DNA of 46,006 bases from a bacterium (GCA_050239825.1 JBFXGO010000017.1:1-46006), one strand, 5' to 3'; shown: positions 1 to 46,006, numbered from the stretch's first letter. Translations and numbers: made by a program. The notes: generated by a model not told the origin, from the sequence alone.

Positions 1-34
1 CAATTAAATAACTTATTGAAAGTGAAAGCTACAA

Positions 35-148
35 GTCGGCGAGGACGCTCCGCGCAGACGCCCATCAAGTGGTTTGGGGACATTCCTACGGTGTGTCCCC
101 ACAACATCCCATCTTGATTAAGCGGCGAAGCGGAGTGTGTGAGCCGAC
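35..148. repeat. GC-rich nested palindrome (REP/REPIN-like element or structured RNA)
   Basis: Nested arms: GTCGGC(35-40)/GCCGAC(143-148); CGCTCCGC/GCGGAGTG; ATCAAG/CTTGAT; TGGGGACA(75-82)/TGTCCCCA(94-101). Together they fold into one long imperfect hairpin in AT-rich intergenic DNA. Confidence 0.6.
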
Positions 149-285
149 GCTACACCCGCCAGCAGCCCCTCAATCAATCTTCAATTATCAATAAACTGAT
201 AGACCCTTCACGATAGTCATAATCATAGAAGCGTTCAGGGTGACACTTTTGAGTAAGATTTTGTCTTGTCAGGTGCGCAAAAAAG

Positions 286-314
286 AAAGAGGGGCGATTC
301 CTCGCCCCTCTTTT
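286..314. terminator. Rho-independent terminator, probably bidirectional, downstream of the 611-aa gene
   Basis: AAAGAGGGGCGA-TTCC-TCGCCCCTCTTT stem-loop with A/T tracts on both sides. Confidence 0.85.
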
Positions 315-355
315 AAAGAAATTTTATCTGCGCCCTGAAGCGCATTGGAGATAAA

Positions 356-2191
356 TTATTTCAAAACAGTAATCTGTTCACTTCCGATAAATGACTTGTC
401 ATCATATATCCTTACAGAATATTTTCCTGCAGGAATATCAAGAACAAGAGTTGCTTTGCTGTTGGATATTGGATTATTCAAAATCATCCTGCCTGCCATG
501 TCAAAAACCTTTACGCTTCCTGTCTTTGAAGATGTTGTAACAAGGTATTTAACTCCGGATACCTTCTTTATTGAGAAAGCGCTTGACGATTGGTTTGTTT
601 TTACAACCTCTACTCCGGAAACCTTCTGCATCCAGATGGAATCAAGCTTCGTTGTTATCTCATATTTTGACGTTCCGAAATCAAATCTGTACTGCATGTA
701 GCTCTGACCTGCTGTGAGTGAAGCTATTGAATCCAATGTCTTTCCGCCTGTTATTCCTGTGAAATTCGTCAAGGAAATATAATTGGGGCATGATGCCCAT
801 GCAACAGCATCGCTCATTAGTGAATCTGAAGCGGTTCTGATTTTAAGTGTGCATGATGAGAAGCGCGGATTGGTCACTCCGATGAAAACTTTGTAAAGCT
901 GGAACCAGTCGGAGACCTTAACTGCATCATACTGGTCAACATTAAAAGCCGATGATTCAAGATAGCCGCTCTTGAAGTATGAATCAACATATACTTTGGC
1001 TCCTGTCGAAGTCGTTGTGGCGCCTATTGCGTATGTGTGTGGTCCCATCTTCGTCATTCCTTCAATTCTGTTGCCCGGTATCTCATCCGCATACTCCATT
1101 GTGAATCCGCCGTCTGTTGATTTATAGAGAATACCCGGGAAGCTTGTCGCCACGTAAATTACCGAATTGTCATCAAATGAATATATGCCGAGAACCTCGG
1201 ATGTGTCCGAGATAGCATTTGTTGTATCAAGCTTCTCCCAGTTAGCACCCATGTCATTTGACCTGTAAAGCTCTCCTGTCCAGCTTCCGGCATAGATAAA
1301 CCCATTTATCTGAGACATGCTTAAAACTGCGAAGGGTGTGCCATCCGCAGTTAGAAGAGAATCATAGAGAGGGTCAACTGTTCCGGTGGGAGCCCAATTG
1401 TCTCCTCCATCCGTAGATATCATTATCGGCTGTCCGGCAATAAGATTGTCTCCGCATGCAAAGATTGTGTCATTGGATATTCTGAGAAGGTCATTGATAA
1501 GAGCGTATCCTATTGTGTCCGCCTCAGTCCATGTTGAGCAGTTGTCAAAAGAGCGGAATACTGCTCCGTCAAAATCCATTGTAGTTACATCATCATCTCC
1601 TGTTGCAAGAAGGAATGTGTCTCCTCCGACATGGAGGATGTCAAATGCCTTTGAAACTCCTACCGGCTGTTCTCCTGTCGTTATCCATGTTTTCTTGTCA
1701 GCGCTTTTGTAGATATATCCCATCGCCAATCCGCCGAAATAGCCGCATGCATAAGTGACTCCGTCAATGTACTCAGCATCAAGCACTGTGCATACGGTCT
1801 GATTTACGGGAAGAGTGTCATAAGTTGTCCAGTTGTTTCCCATATTATAAGTGTATGAAACATTGGCTCTGAAACCTCCATACGCAAATATCGTATCTCC
1901 ATTTGAAATAAAACCGTTTATAACTTGCACTCCGTCGAGCGCCGCCGTTGGAGGATATGAAGTCATCACCGCAAAGTTTGTATCTTCAATATAGTCAAGA
2001 GTCAAAGACCCTGCATCTGTCACCAATCTCTCCGATGTCAGATACATTGTATTGTCTCCCACCAATACCTGTCCATCTCCGCCGGCCCATGATGCCTGTT
2101 TTAATGGGGTGGATACATTGGGTCCGGTATAAGCGAAGAGAGAGACTCCCGCCAATACGATGAACGCCGCGAAAAGCAAATTTTTTTTCAT
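356..2191 (-). CDS. Secreted BNR/Asp-box beta-propeller protein with T9SS type-A-like C-terminal domain
   Basis: Signal peptide MKKNLLFAAF; repeated S-x-D-x-G-x-x-W boxes (STDGGDNW, SNDMGANW, STDGGFTM); C-terminus VKVFDMAGR...AGKYSVRI...ITVLK; SD GGAGG upstream. Confidence 0.8.
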   Translation of the reverse strand: MKKNLLFAAFIVLAGVSLFAYTGPNVSTPLKQASWAGGDGQVLVGDNTMYLTSERLVTDAGSLTLDYIEDTNFAVMTSYPPTAALDGVQVINGFISNGDTIFAYGGFRANVSYTYNMGNNWTTYDTLPVNQTVCTVLDAEYIDGVTYACGYFGGLAMGYIYKSADKKTWITTGEQPVGVSKAFDILHVGGDTFLLATGDDDVTTMDFDGAVFRSFDNCSTWTEADTIGYALINDLLRISNDTIFACGDNLIAGQPIMISTDGGDNWAPTGTVDPLYDSLLTADGTPFAVLSMSQINGFIYAGSWTGELYRSNDMGANWEKLDTTNAISDTSEVLGIYSFDDNSVIYVATSFPGILYKSTDGGFTMEYADEIPGNRIEGMTKMGPHTYAIGATTTSTGAKVYVDSYFKSGYLESSAFNVDQYDAVKVSDWFQLYKVFIGVTNPRFSSCTLKIRTASDSLMSDAVAWASCPNYISLTNFTGITGGKTLDSIASLTAGQSYMQYRFDFGTSKYEITTKLDSIWMQKVSGVEVVKTNQSSSAFSIKKVSGVKYLVTTSSKTGSVKVFDMAGRMILNNPISNSKATLVLDIPAGKYSVRIYDDKSFIGSEQITVLK

Positions 2192-2203
2192 AAAACCTCC
2201 GTA

Positions 2204-4390
2204 CTAAAATTTAACAATCTTCTTTACTTTCTTGTTTTGTTTTTCAAAAAGCACTCCCTGTTTGAAAAACCTCTTGTCAACCAGTCTTCCCGTTAAATCA
2301 AAATAGGCGACCGGCTCATTAGAATGTTGAGAACTTAATATAAATAACACAGTTTCAGTTGTTTTATTCCCAAAGATGTCTTTAACAGTTAAAACATATA
2401 TATTTTTACCTAAATAAGGTTTTTTGTCAATAGCAAAATATTTTTCTTTCAGAATAATCTGCCCTGCATTTTTGTTTTTTTCAATTGATTCTATAGTCAT
2501 GCTTTTGTCCGAAAGGCAAATTCCGACAGATGTGTCTCCAATGGAGAAAGTGCTTACCCTGCATATTGATGAAAGAACCGTCTGGCTCTTCAATGAGTTG
2601 TAAACATTCAGAAACCCGTAAGAAGGAGTATATTCGCCCCTGTTAAGTTCGACCGGAACAACATCGGCTCCGTTCTTTAGTTGAGAGTACAACTTAGAAA
2701 CATCAAGAAATGTATCCGACTGCAGAAGCTGTATCAGCGCGGCACCTGTGAATGCGGCGGCATAGCTCGTTCCCTGAAAAGCGCTTACTGTGTCATTTAA
2801 AACCACTCCCCACAATCCCTTTCCATAGGCAAAAATGTATTTTCCCGGAGAGTAAAGGTCGGGTTTTACAATTCCCTCTCCGGCTCTGCCCGACCAATTA
2901 AGTATGTGAAAGATTGTGTCCGGAGATATCAAACTCTCCGTTGTCTTTCTCCTTGACACATACCCTGCGCTTGAAATTGCCTGAGAGGCGAGAGCTGGAG
3001 ATGCTATTGTCTTTTTCATGTCACCGCAAATTGAGTGAGGATAAACCGATGTTTGAAGGAAATAACCTCCCTGAGCGGCATAACATTCTATTGAAGAAAG
3101 ATTTTCTTTCGCTGAAAACTCTATTCCCAAAAGAGAATAATTCTCTTGATTTAAAACTATGTGAAGCTGAGACAATTCTTCGTTGAAACCGAACCCGATG
3201 TATGAAACCGAATTTTTGCAGTATCCGATTTTCGTTTGTTCTATGTCAATCCAACTGCTCTTCCAGAGACCCTCTTTGTCCTTGAGAAGAAATCTGATAT
3301 AAATGCCTCCCTCAATCATGACATCTATGTCCAGAGAGTAATTCTTAACTGATTGAGCAATCAAAATCTGATTTTCTGTGATTTCATGGAGAGTGTCAGA
3401 GAAATACAAATCCGACTGCGCGTGAAGTAGCATATTTCCCAAATTACCCACAGGAACGGAGAGCCCCCTTTTGATTTTATCACTGCGAAACATTTCATTT
3501 ATCGACTCTTCAAGAAGGCCTCTCCCGTCATGACTTCCCCAAAAATGGTTCATCGGAAGAATAATGGCAAAAGGTTTATTAACAGCAGTCGCTCTGCTTT
3601 CAATGTATTTAAAGCCGTCCAAGACTCCCTTTGTTGTCGGAATGCATGAGACGCCGATAATGGAGGCATCTCCCACAAGCGCATCCAATGAATTTCTTGC
3701 GGCAAGAATGGAGAGAATCGATGTTCCGTGCCCTGTATTGTCCTCAATGTGATATGTCAAGAAAGAAGTTGAGTCAAGCTCCTCTCCATAACAGAATCCA
3801 TCCGGAGACGGAAGCCGCATAAAGTGCTGGTTCCAAACTGTCTTGAAATTGGATTTGCCGTCTTTGTAAAAACAGAACTCATCGGGGGAGAATCCTTCGT
3901 CTATGAACCCGAGTATTACATTCTTTCCGGTGAAACCGTATGAGCTCATTGTTCCGATTCTCGTGTAATATGCTCCGCTGTCTGCTGATTGAAACATAGG
4001 TTTTGACATTTCAATAAATTTTATTTCCGGATTTTCGGCCATCTGGAGTATCTCAGAATACCCGGCATATCCTGTAAAGATTGACTCATTAATCATTGTC
4101 ATTTCAGAGAGGTAGGATGATACTGCTGTTTGACTGCCTTTGACTATAACCGCTGTTTCACCCAGATTATTTTTTTGTATGACATTGTCGAAATGCAGAT
4201 ATCCGTCATCCGATTTCATAGGATTGGAAATGAATTTATCAGCATCCGAGACAAGTTCAAAATCAATCATCTCTCCTAATGAATCAGAAGCGGTGTATGC
4301 AAAAAATAGCGGGTCTATCTTCTCATGACCTGCTTTAAGAGGGGTGAAAGCAAATATAAATAGCACAAGAAAATATATTATATTAGACAC
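2204..4390 (-). CDS. Secreted S8 (subtilisin-like) serine peptidase with short CTD-like tail
   Basis: Catalytic motifs FIDEG (Asp), GHGT (His), GTSYAA (Ser), oxyanion VGN; signal peptide; tail YFDLTGR...KKIVKF. Confidence 0.8.
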   Translation of the reverse strand: MSNIIYFLVLFIFAFTPLKAGHEKIDPLFFAYTASDSLGEMIDFELVSDADKFISNPMKSDDGYLHFDNVIQKNNLGETAVIVKGSQTAVSSYLSEMTMINESIFTGYAGYSEILQMAENPEIKFIEMSKPMFQSADSGAYYTRIGTMSSYGFTGKNVILGFIDEGFSPDEFCFYKDGKSNFKTVWNQHFMRLPSPDGFCYGEELDSTSFLTYHIEDNTGHGTSILSILAARNSLDALVGDASIIGVSCIPTTKGVLDGFKYIESRATAVNKPFAIILPMNHFWGSHDGRGLLEESINEMFRSDKIKRGLSVPVGNLGNMLLHAQSDLYFSDTLHEITENQILIAQSVKNYSLDIDVMIEGGIYIRFLLKDKEGLWKSSWIDIEQTKIGYCKNSVSYIGFGFNEELSQLHIVLNQENYSLLGIEFSAKENLSSIECYAAQGGYFLQTSVYPHSICGDMKKTIASPALASQAISSAGYVSRRKTTESLISPDTIFHILNWSGRAGEGIVKPDLYSPGKYIFAYGKGLWGVVLNDTVSAFQGTSYAAAFTGAALIQLLQSDTFLDVSKLYSQLKNGADVVPVELNRGEYTPSYGFLNVYNSLKSQTVLSSICRVSTFSIGDTSVGICLSDKSMTIESIEKNKNAGQIILKEKYFAIDKKPYLGKNIYVLTVKDIFGNKTTETVLFILSSQHSNEPVAYFDLTGRLVDKRFFKQGVLFEKQNKKVKKIVKF

Positions 4391-4396
4391 ACTCTA

Positions 4397-4425
4397 ATTT
4401 TAAGTTTAAATGGGAAAAAAGTCAA
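4397..4425 (-). promoter_or_regulatory. Sigma70-type promoter of the S8 gene
   Basis: TTGACT-17 nt-TAAAAT, with the -10 ending 6 nt before the GTG start. Confidence 0.55.
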
Positions 4426-4494
4426 GAATAAAAATGAGGCGGCTTCTGCCTCCCTTTACGCTCCCGCAAAAATCAATTATTTTATTATTACAAT

Positions 4495-5499
4495 TTATTT
4501 TCTTCTGTCTCCACGCTCCATCACCAACACCTTCCCCGCTTTTTCAACAGTTGCTTTTGTAAGTTCCATAGTCCTCTCTGCATCTTCGCTTGTGCAGATT
4601 TTATTGTCATACAATTTGTATAAGGTTCTGTAAATCTGAGGAGTGTAATTCGGCATTATCACATTTGCTCCTGCATTTAATGCTTTCTCTCTTCCCTCAG
4701 CGTCAAGCGTAGCCATGGAAGTGGTTGCGGGGATATTTGTGTCATAGGTGACAAGGCGCATTGCTGAGAGAAAATTAAGAACAGTTTTCATGGAGGTTGA
4801 TTTAAAATCTTTAAGGGGTGTGTCGTGATGGGGAATAAAGGGCCCCACTCCGAGCATGTCAAAATCATTCTCTTTGAAGAAGAGTATGTCGCGCGCCATA
4901 TCTTCTGTTGTCTGCCCGGGAAGGCCTATCATGACTCCTGTGCCTGCTTCATAACCAAGCTCTTTTAAAGTCATCAGGGATTTCATTCTATTATCAAAGT
5001 CATCATCAGGGTGCAGTTCTTTAAAGAGTCTTTTATTTGTCGTCTCAATCCTCAAAAGATACCTGTCGGCTCCGGCTCTCTTCCATTCAAGATACTGCTC
5101 CCTTGACTTTTCTCCCATTGAAAGAGTTATGGCAATGTCGCACTTTGATTTGACATATTCAATCACTTCAGTTATCTCATGGTCATACACATCAACTTCT
5201 CCAGACTGAAGCACAATTGTTTTGAAATTATCCTTGTGCGCCTCAATGATGATTCTCTTCAAATCTTCCTTTGAGATGTGATACCTCTTCATTCTGCTGT
5301 TTTCTCTTCTTATCCCGCAATAAGCGCAGTTTTTTACGCAGACATTTGAGAACTCGATTATTCCCCTGACAAATACGGATTTCCCGAATAGCTCTTCAGT
5401 GAGAGTGTTGGCATTTGAGCGCAGAGTCAATGCATCTTCTTTTTCAAGAAGAAGCATTTCACTGATTTCACTTTTTGAATATGCCTTATTTTCCGTCAA
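4495..5499 (-). CDS. hydE: [FeFe]-hydrogenase maturase HydE (radical SAM)
   Basis: RGIIEFSNVCVKNCAYC, GADRYLLRIET, GVGPFIPH, NIPATT, GANVIMPN; operon context. Likely start is TTG at 5499 (SD AGGAG), not 5565. Confidence 0.93.
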   Translation of the reverse strand: MTENKAYSKSEISEMLLLEKEDALTLRSNANTLTEELFGKSVFVRGIIEFSNVCVKNCAYCGIRRENSRMKRYHISKEDLKRIIIEAHKDNFKTIVLQSGEVDVYDHEITEVIEYVKSKCDIAITLSMGEKSREQYLEWKRAGADRYLLRIETTNKRLFKELHPDDDFDNRMKSLMTLKELGYEAGTGVMIGLPGQTTEDMARDILFFKENDFDMLGVGPFIPHHDTPLKDFKSTSMKTVLNFLSAMRLVTYDTNIPATTSMATLDAEGREKALNAGANVIMPNYTPQIYRTLYKLYDNKICTSEDAERTMELTKATVEKAGKVLVMERGDRRK

Positions 5500-6721
5500 T
5501 GAAAATCTCCTGATAAATTTTGTACACATCGTCAAAAACCCGTATCGTGCGCCCCAATGCTCCATGTATGTGGGATATGATTATTCCATAGTTTGTGACA
5601 GGTATATCATAACTCTTCGCTGTCTCTATCCTGCATAGAACCTCTTTTCTGTTTACCATGCAGGAACCGCAGAGAATAACAAGTTTTGCATCACTAAGGT
5701 CTTTGTGTATCATCTGCCCCGGATTCATCACAAATTTCAGTTTTTTCCCTGTGTACTTCTCAATCCACTTCGGAAGTTTCACCCTTCCTATGTCATCAGC
5801 CTGCGAATGGTGAGTGCATGCCTCTGCTATGAATATTGTATCGCCGTCTTTAAGCTCTTTCAGCGATTTAAGCCCCTTGACATACTCTATTAAATCACCC
5901 TTCAACCGCGAGAATACTATCGAGTAGGTTGTTATGTCGATATCCATTGGAACAATTCTCGCCACATCCTCAATTGCCTGAGAATCTGTTATCACGAGCT
6001 TTGGTTGTCTTGAGAGTGATTTTAAGGCAGATTCAAGCTCTGATGTCTGCACAACTACGGATATTGAGTTTGCATCAAGGCAGTCCCTAAGCACCTGCTC
6101 CTGCGGAAGTATGACCCTTCCCTTCGGAGCCGCAGAATCAATGGGTATAACCTGCACGCATATATCATCCTTCCCGACAATGTCCCTGATAATTACATCC
6201 GATGTAATCACCTCAGGAAGCATCTTTGCCATCTTCTCTCTTAGAACAGTTATGTTCTCATCTGTTTTTGATGAGACAGATATGAATGGAATATTTTTGT
6301 CATTGAGATTTTTTACTGTTTCATCATCAGGCCTGCCTACATCGGATTTTGAAAATACAACAAGAATTTTTTCATTTTTTTTCTTCATTGCCTCAATAAA
6401 TTCCATGTCTATTTTTGAAAAATCATCGAAAGCTGAAACCAGTATTATCAAATCAGTGCGACCCAAAACCTCTAATGACTTCTTCACTCTCTTGTCGCCC
6501 AATTCCCCGCTGTCGTCAAGCCCCGCAGTATCAACTATGAATACAGGACCAAGAGGAAGAATCTCCATTGCTCGGCCTACAGGGTCGGTTGTTGTTCCGG
6601 GGGTCTCTGAAACAATTGCCGTGTTCTGCCCTGTCAGAGCATTTATCAAAGATGATTTCCCCGCATTTCTTTTCCCAAATATTCCTATGTGAGGCCTCAT
6701 TGAGACAAGCTCTTTCTTCAT
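5486..6721 (-). CDS. hydF: [FeFe]-hydrogenase maturation GTPase HydF
   Basis: P-loop GKRNAGKSS, GTTTDPV, DTAG, APKGRVILPQ, EACTHH...CGSC Fe-S ligands. Confidence 0.96.
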   Translation of the reverse strand: MKKELVSMRPHIGIFGKRNAGKSSLINALTGQNTAIVSETPGTTTDPVGRAMEILPLGPVFIVDTAGLDDSGELGDKRVKKSLEVLGRTDLIILVSAFDDFSKIDMEFIEAMKKKNEKILVVFSKSDVGRPDDETVKNLNDKNIPFISVSSKTDENITVLREKMAKMLPEVITSDVIIRDIVGKDDICVQVIPIDSAAPKGRVILPQEQVLRDCLDANSISVVVQTSELESALKSLSRQPKLVITDSQAIEDVARIVPMDIDITTYSIVFSRLKGDLIEYVKGLKSLKELKDGDTIFIAEACTHHSQADDIGRVKLPKWIEKYTGKKLKFVMNPGQMIHKDLSDAKLVILCGSCMVNRKEVLCRIETAKSYDIPVTNYGIIISHIHGALGRTIRVFDDVYKIYQEIFIDGK

Positions 6722-6730
6722 AAACTCTCC

Positions 6731-8125
6731 TTAAAAATAAAGGTCTCTCTTTCCCGATTTTGTCTTCTCATATTTTTCCATGAATGACTTTTTCATTGAT
6801 TCATTGTCTATCTTCTTTATCTCTCTCTCAATGAATTCATACCCTGCCTTCTTTGACTTCTTTGAGCCGTAATCTTCAAGGTATTCAAGGAAGGTGAGTA
6901 TCGCATTCGGATGGCAGAATGTGTGAATATGACCCGGTTTTGCCTCCTGCATGAATGCCTGTCCTGTTCTTCCCTTTCTATAGCATGAAGTGCAGAATGA
7001 AGGTATATAACCCTGACTGATGACATCACAAAGGACCTCATCAAGAGGCCTTGTGTCTCCTATTGTGAACTGCTGCATATCCGGTTTGTTGCACTTGGCA
7101 TCATGGTATGCTCCCGGGTATGTGCGTGAACCGGCGCTTATCTGAGAGACTCCGAGGCGGAAAAACTCTCTCCTCAAATCCGCCTGCTCACGCGTTGTAA
7201 GAATAAGACCCGTATAAGGAACTGCAATCCTCAGGACAGAGACAATTCTCCTGAAATCATCATCTGTTATATCAACAGGAGGATGCTCCGACATGTCCGA
7301 GCCGAGAGCCGGCTCTATTCTCGGGAATGAGATTGTGTGGGGACCCACTCCAAAGACCTTTTCAAGATGCTCCGCATGCTGAAGGAGAGCCATAACTTCA
7401 AATCTGTAATCATAGAGACCGAATAAAACACCCATAGCAACATCGTCTATTCCCGCCTCCTGCGCCCTGTCCAATGAATATAATCTGTATAAATAATCCT
7501 TCTTCTTTCCGCCTATGTGCACTTTTTCATAAGTCTTTTTATGATATGTCTCCTGAAAACACTGGTATGTGCCTATGCCGGAGCTTTTAAGTATTTTGAA
7601 ATCATCAACGCTCATGGGAGCGATATTGACATTTATTCTCCTCATCTCTCCGTTTCCGGATTTCACAGAGTAAGCCGCCTCTATTGTCTCTTTAATCCAT
7701 TCTGCTCCGAACTGCGGATGTTCTCCGTAAACCATCAGAACCCTTTTGTGTCCCTCATCTTCAAGTATCTTAATCTCCTCCTTAATCTCTTCATTTGTCA
7801 GAGTGCGCCTGTGAAGGTCTTTGTTGTCAGCCCTGAATCCGCAGTATGCGCATATATTCCCGCACACATTAGTCACATAGAGAGGCGCAAATATCACAAG
7901 CCGGTTTCCGTATATTTCATTTTTGATTTTCCCGGCGAGAGCGTGGATGTTTTCTATCATCTCTTTGTCTTTTGTCTGCATCAAAACAAATGCTTCTTCA
8001 GGCGTGATACCCTTTTTCTCTTCTGCTTTTTTAAGAACCTCCCGCACTTCAGTGTTTGAAGGTATCCTGTTCTCTTTAAGAATTGAATCAAGATAATCCT
8101 GTTTTATGAAATCTTCGTATATCAT
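6731..8125 (-). CDS. hydG: [FeFe]-hydrogenase maturase HydG (radical SAM tyrosine lyase)
   Basis: FAPLYVTNVCGNICAYC, GPHTISFPR, and the C-terminal auxiliary-cluster motif SFCTSCYR...FCHPNA that ThiH lacks. Confidence 0.96.
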   Translation of the reverse strand: MIYEDFIKQDYLDSILKENRIPSNTEVREVLKKAEEKKGITPEEAFVLMQTKDKEMIENIHALAGKIKNEIYGNRLVIFAPLYVTNVCGNICAYCGFRADNKDLHRRTLTNEEIKEEIKILEDEGHKRVLMVYGEHPQFGAEWIKETIEAAYSVKSGNGEMRRINVNIAPMSVDDFKILKSSGIGTYQCFQETYHKKTYEKVHIGGKKKDYLYRLYSLDRAQEAGIDDVAMGVLFGLYDYRFEVMALLQHAEHLEKVFGVGPHTISFPRIEPALGSDMSEHPPVDITDDDFRRIVSVLRIAVPYTGLILTTREQADLRREFFRLGVSQISAGSRTYPGAYHDAKCNKPDMQQFTIGDTRPLDEVLCDVISQGYIPSFCTSCYRKGRTGQAFMQEAKPGHIHTFCHPNAILTFLEYLEDYGSKKSKKAGYEFIEREIKKIDNESMKKSFMEKYEKTKSGKRDLYF

Positions 8126-8379
8126 TTTGTCTCCTTTTTGATGAATGTTGATGAAACTTTCACACCGGCCAATCTTCCCAGTTTGCCTGTCATTGCGCCT
8201 ATATCTTCATTTGTGCCTTCAACAATGAGCGATATTGCGCAGATATTATCACTGAGATTCGGTATGCCCATTCTGCCGCGCACTATGAATCCGTAGTCAG
8301 TCAGTATCTGATTGACTTTAACAGCCGTATCTGCGCGGTTTTCGACAATTATGCCGACCACACCCACTCGCGTATCCAT
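8122..8379 (-). CDS. TM1266-family iron-only hydrogenase system putative regulator (ACT-like)
   Basis: RVGVVGIIVE...VRGRMGIP...IGAMTGKLGRL; overlaps the hydG start (ATGA). Confidence 0.9.
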   Translation of the reverse strand: MDTRVGVVGIIVENRADTAVKVNQILTDYGFIVRGRMGIPNLSDNICAISLIVEGTNEDIGAMTGKLGRLAGVKVSSTFIKKETK

Positions 8380-8505
8380 TCTGCCTCCTTAAAGGAAGCA
8401 AAGCGCCTGAAAAAGAAACTTTTGAGTTTTCTTCGGACTCAGACAACCTTGTCCTTAGTTTGATTTGGAACCCTCGGTTCGGTCATCACACCTCTCCTCA
8501 GGTTT
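8380..8505 (-). promoter_or_regulatory. Structured 5' leader of the hyd maturation operon (candidate cis-regulatory RNA)
   Basis: Multi-stem junction closed by CCUGA/UCAGG, followed by hairpin UUUGCUUCC-UUUAA-GGAGGCAGA that sequesters the SD. Confidence 0.5.
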
Positions 8506-8529
8506 GTTATTTATTTCACAATCAAGTAA

Positions 8530-8557
8530 ATTATAATGCTTAAAATCAAAATGTCAA
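8530..8557 (-). promoter_or_regulatory. Sigma70 promoter of the hyd operon
   Basis: TTGACA-16 nt-TATAAT, both hexamers consensus. Confidence 0.7.
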
Positions 8558-8573
8558 TAGCAGATTAATCAAG

Positions 8574-10721
8574 TTATTTCAATATTAATTGTTTCTCTGT
8601 TATTATGTTTTTTTCTGTTTTCAGTTTTATAAAGTAAATCCCATTCTTTAAGTCTCTGATGTCTGTCTTGTGTTCGCCGTTTGTCTTTGATTCCTCTTTA
8701 ATTAACTCTCTTCCTGATATATCGTAAACTGTTAATGTTGCTTCTGTATTTGTATTCCATATTATGTATTGGCTCTTGATTGTGGGGACAGTACAAGTAC
8801 ATGTCCCCAAGCTCTCGGCGCATGGCTCAAGGTTTTCTCCCGTCCCTGTCGGCCCAAAACTGCCGCTTATAACTGTTGGATTAAAGCAAGGAACCTTCAG
8901 TAAATTCTCTGTTATTGTATTGCTGTCAGGATATACTGTATCTCCGACTGATATTGTAGCATTTGTGTCTTTGAATTCTATCCTCAGTCTGTCTTTCTGA
9001 ATTACCCTATCCAGCCAAATTGTGCTGTCTATGTTCAACCATGTGTGTCCATAATTCAATCCCAATACTTCATCTATATTACTGCTGTCTATTATCGGCT
9101 GGTTTGTAAGCCCGTGAAAATACACTATCACATAATCATCATTGTCAACCCCGTCCTGAGCAATAAATCCGTCCGATGCTTTTATGCTGTCTATCCTGCA
9201 TTCAACCCCCAATCCGCCTTTAAGAATTGTCTTATATCTATTTTTGTCTCCATATATATATGCTTCACTCTCATAATATCCGATACTCTCTGTATAAAAA
9301 GCTGTTCTCAGTCTCAAGCTGTCAGTCGGATATACAGGCAACGGGTATGTCAATACCGTATCAACAAAAAATTCTTCATCTTTAAATCCTATGGAATCAA
9401 CAAAAATAGTATCTATTCCTTCATTATAAATAAACAGTTCTGTGCTCCTTAGTGTGTCCGACATTATTGCATTCCCATAGCTTATCGTATCAGGTGTATT
9501 CAGCATTCTCCATTCTATTATATATGTCTTCATCATGTCTATCCCGTAAGTATATGGAAGATATGGGTCCGACCTCCCGCTCCAAACTATCTCCTGCCTC
9601 CCATTCCCGTTCATATCTGCCATAATAACACTGCTTCCTGCAAATGTGTCATTATCCATACTCCACACCATCTCAAAGCTGTCATCTCCTGCTGTCTCAA
9701 AGACCTCCAATATACTTCCGGCACATAGCACAAGCTCATCATCTCCGTCTCCGTCTATGTCTCCGGATGTACCTCCACAACCGCTTGCTACTGACCCCCA
9801 AGGTCCGTAATCCTTTCTTATCCAGTGACTCCAGATTGTATCATAGGAATTGTCTCCCGTACATTCCATTACATAATGTAGCCATTCCGCTGGTGATTGA
9901 TCATACGCTTTTCCTCCTCCAATATAATTTATAAACCCATCATTATCTAAGTCCCCTAATATTTCTGTATAATAATAGCCACCACCAAGAGGATTAGCTA
10001 CCGAAACAAAGGAATCCTGATTCATATTCTTTGACTCATATACCTTCTGGCCCAAGTGAGTCATTGTCACAACATCCAACAGCGAGTCATTGTCCATATA
10101 ACCTATATCCATCGCATATACCTTTCTGCTGAATGTATCCTCATATGCAAACTCATAACTGTCATCCCCCATGCTTTCCATGTAAAACCAGCCGTATGGC
10201 TCGCTCACACTTGTATTCGGATTCGGAGCTCCGTATATCCTATCTCTTCCATCTCCTTTTAACAATGATGTTACTCCGAAAGAATATAAACCGCCATCAA
10301 AAACTGAGCCGGTACTCCATGTCCATACTTTATTTATGCTATCTGCTGTCTCTTGTTCAATTACGAATAAACACAAACTATCTGCGAAATTATTACAGAG
10401 AAAATCAAGATCACCATCTAAGTCAAAATATCCATACCCTACTATCCATCCTGACATCAGAGAATCATATAGAACAAACTCGTAATCATCATGTTTCATC
10501 AAAATATTTGTATAATTTTGAGGTGTGTCTGGAGTATAAGGAATAGAAAGAATTTTCAAAGTATCTATATATATCGGAGAAAATCTATTTCCGGAATCAT
10601 CTCCATACGGTATCTCCTGTTTTACCTCTATTGCTGATGATAACATCAATGAAGTCATTATGCATATTGATAATATAAACCATTTTGCCGGAGGGGATTT
10701 TATCCCCTCCGCTTTCTTGAT
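8574..10721 (-). CDS. Secreted FG-GAP/VCBS-repeat protein with Ig-like domain and T9SS-like CTD
   Basis: DLDGDLDF, DLDNDGFIN, GDIDGDGDDEL, ADMNGNGRQEI repeats; CTD LTVYDISGR...LKNGIYFIKL...KQLILK. Start uncertain: ATC at 10721 gives a normal signal peptide, the ORF track uses 10796. Confidence 0.75.
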   Translation of the reverse strand: MKKAEGIKSPPAKWFILSICIMTSLMLSSAIEVKQEIPYGDDSGNRFSPIYIDTLKILSIPYTPDTPQNYTNILMKHDDYEFVLYDSLMSGWIVGYGYFDLDGDLDFLCNNFADSLCLFVIEQETADSINKVWTWSTGSVFDGGLYSFGVTSLLKGDGRDRIYGAPNPNTSVSEPYGWFYMESMGDDSYEFAYEDTFSRKVYAMDIGYMDNDSLLDVVTMTHLGQKVYESKNMNQDSFVSVANPLGGGYYYTEILGDLDNDGFINYIGGGKAYDQSPAEWLHYVMECTGDNSYDTIWSHWIRKDYGPWGSVASGCGGTSGDIDGDGDDELVLCAGSILEVFETAGDDSFEMVWSMDNDTFAGSSVIMADMNGNGRQEIVWSGRSDPYLPYTYGIDMMKTYIIEWRMLNTPDTISYGNAIMSDTLRSTELFIYNEGIDTIFVDSIGFKDEEFFVDTVLTYPLPVYPTDSLRLRTAFYTESIGYYESEAYIYGDKNRYKTILKGGLGVECRIDSIKASDGFIAQDGVDNDDYVIVYFHGLTNQPIIDSSNIDEVLGLNYGHTWLNIDSTIWLDRVIQKDRLRIEFKDTNATISVGDTVYPDSNTITENLLKVPCFNPTVISGSFGPTGTGENLEPCAESLGTCTCTVPTIKSQYIIWNTNTEATLTVYDISGRELIKEESKTNGEHKTDIRDLKNGIYFIKLKTEKNIITEKQLILK
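10689..10711. other. Perfect 10-bp hairpin inside the first codons of the FG-GAP gene
   Basis: CGGAGGGGAT-TTT-ATCCCCTCCG with no U tract on the sense strand. Confidence 0.7.
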
Positions 10722-10728
10722 CTTCTCT

Positions 10729-13700
10729 TTATCTGATGAACGCAATCTTGCCTCTCTCAATTCCGTATTTACTTTCAAACAGATAAAAGTAAACACCGCT
10801 TGATAGTGAGTTCACTTTAATTTCATTAACCCCTTTCTGCCTTGTTTGTTTGTCGAAGTAAACCTCTCTCCCCATTATATCGTATATCTTGAATTGAGTT
10901 ATTCCGCTTTCCGGCAGAATAAATTTGCATTCAATAGTATTCCCAGCCACTCTCGGCAAGTTCCAACTATATTCCTCTCTTTTTTTATCAATATTGCTGA
11001 CCAATAAAGTTCTATTTTGAGAGGCAAACGCTTCTTTATCAATCTTATCATACTCATATAGATTCACGGCTATAGTTCTGTTAGGGTTTCCTTTCACTCT
11101 CTCAATATCCAAATCCAGATAGCCGTCACTGTAATCAGACTCATCGATAACTAATACTGTTGTCGTCTCTTTGCCTTCTATCAGTTGCTCAAACGCTCCC
11201 TCTATAAGGAGAGCATAAGGTTGATTTTTATTATTGTTTGTTGATATAACCTCAAGAAGATAATCCATCTCTGGGTTCAATCCTTCTACTACTGCTCCCA
11301 ATATTTCTATGGGCTGCTTATTCTCGGAAGAAGGCAGATAGTTTCTTAGTGCGCTTTCTGTTATATTTGTCAATGTGTCGGTCAAAAACACTGTGTTCGG
11401 TACATCCCCTATTGAGTCCGTATATATTTTGTAGCTTGCGCCTCCAAATTCTATTCTATAATTGTTATTATGGCCTTCAACCCATAAAGCCCTTATTTTT
11501 GTATTTTCAATATAAACTCTTCCTCCTTTAGGATCGGTCCCAATTGAAAGATACACTGAATCAACAAACACAGGATAAAAACAACTGTCAGAACCGCTGC
11601 TTATAGTTGCGTTTGATGCATCGTCTGAGAACTTCTGAGTGTTCAATCTGACATATTTGTCATCTCCTACATATGCAATCATTGAGTTATATATTTGGGG
11701 GTATTTCATATCACTTACCGTGTTATCTATAACTTTCGTGAATATATTGTCTATATACACCTCATTTCTAAAGTGTATAGGATTGTATTCCTGCCAGATT
11801 ATTTTGTTCGTATCCGTAAGTGATTTTGGATTTATACTTGGATTGAATGAATAAGCTGAAGAATTCGATACATTTTCGGATTGCTGCCATCCAAGAATAT
11901 TAAAATACTTCTTTCTGATTATCTCTCCGTTTATATCCTCAAAGACAATCATGGGCGCTATTTTATTCAACCTCGTATTTATTCCTATACTTGACAGATT
12001 GTATGGTTTTACTAGATAATTGTTTAGATAGTCGTATTCTCCTGCCTCACCTATCAGTTGTGTAAATTCGGGAATTACTAAATCGTTATACATAAATGAA
12101 TTATATTCCAGTGTCCATTGATTATCAACTGTAAGATGATCCGTAGTTATTCCTGCAAACCATATCTGCAACATATTCGCAGGATTTGTTATTATTGAAG
12201 GATTTCTATATCCCATTACGCTTGGAATTATCGGCTCTATCCACGGAGAAGTTGTATATGCATATTGCCATGTCTCTCCATCTTTCCATACCGCCGCCAT
12301 TCCTCCTGTTATTGCGGTTATACATACATCTTTTCCTCTGCTGATTTTTGTCAGCTCCCAGGTAATGCCAAAATCCTTGCTCTTACCATAAACTATGCTG
12401 TCTCCATCTGAATATGAGAGATGAAGAATACTACCTTGCTTAATCAAGTGATTACTGCTATTTGGTCCCAGCGCATCACTTGTTGTTGACCACATATACG
12501 GCTTAATAGTATCAGTTTTTGCAAAATAACCAACCTTCTCAGCATTGATGATTACAGGATAAGTAGTTTCAGTTCTTAAATCAAACTGTGCTCTTCCATT
12601 GCTGTCCGTATATGCTACCATTGTTGCTTTTTCAATCTGTCCCATATCGGTTATCGTATCATAAGTAACTGTTACCTTTACACTGTCTATTCCGAACATG
12701 TCAAGATTTTTGTTTCTGTAAGATGTATAAACATTAAAAGAGTTATTTTTCAAAACAGGCAATTCATTAGTATTAAACATGTAAATCGTATCCCTTGCTA
12801 CAAGGGGTAAGGTATCCGTTAAGAATGGGCAATTTATAACCCCTTTTCTCAAAGCATAAGCTTTAGCTACAAGTGTATCCGTTGTCAAAGTTTCTCCGTC
12901 AAAAACTAAATAGTCGAATGAAACATTGTATGTTCTGCCGGCAATTACATCATACAGCGTATCTGTCAAATGATATTCCGCTTTATTGTCCGGATCGTAT
13001 AGTTCCACGATGATTGTATCCTTTTTACCTGTATAATTATTTAATGATTTAAGCTCAACATAAACCATATCACTGAAAACATCTATCTGCTGACTGTCCT
13101 CAGGCATAACCGGCATCTCTCCTATCTTTATATCGACCGCAAACGGTTTATAATATTGTGAATAAAAGTCTTTATGCTCTTCAAATCCTACAACATTTTC
13201 TGTATTATCCAGTATTTCATGTATATAGGGATTGTACTTTGAAAGCTCCCAATATCTGTACATATTCCCTTCACTGAAATCAAAAGTATTTTCCGGAGTG
13301 TTGTAAGGCCCATCCACCACTGTATAAAAAACATATTCATTATTATTTTTAAGAGTATCGGGGCGCCATATATTTCTAAGAAGTGTTCCGGTCAATAAGT
13401 TAATGTCATTAACGGTAAAAGTCAGCGGATCATACCTGGCATAAAACTCCTCTATGAATTTCACCGTCCAGGTACCGTGAGAAACATCATCTCCATTGTG
13501 CCTAATCGTATCATAATATCCGCTGTAACTCCAAACATATGTGCTATCAAGCACACATAGTCTTTCTTTTATAAAATTTGATATTTTATATGTTTTATCG
13601 AAATATTTACTATTATTAGTCAGCAAATGCAAGTAAATCGCAGAATTACCAACATTACACTGCTTCCCGTTTGCATATATACTCCCCTGTAAAAAATGTA

Positions 13701-14420
13701 TCTCCGGATAATATTTATCAATCTTATAACCTAAAGTATCCATGGGCTGCAAAACATCTGTTTTATAAATATACCAGCCCATTTCTTCGGATAAATCCTC
13801 AACAAACCACTTATCCTCTTCCGCAAAAGCTTCTTCGCATATTTTTATAATTGAATCTCTGTAACCTTGACCTAAAACGCTCCAGATTTCACCGGTATTA
13901 TCAAGCGAATCAACCATATACACAAATTCCAGCATGGCTGATACAATTCTCCCTATAGCGGAAACATTAGGATACGCATAAAATTCTTTGGGATATCCAT
14001 AAAGAAAATCACTGGAACCGGTAAAATCGTCATATCTATATACAGTATCATTTCTTTCAATACCGGTATATTTCAAGCTCCTCCATGTCTTTAATGTACA
14101 CGGCTGAAAATCACTATTTATATAACTAACTACTCCTCTCTTATCATCTCTCATAGAAATAATATAATCTATAATTCCTTTTCCAGATAACAAGTTGCTT
14201 TCATTATAATTATTTGCCAACCCTAAAGTTATTGCATCCAATTGATAACTTTTGTTCCAACTTAAATCCCCAAAATCATTTCCCAATCTGTCAGAATCCT
14301 CACTAATAACATTCTGAGCAGTCAAACTGGATATTGATAACAACATCAATCCCCAAAATACTAATATGAATCGTAAGTATCGGGGGGGGGGGTAGTTAAA
14401 TGCTTTCTGAAATACACCAT
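10729..14420 (-). CDS. Large secreted multidomain protein with T9SS-like CTD; currently frameshifted at a homopolymer tract
   Basis: SD AAGGAGG + ATG at 14420 is 71 nt from the main ORF (14349), so out of frame by one base across G11 at 14382-14392. Asp-box SKDFGITW; CTD FKIYDIMGR...LSSGVYFY...GKIAFIR. Confidence 0.75.
14382..14392. repeat. G11/C11 homopolymer tract (simple sequence repeat)
   Basis: Eleven consecutive G in very AT-rich DNA, within the signal-peptide coding region. Confidence 0.95.
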
Positions 14421-14446
14421 AATTTCCTCCTTGTTAAATTTGTAAA

Positions 14447-14475
14447 AGTATAGTCCATCTTTCTTAATATGTCAA
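14447..14475 (-). promoter_or_regulatory. Sigma70 promoter of the large secreted protein
   Basis: TTGACA-17 nt-TATACT, 26 nt upstream of ATG 14420. Confidence 0.7.
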
Positions 14476-14670
14476 GTTGTCAATTGATTTGATTACAAAT
14501 AAATATTATTTATCAAAAATTTGTAATGAACATTTAAAATTTGCTTCGTTATTTGATGTACCCTAAATTATTGTGATATATTAATATTTTATTCTTTATT
14601 TATATTTATAATCTACATTAGTATAATATTTTTTACAGATTTAATTGAAATTTTATAGAAATCTCACCAA

Positions 14671-16080
14671 TTACATATCCAGCCATGCCATAACCGTATC
14701 TGCGACAACCTTGTTGCCTGCGGGATTGAGATGTGAATCGTCAAGCCACCATAAAAATTCTCCATTCTCTCTGTATGTCTTTTTAGATTTTGCAAACAGA
14801 GAGTATCCTGACTCAATAAACCAAATTTTGTTTTCTCTGCATATTTTTTCCGTTAAAAGAGAGAATCCGCTTCTTGAATATGATGAATTTTCATCTTCAA
14901 GAATAACCTTGCACACACTGCATTTTGAAGGTATGAAAAGAACAACAAGTTCTATACCTGCTTTGTTCGCCTCAGCTCTCATTATCTTCATCAAATTCAT
15001 CAAATTATCCGATGCACTGTTCTTCTCAAGTTCGGAGAGAGGAATATTAGCCATCTCTAAATAACACTTCATGCAGTGCATAACTCCGGATTTTGTGTTT
15101 ATTTCAATCAGGTCTTTTCTTTCTGCCAGCTCCTTGTTTTGCAATCTGTGAATAAATCTGTTGAAATTATTGGTCTTTCTGAAATTTTCAAGATGTTCGT
15201 TTATCTGAACCAAGAAAGAAACCTCGTAATTGCAGTCATTCTTCACCTCTCCGAAGAATGTTTTAAAATCATTTCCTTCAAATATTTGCCATATTATGAC
15301 AGCCTCATCTTTAAATGATATTTCATTTTTCATAACAAAGAAGGAGACGAATTCCTGCCAGGGTTCATTTCCGGAAACGGCAAGATTGCACACATTTGCT
15401 TTGGTTTTTGATTTTAGTTGTTCGACCCAGATGTCACTCTGTTTTATCGAACTTACTGCAGAGTAAGAGTCGCCGAGAACTATTATATCAACAGGATTGC
15501 TGTAGCACTCGGAAGAGTTGAGGTATCCGTATCTGTCAGTGGCGAAGTTCTGCTCCCTGAATTCACATTCCGACGAGTCATCCCCTTCATGAATCAAATC
15601 TCCATGAACCCGACTCTGTTTCAGAGATGCTGAATCCTTGAAAACATTCAGCTGAGGATACTTTGGATTTGCATATAGATTTGTTGCTTCGATGTTTGTT
15701 GCCAGCCTGAGAAATACCTCAATGGAAAACATCGAGAAGCTCATTGTAAGAAGAGAGATTACGAACCACCTCTTCGCTTCAAATAATGCGGGAATCCCGT
15801 AGATAAGAATGTTGACGGACATGAATATGAGAACAGAATACAAAAGAAGGTCATAAAACCCCATTATGAAAAAGAGAAACAAGAGATGAAGAATCATTGA
15901 AAAAGCCGTTTTTGTGCGCACAGGTTCATTCTTCATCAATAGAAGCATTAAGGTATTTATGAGAGTCAGAATAATTATATGATAAATAAGAAGTATTTTA
16001 GAGGAGAGCAGGGCAAGTATAAAATAGAGCATGGAAGCCAGGGTTATGGAAATCTTCTGTGTAGCCAGTCTTTTTGTCAA
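14671..16080 (-). CDS. Membrane-anchored SGNH/AlgX-AlgJ-like O-acetyltransferase or esterase
   Basis: Several N-terminal TM helices; GDSY (block I), NLAVSG, EGND, DSHLNPAG (D-x-H block V). Confidence 0.75.
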   Translation of the reverse strand: MTKRLATQKISITLASMLYFILALLSSKILLIYHIIILTLINTLMLLLMKNEPVRTKTAFSMILHLLFLFFIMGFYDLLLYSVLIFMSVNILIYGIPALFEAKRWFVISLLTMSFSMFSIEVFLRLATNIEATNLYANPKYPQLNVFKDSASLKQSRVHGDLIHEGDDSSECEFREQNFATDRYGYLNSSECYSNPVDIIVLGDSYSAVSSIKQSDIWVEQLKSKTKANVCNLAVSGNEPWQEFVSFFVMKNEISFKDEAVIIWQIFEGNDFKTFFGEVKNDCNYEVSFLVQINEHLENFRKTNNFNRFIHRLQNKELAERKDLIEINTKSGVMHCMKCYLEMANIPLSELEKNSASDNLMNLMKIMRAEANKAGIELVVLFIPSKCSVCKVILEDENSSYSRSGFSLLTEKICRENKIWFIESGYSLFAKSKKTYRENGEFLWWLDDSHLNPAGNKVVADTVMAWLDM

Positions 16081-16150
16081 ATGCCATTATTCCTTCCCCT
16101 TTTTTAAAACTCAACAAGATTATAGCAGAAATAATTATTTTTTCAAGATT

Positions 16151-16182
16151 AAAAAAAGAGGCGGACAATTGTCCGCCTCTTT
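16151..16182 (-). terminator. Rho-independent terminator of the efflux operon
   Basis: AAAGAGGCGGACAATTGTCCGCCTCTTT palindrome followed by a T run on the minus strand. Confidence 0.85.
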
Positions 16183-16211
16183 AAGTTATTCAAAACAGAT
16201 GTGAAGAATCT

Positions 16212-19200
16212 TTAAACTCTGGTCTCTTGACCCACCTCGCATTTTACGCGCTTTATTTTTGCTTCAGCTATTGAGTAGATAACCGGAACAATTACAAGGG
16301 TCACGAGAGTGGACATTAGAAGTCCGCCTATCACAACTATTCCCAAAGGCCTCCACATTTCAGCCCCCTCTGAAACACTCATTGCCAGAGGCAAAAGACC
16401 GAAAACAGTCGTAAGAGTGGTCATCAGCACGGGGCGCAATCTTCTCTTGCCGGCAAGCGGCACTGCATCGCAGAGAGCCATTCCATTTGTGCGGAGCTGG
16501 TTGATATAATCAATAAGCACTATGGCATTGTTGACTACTATTCCAACAAGCATGAGCATTCCTATGAACCCCATTATCGAGAGAGTTGTGTTTGTTAAAA
16601 ACAATGCCCAAATCACTCCTGTAAGAGCAAAGGGAATTGAAAATAAGATAACAAACGGGTCGATGAATGATTCGAACTGACCCGCCATGACAAGGAATAC
16701 AAGAAGAATTCCTATGAGTATGGCGATAAGAAGGTCTCTGAATGACTCCTGCTGGCTCTCAATATCTCCGCTTTTTACAATTCTTACTCCTTCCGGCACC
16801 TCTATTCTGGCAATGATCTCATCAAGCTTTTTATTGGCTTCAGAGAGCGGAGCATTGCTCAGGTTGGACGACAAAGTTATAAGTCGCATCTGGTCTTTTC
16901 TTTCAATCATAGGCGGCTGTGAGCTTCTCTCTATTTCTGCTACAGCCGATAGAGGTATTGTGAGCCCCGACGGTGTGTTCACAGGAATGGATTTAAGCAT
17001 TTCGGATGAAGAGAGGTACTCCCTGTCGAATGAAACGAATATGTCATATTCTGAGCCGTCTTTTCTATAAATAGAGGCGGTCGTGCCGTATAACCCGTAT
17101 CTCAAAGAGGACATAAGGTAGAAGTTGTTCATTCCAAACTGCATCATTCTTTCTTTTACGGGAACAACGCTGATGTCTGTTATCTCATCCTCTCTTGAAA
17201 TCGTTAAGTCAACAAAGATATTCTCCTTCTCCATCTCAGATTTTAAAAGTTTTGCCATTTTGAACGAATTGTCAAGATTTTCTCCGTAAATATTCAAAGA
17301 TATCTGCTTTGATGACATGAATGCGCCCATGTTGCCTGATGAAAAATCGGCGCTCTTTACTTCAGGATAGTCTGTCACCATTTTTCTCAATGAGGAGAGG
17401 TTCTTCTTTATAGTTTTTGTCGGCAGTCCGTCCTTAAATGTGAGTATCATGGTAGCAGTATATTGGTTTCCTCCGCCTCCCTGGCCTCCTCCGGAAGCGC
17501 TTCCCGCATAAAAAGTGAAATTATCAACATCAGGATAGTTTGAACGGATGTCTGTTCCAAGCTGATTTAAGATACTGTCTGTCTTCTCTATTCTCATACT
17601 CTGAGAGAGAGTAACGGAACCAAAGACCACGCCGCCCTCTAAACCTGGCATGAACTCTGTTTTTATTACAGTAAGAAGAAACAATGAAGAAACAAAAAGA
17701 ACTGCAAAAACAGATATGATGTACTTTTTATGCTTCAAACTGTATGCGAGAATGTTCGAATATCTCTGCTCGAGAGCAAGAAACCATTTCTCCGTAGTCG
17801 CCTGAAAACTGTTCAGTTTCTTCTTTCCGTCTCCCATAAGCCTCGAAGCCAGCATGGGTGTCAAGGTCACTGAAACGAAGAGAGATGCAAAGAGAACCAC
17901 GGAAATAGTGTAGGCAAGCTGTTTGAATAAAACCGAAGAAAAGCCCTGAATGAACAGGAGAGGAACAAATATAGCCACTGTTGTAAGAGTTGATGCAAGG
18001 ATAGCCATTATCACTTCATTTGTTCCAACGAGCGCCGCCTCTTTAACTTCCCGTTTCTCCTCATCCCTGTGTCTAAAAATGTTCTCAAGAACCACAATGG
18101 AATTATCAACCACCATTCCGATTGCCACGGAGAGAGATGCAAGAGAAATTATGTTTATAGTATCTCCAGCGGCGTAGAGATATATGAATGCAAATATGAG
18201 AGAGAATGGAATTGTCATTGAAATAATTATGCTTCCCTTGATATTTCTTAAAAACATAAGCACAACTATCAAAACAAAGAGGAATCCGTAGTAAATCGTC
18301 GAACCGAGATTTGCAATGGATGATTTGATGATTTTTGAGGTATCAAATATAATATTAATTTCCGTTCCTGCAGGATAGAGCCCTTTAATCTCTTCAATCG
18401 TCTTTTTGACTTCATCAAGAACTTTTATTGTATTCGCGTCTGCCTGCTTCTGCAAAACCATGACTATTCCGTTCTTTCCGTTGACTCTTGAAACTGAGTT
18501 CAGCTGTCCGGAAGAAAAGTCAATGTCTGCGACATTGTAAAGAAAAACCGGATTTCTGCCGGATGAACCAACTATTGTTTTTGATATGTCATCAATTGAT
18601 GAATACTCTCCGGGCAGTCTCACAGAGTATGTTCTGATGCCTTCTCGAAGCTCTCCCAAAGGCACATTCATTGATGTCGCCTGAATCATGGAGATTACCT
18701 GAGAGACACTGATATTGTATTTTACCATGTCAGGTATCCTCAAATTGACATTCACCTTCTCTTTTCTTGAGGATGAAAGGAATGCGGAACCGACTCCGGG
18801 AATTTGTCTGAACTTGTCCAGCACATATCTTTCGGTGAAATTGAACTGCGATGCTATATCTTCAGTAGGAAAGGATATCCCTATTATGGCTACAGGAGCC
18901 ATTGAAGATGAAAACTTATACACAATCGGATTCTCGGCATCGTCAGGCAAGCTTCTTCTTGCAAATTCAACCTGAGTTCTTATGTCATTGGCGGCTACTT
19001 CAAGGTCTTTTCCCCATTCAAAACTGACAGTGACAAAGGAGACTGACTCCTGAGAGGTTGATGTCACCTCTTTGACATTGGATACCATTGAAACTGCAGA
19101 TTCAATCTTCTTGGTTACCTGCTCTTCAATGTCAATACTTGATGCTCCGGGATAGACTGTCACAATGGAAATCATAGGCAGGTCAATCTTCGGAAATATT

Positions 19201-19298
19201 TCGACAGCGAGCTGTCTGAATGAGAGAAAACCGAATATCGCAATTACAATGAAAACAACTATTACGAGAATCGGCCTCTGTATAGAAAGTTTTACCAT
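16212..19298 (-). CDS. RND efflux permease (AcrB/AcrD/AcrF family)
   Basis: ~1030 aa; SIQRP N-terminus, YPGAS, AIGMVVDNSIVVLENI, GIVVNNAIVLID, RLRPVLMT. Confidence 0.95.
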   Translation of the reverse strand: MVKLSIQRPILVIVVFIVIAIFGFLSFRQLAVEIFPKIDLPMISIVTVYPGASSIDIEEQVTKKIESAVSMVSNVKEVTSTSQESVSFVTVSFEWGKDLEVAANDIRTQVEFARRSLPDDAENPIVYKFSSSMAPVAIIGISFPTEDIASQFNFTERYVLDKFRQIPGVGSAFLSSSRKEKVNVNLRIPDMVKYNISVSQVISMIQATSMNVPLGELREGIRTYSVRLPGEYSSIDDISKTIVGSSGRNPVFLYNVADIDFSSGQLNSVSRVNGKNGIVMVLQKQADANTIKVLDEVKKTIEEIKGLYPAGTEINIIFDTSKIIKSSIANLGSTIYYGFLFVLIVVLMFLRNIKGSIIISMTIPFSLIFAFIYLYAAGDTINIISLASLSVAIGMVVDNSIVVLENIFRHRDEEKREVKEAALVGTNEVIMAILASTLTTVAIFVPLLFIQGFSSVLFKQLAYTISVVLFASLFVSVTLTPMLASRLMGDGKKKLNSFQATTEKWFLALEQRYSNILAYSLKHKKYIISVFAVLFVSSLFLLTVIKTEFMPGLEGGVVFGSVTLSQSMRIEKTDSILNQLGTDIRSNYPDVDNFTFYAGSASGGGQGGGGNQYTATMILTFKDGLPTKTIKKNLSSLRKMVTDYPEVKSADFSSGNMGAFMSSKQISLNIYGENLDNSFKMAKLLKSEMEKENIFVDLTISREDEITDISVVPVKERMMQFGMNNFYLMSSLRYGLYGTTASIYRKDGSEYDIFVSFDREYLSSSEMLKSIPVNTPSGLTIPLSAVAEIERSSQPPMIERKDQMRLITLSSNLSNAPLSEANKKLDEIIARIEVPEGVRIVKSGDIESQQESFRDLLIAILIGILLVFLVMAGQFESFIDPFVILFSIPFALTGVIWALFLTNTTLSIMGFIGMLMLVGIVVNNAIVLIDYINQLRTNGMALCDAVPLAGKRRLRPVLMTTLTTVFGLLPLAMSVSEGAEMWRPLGIVVIGGLLMSTLVTLVIVPVIYSIAEAKIKRVKCEVGQETRV

Positions 19299-19300
19299 AC

Positions 19301-20161
19301 TTACCTCAGCTTGACGGTCTGCCCGTCTTTTATCATATCGCTTCCGCGGGTCACTATCGTGTCTCCGATGTTTATTCCTTCCGTTATCTCAACTGAAGCG
19401 GAGTTTTTCAATCCTGTCTTCACCGGTCTCTTGGTAACTGCGCCCTCTTTATACACAAAAACGAAATCTCCGACAGAATCAGCTCTTAATGCCTCAAAAG
19501 AAATCACCTTCACATTCTTTTTTTCCGTGAGATACAGTTTCACAGTGCAAGAGCGGTTGAGATACTTGGATCCTCCCGATATAACAATGTCAACGCTTCC
19601 CATCTGTGTAAAATTGTTGACAAATGCGGATTTTCTGTCCACATATCCCGAAAGAATATTTCCATCCACATTGATTTCAGCCCGTATGCCTCTGTTTATT
19701 GTCGAGAGAAGGTCTGCGGAGACATATACCCTCGCGACCACCCTGCTGTTTTCAGCAACCATTGCAACAGGCATTGACGGAGCCACTGCATCTCCGCGCA
19801 TCATATTGAGGTCATAGACAAGTCCGTCGATTGGAGAGAGAACCTTTGCTGTTTCAAATGACATGCCCGGTACAGAACGGTCTATTTCAGCTATTACATC
19901 ATTCTTTTTAACATAAGCTCCCTCATCAACCGTGTATTTTATGAATCTTCCCGGAACATCGGGATATATCTCTGTCTGGTTATATCCTTCTATTTTACCA
20001 TAGAAATCCTGAACAACAGATATCCCTCCGAGAGAAACGACTTCATGGGCTACTGTTTTCACCGTGATTTCCATTGCCGGCTTCTTTGCGGTTGCTTTTG
20101 CAATGAAAAGAGAAAGAAGTATTACAGCGATTATTATGACAAATATTAAATATTTTTTCAT
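19301..20161 (-). CDS. RND periplasmic adaptor (membrane fusion protein)
   Basis: N-terminal anchor, lipoyl-like VDEGAYVKKNDVIAEID, V(L)SPIDG, VKTGLKN...VEITEG; start ATG 20161 after GGAGG. Confidence 0.9.
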   Translation of the reverse strand: MKKYLIFVIIIAVILLSLFIAKATAKKPAMEITVKTVAHEVVSLGGISVVQDFYGKIEGYNQTEIYPDVPGRFIKYTVDEGAYVKKNDVIAEIDRSVPGMSFETAKVLSPIDGLVYDLNMMRGDAVAPSMPVAMVAENSRVVARVYVSADLLSTINRGIRAEINVDGNILSGYVDRKSAFVNNFTQMGSVDIVISGGSKYLNRSCTVKLYLTEKKNVKVISFEALRADSVGDFVFVYKEGAVTKRPVKTGLKNSASVEITEGINIGDTIVTRGSDMIKDGQTVKLR

Positions 20162-20171
20162 TTTTCCTCCT

Positions 20172-21488
20172 TTATAGAACACCTATTGAATTTAAAATTG
20201 ACACTTGATTTATTATCTTGTCGTAGATAGCCTTTAGGTAACCCGACTGGCTCCTGAGGTAATTGGTCTCAGCATCAAGATAATCATTGTTGCTTATTAT
20301 GCCTCTGTTGTACTGCTCCTGCGCGGTTTTGTACGCCTCCTCCGAGAGAAGAACCGTCTTTGCATACATTTCAATTGTTTGCTTGGAGTTTTCATATCCG
20401 TTCAAAAGATACTCAATATCGAGCTTCGTCTTCTCCTTCAGCATTGAAAGAGCCATTTCGGACTGTTTAACCTGTTTGCCGCTCTTCAAAACATCTATAA
20501 CCTTTCCTCCTCCTGCAAATATATCCATCGAGGCGGTGACTCCGAAGTTTATTGAACCGTCATAAAAAGTTGAATCATTATAGTATGTATAATAATTCTT
20601 ATATGTGTACTGCGAGAATAAAGCCACTGTGGGGAGAAATGCCATTTGGTTCATCGTATGGATTTTTTTAACCATGTTCTTTGAAAACTCGGCTCCCTTT
20701 ATCTCTTTTTTTCGCTCAAGCGAAATTTTTAAAAGCTCAGCGCTTGTCATCATGTCAATGTTGAGAGTATCGAATATTTCGGCTATATAGCCGGATAGAG
20801 AATCTTCAAGGGTTATCTCTTCCGTAATATCCGCGCCCATCATGAAGTTGAGGGTTCTGTAAACATTATCCCTCTGCTTCTTCAGGTCAAGAACCTGCAC
20901 TTCGAGATTTTTGACTTCAATCTCCGAAGATAGAAGCTCAATTTTGCTTGCAGAGCCGTATCCGTACCTTGACTGGACAGTCTTTAGATGCTCATTCTTT
21001 GAGTCAAGGACTTTTGAAGTCACACCAACCATCTCGTCTGTAAGAAGCGCAGAAAGATATAACTGCGTGACGGCAAGTTTGATATCCGATTTAGTTTTGC
21101 TCAAATCATTCTCAGCCATCTTGTACTTTTCTTTTGAGATAAGGTAGCCGAGGACAAGCTTTCCCTGAATAAAAACCGGTTGAGACAGCTTTATGTCATA
21201 GGAATAGTTGTCCTGAAGACCGACCTGAATTGTGACAGGACCCATCACGGTCATTGTGGTGGTTGTCGGAACAGTATCAAGCCGCACAAAAGTGCCGCTG
21301 CCTGTTAGTTTCGGAAGGAATTGAGTCACTGCCTTGACTTCATCCAATTTTGCAGTTGACAGACTCAGCTCCTGCATCTTTAACTGCAGGTTCTCATCCA
21401 TCGCTCTCTCTATCGCCTCGGTGAGGGTCAGGGAGTGAGCAGTTGAGAAGAGAAAAACAACCGCAAGAAGAATCATCACTCGTTTCAT
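20172..21488 (-). CDS. TolC-family outer membrane efflux protein
   Basis: Signal peptide, LTLTEAIERA..N, FLPKL, two OEP-like repeats; position between TetR and MFP. Confidence 0.9.
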   Translation of the reverse strand: MKRVMILLAVVFLFSTAHSLTLTEAIERAMDENLQLKMQELSLSTAKLDEVKAVTQFLPKLTGSGTFVRLDTVPTTTTMTVMGPVTIQVGLQDNYSYDIKLSQPVFIQGKLVLGYLISKEKYKMAENDLSKTKSDIKLAVTQLYLSALLTDEMVGVTSKVLDSKNEHLKTVQSRYGYGSASKIELLSSEIEVKNLEVQVLDLKKQRDNVYRTLNFMMGADITEEITLEDSLSGYIAEIFDTLNIDMMTSAELLKISLERKKEIKGAEFSKNMVKKIHTMNQMAFLPTVALFSQYTYKNYYTYYNDSTFYDGSINFGVTASMDIFAGGGKVIDVLKSGKQVKQSEMALSMLKEKTKLDIEYLLNGYENSKQTIEMYAKTVLLSEEAYKTAQEQYNRGIISNNDYLDAETNYLRSQSGYLKAIYDKIINQVSILNSIGVL

Positions 21489-21491
21489 TAT

Positions 21492-22073
21492 CTATTTCTC
21501 CTTTTTAATTAACTGTAGCACGCTTTCTCTGAATGTTGAGATTTCCTTTTTGTTTACTTTTCCTGTAAATACTATGTATTTTGTCATTATCATCTGTATT
21601 CCTCCCATTATCATCACAGCCAGAGAGTCCCTATCCACCTTCTTGAATTCTCCGCTCTTTATTCCTGATTCAAGGATTCCTTTTAAAAAAGTGAATCTTC
21701 TCGTAAAAATCGAGTTGTCAAAAAGCCTATCCCTGCTACTGCACTTTCTCATCGTCTCCAGAACTTCTGTGATGAAAAGCCGCGTGATGTTTTTATTGCT
21801 TGTCAGAATGCTCAATGAATGGTCAATGTAGATTTTAAGCTTTTCACTTGCCCCGTTGACTGTCTCGACTGTCTTTTCAAGGTCATTATTAAAGTGATTG
21901 AGAGCATAAGTGGTTGATGAGACAAAAAGGTCTTTTTTATCTTTGAAGTAAAGATAAACAGTGCCTTTGCCCACGCCTGCTTTCTTAGCCACCGAATCAA
22001 TGTCTGTTTCGGCAAATCCCTTTTCACAGAAGAGTTCAAGGGCGCTTTTTATAATTTGTTCTTTTTTATTCAT
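21492..22073 (-). CDS. TetR/AcrR family transcriptional regulator
   Basis: HTH ALELFCEKGF..TDIDSVAKKAGVGKGTVYLYFKDK. Likely start ATG 22073; the TTG at 22109 is the -35 box. Confidence 0.93.
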   Translation of the reverse strand: MNKKEQIIKSALELFCEKGFAETDIDSVAKKAGVGKGTVYLYFKDKKDLFVSSTTYALNHFNNDLEKTVETVNGASEKLKIYIDHSLSILTSNKNITRLFITEVLETMRKCSSRDRLFDNSIFTRRFTFLKGILESGIKSGEFKKVDRDSLAVMIMGGIQMIMTKYIVFTGKVNKKEISTFRESVLQLIKKEK

Positions 22074-22080
22074 GGGGGGC

Positions 22081-22109
22081 ATTATATCAAAAACTGACTG
22101 GTCAGTCAA
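22081..22109 (-). promoter_or_regulatory. Promoter with overlapping TetR-type operator
   Basis: TTGACT-17 nt-TATAAT; near-palindrome TGACTGGTCAGTCA (22095-22108) overlaps the -35 and spacer. Confidence 0.8.
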
Positions 22110-22165
22110 TAGGGTAGTTTTGAATAATTTTGCACTGTTTAAATAGGAGCTATTAACAACTTATT

Positions 22166-25100
22166 CTATCTTATCACTGCTATTTTTTTCGTGAAGCTCT
22201 TTTTGGAATTATCGGCTCTTATAAAGTAAACTCCGCTTGAGAGCTTTTCTGATGACGGATTGAAGACAAATAAATTGAGTCCGCTTGAACCTGCAGTTAT
22301 CTTTTTAGAAAAGACCTCCATTCCTGCTGAGTTATAGATTCTGAATGTGACATTCTCTTCTTTCAAAGCAGAGAAGAAAATTCTGAATTCAGAAGAGGAG
22401 AGTGTCGAATTCATCGAGATAAATTTAAACTCAGGCAGGGGCAGAGCTATATTGAGATCGTTTATACCTATGGCGCCTTCAAAGAAGAGCATTATCCTTC
22501 TCACCCACTCGCGCTTTGATGATATAGAATCCGCATCCGCAAGACTGCCCACTCCAAGCGAGGAACCCACTGTTCTGTATAGAGGAGCCGAGTTTGAAAC
22601 CGCATATACGGTGTCCCCCTTCAGAAAAACATTCTTTGCCCCATATAGCGTGTCGAGAACATCGGCAGAAATTCCTCCGCTGTATGTCATGTTCATTCCT
22701 TCAGCTATTGAACCCGAAAGACCGACTATTTCAAAATTGTTTGCCATGTCTCCGTCATTCTTTCCATCAATTTTAAAGAGCGAACCGAAATCATAGCCGT
22801 TCCCAGTATATATATCCCAGTACCACACTTCACCGCCCTCAAGGTAAAGATTTAACTTACCCTCTTTGCACAATGAATCTATAGCCGCAGGTATGGAATC
22901 CCCTGCAGATATTGCATTGTTGTTAGGATACTCTCCCGCGCATAAAAATATATTTTTGTAATCATCCAATTCCAATTTGTTGACAGACAATGCATACTCT
23001 CCGTTGTAACCCAAATCTGTCAGAAGAGAATCTATCATAATGGCAGAGAGATTGTTTTTCGAACGGTCAAGCACAAGATAATCGAGCTTATTCACATTTA
23101 AAGAGAATTCAAATGTGTCCTTTATGCCGAAGGTGTCTTCAACACACACTCTGTATGAGACTGAAAAGAAAGAGTCTATGCCGGATTTCACATAAAAGGT
23201 CAATGTATCGCTTGCAAGAGTGTCATATCCCTGAATGTACGGCAGCCCGGAAACCGAATCAATGAACTTCAAAAGCAAAGTGTCATTGGAAATAAACTGC
23301 ATAGAGACGGAATAGTCATTTATGTTGGAGAGATTTGCGGCTTTTACAGACATCTTGACTGTGTCACCCGACACTATCCCGTCTGAAACATCATAATCAG
23401 CCGAAATTACTTTTATTTCAGGAGCTAATATCTTAACCTGTTTTTTAAATAATGCAGTTGAGTCATTGATGTCCTTGAAAGAGAATACTATCGTATCTCT
23501 TGCATTGTTTTTTATTCCTTCGTTTGCAAACGACACGACAGGCATTAAAGCCCATGATGAATCACCGACACTTAATGTGTCCTGAAATGCAAGAGAGCGG
23601 GATTTGAAACCTATCAGAGATTTGACAGTGGACAATGAACAGGTAAGAGATACAATAATGTTCTCTCCGAGATTTTCAATCATTATGCTCAGATCTCCCG
23701 TATCAAGAGGCGAGTATTGACTATCAGGCGGATTTATAAAAAATATTGTATCGGCAAAAAGAACATTTGAAATATATGGATAGAAGGATGATGAAGAGAC
23801 AGTTGAAAATGTTTCTCCGTATCTGAAGTTTGGTTTTGTCGCCACAAATCTTATTGTCTCTCCGGAGAATCCGGGATTTGTGACTTTTAGAAGCCCCGAT
23901 GAATCCGTGTATCCCGCATAGAAAAGAGTGTTATTAAGCATCACTGACACAAGAGCATTTGCAACTGGCATTGACGAGCCATCCCCTTTAACTTCAATTT
24001 CAATCTCAGTAGATGCTTCCGGTATAGGATTCAATACATTTATCTTCAATGTGTCCTCTATACCGGTATAGAGGGAAAGTGACGGGTCTCCTAAAATATT
24101 GTACATCTCATAATACCTTTTGCTCAGTCCTCCTCCCGAATATGCAGAATAAACTCCGAATTTTCCTATGTTCATAAGTTTGCCTGTAAAAAATATTCCG
24201 GAATCTGCCAGAGCATCAAAAAAAGCTCTCTCCATGTAATCATCCTCATCCCAGTATGAATATACGGATGAACCCATGAATGAAACAGCTCCTCCATTCT
24301 CTTTCTTTACCCATGTCTCTCCGAAGCAGTCGTATGAGAGTGCATAATTTCCCGTCTGGCACGCATAGCTTGAAACAAAGGGAATCATGTCCTGATTGAG
24401 AAGATTGCCTATGTCTGTCTGCGAAAATGACGGTCCCGCCCATGCAGTGTAGGAGCCATGCCCTGAATATGCGGCTATTGACCGTCCGTTGTTTATTGCA
24501 GTTGAAACAGGCGTGCCTGAGGAGTAATAGTCAAACATTGAATCCACTGTCATTGACATTGACCTTAGCTTTCCTGCGGCATACACCTGCGTTGATTCTG
24601 CCACAAGGTGAAAGGACGGGTCATCAGAAGCCATCAGGTATGCCCTAAATGACCATTCGTCTTCGGCATTCCATGCTGCTGTTTCAAACATAACTGTCTT
24701 TTCGGAAATTATCCTGAGATATGCTGTATCGGATGAGGGAAATCTACCGATATAAACATCGGGAATGTAATCGCTCCCAGCCAAGAGTGAATAGTAAAGG
24801 TCTGTGGGAGGACTATCCATCTCAGTTCCGACAAAATTCGGAATCAAATTAACATCTCCGGCAAGAAGAATGAACCTTAAAGGCACGGATGATGTGTCAT
24901 ATAAACTCTGAATGTGATTTTTTATGTCTGTATTTACAGAACCGGTGGTATCTATATCAAGGATTTCGACAGAGAAACCCTGCCTTTTCTTGAAATCAGT
25001 GAAAACCGAGAGTGATGGCAAAAATTCATTTTTGGTGACTATCAGATACTTTGATGGAAACGATTCCCACTCTGGCAAATCATTCAGAATTTCGCCGTCC

Positions 25101-25636
25101 ATTTCAAATTCAATATCTCTGTAGAAAGCAAGCTCATTTACTCCCGCTTTATAGATTAGAGGGTATATTTCTATAAGATTTATATGAATCCCATTCTCCT
25201 CTCCCGCATAAATGACTCTGTTTGTCATAGCAGGATACTTTGAAAAGGATGAATAAAATTTATCTTCCTTTGCAAAAACAAAATCATCATTCTGTTTTAC
25301 ATGGGGATACTGGGAGGGAAAGATTTCCTTTGAAAGATTGATAATCTTTTCATTGCTTAGTTTAAGATTTTTTATCTTTACATCAGGAGAATTTGAATAG
25401 ACAGTTATTCTTAAAATAGGAATTTGGGGAAACCCGACTTCATTAGTGTACGATGTTGAAATAAAATAAGTGTAACCATCTTTTTCCGCATACTCAATCC
25501 TGTTGAGACTCGCTTTGTACAATCTGTCTATTCTGCTGATTGAAAAATCAGATTCAGAACTGTCAAAAAGAAAGTTCTCTGTAAAGAGGAGCATCCATCC
25601 AAAGATAAGAAACAAGAGAAAAAATAGTTTTTTCAT
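22166..25636 (-). CDS. C25 (gingipain-family) cysteine peptidase with T9SS-like CTD
   Basis: Propeptide GFPQIP, KYLIVT, LLAGD, TDLYY, PDVYIGRF, catalytic YSGHGS and YACQTG, YNILGDP; CTD FRIYNSAG...LSSGVYFIR...KKIAVIR. Confidence 0.9.
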   Translation of the reverse strand: MKKLFFLLFLIFGWMLLFTENFLFDSSESDFSISRIDRLYKASLNRIEYAEKDGYTYFISTSYTNEVGFPQIPILRITVYSNSPDVKIKNLKLSNEKIINLSKEIFPSQYPHVKQNDDFVFAKEDKFYSSFSKYPAMTNRVIYAGEENGIHINLIEIYPLIYKAGVNELAFYRDIEFEMDGEILNDLPEWESFPSKYLIVTKNEFLPSLSVFTDFKKRQGFSVEILDIDTTGSVNTDIKNHIQSLYDTSSVPLRFILLAGDVNLIPNFVGTEMDSPPTDLYYSLLAGSDYIPDVYIGRFPSSDTAYLRIISEKTVMFETAAWNAEDEWSFRAYLMASDDPSFHLVAESTQVYAAGKLRSMSMTVDSMFDYYSSGTPVSTAINNGRSIAAYSGHGSYTAWAGPSFSQTDIGNLLNQDMIPFVSSYACQTGNYALSYDCFGETWVKKENGGAVSFMGSSVYSYWDEDDYMERAFFDALADSGIFFTGKLMNIGKFGVYSAYSGGGLSKRYYEMYNILGDPSLSLYTGIEDTLKINVLNPIPEASTEIEIEVKGDGSSMPVANALVSVMLNNTLFYAGYTDSSGLLKVTNPGFSGETIRFVATKPNFRYGETFSTVSSSSFYPYISNVLFADTIFFINPPDSQYSPLDTGDLSIMIENLGENIIVSLTCSLSTVKSLIGFKSRSLAFQDTLSVGDSSWALMPVVSFANEGIKNNARDTIVFSFKDINDSTALFKKQVKILAPEIKVISADYDVSDGIVSGDTVKMSVKAANLSNINDYSVSMQFISNDTLLLKFIDSVSGLPYIQGYDTLASDTLTFYVKSGIDSFFSVSYRVCVEDTFGIKDTFEFSLNVNKLDYLVLDRSKNNLSAIMIDSLLTDLGYNGEYALSVNKLELDDYKNIFLCAGEYPNNNAISAGDSIPAAIDSLCKEGKLNLYLEGGEVWYWDIYTGNGYDFGSLFKIDGKNDGDMANNFEIVGLSGSIAEGMNMTYSGGISADVLDTLYGAKNVFLKGDTVYAVSNSAPLYRTVGSSLGVGSLADADSISSKREWVRRIMLFFEGAIGINDLNIALPLPEFKFISMNSTLSSSEFRIFFSALKEENVTFRIYNSAGMEVFSKKITAGSSGLNLFVFNPSSEKLSSGVYFIRADNSKKSFTKKIAVIR

Positions 25637-25733
25637 ATCCTTAATAATAATGCATTTTCCGCTATTGTCAATTAGAGATAGTCTCTGACTTAACGGCTAT
25701 TTACTTTTTTTGCGGAATTGATATTATATCTTA

Positions 25734-26966
25734 ATGGTAAAAAACATAAATTTATACAGAAGTCATTTAACAGAGATTGGAGAAGACGGTAAAAACTATC
25801 TTATAGGCAACCTGCTTTCGGGTTTCGGGTTCGCCGCATTCTCTCTGCTATTCAACCTGTTTCTTAAGAATAACGGAGTCAATGAGGGCTCAATTGGCAA
25901 TCTTCTCTCAATCGGCACATATACGACCGTATTCCTAATCCTCCCTGCCGCATACATAGTCAAGCGTTTTCCGATTTCCAAAATAATCACAGTATCGCCG
26001 ATTGTTACTGTACTCGGTTATTTCATAGCTATTCAGTCAAATTCCATTCAGATGAGAATGCTCGGTTTCATAATTGCCGGCTCTGCAGGCGCATTCAATT
26101 CAGTAATAGGGGGACCCTTTATAATGCGCATTACCAGCGATGCAAGCCGCACATTTTTATTCTCTCTCAATCATGCAACAATGCTTCTCGCGGGAATCAC
26201 TGGCAATCTTATAGCAGGATTTCTTCCGAAAATATTGTCCCAAATAGGCACAACCGAATCGAATGCCCTCAGGTATGCGATTTTCCTCCACCTCTTTGCC
26301 GCACTTTTCTCTTCCATATTTTTTTCAAAAATCACAATAAAAAAACTATATGATGAAAATTTGAAAGGTCCTGCAAAGGTGAATACATCAAAAAGACTCC
26401 TCCTCTACCTTGTTCTCCCGCCTATGACTGTCGGGTTAGGTGCGGGAATGACAATCCCATTCCTTAATCTTTATTTCAGGTCTGTATTCAAGCTTGAACC
26501 GCAGATTATAGGTGTGATATTTGCGGGAGCACAGGCATTGACGGTCCTCGGAGCATTGGCAGGTCCCATGCTGTCAAAAAGATTCGGACTTATAAAGACA
26601 GTTATTATAACTCAACTGATATCCATACCTTTTCTTTTTATACTCGGCTTCACATACTTCCTGCCTGCTGTTCTTTTGGCTTTTTTGCTCAGGAATATGC
26701 TTATGAACATGGCGAGCCCGCTGTCGACAAACTTTGCCATGGAGGTTGTATCACCTGAAGACAGACCCTTGACAAGCGGTCTTCTATCTGTTGCATGGCT
26801 TGCCACTTGGGGTTTGACTGCAAATGCAGGCGGTATTCTTATAGAAAAATACGGCTACAGAATTCCATTCTGCTGTACTATTTTCTTTTACCTGCTCTCT
26901 TCTTTTCTTTATTGGAAACTTCTAAGGCCGATTGAAAAAAGACGGTCGATCAAAAACGGTATTTGA
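25734..26966 (+). CDS. MFS transporter
   Basis: ~12 hydrophobic segments in two 6-TM halves; motif-A-like GPMLSKRFG. It is the only large plus-strand gene and overlaps the tamB 3' end. Confidence 0.85.
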   Translation: MVKNINLYRSHLTEIGEDGKNYLIGNLLSGFGFAAFSLLFNLFLKNNGVNEGSIGNLLSIGTYTTVFLILPAAYIVKRFPISKIITVSPIVTVLGYFIAIQSNSIQMRMLGFIIAGSAGAFNSVIGGPFIMRITSDASRTFLFSLNHATMLLAGITGNLIAGFLPKILSQIGTTESNALRYAIFLHLFAALFSSIFFSKITIKKLYDENLKGPAKVNTSKRLLLYLVLPPMTVGLGAGMTIPFLNLYFRSVFKLEPQIIGVIFAGAQALTVLGALAGPMLSKRFGLIKTVIITQLISIPFLFILGFTYFLPAVLLAFLLRNMLMNMASPLSTNFAMEVVSPEDRPLTSGLLSVAWLATWGLTANAGGILIEKYGYRIPFCCTIFFYLLSSFLYWKLLRPIEKRRSIKNGI

Positions 26967-29900
26967 ACTGAAGCCCCGTATTGAAATATCCCTGTTCATC
27001 CCTCTCCGTAACTATATCGGTATTCTTGATGACATTGTATTCAATTCTGAAAACATCCTTCTCAAATGTAAAGACATCGTGGGTGTAAGACACATAGAGC
27101 CGCTTCCCGATATATTTTCCTACAGAGAGCTTCGCGCTCTTTTCGCTTCCCAAAAGATTTGTTTGTATGTCAAGCTGGTCAACTCCTATTGATGAGGAGA
27201 TTGTATTCAGATATTTGTTTCTCAGATAAATCTGAAGAGCCTTCTCTGGAACCCCCTTTGATATTTCCTCAAAGTTTGAGAGAGAGGAGAGAGTTGTATT
27301 GAAAGAGAGTATTGAAATAATATTTTCTATGCCCATTGTCGGCTCTGAGTAGAGAGAGACTGTGGGATTGAAGGCGGAACCGGTTGCTTCAAGAAATACA
27401 TCCGCCTGTTTTTTCTCATCACCGTCCACATACTGAATTCTCGTGCTGGAAGTTATGTTTATCACCGGCTCAACTATTTTGCTTGTCTCCTTCAGTTCAA
27501 AAAGACCGCTGGTAATTTTGAATTTTTTGTCAAGGTAAAAGTAGTACCCTCTTATCACATTCGCTTTTCCCGTGATATTCCATTTCGTTCCGTTCTTTTT
27601 CAAAAAGACATCCCCCTTGAGCTCTGCATCGACAAAACTGTTCTTTAACCACAGATTGTTATCATTTATAAGATGAAGATTCATGTTGGACTGATATTTT
27701 GAAGCGACTGACTGCTGACCATTTTCGGATGATGCTATGAATGGAAAGTTGGATACTCCTTCTGTTATCTTTATGAGCCCGTTCATATCAACCTTCTTCA
27801 TATCGCCCCTTATGTCAAGAGAGCAGTTCGCAAATACATCCACATAGTCAATTCCGGTAGAATGAGCTCCTTCCGCAAGTATTTTAAACCAGTATTCCTC
27901 CATCATGTATTTGTCGAGTGAGACCCCGCCTGTAAGAAGGAGAGCGCCCTTTTCGGTCTTTCCTCTCAACTCCTTCACAATCGCCGAATCACCAGATAAA
28001 ACAGCATATCCTTTTGCCGCCTTTACGGTTGTTCCGAGAGATACAATGAAGACATCTGTGCTGTCAATAACAATATTGCCTTCAAGTTTTGGTTCTGTGA
28101 CCTTGCCGTAAATCCTCCCCTTTCCCGTCAAGCCGGTCTTTGTCTTTACGGTGAAGACATTTTCCAAAGGCAAAAAGTATTTTTCATCTATATTTTTCAA
28201 ATCAAATGAAATTTCCATGATGGAATTTTTTATTGAATCCTTATCTATCATTATACGCCCGAATAAATAGGAGAGCTCATTTTCATGATATGCATTGAGA
28301 TAATTTATATCAAGATTGTCGCCGTCATAGTCGCAGTTCATGAAAAGCGAGTCCATGCTTATTCCTTCAAACTCTGCTCCTACGACAGAGGCATTCATCT
28401 TCATCATTAAAGAATCAATTCTGCCGTTTCCCTCAGCGCTTATGCGGGCATCTCCATTTATCGGGACATTGGTTATATATCCCGTCATTATCATGTTTTT
28501 ATCGAATGCGTCAATTTTGAAATTCATAGAATCTTCCGTCGACTTGAAATTCCCTTTCAGGAAACCGTATTTGCCTGATAAACTCAGTGAATCTACCATG
28601 AACATTTTTTTGTTGTATTCAATTTTAATATCATTATCAAGAGAATATTCGTCAACATCGGTTTTTATATTCAATCTGCTGATGCTTCCGCGTCCCTCTG
28701 AAAAATCTCTGTTGAGAGAAAATATACAGCTTGCCCCGAAGGAGAGCATGTCAGATACCCCGTCAACATCCAGATAAAGTTTGTCTTCACCCTTCATTGA
28801 TTCAAAATATACTATTGAAACATTTTTGTTGAGAACGACTCCATTTATGAATGAACCCTGAATGACCCCCTTGTATATGCTGTCATTGCTTCCAAGAAAA
28901 TAGCCACTGCTGTTGAAATACTCAAAAGTATTGCTTTCATAAAATCCGTTGGTCATTTCAATATTGTAAACGCACTTATAACCGCTGATGCCTCCAAAAA
29001 GAGAAAGCTCTCCGTTCATATGACCTGACAGATTCAAATCGCTCTTTATAGCAGAGAGTACCTCCAGAGAAAAGTTACTCATCTTCAGATTGGCCTGCCC
29101 TCGGGTCTTATCAATGCTCCCATTCAGTGAAATTTCGCCATCCTCAATTTTCATCAGAACATTATTGAGAGACAATTCACTGTTTATAAAACTTGCAGAA
29201 CCCTTCAGACTTATGTTTTTGATATTCCCATAAAATCCCCTCATTGAATCTATAACCAGCGCCACTGATTCCTTAAAGTCTGTTTTAATGTGAAGCAATC
29301 CGTCAAAGCTGTTTTCTGCTATTGATTGATTTTTAATGAACTTCTGCGCACACACCCTGCTTAGAGCAACGTCAAATTCTCCTCCGACTCCCGGAGACAA
29401 TTCTACAAATCCTTTGCCACTCACTAAAAATTCATCATCCCTGCAGTCAAGTTCATTCAGCCATATTGTGTCTCCCGTCATTTCCGCGCCGATTGATACT
29501 TGTTCAAACAAAAGGGTATCGACTCCGACTCTTTTCAAATCCGCCTTCAATTTCATCTCCGCTCTACCATTGACTATACTGCCTGCAAGAAAGCCATCTC
29601 CTGATGCAGTAATCTCCGCGCCGAAGAGTTTCTTCCTTTCTGCGCTGAATTTGAACAATGCTTTATCAATAAACAGATTTCCATTCTTATATCCTATAGA
29701 GTTGTCAATCTCGAAAACACCGCAGGAGAAATTACCCGAGTGGGACAATGAGTCCGATTTAAGTTTGAATTCACCGTTTGTCTTTTTAAGATTCAAAATA
29801 CCCATGACATCGCAGTTTTCTACTCTATAGAGTAAATAGCCTTTTTTCCTATTGAAGGATACCACCGCATTTAAAGCAATGTCTTTTATATAGAGAGTAT

Positions 29901-30363
29901 CATAGTACACATTTATTCTCTTAAGAGTTATCTCCGAAGCATTTACCGTGAACGGAAAGGATTTAATCGCTTCCGTCAAATCGGTTCTCTTTGAAGATAA
30001 AGAATCACTTTTTATTGTCATTGTGTCTTTTTTGATGAAAACATTAACGCTGTCGAGACAGAGCCTGCTGATTTTGACTTTCTTTATAATAAGAGCTAAT
30101 ATATCTATCTCCAACTCTCCCGTCATAATATCGGAATCAAGTTTTTCCGACCTTATTTCAATGCCATTTATTGAAAAATAGTTCCACTTGCCTTTTATTT
30201 CGGTTATATGACAGCTTCCCTTGAGCGATTCTGAAAGAAAAGATTCAAGTCTCTCTCTTATAAATCCGTTGAAGACTCCTGTCATTATAAGAATTGACTG
30301 CAGAAGAAGCAGAGAAACAAATACAGAAATTATGATAAGAAACCACTTCATCTTTTTTTTCAT
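26950..30363 (-). CDS. tamB: Translocation/assembly module TamB (AsmA-like, DUF490 C-terminus)
   Basis: N-terminal TM anchor, long beta-rich repeats, C-terminal LYSEP, GVDQLDI, SVGKYIGKRLYVSY...KYRF; adjacent to an Omp85 gene. Confidence 0.85.
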   Translation of the reverse strand: MKKKMKWFLIIISVFVSLLLLQSILIMTGVFNGFIRERLESFLSESLKGSCHITEIKGKWNYFSINGIEIRSEKLDSDIMTGELEIDILALIIKKVKISRLCLDSVNVFIKKDTMTIKSDSLSSKRTDLTEAIKSFPFTVNASEITLKRINVYYDTLYIKDIALNAVVSFNRKKGYLLYRVENCDVMGILNLKKTNGEFKLKSDSLSHSGNFSCGVFEIDNSIGYKNGNLFIDKALFKFSAERKKLFGAEITASGDGFLAGSIVNGRAEMKLKADLKRVGVDTLLFEQVSIGAEMTGDTIWLNELDCRDDEFLVSGKGFVELSPGVGGEFDVALSRVCAQKFIKNQSIAENSFDGLLHIKTDFKESVALVIDSMRGFYGNIKNISLKGSASFINSELSLNNVLMKIEDGEISLNGSIDKTRGQANLKMSNFSLEVLSAIKSDLNLSGHMNGELSLFGGISGYKCVYNIEMTNGFYESNTFEYFNSSGYFLGSNDSIYKGVIQGSFINGVVLNKNVSIVYFESMKGEDKLYLDVDGVSDMLSFGASCIFSLNRDFSEGRGSISRLNIKTDVDEYSLDNDIKIEYNKKMFMVDSLSLSGKYGFLKGNFKSTEDSMNFKIDAFDKNMIMTGYITNVPINGDARISAEGNGRIDSLMMKMNASVVGAEFEGISMDSLFMNCDYDGDNLDINYLNAYHENELSYLFGRIMIDKDSIKNSIMEISFDLKNIDEKYFLPLENVFTVKTKTGLTGKGRIYGKVTEPKLEGNIVIDSTDVFIVSLGTTVKAAKGYAVLSGDSAIVKELRGKTEKGALLLTGGVSLDKYMMEEYWFKILAEGAHSTGIDYVDVFANCSLDIRGDMKKVDMNGLIKITEGVSNFPFIASSENGQQSVASKYQSNMNLHLINDNNLWLKNSFVDAELKGDVFLKKNGTKWNITGKANVIRGYYFYLDKKFKITSGLFELKETSKIVEPVINITSSTRIQYVDGDEKKQADVFLEATGSAFNPTVSLYSEPTMGIENIISILSFNTTLSSLSNFEEISKGVPEKALQIYLRNKYLNTISSSIGVDQLDIQTNLLGSEKSAKLSVGKYIGKRLYVSYTHDVFTFEKDVFRIEYNVIKNTDIVTERDEQGYFNTGLQFKYRF

Positions 30364-32123
30364 CAGAACGGATTTCCTATGCTAAAATAGTATTTTATGT
30401 TGCCGTCTTCATTTATAGGTCTGGCGGCATCAAGCCTGATATTGCCAAAGGGTGTTGCCGCAAAAATACCAAGGCCTCCAGTGAGAATCATGTCATCAAT
30501 AGCATAGTTTTGAATTGTCTCATATAAAATACCTGTGTCAAAAAAATAACTCAGGCCTATGAATTTGTATACCAGAATTCGCATTTCGAAATTTGCATTC
30601 ACAACCATATTGCCTGAACGGGTGCCTATGGCATTTATGGGTCCCAAAGAATCCTCATCCACTCCTCTCACACTAGTCAGGCCTCCGAGATTGAATTGCT
30701 CGCCGATTGAAATACCTCTCTCCACAGAGATTCCGAATGGGACAATGCCCCCTGTCTTTATCCTGAAAGCTGTTGTGACTGCATTGAAAAAAGTTTTAAA
30801 GTATGCGCCTTCAACCGAGTATTTGTAGTAATTGTTGTAACCCTTGAAAAGGCCGCCGGCGTACTCCAGAAGAAGCGTTGAATAGACTCCGTATGAGGGA
30901 GAAATAACATTGTCCCTATTGTCGAAATAGAAAGTAAGGTCTGTGGAATTTGTTGTAACTCTTTCATACCTGTAAGGCTGGTTTTCCACATTTGTGTCAA
31001 TTATGCTCAACTTATATGAGTAATTGTTAAATACGGAAAAATATCCTATACTCTTGCTGATACCGCCCTTTACAAGAAAGTCCTTTTTTGAATAGAATTC
31101 ATAAATTTCATAGTTGCCTCCAATCTGTGAATTAAAAGCAAGAATGTTGTAAAATACATAAGGCATCTTGTATCTCAATATTCCATAAACCCATTTGTCG
31201 CCTGTCCTGAGAGGAGATGAGAGGACTGCCATAGCTCCGGAAGCTTCAAAAGATAGCTTTTCTCCATTATTTAAGAGATTGTCATTTCCCCAGCCGGTAG
31301 TCAGTTTGAACTTGTTTGGAAACTGATAGAGAGAGGCTCCGGATATCCAATTTTTCTTTTTCTCAGTGCCTATAAAATATATGTCTATCGACTCGCTCTT
31401 CTCTTCTATTCCGCTTGTTTTGAAAGCAAGGTAGTCAAATAATCCCGTATATGAGACTCTCTGCTGTATCAGATATACATTCTCCGGCGTGTAAAGAGTG
31501 CCTTTTCTCGCACCTACTTCATTGTAAAAGACACTTCTGACATTTTTCGGAAGAGAATCTCCGGTGATTGATTTGATATAAGCTCTGCCACCCTCATTTA
31601 TGTTTATGAAAACAATCATCCTGTACTTGTTTTCCTTAGGCACAAGTTCATAATTGACTTCCGTATAAATATATCCGAGTGAGGAGTATTTATCCATTAT
31701 CTGAATCTGACGGCTTGACAAAATTGATAAATTTAAAGGGTCATTTTTTTTAAGTCCGACAACAGATTTGATTTCCTCGTCTGTGAAGACATTATTTCCG
31801 AAGATTTTCACATCCGATACTGTTGTGACATAATCTTCGCTCACCTCAATGTCAATATATATTTGACCTTCATCCGCTCTGTAATTGTATTTTTTTATTG
31901 AGAAATCCAAAAATCCCCTCGACCTGTAAAAAGATACTATCGCCGCTTTATCCTCTTTGAATGCAATCCTGTCAAAATTCCCGCCTATCTTGGTCTTCAT
32001 GACCTTCTTTAGGACATTGTCTTCAAAAAAGATATTCCCTTCAATGTTGATCTCTTTGATCTTTTCAGCTGATATATAGAGAGAGCACAGGAAGAGAAAG
32101 AGAATCAGTAGATTCTTTTTAAT
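30363..32123 (-). CDS. Omp85 (BamA/TamA-family) outer membrane protein, probably TamA; non-canonical ATT start
   Basis: POTRA motifs (FYRSRGF, YSSLGY), DNRDN, LGGLTSVRG, TPFGNIRLD, terminal F. The frame extends 41 codons above ATG 32000 to ATT at 32123, giving signal peptide IKKNLLILFLFLCSLYISA. Confidence 0.85.
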   Translation of the reverse strand: MKKNLLILFLFLCSLYISAEKIKEINIEGNIFFEDNVLKKVMKTKIGGNFDRIAFKEDKAAIVSFYRSRGFLDFSIKKYNYRADEGQIYIDIEVSEDYVTTVSDVKIFGNNVFTDEEIKSVVGLKKNDPLNLSILSSRQIQIMDKYSSLGYIYTEVNYELVPKENKYRMIVFININEGGRAYIKSITGDSLPKNVRSVFYNEVGARKGTLYTPENVYLIQQRVSYTGLFDYLAFKTSGIEEKSESIDIYFIGTEKKKNWISGASLYQFPNKFKLTTGWGNDNLLNNGEKLSFEASGAMAVLSSPLRTGDKWVYGILRYKMPYVFYNILAFNSQIGGNYEIYEFYSKKDFLVKGGISKSIGYFSVFNNYSYKLSIIDTNVENQPYRYERVTTNSTDLTFYFDNRDNVISPSYGVYSTLLLEYAGGLFKGYNNYYKYSVEGAYFKTFFNAVTTAFRIKTGGIVPFGISVERGISIGEQFNLGGLTSVRGVDEDSLGPINAIGTRSGNMVVNANFEMRILVYKFIGLSYFFDTGILYETIQNYAIDDMILTGGLGIFAATPFGNIRLDAARPINEDGNIKYYFSIGNPF

Positions 32124-33340
32124 TGAATCCCCTTGTAATAGTGGTTTAAGATCTGCTTGTAGTTCTTACCTGATTTTGCCATCTCCATTGCTCCGTATTG
32201 GCACATTCCCACTCCATGGCCGAATCCTCCGCCGTTTATGAGGACCTTTCCTTTTTTCTGCTCTATTGTGAAATATCTGCTTTTGAGCATTCCGCCGAGA
32301 TGCTCCTCAAATGTAAAGAGTTTTCTTATATCAAGTCCTTTGACAGCATACTTTTTCCCGCTTGAATCTTCAATTGTGAGCTCTACAATCCGTTTGTATT
32401 TATCTTTCTTTGAAACATACAGGTTGATAGCTTTAATATTGACTTTTTTCAATAAAGAATAATTGTCGGAAATCATCTTATAGAAATCATCTCTTTCATA
32501 CTCGTATGTCCATTTATAGTGTTTTGACTGCGAACAATAGGATTTGCCGAACAAACATCCCTCTTTATCCGGTCTTCCCCTAAGATACGGCGCAGGAGCT
32601 CCTCCCCATTCATCTTCATTGTTGCTCGTGTAGCCTCCGCAGGTAGAGTGGTATTTGGCATCTATCGGAGTGTTTTTGTACATTGCGACTATTCCATTGG
32701 TTTCATCAATCGCCCTGTTTGTCAGAGTATCTTCAAGAAGGTATCCTCTGTAAACCTGGTCCTGCACAGTGCACTCAAGGTCATAACCCATCTCTTCATG
32801 CTTCCTTAGATGAGCATAGGCGTATGTGCGGGCGGCTACAGCCTGAGCTTTTGACGCCTCTATCATATTTTTCTTTAGTTTTCCTATCTCCGCAGGCACT
32901 ACCCCCTTCAGATAATCCTCCATTGAGAGCCTGTTGATGGGAAGAAGCAATTTATCAGCATCTTTTCTAACAACAAGATATCCTCTGTATAGCATGCCAT
33001 TGTATGAAAAAATACCATTGTTTTGCGGGATGAAATATATAGGGAGCGACTTTACCGTTATTCTTTTATCACGGTTCAGATGCATTTTGAATTCATTGTC
33101 CGAATAATCAATGAAAATCGTGTCGCCTGCTTTCAGCATCATGCTTCCGTCCGGAGTCTTAAGCTTCATTCCTGAAGCGCTCGTGACAGTCATTTTGCTG
33201 ACCATGTGGCCGAGAGCTACGCCAAGTTCGGTATTCTTCGATGGACCCTCAATGTTGGATTTTGCGCAGCCTGCCAGAATGAGTATCAGCAGGAGTATCA
33301 ATGCGCCAAGGCGGATGTCAGGAGAATATTTCTTTTCCAT
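32105..33340 (-). CDS. SpoIID/LytB-domain lytic transglycosylase-like lipoprotein
   Basis: Lipobox LAGC; EDYLKGVVPAE, KAQAVAARTY, DQVYRG, YHSTCGG, GFGHGVGMCQYGA. Confidence 0.92.
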   Translation of the reverse strand: MEKKYSPDIRLGALILLLILILAGCAKSNIEGPSKNTELGVALGHMVSKMTVTSASGMKLKTPDGSMMLKAGDTIFIDYSDNEFKMHLNRDKRITVKSLPIYFIPQNNGIFSYNGMLYRGYLVVRKDADKLLLPINRLSMEDYLKGVVPAEIGKLKKNMIEASKAQAVAARTYAYAHLRKHEEMGYDLECTVQDQVYRGYLLEDTLTNRAIDETNGIVAMYKNTPIDAKYHSTCGGYTSNNEDEWGGAPAPYLRGRPDKEGCLFGKSYCSQSKHYKWTYEYERDDFYKMISDNYSLLKKVNIKAINLYVSKKDKYKRIVELTIEDSSGKKYAVKGLDIRKLFTFEEHLGGMLKSRYFTIEQKKGKVLINGGGFGHGVGMCQYGAMEMAKSGKNYKQILNHYYKGIQLKRIY

Positions 33341-34580
33341 GCTTCATATAATCCTTTAAAATAGGAGGAAATTCAAAGTCATTATCGGCTGTCTGATAAT
33401 GCTCTATTATTGCTATCACTGTGCGCGGAGTCGCAAGACCGGAACCGTTTAGAGTGTGGATGAATGCATTTCTTCCCTCTCTGTTCTTGTATCTTATATT
33501 GGCTCTTCTTGCCTGAAAATCAAGGAAGTTGGAGACAGAGGATACTTCGAGAAACTCCTTTGATGCCTCTGCCCACACTTCTATATCATAAGTTTTGGCG
33601 GATGAAAAAGAAGTATCATTGTCGGGAAGAAGAATAACTCTGTAAGACAGGTCAAGGAGCTTCAACACTCTCTCCGCCTCTTCAAGCATCTCTTCATGCG
33701 CCTTTCTTGATTCATCTGGAAGTGAGTAGCGCACCAGCTCGACTTTGTTGAACTGATGAAGTCTTTTGAGGCCTTTTGTATCTTTTCCGTATGACCCTGC
33801 CTCTCTTCTGAAACATGCAGAGTATGCGACAAATTTTTTCGGAAGATCTTTTTCAGGAACTATTTCGTCATTGTAAATGTTGGTCACAGGCACTTCTGCT
33901 GTCGGGATGAGAAACATTGCATCGCCTTTGTCAAGCCCATACATATCCTCTTCCATCTTCGGAAGCTGGCCTGTAGAATAGAGTGAATTGTAATTCACCA
34001 TAAACGGCGGAAAGACTTCAAGGTATCCGTGCTTTTCAATGTGAAGGTCAAGCATGAAGTTTATGAGAGTCCTCTCGAGCAGGGCGCCCTTTCCCATGTA
34101 GAGGGGAAATGACGATGCCGCTATCTTTGCGCCGCGTTTGAAATCAATGTAATTATTTTCAGTGCATATATCATAATAATTTTTTGTTTTTTCAGAAAAA
34201 TCGCCTCTCTCTCTTATTGTCTTATAGACTGCATTCTCTCCGGAAGGAACATCAGCTTCAAGTATGTTGGGCATCCAGCTCATTATGATATTCATCTCAT
34301 TTTCAGCGGTTTCAAGAACCTTCTCGGACTCTCCTATCAAAAGAGAAATCTCCTTTGATTTATCAAGGAGGGGCTTTACATCCCCTCCCTGTTTTTTTAT
34401 CTTCGGAACCTCTTCCGTGAGTTTGTTCTTCTCTTCTCTGTACTGATTCAGTTTGTTTACCGATTGCTTCCTTGCATCTATAAGCGAGTATAGTTTGTCT
34501 ATGTCGATCTTTGTTTTTTTAACTGAACAGGTTTTTTCAATTATGCTCCTGTTGGCTATTATAAACTCACGGTCAAGCAT
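33318..34580 (-). CDS. serS: Serine--tRNA ligase
   Basis: LIPTAEVP, CFRREAGSYGKDTKGL.RLHQF.KVE, EVSSVSN, HTLNGSGLA.PR. Confidence 0.97.
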   Translation of the reverse strand: MLDREFIIANRSIIEKTCSVKKTKIDIDKLYSLIDARKQSVNKLNQYREEKNKLTEEVPKIKKQGGDVKPLLDKSKEISLLIGESEKVLETAENEMNIIMSWMPNILEADVPSGENAVYKTIRERGDFSEKTKNYYDICTENNYIDFKRGAKIAASSFPLYMGKGALLERTLINFMLDLHIEKHGYLEVFPPFMVNYNSLYSTGQLPKMEEDMYGLDKGDAMFLIPTAEVPVTNIYNDEIVPEKDLPKKFVAYSACFRREAGSYGKDTKGLKRLHQFNKVELVRYSLPDESRKAHEEMLEEAERVLKLLDLSYRVILLPDNDTSFSSAKTYDIEVWAEASKEFLEVSSVSNFLDFQARRANIRYKNREGRNAFIHTLNGSGLATPRTVIAIIEHYQTADNDFEFPPILKDYMKHGKEIFS

Positions 34581-34587
34581 TTTGTCC

Positions 34588-37248
34588 TCACTTGCTGTTC
34601 TTTGTTATCTCGCTCTGGGCAGCGGCGAGTCTTGCGACAGGCACTCTGTAAGGCGAGCATGAAACATAATCGAATCCGTTGAGATTGAAGAAATCTATTG
34701 ATGCAGGGTCTCCGCCATGCTCTCCGCAGATTCCTATCTCAATATTGGGATTGACCTTCTTGGCATCTTCTATAGCTATTTTAATGAGACGACCCACTCC
34801 GATTTGATCGAGAGTGGCAAAAGGATCATCCTTAAGTATCTTCTGTTCAATGTAGGATTCAAGTATCTTTCCCACATCATCCCTTGAGAATCCGAGAGTC
34901 GTCTGTGTCAGGTCATTTGTCCCGAATGAGAAAAATTCTGCTTCTGTTGCTATCTCGCCTGCTGTCAGCGCCGCGCGGGGAAGCTCAATCATTGTGCCTA
35001 TCAGGCATTTTACATCCATCTTCTTCTCTTCAAGCACTCTCTTGATTGTCTCCACCGTAATTTTCTTCTGCGCCTGAAGCTCCTTTATGTTTCCCACAAG
35101 AGGTATCATTATCTCCGGAATAACCTTTATTCCCTGCTTTGAAACATTGCATGCGGCTTCCATAATTGCCCGCACCTGCATTTCGGTTATCTCAGGGAAA
35201 GTTATTCCGAGACGGCATCCGCGGTGTCCAAGCATCGGGTTTGCCTCTTTAAGTTCGTCTATCTTCTGCCTTATGTCGTCTGCCTTGACTCCCATCTTAG
35301 CCGCTATCTTCTTTATCATATCATCTTCCTTTGGAAGAAATTCATGAAGCGGCGGGTCAAGAGTTCTAATAACCACAGGATATCCATCCATTGCCTTGAA
35401 GATTCCTTCAAAGTCGCTTCTCTGCATGGGGAGTATTTCATCAAGAGCGGCCTTCCTGCCCTCTTTTGTCTCTGCGAGAATCATTCTTCTCACTGCCTCA
35501 ATTCTGTCCTCTCCGAAGAACATGTGCTCTGTCCTGCAGAGTCCGATGCCCTTTGCTCCGAATGTGCGAGCTGTCTGTGCGTCTGTCGGAGTGTCCGCAT
35601 TAGTGCGGATTTCAAGCCGCTTGAATTCGTCGGTAAACTCCATCAGCTTTCCGAATTCATTCCTCAAATCAGGCTTAATTTTTTCGACATTGCCTTCAAT
35701 GACTCTTCCGGTTGAGCCGTCTATTGTTATGAAATCGCCGTCTTTTATGACTTTGTCTTTCACTTTCATTATTCTCTTCTCGTCATCTATCTCAAGGTCA
35801 GAGCATCCGACCACGCACGGCTTTCCCATACCCCTCGCGACAACTGCCGCGTGAGATGTCATTCCGCCTCTTGCCGTCAGTATTCCGTTGCAGATATTCA
35901 TACCCGCAATGTCTTCAGGTGATGTCTCTTCTCTCACGAGAATCAGATTTTTTTCCACTTTTGCTTTTTCAACAGCCTCTTTTGCGGAGAATACGATTCT
36001 TCCCGATGCCGCTCCCGGCGATGCAGGCAGACCCTTTCCGAGCACTACAAGCTTCGCTTTCGGATTTATCATCGGATGAAGCATTCCGTCAATGTCCTTG
36101 GGAGTGACTCTTGTGACTGCCGTCTTCTTGTCTATTATTCCCTCTTCCTGAAGGTCAACGGCTATTCTTATTGAAGCGAGCGGAGTCCTCTTTCCGTTCC
36201 TCGTCTGAAGCATCCAGAGTTTTCCTCTCTCTATTGTAAACTCCATATCCTGCATGTCTTTATAGTGCGATTCAAGATGGTTCTTGTAGCCGTCAAGCTC
36301 CTTATATAGTTCGGGCATCACCGATTCAAGGGTAACCTGATTATCTGAATTTCTTGATTCATTGTTTATCGGCTGAGGAGTGCGAATTCCTGCAACAACA
36401 TCCTCACCCTGAGCATTGACAAGGTATTCTCCGTAGAAGTATTTTTCTCCGGTTGAAGGATTTCTTGTGAATGCCACTCCTGTGGCGCAGTCATTGCCCA
36501 TGTTTCCGAAGACCATTGACTGCACATTGACTGCAGTGCCCCAGTTATCTGGTATCTTCTCTATTCTTCTGTACTCTATGGCGCGCTCATTGTTCCATGA
36601 CCTAAAAACGGCATCGACCGCTCCCCAGAGCTGTTCTTCCACATTGTCAGGGAAATTCCTTCCCGCATCTTTCTTCACAAGTTCTTTATATTTCTTTATT
36701 AGTCCTTTAAGGTCTTCTGCATTGAGGTCAACATCCTGCACAACATTCTTATCCTTCTTTGTTTGCGTGAGAATCTCCTCAAAATGTTTGTGCTCAACAC
36801 CCATCACCACATCTCCATACATTTGAATGAATCTTCTGTATGAATCATAGGCGAACCTTTCATTGTTCGTAAGCTTCGCAAGCCCGACAACGGTTTTCTC
36901 GTTGAGTCCAAGATTGAGGATTGTGTCCATCATCCCGGGCATTGAAGCGGGCGCGCCCGAGCGCACTGACACGAGCAGAGGGTTCTGCTCCGATCCGAAC
37001 TCCTTTCCTATTGTCTTTTCAAGTTTCTTCAAATAATCATTGACAGCCTCTTTGAGCCCGTCAGGATATTTTGATTGATTCTTTGAGAAGTATGCGCATA
37101 CTTCAGTTGTTATAGTAAATCCGGGCGGAACCGGAAGGCCTAGTGATGCCATCTCCGCGAGATTGGCTCCTTTGCCTCCGAGAAGCATCTTCATCGACGC
37201 CTTACCCTCGGTGTTTCCTTTACCGAAGAAATAAACCATTTTATCCAT
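34588..37248 (-). CDS. ppdK: Pyruvate, phosphate dikinase
   Basis: LLGGKGANLAEM, PLLVSVRSGA, phospho-His RGGMTSHAAVVAR, GIGLCRTEHM, FSFGTNDLTQ, GICGEHGG. Confidence 0.98.
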   Translation of the reverse strand: MDKMVYFFGKGNTEGKASMKMLLGGKGANLAEMASLGLPVPPGFTITTEVCAYFSKNQSKYPDGLKEAVNDYLKKLEKTIGKEFGSEQNPLLVSVRSGAPASMPGMMDTILNLGLNEKTVVGLAKLTNNERFAYDSYRRFIQMYGDVVMGVEHKHFEEILTQTKKDKNVVQDVDLNAEDLKGLIKKYKELVKKDAGRNFPDNVEEQLWGAVDAVFRSWNNERAIEYRRIEKIPDNWGTAVNVQSMVFGNMGNDCATGVAFTRNPSTGEKYFYGEYLVNAQGEDVVAGIRTPQPINNESRNSDNQVTLESVMPELYKELDGYKNHLESHYKDMQDMEFTIERGKLWMLQTRNGKRTPLASIRIAVDLQEEGIIDKKTAVTRVTPKDIDGMLHPMINPKAKLVVLGKGLPASPGAASGRIVFSAKEAVEKAKVEKNLILVREETSPEDIAGMNICNGILTARGGMTSHAAVVARGMGKPCVVGCSDLEIDDEKRIMKVKDKVIKDGDFITIDGSTGRVIEGNVEKIKPDLRNEFGKLMEFTDEFKRLEIRTNADTPTDAQTARTFGAKGIGLCRTEHMFFGEDRIEAVRRMILAETKEGRKAALDEILPMQRSDFEGIFKAMDGYPVVIRTLDPPLHEFLPKEDDMIKKIAAKMGVKADDIRQKIDELKEANPMLGHRGCRLGITFPEITEMQVRAIMEAACNVSKQGIKVIPEIMIPLVGNIKELQAQKKITVETIKRVLEEKKMDVKCLIGTMIELPRAALTAGEIATEAEFFSFGTNDLTQTTLGFSRDDVGKILESYIEQKILKDDPFATLDQIGVGRLIKIAIEDAKKVNPNIEIGICGEHGGDPASIDFFNLNGFDYVSCSPYRVPVARLAAAQSEITKNSK

Positions 37249-37429
37249 TAACTACCTCCTATTGATAGCAATATAGCTTTTTATTTTATTATAAATTCAG
37301 ATAAAAATCAAGAAGAATATAAATAATTGCTAACAGGTAAAGCAAGTTGCGGGTTAAAAAACAATCAATAGTCCAAATATCGCTGGTGGTTAGCAAAAAT
37401 CGCATACGCAAGAGTAAATGAGAAAAGTA

Positions 37430-37722
37430 TGGATGGGGTGTTATTGCTATAATGGTTATTTGATTTTTCTCAGGACCATGGTAGAAAAATATTCTGTAAG
37501 CACCGGGGTCTTATTCTGTGTGTAACACTCAAATTCCTTTTCATTGCCAGGACCTATTATCGATTTATAAAGATGAGTGTGAAGCCCCGAGTGTTTTGGG
37601 TCATCAGAGAGATGTTTTAAAGCTTTCCGAACTGCTTTCCAGGCTTTTTCTTTGCTCCCCTCTCTTTTTATTTTTTTTAAATTATTTATCGCCTCTGATG
37701 TGAAAACAAGTTCAAAATTCAT
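37430..37722 (-). pseudogene. Frameshifted RelE/ParE-like toxin
   Basis: FELVFTSEA...DPKHSGLHTH...YTQNKTP continues in another frame, after one missing base at ~37503-37509, as GAYRIFFYHGPEKNQITIIAITPHP, a typical RelE-fold C-terminus. Confidence 0.75.
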
Positions 37723-38042
37723 AATTCATCAAAGAATTTATCAAGGTCTTTTGCTTTCTTTGTTTTGCCGTTCTTGGCGTCTATTAGCCCTTTTTTCACC
37801 TTTGAATAAACTTCGGGATTCTCATATACCCACATCTCATCAAGAGGAATGGACACAGTCGGTTTTAAGAGAACTTCGCCTTTTCTATTCATCTTAATCT
37901 GCACAGAATCAGTCTTTCCGAGTCTTTCCCAATACTGCAACACCTTAGGCGGAAGAGTGATTCTGTTTCTGCCATCAGGTTTTTTGTTGTCTATGTCTAT
38001 GAATTCATTTGCGTGAGATTTTGATTCATTTGTCTCTTTCAT
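37719..38042 (-). CDS. AbrB/MazE-like antitoxin
   Basis: DGRNRITLP...GEVLLKP swapped-hairpin pattern, acidic tail DLDKFFDEL; ATGA overlap with the toxin; SD AAGGAG. Confidence 0.75.
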   Translation of the reverse strand: MKETNESKSHANEFIDIDNKKPDGRNRITLPPKVLQYWERLGKTDSVQIKMNRKGEVLLKPTVSIPLDEMWVYENPEVYSKVKKGLIDAKNGKTKKAKDLDKFFDEL

Positions 38043-38060
38043 AATTGCTCCTTTTCTTTC

Positions 38061-38088
38061 AATATACCCATTTTCCCATTTGTGTCAA
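38061..38088 (-). promoter_or_regulatory. TA promoter with direct-repeat operator candidate
   Basis: TTGACA-16 nt-TATATT; the spacer contains AAATGGG twice. Confidence 0.55.
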
Positions 38089-38169
38089 GATTCTTGATTT
38101 GTACCTTTGTGAGGTAAAATTACGATTTACAGATTGAAAAAGAACACCATGTGCAAAATGCAATTATAT

Positions 38170-38195
38170 GTAGGAGCGATTCACAAATTGCCCTC
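38170..38195 (+). repeat. Degenerate GTAG-family REP-like sequence
   Basis: GTAG-GAGCGATT-CACA-AATTGCCC: GTAG tetranucleotide followed by an imperfect palindrome. Confidence 0.45.
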
Positions 38196-38313
38196 ATGGT
38201 CATCAATGAAATTGAAAAAGTTAAAAGAAATCAGATATGCCGTTCGTGAGTGGAATAAACGTTTCTTATGAAAAATGTCAAAATGTCAAGCACCGTCCCC
38301 ATTTCCATTTCCA

Positions 38314-39231
38314 TTACTCTCCATCTCTATTAAATGTTTTTTTAAAGAATATCTCTCCAGCTTTGTTCTTAACGACAACTTCCAAGCCGTCGAATGATAC
38401 AAAATCTCCATTTACATTCCGATTAATTGAATCTTCGGAAATTTCTCCTGTAACGGTCCATCGTTCCGACTCGTTATCAATCTGAAGATTTATATACATA
38501 CCCCCTGTCATTCCTCGAAATTGAAGATCAAGCTTACTATCATCAAATACATCTTTTGTAACAAAAACGTTAGACCAGTCTTCTAAACCGTAATTTATTA
38601 AATCTTCATCAGTCAAAAAGACAATTTTATCACTATCGCCCAAAACAATTTCATACAATGTATTATCACAACGGTAAATAAATCTTTCCCTTTCAAAATC
38701 AACATAGCATAATCCATCGTTGTAATGGTAAATAGTATCTACCATGCTTATCATTTCACATAATGTATCTCCAATGTTTTGCTTCATGATTATATTCACC
38801 GTTGGACCTAAGAGGAAACTGGTGGTTGAACCATAGATATACTTGGCATTTGAATCAATGAAACTGTAATCGCCTAAATTCTCCATTTTTAGCATTTCGC
38901 CACTTTCATTACTATAGATAAATAGCGATTCATACGACTGTATAGTATAATATTCACCTATACTTTGTGGATTATATAATATATCATCATGATACAATAT
39001 CTCTTTGCAGGTGTTATTATATGGGTTTATTCGAAATACTTTACACGGAATATACTCGTAATAATCAGCATACAAAACAATATTAAATTCATTCTCATTA
39101 ATCCACCTCGGATTTCCTGCAGTAAAATAATTCAAATGATCCACATCGTGAAAAATCAGTTCACCAAGTTCACAGTTGCTTGTGAATAGAAGAATGAAAA
39201 TACATATCAATATGATACTATTGTTTTTCAT
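38314..39231 (-). CDS. Hypothetical lipoprotein-like beta-rich protein
   Basis: ATG 39231 after GGAG; MKNNSIILICIFILLFTSNC resembles a lipoprotein signal; AT-rich. Confidence 0.65.
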   Translation of the reverse strand: MKNNSIILICIFILLFTSNCELGELIFHDVDHLNYFTAGNPRWINENEFNIVLYADYYEYIPCKVFRINPYNNTCKEILYHDDILYNPQSIGEYYTIQSYESLFIYSNESGEMLKMENLGDYSFIDSNAKYIYGSTTSFLLGPTVNIIMKQNIGDTLCEMISMVDTIYHYNDGLCYVDFERERFIYRCDNTLYEIVLGDSDKIVFLTDEDLINYGLEDWSNVFVTKDVFDDSKLDLQFRGMTGGMYINLQIDNESERWTVTGEISEDSINRNVNGDFVSFDGLEVVVKNKAGEIFFKKTFNRDGE

Positions 39232-39420
39232 TTTACTCTCCTTAAATATATTATTATATTTCCTTCGTTTTTTCCCATTCATCCCGACTTTTATTTAAAG
39301 ATTTATTATATTTCAATAATTTAAATCAAAATTAATCTTACTAAATCTATTCTTTTTTGTCAATACTTAATTGGTTGTTGGTATTGTTTTAATCATTTTA
39401 CAATCAAATAATGGTCTTTT

Positions 39421-39572
39421 TTTCTTCAACTATCAACTTTCTTTTACCAGCTCACTAGCGTACCAGCCTACTAGCCTACTCTTTTTCTTTCTTCAACTAT
39501 CAACTTTCTTTTACCAGCTCATCAGCGTACCAGCCTACTAGCCTACTCTTTTTCTTTCTTCAACTATCAACT
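39421..39572. repeat. 67-bp tandem repeat (2 full copies + partial) with 7- and 8-bp sub-repeats
   Basis: TTTCTTCAACTATCAACT starts at 39421, 39488 and 39555; the internal ACCAGCTC-ACTAGCGT-ACCAGCCT-ACTAGCCT has an 8-bp period. Confidence 0.92.
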
Positions 39573-39600
39573 ATTAACTCTTTCTTTAGCTCACGACGCA

Positions 39601-39971
39601 AGGGAGTATAATAAAAGTTGTGTAAAAATATTAGGAGTGGTATATAATAAGATTAACTAGAAGGAGATATTGAACCGAATAATGTACCCTAATGCCAAAA
39701 GACAGTTGTGTTTGGTTCATCTCCTCAGAAATGCAAGAAAAAACTTCTCCCTCGAACACATTCGACAGCAAAAGGGCGGATTCTTCCAATCCGAAGATAT
39801 CCTCTTCATAAACATTTATATCCGTTACCTAAATATGTTACCTAAATGGAAAAACGGTTACCCTAAAATCATTGCTAAATTATATTACCTCCGCCAATCC
39901 TTCGTTAATCTCTCTGGAGAACTCCCCTATGAATACTAATCCCTCTTTACACAACTTCCTTGACAAGTCTC
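39601..39971 (+). mobile_element. Internally deleted IS256-family element (non-autonomous relic)
   Basis: Imperfect TIRs share AAGTTGTGTAAA (39615-39626 and its reverse complement at 39946-39957). ORF 39670-39939 fuses YPNAKRQLCLVHLLRN (IS256 C-x2-H motif) to the C-terminal GGFFQSE; DDE core missing. Confidence 0.8.
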
Positions 39972-39972
39972 G

Positions 39973-40011
39973 AAATCTCAAATGTCAAGAACTGTTAGAG
40001 ACACCACACTA
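39973..40011 (+). mobile_element. Orphan right end of an IS630-family element
   Basis: 37 bp (39973-40009) are the exact reverse complement of 45829-45865 and are followed by TA within CTAG, the IS630-type target. Confidence 0.8.
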
Positions 40012-40240
40012 GAATAGAAATAAAAATATTCAAAATTGTGGCAATAGTCATAATTAATGTCATTGTTTTAATTTGCTTTGTGTAATCAAACATTATTTTC
40101 TCATGATCTTCTCTATCACGTCGTTCAATTTCATTCAACCAATAACTGATTCCTACCATTGTTTTTTGGGAAACAATATCATGATTTTTTACAAGTTCAT
40201 CTTTTGTCATTTTCCTAAGATCAGCATATAATTTTGACAT
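39995..40240 (-). CDS. Small protein with C-terminal TM helix, unknown function
   Basis: SD AGGAG + ATG; hydrophobic C-terminus; the last codons and TAA lie inside the IS630 end. Confidence 0.7.
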   Translation of the reverse strand: MSKLYADLRKMTKDELVKNHDIVSQKTMVGISYWLNEIERRDREDHEKIMFDYTKQIKTMTLIMTIATILNIFISILVWCL

Positions 40241-40285
40241 TATACTCTCCTATGTTTTTTGATATTGAGATTAGAATATTTAATT

Positions 40286-41026
40286 CTATTTACCTGCATA
40301 GGAATTAATCACTTTAGATTCAAAAGGATATTCATTATAGACTTTTCCTTCAAGCAGTTTTCCTGTTTTATGTTTGTTGAATCCGCCCCATTGCTTGAAG
40401 AAGAAAGGAATACCCTTATTTTCGCATAAATCCCTCAATTTCAGCACCCACTCTTCTTTTATAGGCCTTGCACCTGCTCCTGATTCTCCGCCTACAATTA
40501 CCCAATCAATTCCGGAGAGAGAGACTCTTCCAATTGGTCCGAGAAGAGGTTCAAATGAGATAAATTTCAGTTTGGCATCTGTCTTCTTTAAATCATTTAT
40601 CCGGTAAATGTATTCGTCCGACTCTACTGTTACGCCCATCCAGATATTTTTTGACCAATTAAGCTTGTCATTCACTTCGAGCAGTCTTTCTGATCTTTTT
40701 GTCAGTATCTGAAACTGAATATGTTCGCAGTCAATCATCACTTTAAATACCTTCTTTATATAACTCAGAGGAATGTCTTTGTGGAATAAATCAGACATTG
40801 AATTTACAAATACCTTTCTTGGAGTTTTCCAAGAGTATGGCACTTTTAGCGCATCAGGTTGAAGTGTCACTTTGAAAGCGTTCTTATACTGTTTTACTCC
40901 CATCAGTTGAAGTCTATAAGCGAATTTCTCGGCATAGCAATTCATACATCCGGGGCTTACTTTTGTGCAACCTGTAACAGGATTCCAGCTCATCTCAGTC
41001 CATTCAATTTTCGTTTTTCCTGACAT
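40286..41026 (-). CDS. DUF5131 / phage Gp37-Gp68 family protein (three-Cys, radical-SAM-like)
   Basis: TKIEWTEMSWNPVTGCTKVSPGCMNCYA (Cx6Cx2C), FVNSMSDLFH, FQILTKR, SFEPLLG, WVIVGGESG, PFFFKQWGG. Confidence 0.93.
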   Translation of the reverse strand: MSGKTKIEWTEMSWNPVTGCTKVSPGCMNCYAEKFAYRLQLMGVKQYKNAFKVTLQPDALKVPYSWKTPRKVFVNSMSDLFHKDIPLSYIKKVFKVMIDCEHIQFQILTKRSERLLEVNDKLNWSKNIWMGVTVESDEYIYRINDLKKTDAKLKFISFEPLLGPIGRVSLSGIDWVIVGGESGAGARPIKEEWVLKLRDLCENKGIPFFFKQWGGFNKHKTGKLLEGKVYNEYPFESKVINSYAGK

Positions 41027-41029
41027 TTA

Positions 41030-41896
41030 TTACCTTTTTTCCATATTTGTTATCAAGTCTTGAGCAATATTTATTGCAGTTCCTGCTCCTTTTTTGTTAC
41101 CTGCTGCAAAACAAAGCGAGTAAATTGGACTATTTTTACTATTATATAGTATTTTTGGTTTTTCAACAACCCCCGTAAATTCCTTTTTCAATTTTCCAGT
41201 TAAATATGAATTTACAAAATCAGAATCAACTACTCTTTCATACTTTTCACTTTCTCCAAATAAAGTAAGCTGTTTCTCAACTTTATAGAATTGCTTCTCC
41301 CACTCATTATCGCCGAATAATTCATTTAATTTATTTCTATTGCCCTCCTCAATGTCACCATCCTTCTTTAAAAGGCGCATCGTTCCAACACCGAGAGGAA
41401 ACAGATACCACATATCAATTGCCTGAGTTTTTGCTATAGCTTTTATTGTTTCCCACTGAACTTGCATTCCATATGGGTCAAGAAACAATACTGCTCTATA
41501 TTTTTCCCAGTCGTAATTTTTACATATATCAGATACTATATTATTCGCATCACCTTTTATAATTTCAGATGATATTTTGTATTTTTTTATCTCCTCCTCA
41601 AGGGCGTCACAAAGAGTTGAATCTTTTTCAATAAAAATATATTTATCAAATTTGTTTTCTAGTTCGATTGCTTTCATTACTGATCCCTTTGAATACTCCT
41701 GGAACTCTTCATCGAAAAGATTCTTATCCTCTAGTTCATTATATATTTTGCCACATCCCGCAAATGCATCAATGTAGATGGTTTTAAAATAACTTGCCCT
41801 TGAGTTGTTTTTGAATATTTGCATGTATGCGTTTAGGTACTTTTCAATTATCACTAGTTTTTGTTGAGTCCAGGCTCCTCCCCAAGATTGGCTCAT
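41030..41896 (-). CDS. tcmP: Three-Cys-motif partner protein TcmP (SAM-dependent amino-methyltransferase-like fold)
   Basis: WGGAWT..KL, YIDAFAGCG (motif I), FIEKD, GDAN, LFLDPYG (motif IV-like); 3 nt upstream of the DUF5131 gene. Confidence 0.88.
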   Translation of the reverse strand: MSQSWGGAWTQQKLVIIEKYLNAYMQIFKNNSRASYFKTIYIDAFAGCGKIYNELEDKNLFDEEFQEYSKGSVMKAIELENKFDKYIFIEKDSTLCDALEEEIKKYKISSEIIKGDANNIVSDICKNYDWEKYRAVLFLDPYGMQVQWETIKAIAKTQAIDMWYLFPLGVGTMRLLKKDGDIEEGNRNKLNELFGDNEWEKQFYKVEKQLTLFGESEKYERVVDSDFVNSYLTGKLKKEFTGVVEKPKILYNSKNSPIYSLCFAAGNKKGAGTAINIAQDLITNMEKR

Positions 41897-42034
41897 TTTA
41901 AACTCCTTTGGTTAAGAGACAATTCTTAAATCCATTTTAATATAATCAAAAAGCAAAAAGATCTTTCTTCTCCAATCTATTCTAATAGTTTAAATTGCTT
42001 TTATCTGCAGTCTTAATTGGATTTGTATTGTATA

Positions 42035-42412
42035 TTATAATTTCAATTTTCCTAAATATTTGTCTTTCTCCTTATCTTCGTCTATCTTTTCTTGTTTTTG
42101 CCTCTCTTGGTTTATTTGATTTCTCTTGTCTTGTTCATTCCGTTCTTTATTTGTTAGCTCAATTGCCTTCTTTAAAAATTGAATATGATATTTTTCAATC
42201 TCATCTAATGGAGAGTGAATAATCAAATAATTATTTTCAATCCATGCTTTTCTCTTCATTGAATACCATATTTGACTCCAAATTATTTTAAATATTTCCA
42301 TCCATATTTGATCTGGAGTTTCAGTTAGTTCAATATAAACATTATAAAGAGCATAATTCTTGTCTGGATTAAATGTTTTAATTTTGTCAATAGACTTCAA
42401 TTCAATATTCAT
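42035..42412 (-). CDS. Hypothetical protein with charged coiled-coil tail
   Basis: 125-aa ORF overlapping the upstream stop (ATGA), SD AAGGAG. Confidence 0.75.
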   Translation of the reverse strand: MNIELKSIDKIKTFNPDKNYALYNVYIELTETPDQIWMEIFKIIWSQIWYSMKRKAWIENNYLIIHSPLDEIEKYHIQFLKKAIELTNKERNEQDKRNQINQERQKQEKIDEDKEKDKYLGKLKL

Positions 42413-43686
42413 TTTTTCTCCTTTTTAAATAGCTCTTCAAATACCTTTTTCCTAATATCTGATAGCTTAGGTAAGGTATGATTCCTATTGGGATAAATAT
42501 CCAAAGGCAAATATAATTTTGATTCATTTATTAATTCTAATTCATCATCTATATGCTTTAAAACATATTTTTTAAACTCACTTCTATCAGATATGCATGT
42601 TATGATATGGTATAAATTCCATTTTCGTTGAAGAGATCTTTCATTCTTTTTGTCAAAATTTGCTTCATACTCTGCCCAGCAAATTAGATAAAATATCCAT
42701 TTATACATAATGTCTTTTATTATTTCGTCTTTTGATTCATTGGCATTCAATACATAATCATTAATAATTTCTTGATATATATTACTACTTATATCACTGA
42801 CAGTTTTTTCTTCTTTTACTTTACTTAGAATAGTATATATGAATACAGGAATATAAAGTTTTATGTCAACTAAATCACGTCTTTTCTCATCTGGTTTAAA
42901 CCTGCTATTTTCTTGAATAAACACCTGCAGATTTTCAGCTATCTTTTTTTCAATACCATCGTCAATCATTTTACAGTTATTGCTAAATAAATCCATCAAA
43001 TGAATTTTTAATAATTCTGCATTTTTGTATTCTTTACATGAGCTGATTTCCTTTAAATATAATTCCATAAGGTCATAAAACTTTAAATAATATTTTCTTC
43101 CAATGCAGGTTCTAATTGACGATATTATTGGATGTATCAATACATTTTGACATTCATAGAGATTACATTGTTCAGAAACATTCCTAAACAATGCTGAAAG
43201 CGAATCTAATGCTTCCTTATACTGTTTTGAGATAAAATCATCGCCGCGTTCTATGTAGGACTCATAAAAGTAACCTGGTAAGATAAAGTTCTTTTTCATC
43301 CATATTTCATTTGAATCAACCTCATAAATGCACTTAGTCAGGGTTATTTCATCAATTTTAAAGTTAAGTATTTCCCAGATAGTAATACCTATTAATGCAA
43401 ACACTAACGCTGAAATACATTTAAAATAAATACCTAAAATATTACTATTACAACCATCTATCGAAATCAGTAATATAAACACAATATAAATCTCTATTGA
43501 TATTATTAACAATGAAATGATTCTGTTATAAAAATGCATTCTACTAAATATCAATTGTCGAAGCATTGGATAATATTGTGATTCTTTCTTATAAAAAGCA
43601 TATGAAACATATATAACAGGAAAAAATGTAAACACAAATATCAATATTAATTGAGAAATACCAATTATTTCATTCGATTTTAGCAT
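42409..43686 (-). CDS. Hypothetical membrane protein (3 N-terminal TM helices + helical domain)
   Basis: 425-aa open frame in very AT-rich DNA; hydrophobic segments in the first ~110 aa. Confidence 0.75.
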   Translation of the reverse strand: MLKSNEIIGISQLILIFVFTFFPVIYVSYAFYKKESQYYPMLRQLIFSRMHFYNRIISLLIISIEIYIVFILLISIDGCNSNILGIYFKCISALVFALIGITIWEILNFKIDEITLTKCIYEVDSNEIWMKKNFILPGYFYESYIERGDDFISKQYKEALDSLSALFRNVSEQCNLYECQNVLIHPIISSIRTCIGRKYYLKFYDLMELYLKEISSCKEYKNAELLKIHLMDLFSNNCKMIDDGIEKKIAENLQVFIQENSRFKPDEKRRDLVDIKLYIPVFIYTILSKVKEEKTVSDISSNIYQEIINDYVLNANESKDEIIKDIMYKWIFYLICWAEYEANFDKKNERSLQRKWNLYHIITCISDRSEFKKYVLKHIDDELELINESKLYLPLDIYPNRNHTLPKLSDIRKKVFEELFKKEKK

Positions 43687-43817
43687 ATTTTTATAGTTTC
43701 CTTTATCACACTAATCACTTTACAATAATGTTGGATTTCGTCAGAGGAAAGGATGTTGCCCTTACGGTCTTTGAGCCATTTGTTGAGAACTGTATTAACA
43801 CTTAATAAATGACTCAT
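43680..43817 (-). pseudogene. 45-codon relic resembling the C-terminus of Type ISP-like restriction-modification enzymes
   Basis: My translation: MSHLLSVNTVLNKWLKDRKGNILSSDEIQHYCKVISVIKETIKIC*. The VL.KWLKDRKG..L...EI.HY.K pattern is recognised from memory. Confidence 0.6.
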
Positions 43818-43822
43818 ATTTT

Positions 43823-44728
43823 TTAGGTTGTTTTTGCAAATAATTCGCCTTGCTTCAGAAAACTATCTAATCGTGAATTTGCTAACTCAATATATTTGAG
43901 ATCAGTTTCATAGCCAATATATTTTCTTTCTGCTTTTACTGCAGCTAACGCTGTTGTTCCACTTCCAATAAATGGGTCTAGAACAATATCACCTTTAAAT
44001 GAATAAAGATGAATTAATCTCTTTGGCAACTCTTCAGGAAATGGAGCCGGATGACCCACTCTCTTTGCGCTTTCAGCGTTCATCGTCCAGATTGATTTTG
44101 TCCACTCCATGAATTGCTCTTTAGTTATAGAGTTTTCCTTTTTAAAAGAATCCCGTTTTAACTTACCCTTTGAAAAAACTAAGATATATTCATGAACATC
44201 TCTCAATATTGGATTAGCGGCACTTAACCAACTTCCCCATGCAGTTGAAGGGCTAGCACTTGCTGCTTTATTCCAAATAATTTCGCCTCTCATATTGAAT
44301 CCTATTTCATTCATCATTTGCGATATATAATCACTCAGAGGAATATATGGTCGTCTCCCCAGGTTTGCTACATTGATGCATGCTCTTCCTCCATCTATTA
44401 ATACTCTATAAGTTTCAATAAAAACTGTTCTTAAGAATGTAAGATACTCCTTTAAAGATAAGTCTTTATCATATTCTTTTGTTACATTATAAGGAGGAGA
44501 AGTAATCATTAAATGAATAGAGTTATCCTTTAATTGATACATTTTTTCGGAAGAAGTGTTATAAATGACATTTGCATTTCCTATATCAATAGTATTTTCA
44601 CACTTATTTTTGGATTCAACAAGATCAATCTCACTATATAATTTAGAATTATAGAATTTTGTTGAATCATGATTTATTCTTCCACTTGTTCCAAAACTAC
44701 TTGTTTGCGTTCCATTTTTTTTATTCAT
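43823..44728 (-). CDS. Site-specific DNA methyltransferase, beta class (likely N4-cytosine)
   Basis: ITSPPYN (motif IV) precedes HPAPFP and VLDPFIGSGTT (motif I). Confidence 0.93.
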   Translation of the reverse strand: MNKKNGTQTSSFGTSGRINHDSTKFYNSKLYSEIDLVESKNKCENTIDIGNANVIYNTSSEKMYQLKDNSIHLMITSPPYNVTKEYDKDLSLKEYLTFLRTVFIETYRVLIDGGRACINVANLGRRPYIPLSDYISQMMNEIGFNMRGEIIWNKAASASPSTAWGSWLSAANPILRDVHEYILVFSKGKLKRDSFKKENSITKEQFMEWTKSIWTMNAESAKRVGHPAPFPEELPKRLIHLYSFKGDIVLDPFIGSGTTALAAVKAERKYIGYETDLKYIELANSRLDSFLKQGELFAKTT

Positions 44729-44733
44729 GATTT

Positions 44734-45588
44734 TTAATCCAATAAAGATAGGAATTTTTCCGCTTTACTTATTAAATCGGTTTCCAAATTTGATATTTGA
44801 ATAATTTCTCCCAGTCTCTTTTTTGAAATCATTGATGAAAAATAGTTAAGTTCTGCAGTTAATAGACTAAAAATCCAATCTTTTAGATTCTTATAATCCG
44901 AGTAAGTTCTAAAACCTTTTTGGGGAGTTTCTATAATATACGGTGAAGTAGTCGGATTTTGATTCATACTAATAAATCCTTGAATTACTCCAGAAGATTT
45001 CAATAGATCAACTTTTTCAGAATAATTTTCTGTGATAGGACTATTCCCAACTATTATTATTGGTATTTTTCTTGCGTTGTTGCATGATATCCTTATATTT
45101 AAGGATTTTCCTATAGCTTTTAATATAGAATCGGAGCGTAGCAAAGACGGATTTCCTTTGTGAGATTTATAATCACCGATGTTTTCTATTTTTTTTGAAT
45201 CTAATTCAAATTTATAATTTGACACTATACTCATTTTTATTTCAACTATTAATTTAATGTTTTCAGCTGTTTGATTAATTGAATTAGTTGAACAAAAGGC
45301 CAAATCCGCTGGAGATTTTGAAGTGAGTTCTAATTCTTCACATTGAACACCATTTAAAGCAAATAATTTCAATTCAGATGCTATTGGAGTAAATATTTCT
45401 TTACACCATTTCTCGGTGTAACTACCTATTAATGAGTTTCTGCTTTGAAGCACCTGATTTTCGGAACCTTCACCCTTGGGAATATATGCATAATAACCTG
45501 AATTTAAACGGTAAAATAATTGCTCAGGTGAAGAAAAATTTTTTAACGCTTGTTTAAAAAAGTCTATTTCGTTTTTGTTAGTCCACAT
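44734..45588 (-). CDS. Putative type II restriction endonuclease (PD-(D/E)xK)
   Basis: IGSYTEKW...PADLAF...IVEIKMS; 5 nt upstream of the MTase. Likely start ATG 45588, below a TTGAAT-17-TATAAT promoter. Confidence 0.75.
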   Translation of the reverse strand: MWTNKNEIDFFKQALKNFSSPEQLFYRLNSGYYAYIPKGEGSENQVLQSRNSLIGSYTEKWCKEIFTPIASELKLFALNGVQCEELELTSKSPADLAFCSTNSINQTAENIKLIVEIKMSIVSNYKFELDSKKIENIGDYKSHKGNPSLLRSDSILKAIGKSLNIRISCNNARKIPIIIVGNSPITENYSEKVDLLKSSGVIQGFISMNQNPTTSPYIIETPQKGFRTYSDYKNLKDWIFSLLTAELNYFSSMISKKRLGEIIQISNLETDLISKAEKFLSLLD

Positions 45589-45828
45589 TTTTTCTCTTTT
45601 TATTAAGATTATACACAAAATTCATCAGGGATTCAATATTTCTAACATTTTTTCTTTTTTCATATTTTCCTTGCACTTCCTCCTGAATAGGTCTTCAAAA
45701 TTCTATCTACATATTTTGAAAGCATAATTAATTATAAACCTTTATTCATATTAAATCAAGTTATGTGAATACAATTGATGTGTATTAAATTTTCTATGGT
45801 CTTCTCGTTATATTTTTATCATCAACTG

Positions 45829-46006
45829 GTGTGGTGTCTCTAACAGTTCTTGACATTTGAGATTTTTTTAAGGATAGATTTGACAGAGGCTGTCCAGATA
45901 AAGACTTTTGGGTTTTGATTATGGTTATCGATATACTTGTTAATTGTATTTATAAGCTCTTTGAGGTTTTTGAATGAGCCTCGGCGTATCCTTTTACAGG
46001 TGATTT
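45829..46006 (-). mobile_element. 3' end of an IS630-family element, continuing beyond the window
   Basis: Minus frame 46004-45840 reads ITCKRIRRGSFKNLKELINTINKYIDNHNQNPKVFIWTASVKSILKKI..., the RIRRGSF...HN..PK.F.WT C-terminus of IS630 transposases, and ends in the 37-bp terminal sequence. Confidence 0.85.

Follow-up and report, generated by a model that had tools for sequence, protein, structure and literature searches.

The locus studied here raises the question of what a TcmP-family protein and a DUF5131 protein, encoded by two adjacent genes, do together, and of which genes around them take part. The genes lie in a stretch of bacterial DNA of 46,006 nucleotides, the whole of which was analyzed and is referred to as the window. 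The original prediction had proposed a candidate uncharacterised DNA-modification or anti-phage module, in which a SAM-dependent transferase and a non-canonical radical-SAM enzyme could install or process a base hypermodification, with a small membrane protein as possible effector. The three open reading frames were found on the minus strand where first described, separated by gaps of 3 nt and 45 nt (Table 1), and the features by which the tight pair had been recognized were all present, namely the DAFAGCG and DPYG motifs of TcmP (residues 43-49 and 140-143, respectively) and the Cx6Cx2C motif of DUF5131. The 81-aa protein encoded behind DUF5131, in the same orientation, has the expected transmembrane segment as a single C-terminal hydrophobic helix (Kyte-Doolittle 19-mer maximum of 2.37, residues 62-80).

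Table 1. Features of the TcmP-DUF5131 locus and its surroundings, in coordinates of the window.
Feature	Position	Strand	Remarks
TcmP (PDC-M41A type)	41030..41896	-	288 aa; predicted RlmJ-like amino-methyltransferase fold
TcmP key residues			K13, D43-x-F-A-G-x-G49, G71-S72, E90, D116, D140-P141, W163
TcmP QLTLF, residues 209-213	41258..41272	-	sliding-clamp-binding-type motif, at the tip of a predicted beta hairpin
DUF5131 / Gp37-Gp68 radical-SAM-type protein	40286..41026	-	246 aa; C20-x6-C27-x2-C30
81-aa single-helix membrane protein	39995..40240	-	unnamed family; probably a passenger
End remnant of IS630-type element, 40 nt	39973..40012	-	left edge of unit 39973-45865
Inverted end of the same IS630-type element	45826..46006	+	right edge of unit; runs off the contig
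N6/N4 DNA methyltransferase of type II R-M pair	43823..44728	-	neighbour, outside the module
Restriction-endonuclease-like gene	44734..45618	-	neighbour, outside the module
Two genes without assigned family, 125 aa and 425 aa	42035..43686	-	between R-M pair and TcmP
Multicopy 370-base repeat, IS256-type transposase remnant	39602..39971	.	abuts the left IS end

DNA similarity of the relatives to the window ended at approximately 37250-37330 in five out of five cases, so that all sequence to the right of this point was considered accessory; ppdK was found in all five relatives searched, and no tRNA genes were found in the window. The unit itself is poorer in GC (26-35% per kb) than the genome as a whole (39.8%). 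Its flanks form an inverted repeat of 40 nt (98% complementary) corresponding to one end of a multicopy element; this end is found seven times in the genome. HTH and DDE_3 transposase pieces are encoded by the copy on contig C8, and we take the element to be of the IS630 type, on the basis of DDE_3 transposases with TA targets. Its left end overlaps the 81-aa gene, to which it contributes the last five codons and the stop. Full-length copies of the 370-base repeat next to it were present on contigs C44, C18 and C24, with weak matches to PF00872 and NF033543, below cut-off. Mobilization as a composite transposon found no support: the left IS copy is only a 40-nt stub that cuts into the 81-aa gene, and no empty site corresponding to the unit edges was found on any contig. 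A promoter scan returned 28 sites, with 35 expected; an antisense promoter-like site at 40204-40232 (11 of 12 positions matching) was not significant.

The R-M pair, described at the outset as co-oriented with the three genes within an IS-bounded island, and the element ends are real, but two genes intervene between this pair and TcmP. The methyltransferase matched PF01555 (E 6.5e-51) and the PADLOC model MTase_II (E 2.4e-122), and the gene beside it was assigned as restriction-endonuclease-like by its ESM Atlas feature score (0.98), having no Pfam or PADLOC match. A copy of the R-M pair, 80-91% identical, was found on contig C112 of a sister species (genome G001), with the endonuclease-like gene (80% identical) again beside the methyltransferase; there was no TcmP within the 3.9 kb read on that contig, and the sole TcmP of this genome lies on another one. 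A functional tie between the two pairs did not withstand this comparison, and the R-M pair is a neighbour of TcmP-DUF5131, not a component. As for the intervening genes, the 125-aa product is soluble and the 425-aa product has three N-terminal hydrophobic helices; on one contig of run X2 (1917 bases) the 125-aa gene likewise stands ahead of TcmP, a position it does not have in the sister species.

The assignment of TcmP to its family was clear (TIGR04474, 192.9 bits against a cut-off of 53; PADLOC PDC-M41A, E 1.6e-107, M41A being the best-scoring model, with no match to M30A), and it is encoded beside a three-Cys-motif protein, as the TIGR04474 description has it. Structure prediction and profile comparison, which had been proposed as a check for both proteins of the pair, pointed to RlmJ for TcmP and to spore photoproduct lyase for DUF5131. 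The TcmP model (pLDDT 89.8) is a Rossmann methyltransferase for which Foldseek ranked RlmJ first; in an unfiltered fold search a Legionella RlmJ homologue (Z 15.2, rmsd 3.8, 206 residues aligned) was followed by Trm1 in second place (Z 14.4), with E. coli RlmJ at Z 13.2. When a profile of 53 diverse TcmPs was compared with all PDB sequences, the only matches at E < 0.01 were RlmJ entries (3.7e-7) and the Legionella homologue. TcmP gave no match to the RlmJ family model PF04378 at E ≤ 0.1, the homology being visible by profile only. In the profile alignment (hhalign 94%, and 23% with a narrower TcmP profile), whose RlmJ side was the single E. coli sequence since RlmJ homologues were not found in three genomes, D140-P141 of TcmP corresponded to D164-P165 of RlmJ and G71-S72 to G99-S100; the alignment extended to motifs I-III and VI.

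Among 67 TcmP clusters (< 70% identity, from 106 sequences of at least 240 aa), K13, D43, G49, D140 and P141 were invariant, a Glu or Asp was present at position 90 in all, and a Trp or Phe at position 163 in 56. Motif IV reads D-P-[Y/F]-G in most clusters and departs from the full DPP(Y/F), while its catalytic Asp is present, together with SAM motifs I-III. K18 and D164 are reported to be essential in RlmJ, whose site is described as resembling that of DNA m6A methyltransferases, with the base stacking on W195 and not on the motif IV Tyr (PMC3814359). The K13 of TcmP would be the counterpart of K18, although it falls outside the RlmJ-aligned stretch and its distance from motif I is greater by one helical turn. 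The likeness to RlmJ, the invariant residues and the RlmJ mutant data make it most likely that TcmP is an active amino-methyltransferase, with an intact active site that includes the SAM positions, in agreement with the fold originally read from its motifs. Longer members of the family carry in addition a winged-helix domain (PF22560).

DUF5131 was equally well assigned (PF07505, 319.2 bits against a cut-off of 28.9; PDC-M41B, E 3.2e-114). Its model (pLDDT 89.5) shows a partial TIM-barrel fold with the three cysteines after strand 1, as in radical-SAM enzymes; the nearest fold was that of spore photoproduct lyase (Z 14.3, rmsd 2.9, 196 residues aligned), viperin was second (Z 11.2), and ranks 1 to 21 were all occupied by radical-SAM enzymes. 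The likeness to the lyase is one of fold only: no match to the lyase family PF20903 was obtained, and a DUF5131 profile found nothing below E 0.5 among PDB sequences. The canonical C-x3-C-x2-C is absent and replaced by C-x6-C-x2-C, and C20, C27 and C30 were invariant in all 123 aligned DUF5131 sequences; at 15 of 77 viral loci the radical-SAM relatives showed C-x3-C-x3-C. RadicalSAM.org assigns DUF5131 to megacluster 5-2, next to megacluster 5-3 with the lyase. The fold neighbours of the model, the invariant Cys triad and this placement argue for a non-canonical radical-SAM enzyme, as had been suspected from the cysteine spacing.

The two proteins proved to be tightly coupled, in line with the recognized family association. 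Sequences above the TIGR04474 cut-off were found at 29 loci in 28 of 272 genomes of the phylum, and a radical-SAM partner accompanied TcmP at all 25 that could be evaluated, the other four being cut by contig ends. This partner was DUF5131 at 15 loci and a separate lyase-type enzyme at two, and was fused with TcmP in one chain at the remaining eight; lyase-type enzymes stood in the place of DUF5131 at 6 of the 25. The same was observed in viruses, where 79 of 80 TcmP loci had a radical-SAM partner (77 by profile and two by inspection) and the last one was cut; this set represents the best 80 of 95 IMG/VR loci and is rich in kin (55 clusters at 90% and 13 at 70%). Prediction of a TcmP-DUF5131 complex gave a score of 0.34, a level at which a pass is wrong in the majority of cases unless contact is likely beforehand; the best control gave 0.00, runs agreed in at least 67% of contacts, and the pLDDT of the partner was at least 81. 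The mark used was reached by 116 of 157 solved complexes and by 2 of 215 mismatched pairs, only 18 of the former and both of the latter having scores of 0.60 or below. As the fusions make contact likely beforehand, the prediction hints that the two proteins may form a complex.

The pair is patchily distributed, and its flanks change between genomes. Identity to the nearest homologues outside the genus was 43-54% for TcmP and 57-69% for DUF5131, and the families comprise 4504 and at least 8000 clusters, respectively; even in the sister species, where TcmP is 70% and DUF5131 84% identical, the flanks differ from those of the window. Enrichment in defence islands had been proposed as a check of the original prediction. 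Among the 29 phylum loci, a defence gene was found within three ORFs at 11 and none at the other 18, several of which lie among housekeeping genes; these counts come from a scan of 62 selected proteins and have no background rate.

A further feature of TcmP bears on its possible site of action. The sequence QLTLF, at the tip of a hairpin formed by strands E204-211 and E214-221 in the predicted secondary structure, resembles motifs that bind the beta sliding clamp, for which the consensus is of the QL[S/D]LF type. The motif was first seen in the TcmP of the window, and the search patterns were then set from this consensus. QxxLF-like words occurred in the loop 196-225 of 18 of 67 homologues, and in none to two in each of 17 other 30-residue windows. 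The strict clamp pattern was present in 12 of the 67 TcmPs, versus 0.8 in shuffled sequences (maximum 5), and in 19 of 122 close homologues, versus 2.0 (maximum 6); in control sets it was found in 6 of 655 ORFs of like size from the genome and in 1 of 123 DUF5131 sequences. Among the 1325 long ORFs of the genome, TcmP alone contains QL[SDT]LF, and in several winged-helix TcmPs a QxxLF-like word stands just N-terminal to the winged-helix domain. These observations suggest a beta-clamp-binding-type motif through which TcmP may bind the clamp. Within the close homologues, however, the Gln at position -3 was kept in only 21 of 116, and [LMI]F was present in 116 of 122 and LF-Gly in 105; since the Gln is rarely and LF-Gly widely kept, the loop might bind the partner protein or DNA rather than the clamp.

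The kinship of the proteins with RlmJ and the lyase, the clamp-type motif and the patchy, mobile spread of the pair point to a nucleic-acid target and a role in conflict as the likeliest function, which is also what had been anticipated. Our preferred reading, advanced tentatively and held to be a possibility rather than a probability, is that a clamp-tethered methyltransferase and then a lyase-like radical enzyme modify a base in DNA that has just been replicated, in the service of self/non-self conflict. It starts from the folds, residues, coupling and motif described above, and would have TcmP and DUF5131 form a mobile two-gene unit working on DNA at the replication fork, in the following presumed order. 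TcmP would bind SAM and methylate the exocyclic amine of a base, likeliest the N6 of adenine, at its RlmJ-type Lys/Asp site; docking of the QLTLF loop on the beta sliding clamp would direct it to newly made DNA. The bound DUF5131, holding a 4Fe-4S cluster, would cleave SAM to a 5'-deoxyadenosyl radical and, as spore photoproduct lyase acts on DNA, take a hydrogen from the base when this is flipped out or newly methylated. The outcome would be a base modification beyond simple methylation, and such hypermodification by the pair, as first proposed, could serve as a mark in self/non-self conflict, either shielding the DNA of the carrier or tagging that of an invader. TcmP would be the variable and probably the specificity-giving half. 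The membrane gene of 81 aa, together with the R-M pair and IS ends, would accompany the unit without being part of it.

Several observations on gene arrangement suit instead a toxin and its guard, in which DUF5131 would make radical lesions (cross-links, breaks or base loss) in clamp-loaded DNA of the invader or host and TcmP would restrain it. The pair is convergent, not in one operon, at 52 of 77 viral loci (a kin-rich set, with 13 clusters at 70%), a layout more easily explained by separate control than by a pathway with a fixed 1:1 ratio. In the Gordonia phage ThankyouJordi, DUF5131 faces a TcmP-like gene that comes after the immunity repressor and shares its strand, and two TcmPs share one radical-SAM gene at five viral loci and beside hna on pSymA of S. 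meliloti. The fusion of both halves in a single chain at 8 of the 25 phylum loci speaks against such a pair. DUF5131 is moreover the commoner of the two (41 versus 28 of 272 phylum genomes) and is found in genomes without a TcmP match, which would be intolerable for a toxin, although TcmP is divergent and may be missed. For this reason the tblastn counts in phage records (2 for TcmP and 181 for DUF5131), obtained with a query that misses divergent TcmP-like genes, were not taken as proof of lone DUF5131. On balance we consider such an arrangement unlikely, and equally so its particular form of restraint, by which TcmP would bind DUF5131 or methylate self sites.

The nearest fold to DUF5131 is that of a repair enzyme, and this, together with the clamp-type motif and the many copies of the pair among housekeeping genes, would also agree with a DNA repair unit, whose lyase-like subunit reverses a base lesion at the fork while TcmP acts as the clamp-bound reader of the lesion; in genome G023 the pair even stands behind apparent mutagenic polymerase genes (read by eye). 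The invariant catalytic positions of the methyltransferase speak against this, and the patchy mobile spread and very variable TcmP suit conflict more; we regard repair as quite improbable.

The substrate might alternatively be RNA, in which case TcmP would methylate an adenine in a tRNA, an rRNA or a phage transcript, leaving the radical enzyme to complete the modification. RlmJ, the closest relative of TcmP by sequence and fold, methylates rRNA, and no activity on single-stranded DNA is reported for it (PMC3814359); the second places of Trm1 and viperin in the respective fold searches point the same way. DNA is nevertheless favoured by the winged-helix fusions, the clamp-type motif, the kinship of DUF5131 with the lyase and the R-M neighbours, and an RNA-modifying unit seems to us decidedly improbable.

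There remains the membrane protein, which had been proposed as a possible effector; it would act in a three-gene system whose enzyme pair senses or signals. The 81-aa gene has a ribosome-binding site, and its product ends in a tail of 14 residues, the family median, in spite of the IS-derived last codons. A word-based homologue search retrieved only the protein itself, and comparison with Pfam, NCBIfam and PHROG gave no family and with PADLOC one weak match (E 0.0098); profile search (HMMER) revealed a family of 328 clusters at E ≤ 0.001, without names in the Atlas and without a common Pfam family in a scan of 101 members. No member was found in 401 genomes of another phylum. The family stood beside the pair at 2 of the 29 phylum loci, both of one genus, and next to it at none of the 27 loci outside this genus and none of the 80 viral loci (best 80 of 95). 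The second of the two is a stub: in the sister species, where the other flanks differ, DUF5131 is directly followed by the ribosome-binding site of the small gene and its first 16 codons (11 identical, three synonymous and two changed), which give way to an apparent transposase remnant (read by eye), the pair being intact. Going by this stub, the three genes once descended as a group, and the sister species lost the third gene and kept the pair. A metagenome pattern scan yielded 50 loci, 42 of them confirmed by profile, which with one viral and one phylum locus gave 34 contexts for the family; 33 of these had no TcmP, DUF5131 or radical-SAM neighbour (median locus 3.6 kb), and in the remaining one (L091) TcmP lies 1.2 kb away on the opposite strand. 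Defence or mobile neighbours were present in 16 of the 34 contexts, and housekeeping genes surround eight chance matches. A family match was otherwise obtained in two phylum genomes only, G029 (whole) and G023 (broken); both hold TcmP, against 26 of 270 expected, but in this sample of two the family gene and TcmP are on different contigs. The phylum, viral and metagenome neighbour counts led us to reject the membrane gene as a conserved third component, and a three-gene system, in spite of the stub, L091 and the shared genomes, is very improbable. The most fitting view of the 81-aa gene is that of a passenger in defence islands, which may act by itself.

If the preferred reading of DNA modification at the fork is right, a new post-replicative DNA base chemistry would exist in cells and prophages. 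The findings narrow the question posed by these families to an intact RlmJ-type site, an obligate radical partner of the lyase clade, with fusions, and a clamp-type motif, the last of which directs attention to newly replicated DNA. They also remove the membrane "effector" as a false lead and bring to light an unnamed family of small membrane proteins. In a bolder view, possible but rather unlikely as a whole, the pair would constitute a DNA marking system that is widespread and coupled to the replisome. A methyltransferase derived from an rRNA enzyme would travel on the clamp and pass its base to the lyase-like radical enzyme, yielding an unknown DNA base, with exchangeable TcmP subunits giving specificity; the whole would be a radical-chemistry counterpart of restriction-modification. 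The 81-aa protein would on this view be, separately, a stand-alone, single-gene defence factor.

No literature was found under the names PDC-M41, TIGR04474 and PF07505, nor any functional study of the pair, in a search that lay largely outside subscription journals, in keeping with the earlier statement that its biochemistry is not established; of the related works, the Ophion preprint deals with a viperin-related enzyme and PMC10853773 with Dnd systems. As a candidate module, the pair is a known family association, as stated, but not a new one, being already catalogued by PADLOC as PDC-M41 (A, TcmP, TIGR04474; B, DUF5131, PF07505), and the locus is an ordinary copy of this candidate. Both models are matched over their full length by adjacent, co-oriented genes, and the pair of the window differs in nothing that defines it. 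The preprint describing the 145 PDC candidates calls them untested, and M41 and M30 are not named in its main text (Payne et al., bioRxiv 10.1101/2024.01.29.577857). The TcmP of the sister candidate PDC-M30 has a winged-helix tail, which that of the window lacks.

Compared with RlmJ, the 23S rRNA m6A2030 methyltransferase, TcmP shares the fold (Z 13.2-15.2) and motifs I, GS, II, III, IV (DP) and VI, at 12-13% identity. It has D-P-Y-G where RlmJ has D-P-P-Y, lacks the RlmJ helical insert and adds the hairpin with the clamp-type motif; only TcmP is accompanied by a radical-SAM partner, at all evaluable loci. DUF5131 is nearest in fold to spore photoproduct lyase (SplB) and the MJ0683/COG1533-like radical-SAM clade, yet with 11% identity to the lyase, a C-x6-C-x2-C in place of C-x3-C-x2-C, and a shorter chain without the N-terminal 70 residues of the lyase. 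Type II R-M systems resemble the TcmP unit in being a mobile, swappable amino-methyltransferase near nucleases; the partner of TcmP is, however, a radical enzyme and not a nuclease, and the neighbouring R-M pair has a methyltransferase of its own.

Among the viral loci carrying TcmP in IMG/VR (L123-L202, the best 80 of 95 loci, a set rich in close relatives), 77 had a radical-SAM partner recognized by profile, and in 52 of these 77 the TcmP and partner genes were convergent, with overlapping 3' ends. The radical-SAM partner carried a C-x3-C-x3-C motif in 15 of these 77, and two TcmP genes preceded a single partner in five loci. Eight loci from outside the window (L109, L110, L111, L112, L117, L118, L119 and L120) encode TcmP and a radical-SAM domain, lyase-type or other, fused in one chain of 585-704 aa; these fusions represent good candidates for biochemistry. 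A longer cassette was present in G029, another genome of the phylum (L007:2903-8795), where genes of unknown function, two radical-SAM genes, one of B12 type and one of lyase type, and TcmP were all oriented in one direction.

The small membrane protein behind the pair (window 39995-40240) belongs to an unnamed family of single-helix membrane proteins of about 80 aa, comprising 328 clusters at 50% identity and with members among loci L043-L094 from other sources. A defence-type neighbour (TIR and caspase, type I R-M, AbiE and HEPN, PIN, PD-(D/E)XK, among others) lay within 2.5 kb in 12 of 34 distinct contexts of the family; in a further four, the neighbour was a terminase, integrase or transposase. 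The surroundings of eight chance-match loci, used for comparison, were housekeeping in appearance, with short and partial PADLOC matches in only three of them. The family is possibly a stand-alone defence gene. A sigma-70-like site (11/12 match; window 40204-40232, + strand) was located within the small membrane gene, antisense toward DUF5131; such sites showed no excess over chance in the region.

In run X1, the probable source, window 39983-45855 was recovered as a single contig at a depth of 15.6, against 21.2 for window 37000-39312, values that do not represent a share of cells. Since the junction of this unit passes through repeats and its depth is lower, its linkage to ppdK, the conserved gene to the left, may be uncertain, or its presence may vary within the population.

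Other features of the window
Feature	Position	Description
Type II methyltransferase C-terminal end	43823-43860	QGELF; like QLTLF of TcmP, resembles a clamp-binding motif
Two small overlapping genes	37456-38042	Look like a RelE/ParE-type toxin (weak PF05016, E 0.065) and its antitoxin
67-nt repeat	39415-39572	Repeated in tandem about 2.3 times; several further contigs carry relatives

On pSymA of S. meliloti (L203:2322-8142), an M41-type TcmP (that of PADLOC candidate PDC-M41, which the window pair matches) lies after hna and faces an operon of DUF5131 and a winged-helix TcmP. According to a table in PMC12445080, hna and the pSymA TcmP that follows it are both upregulated in nolR+ cells, approximately twofold.
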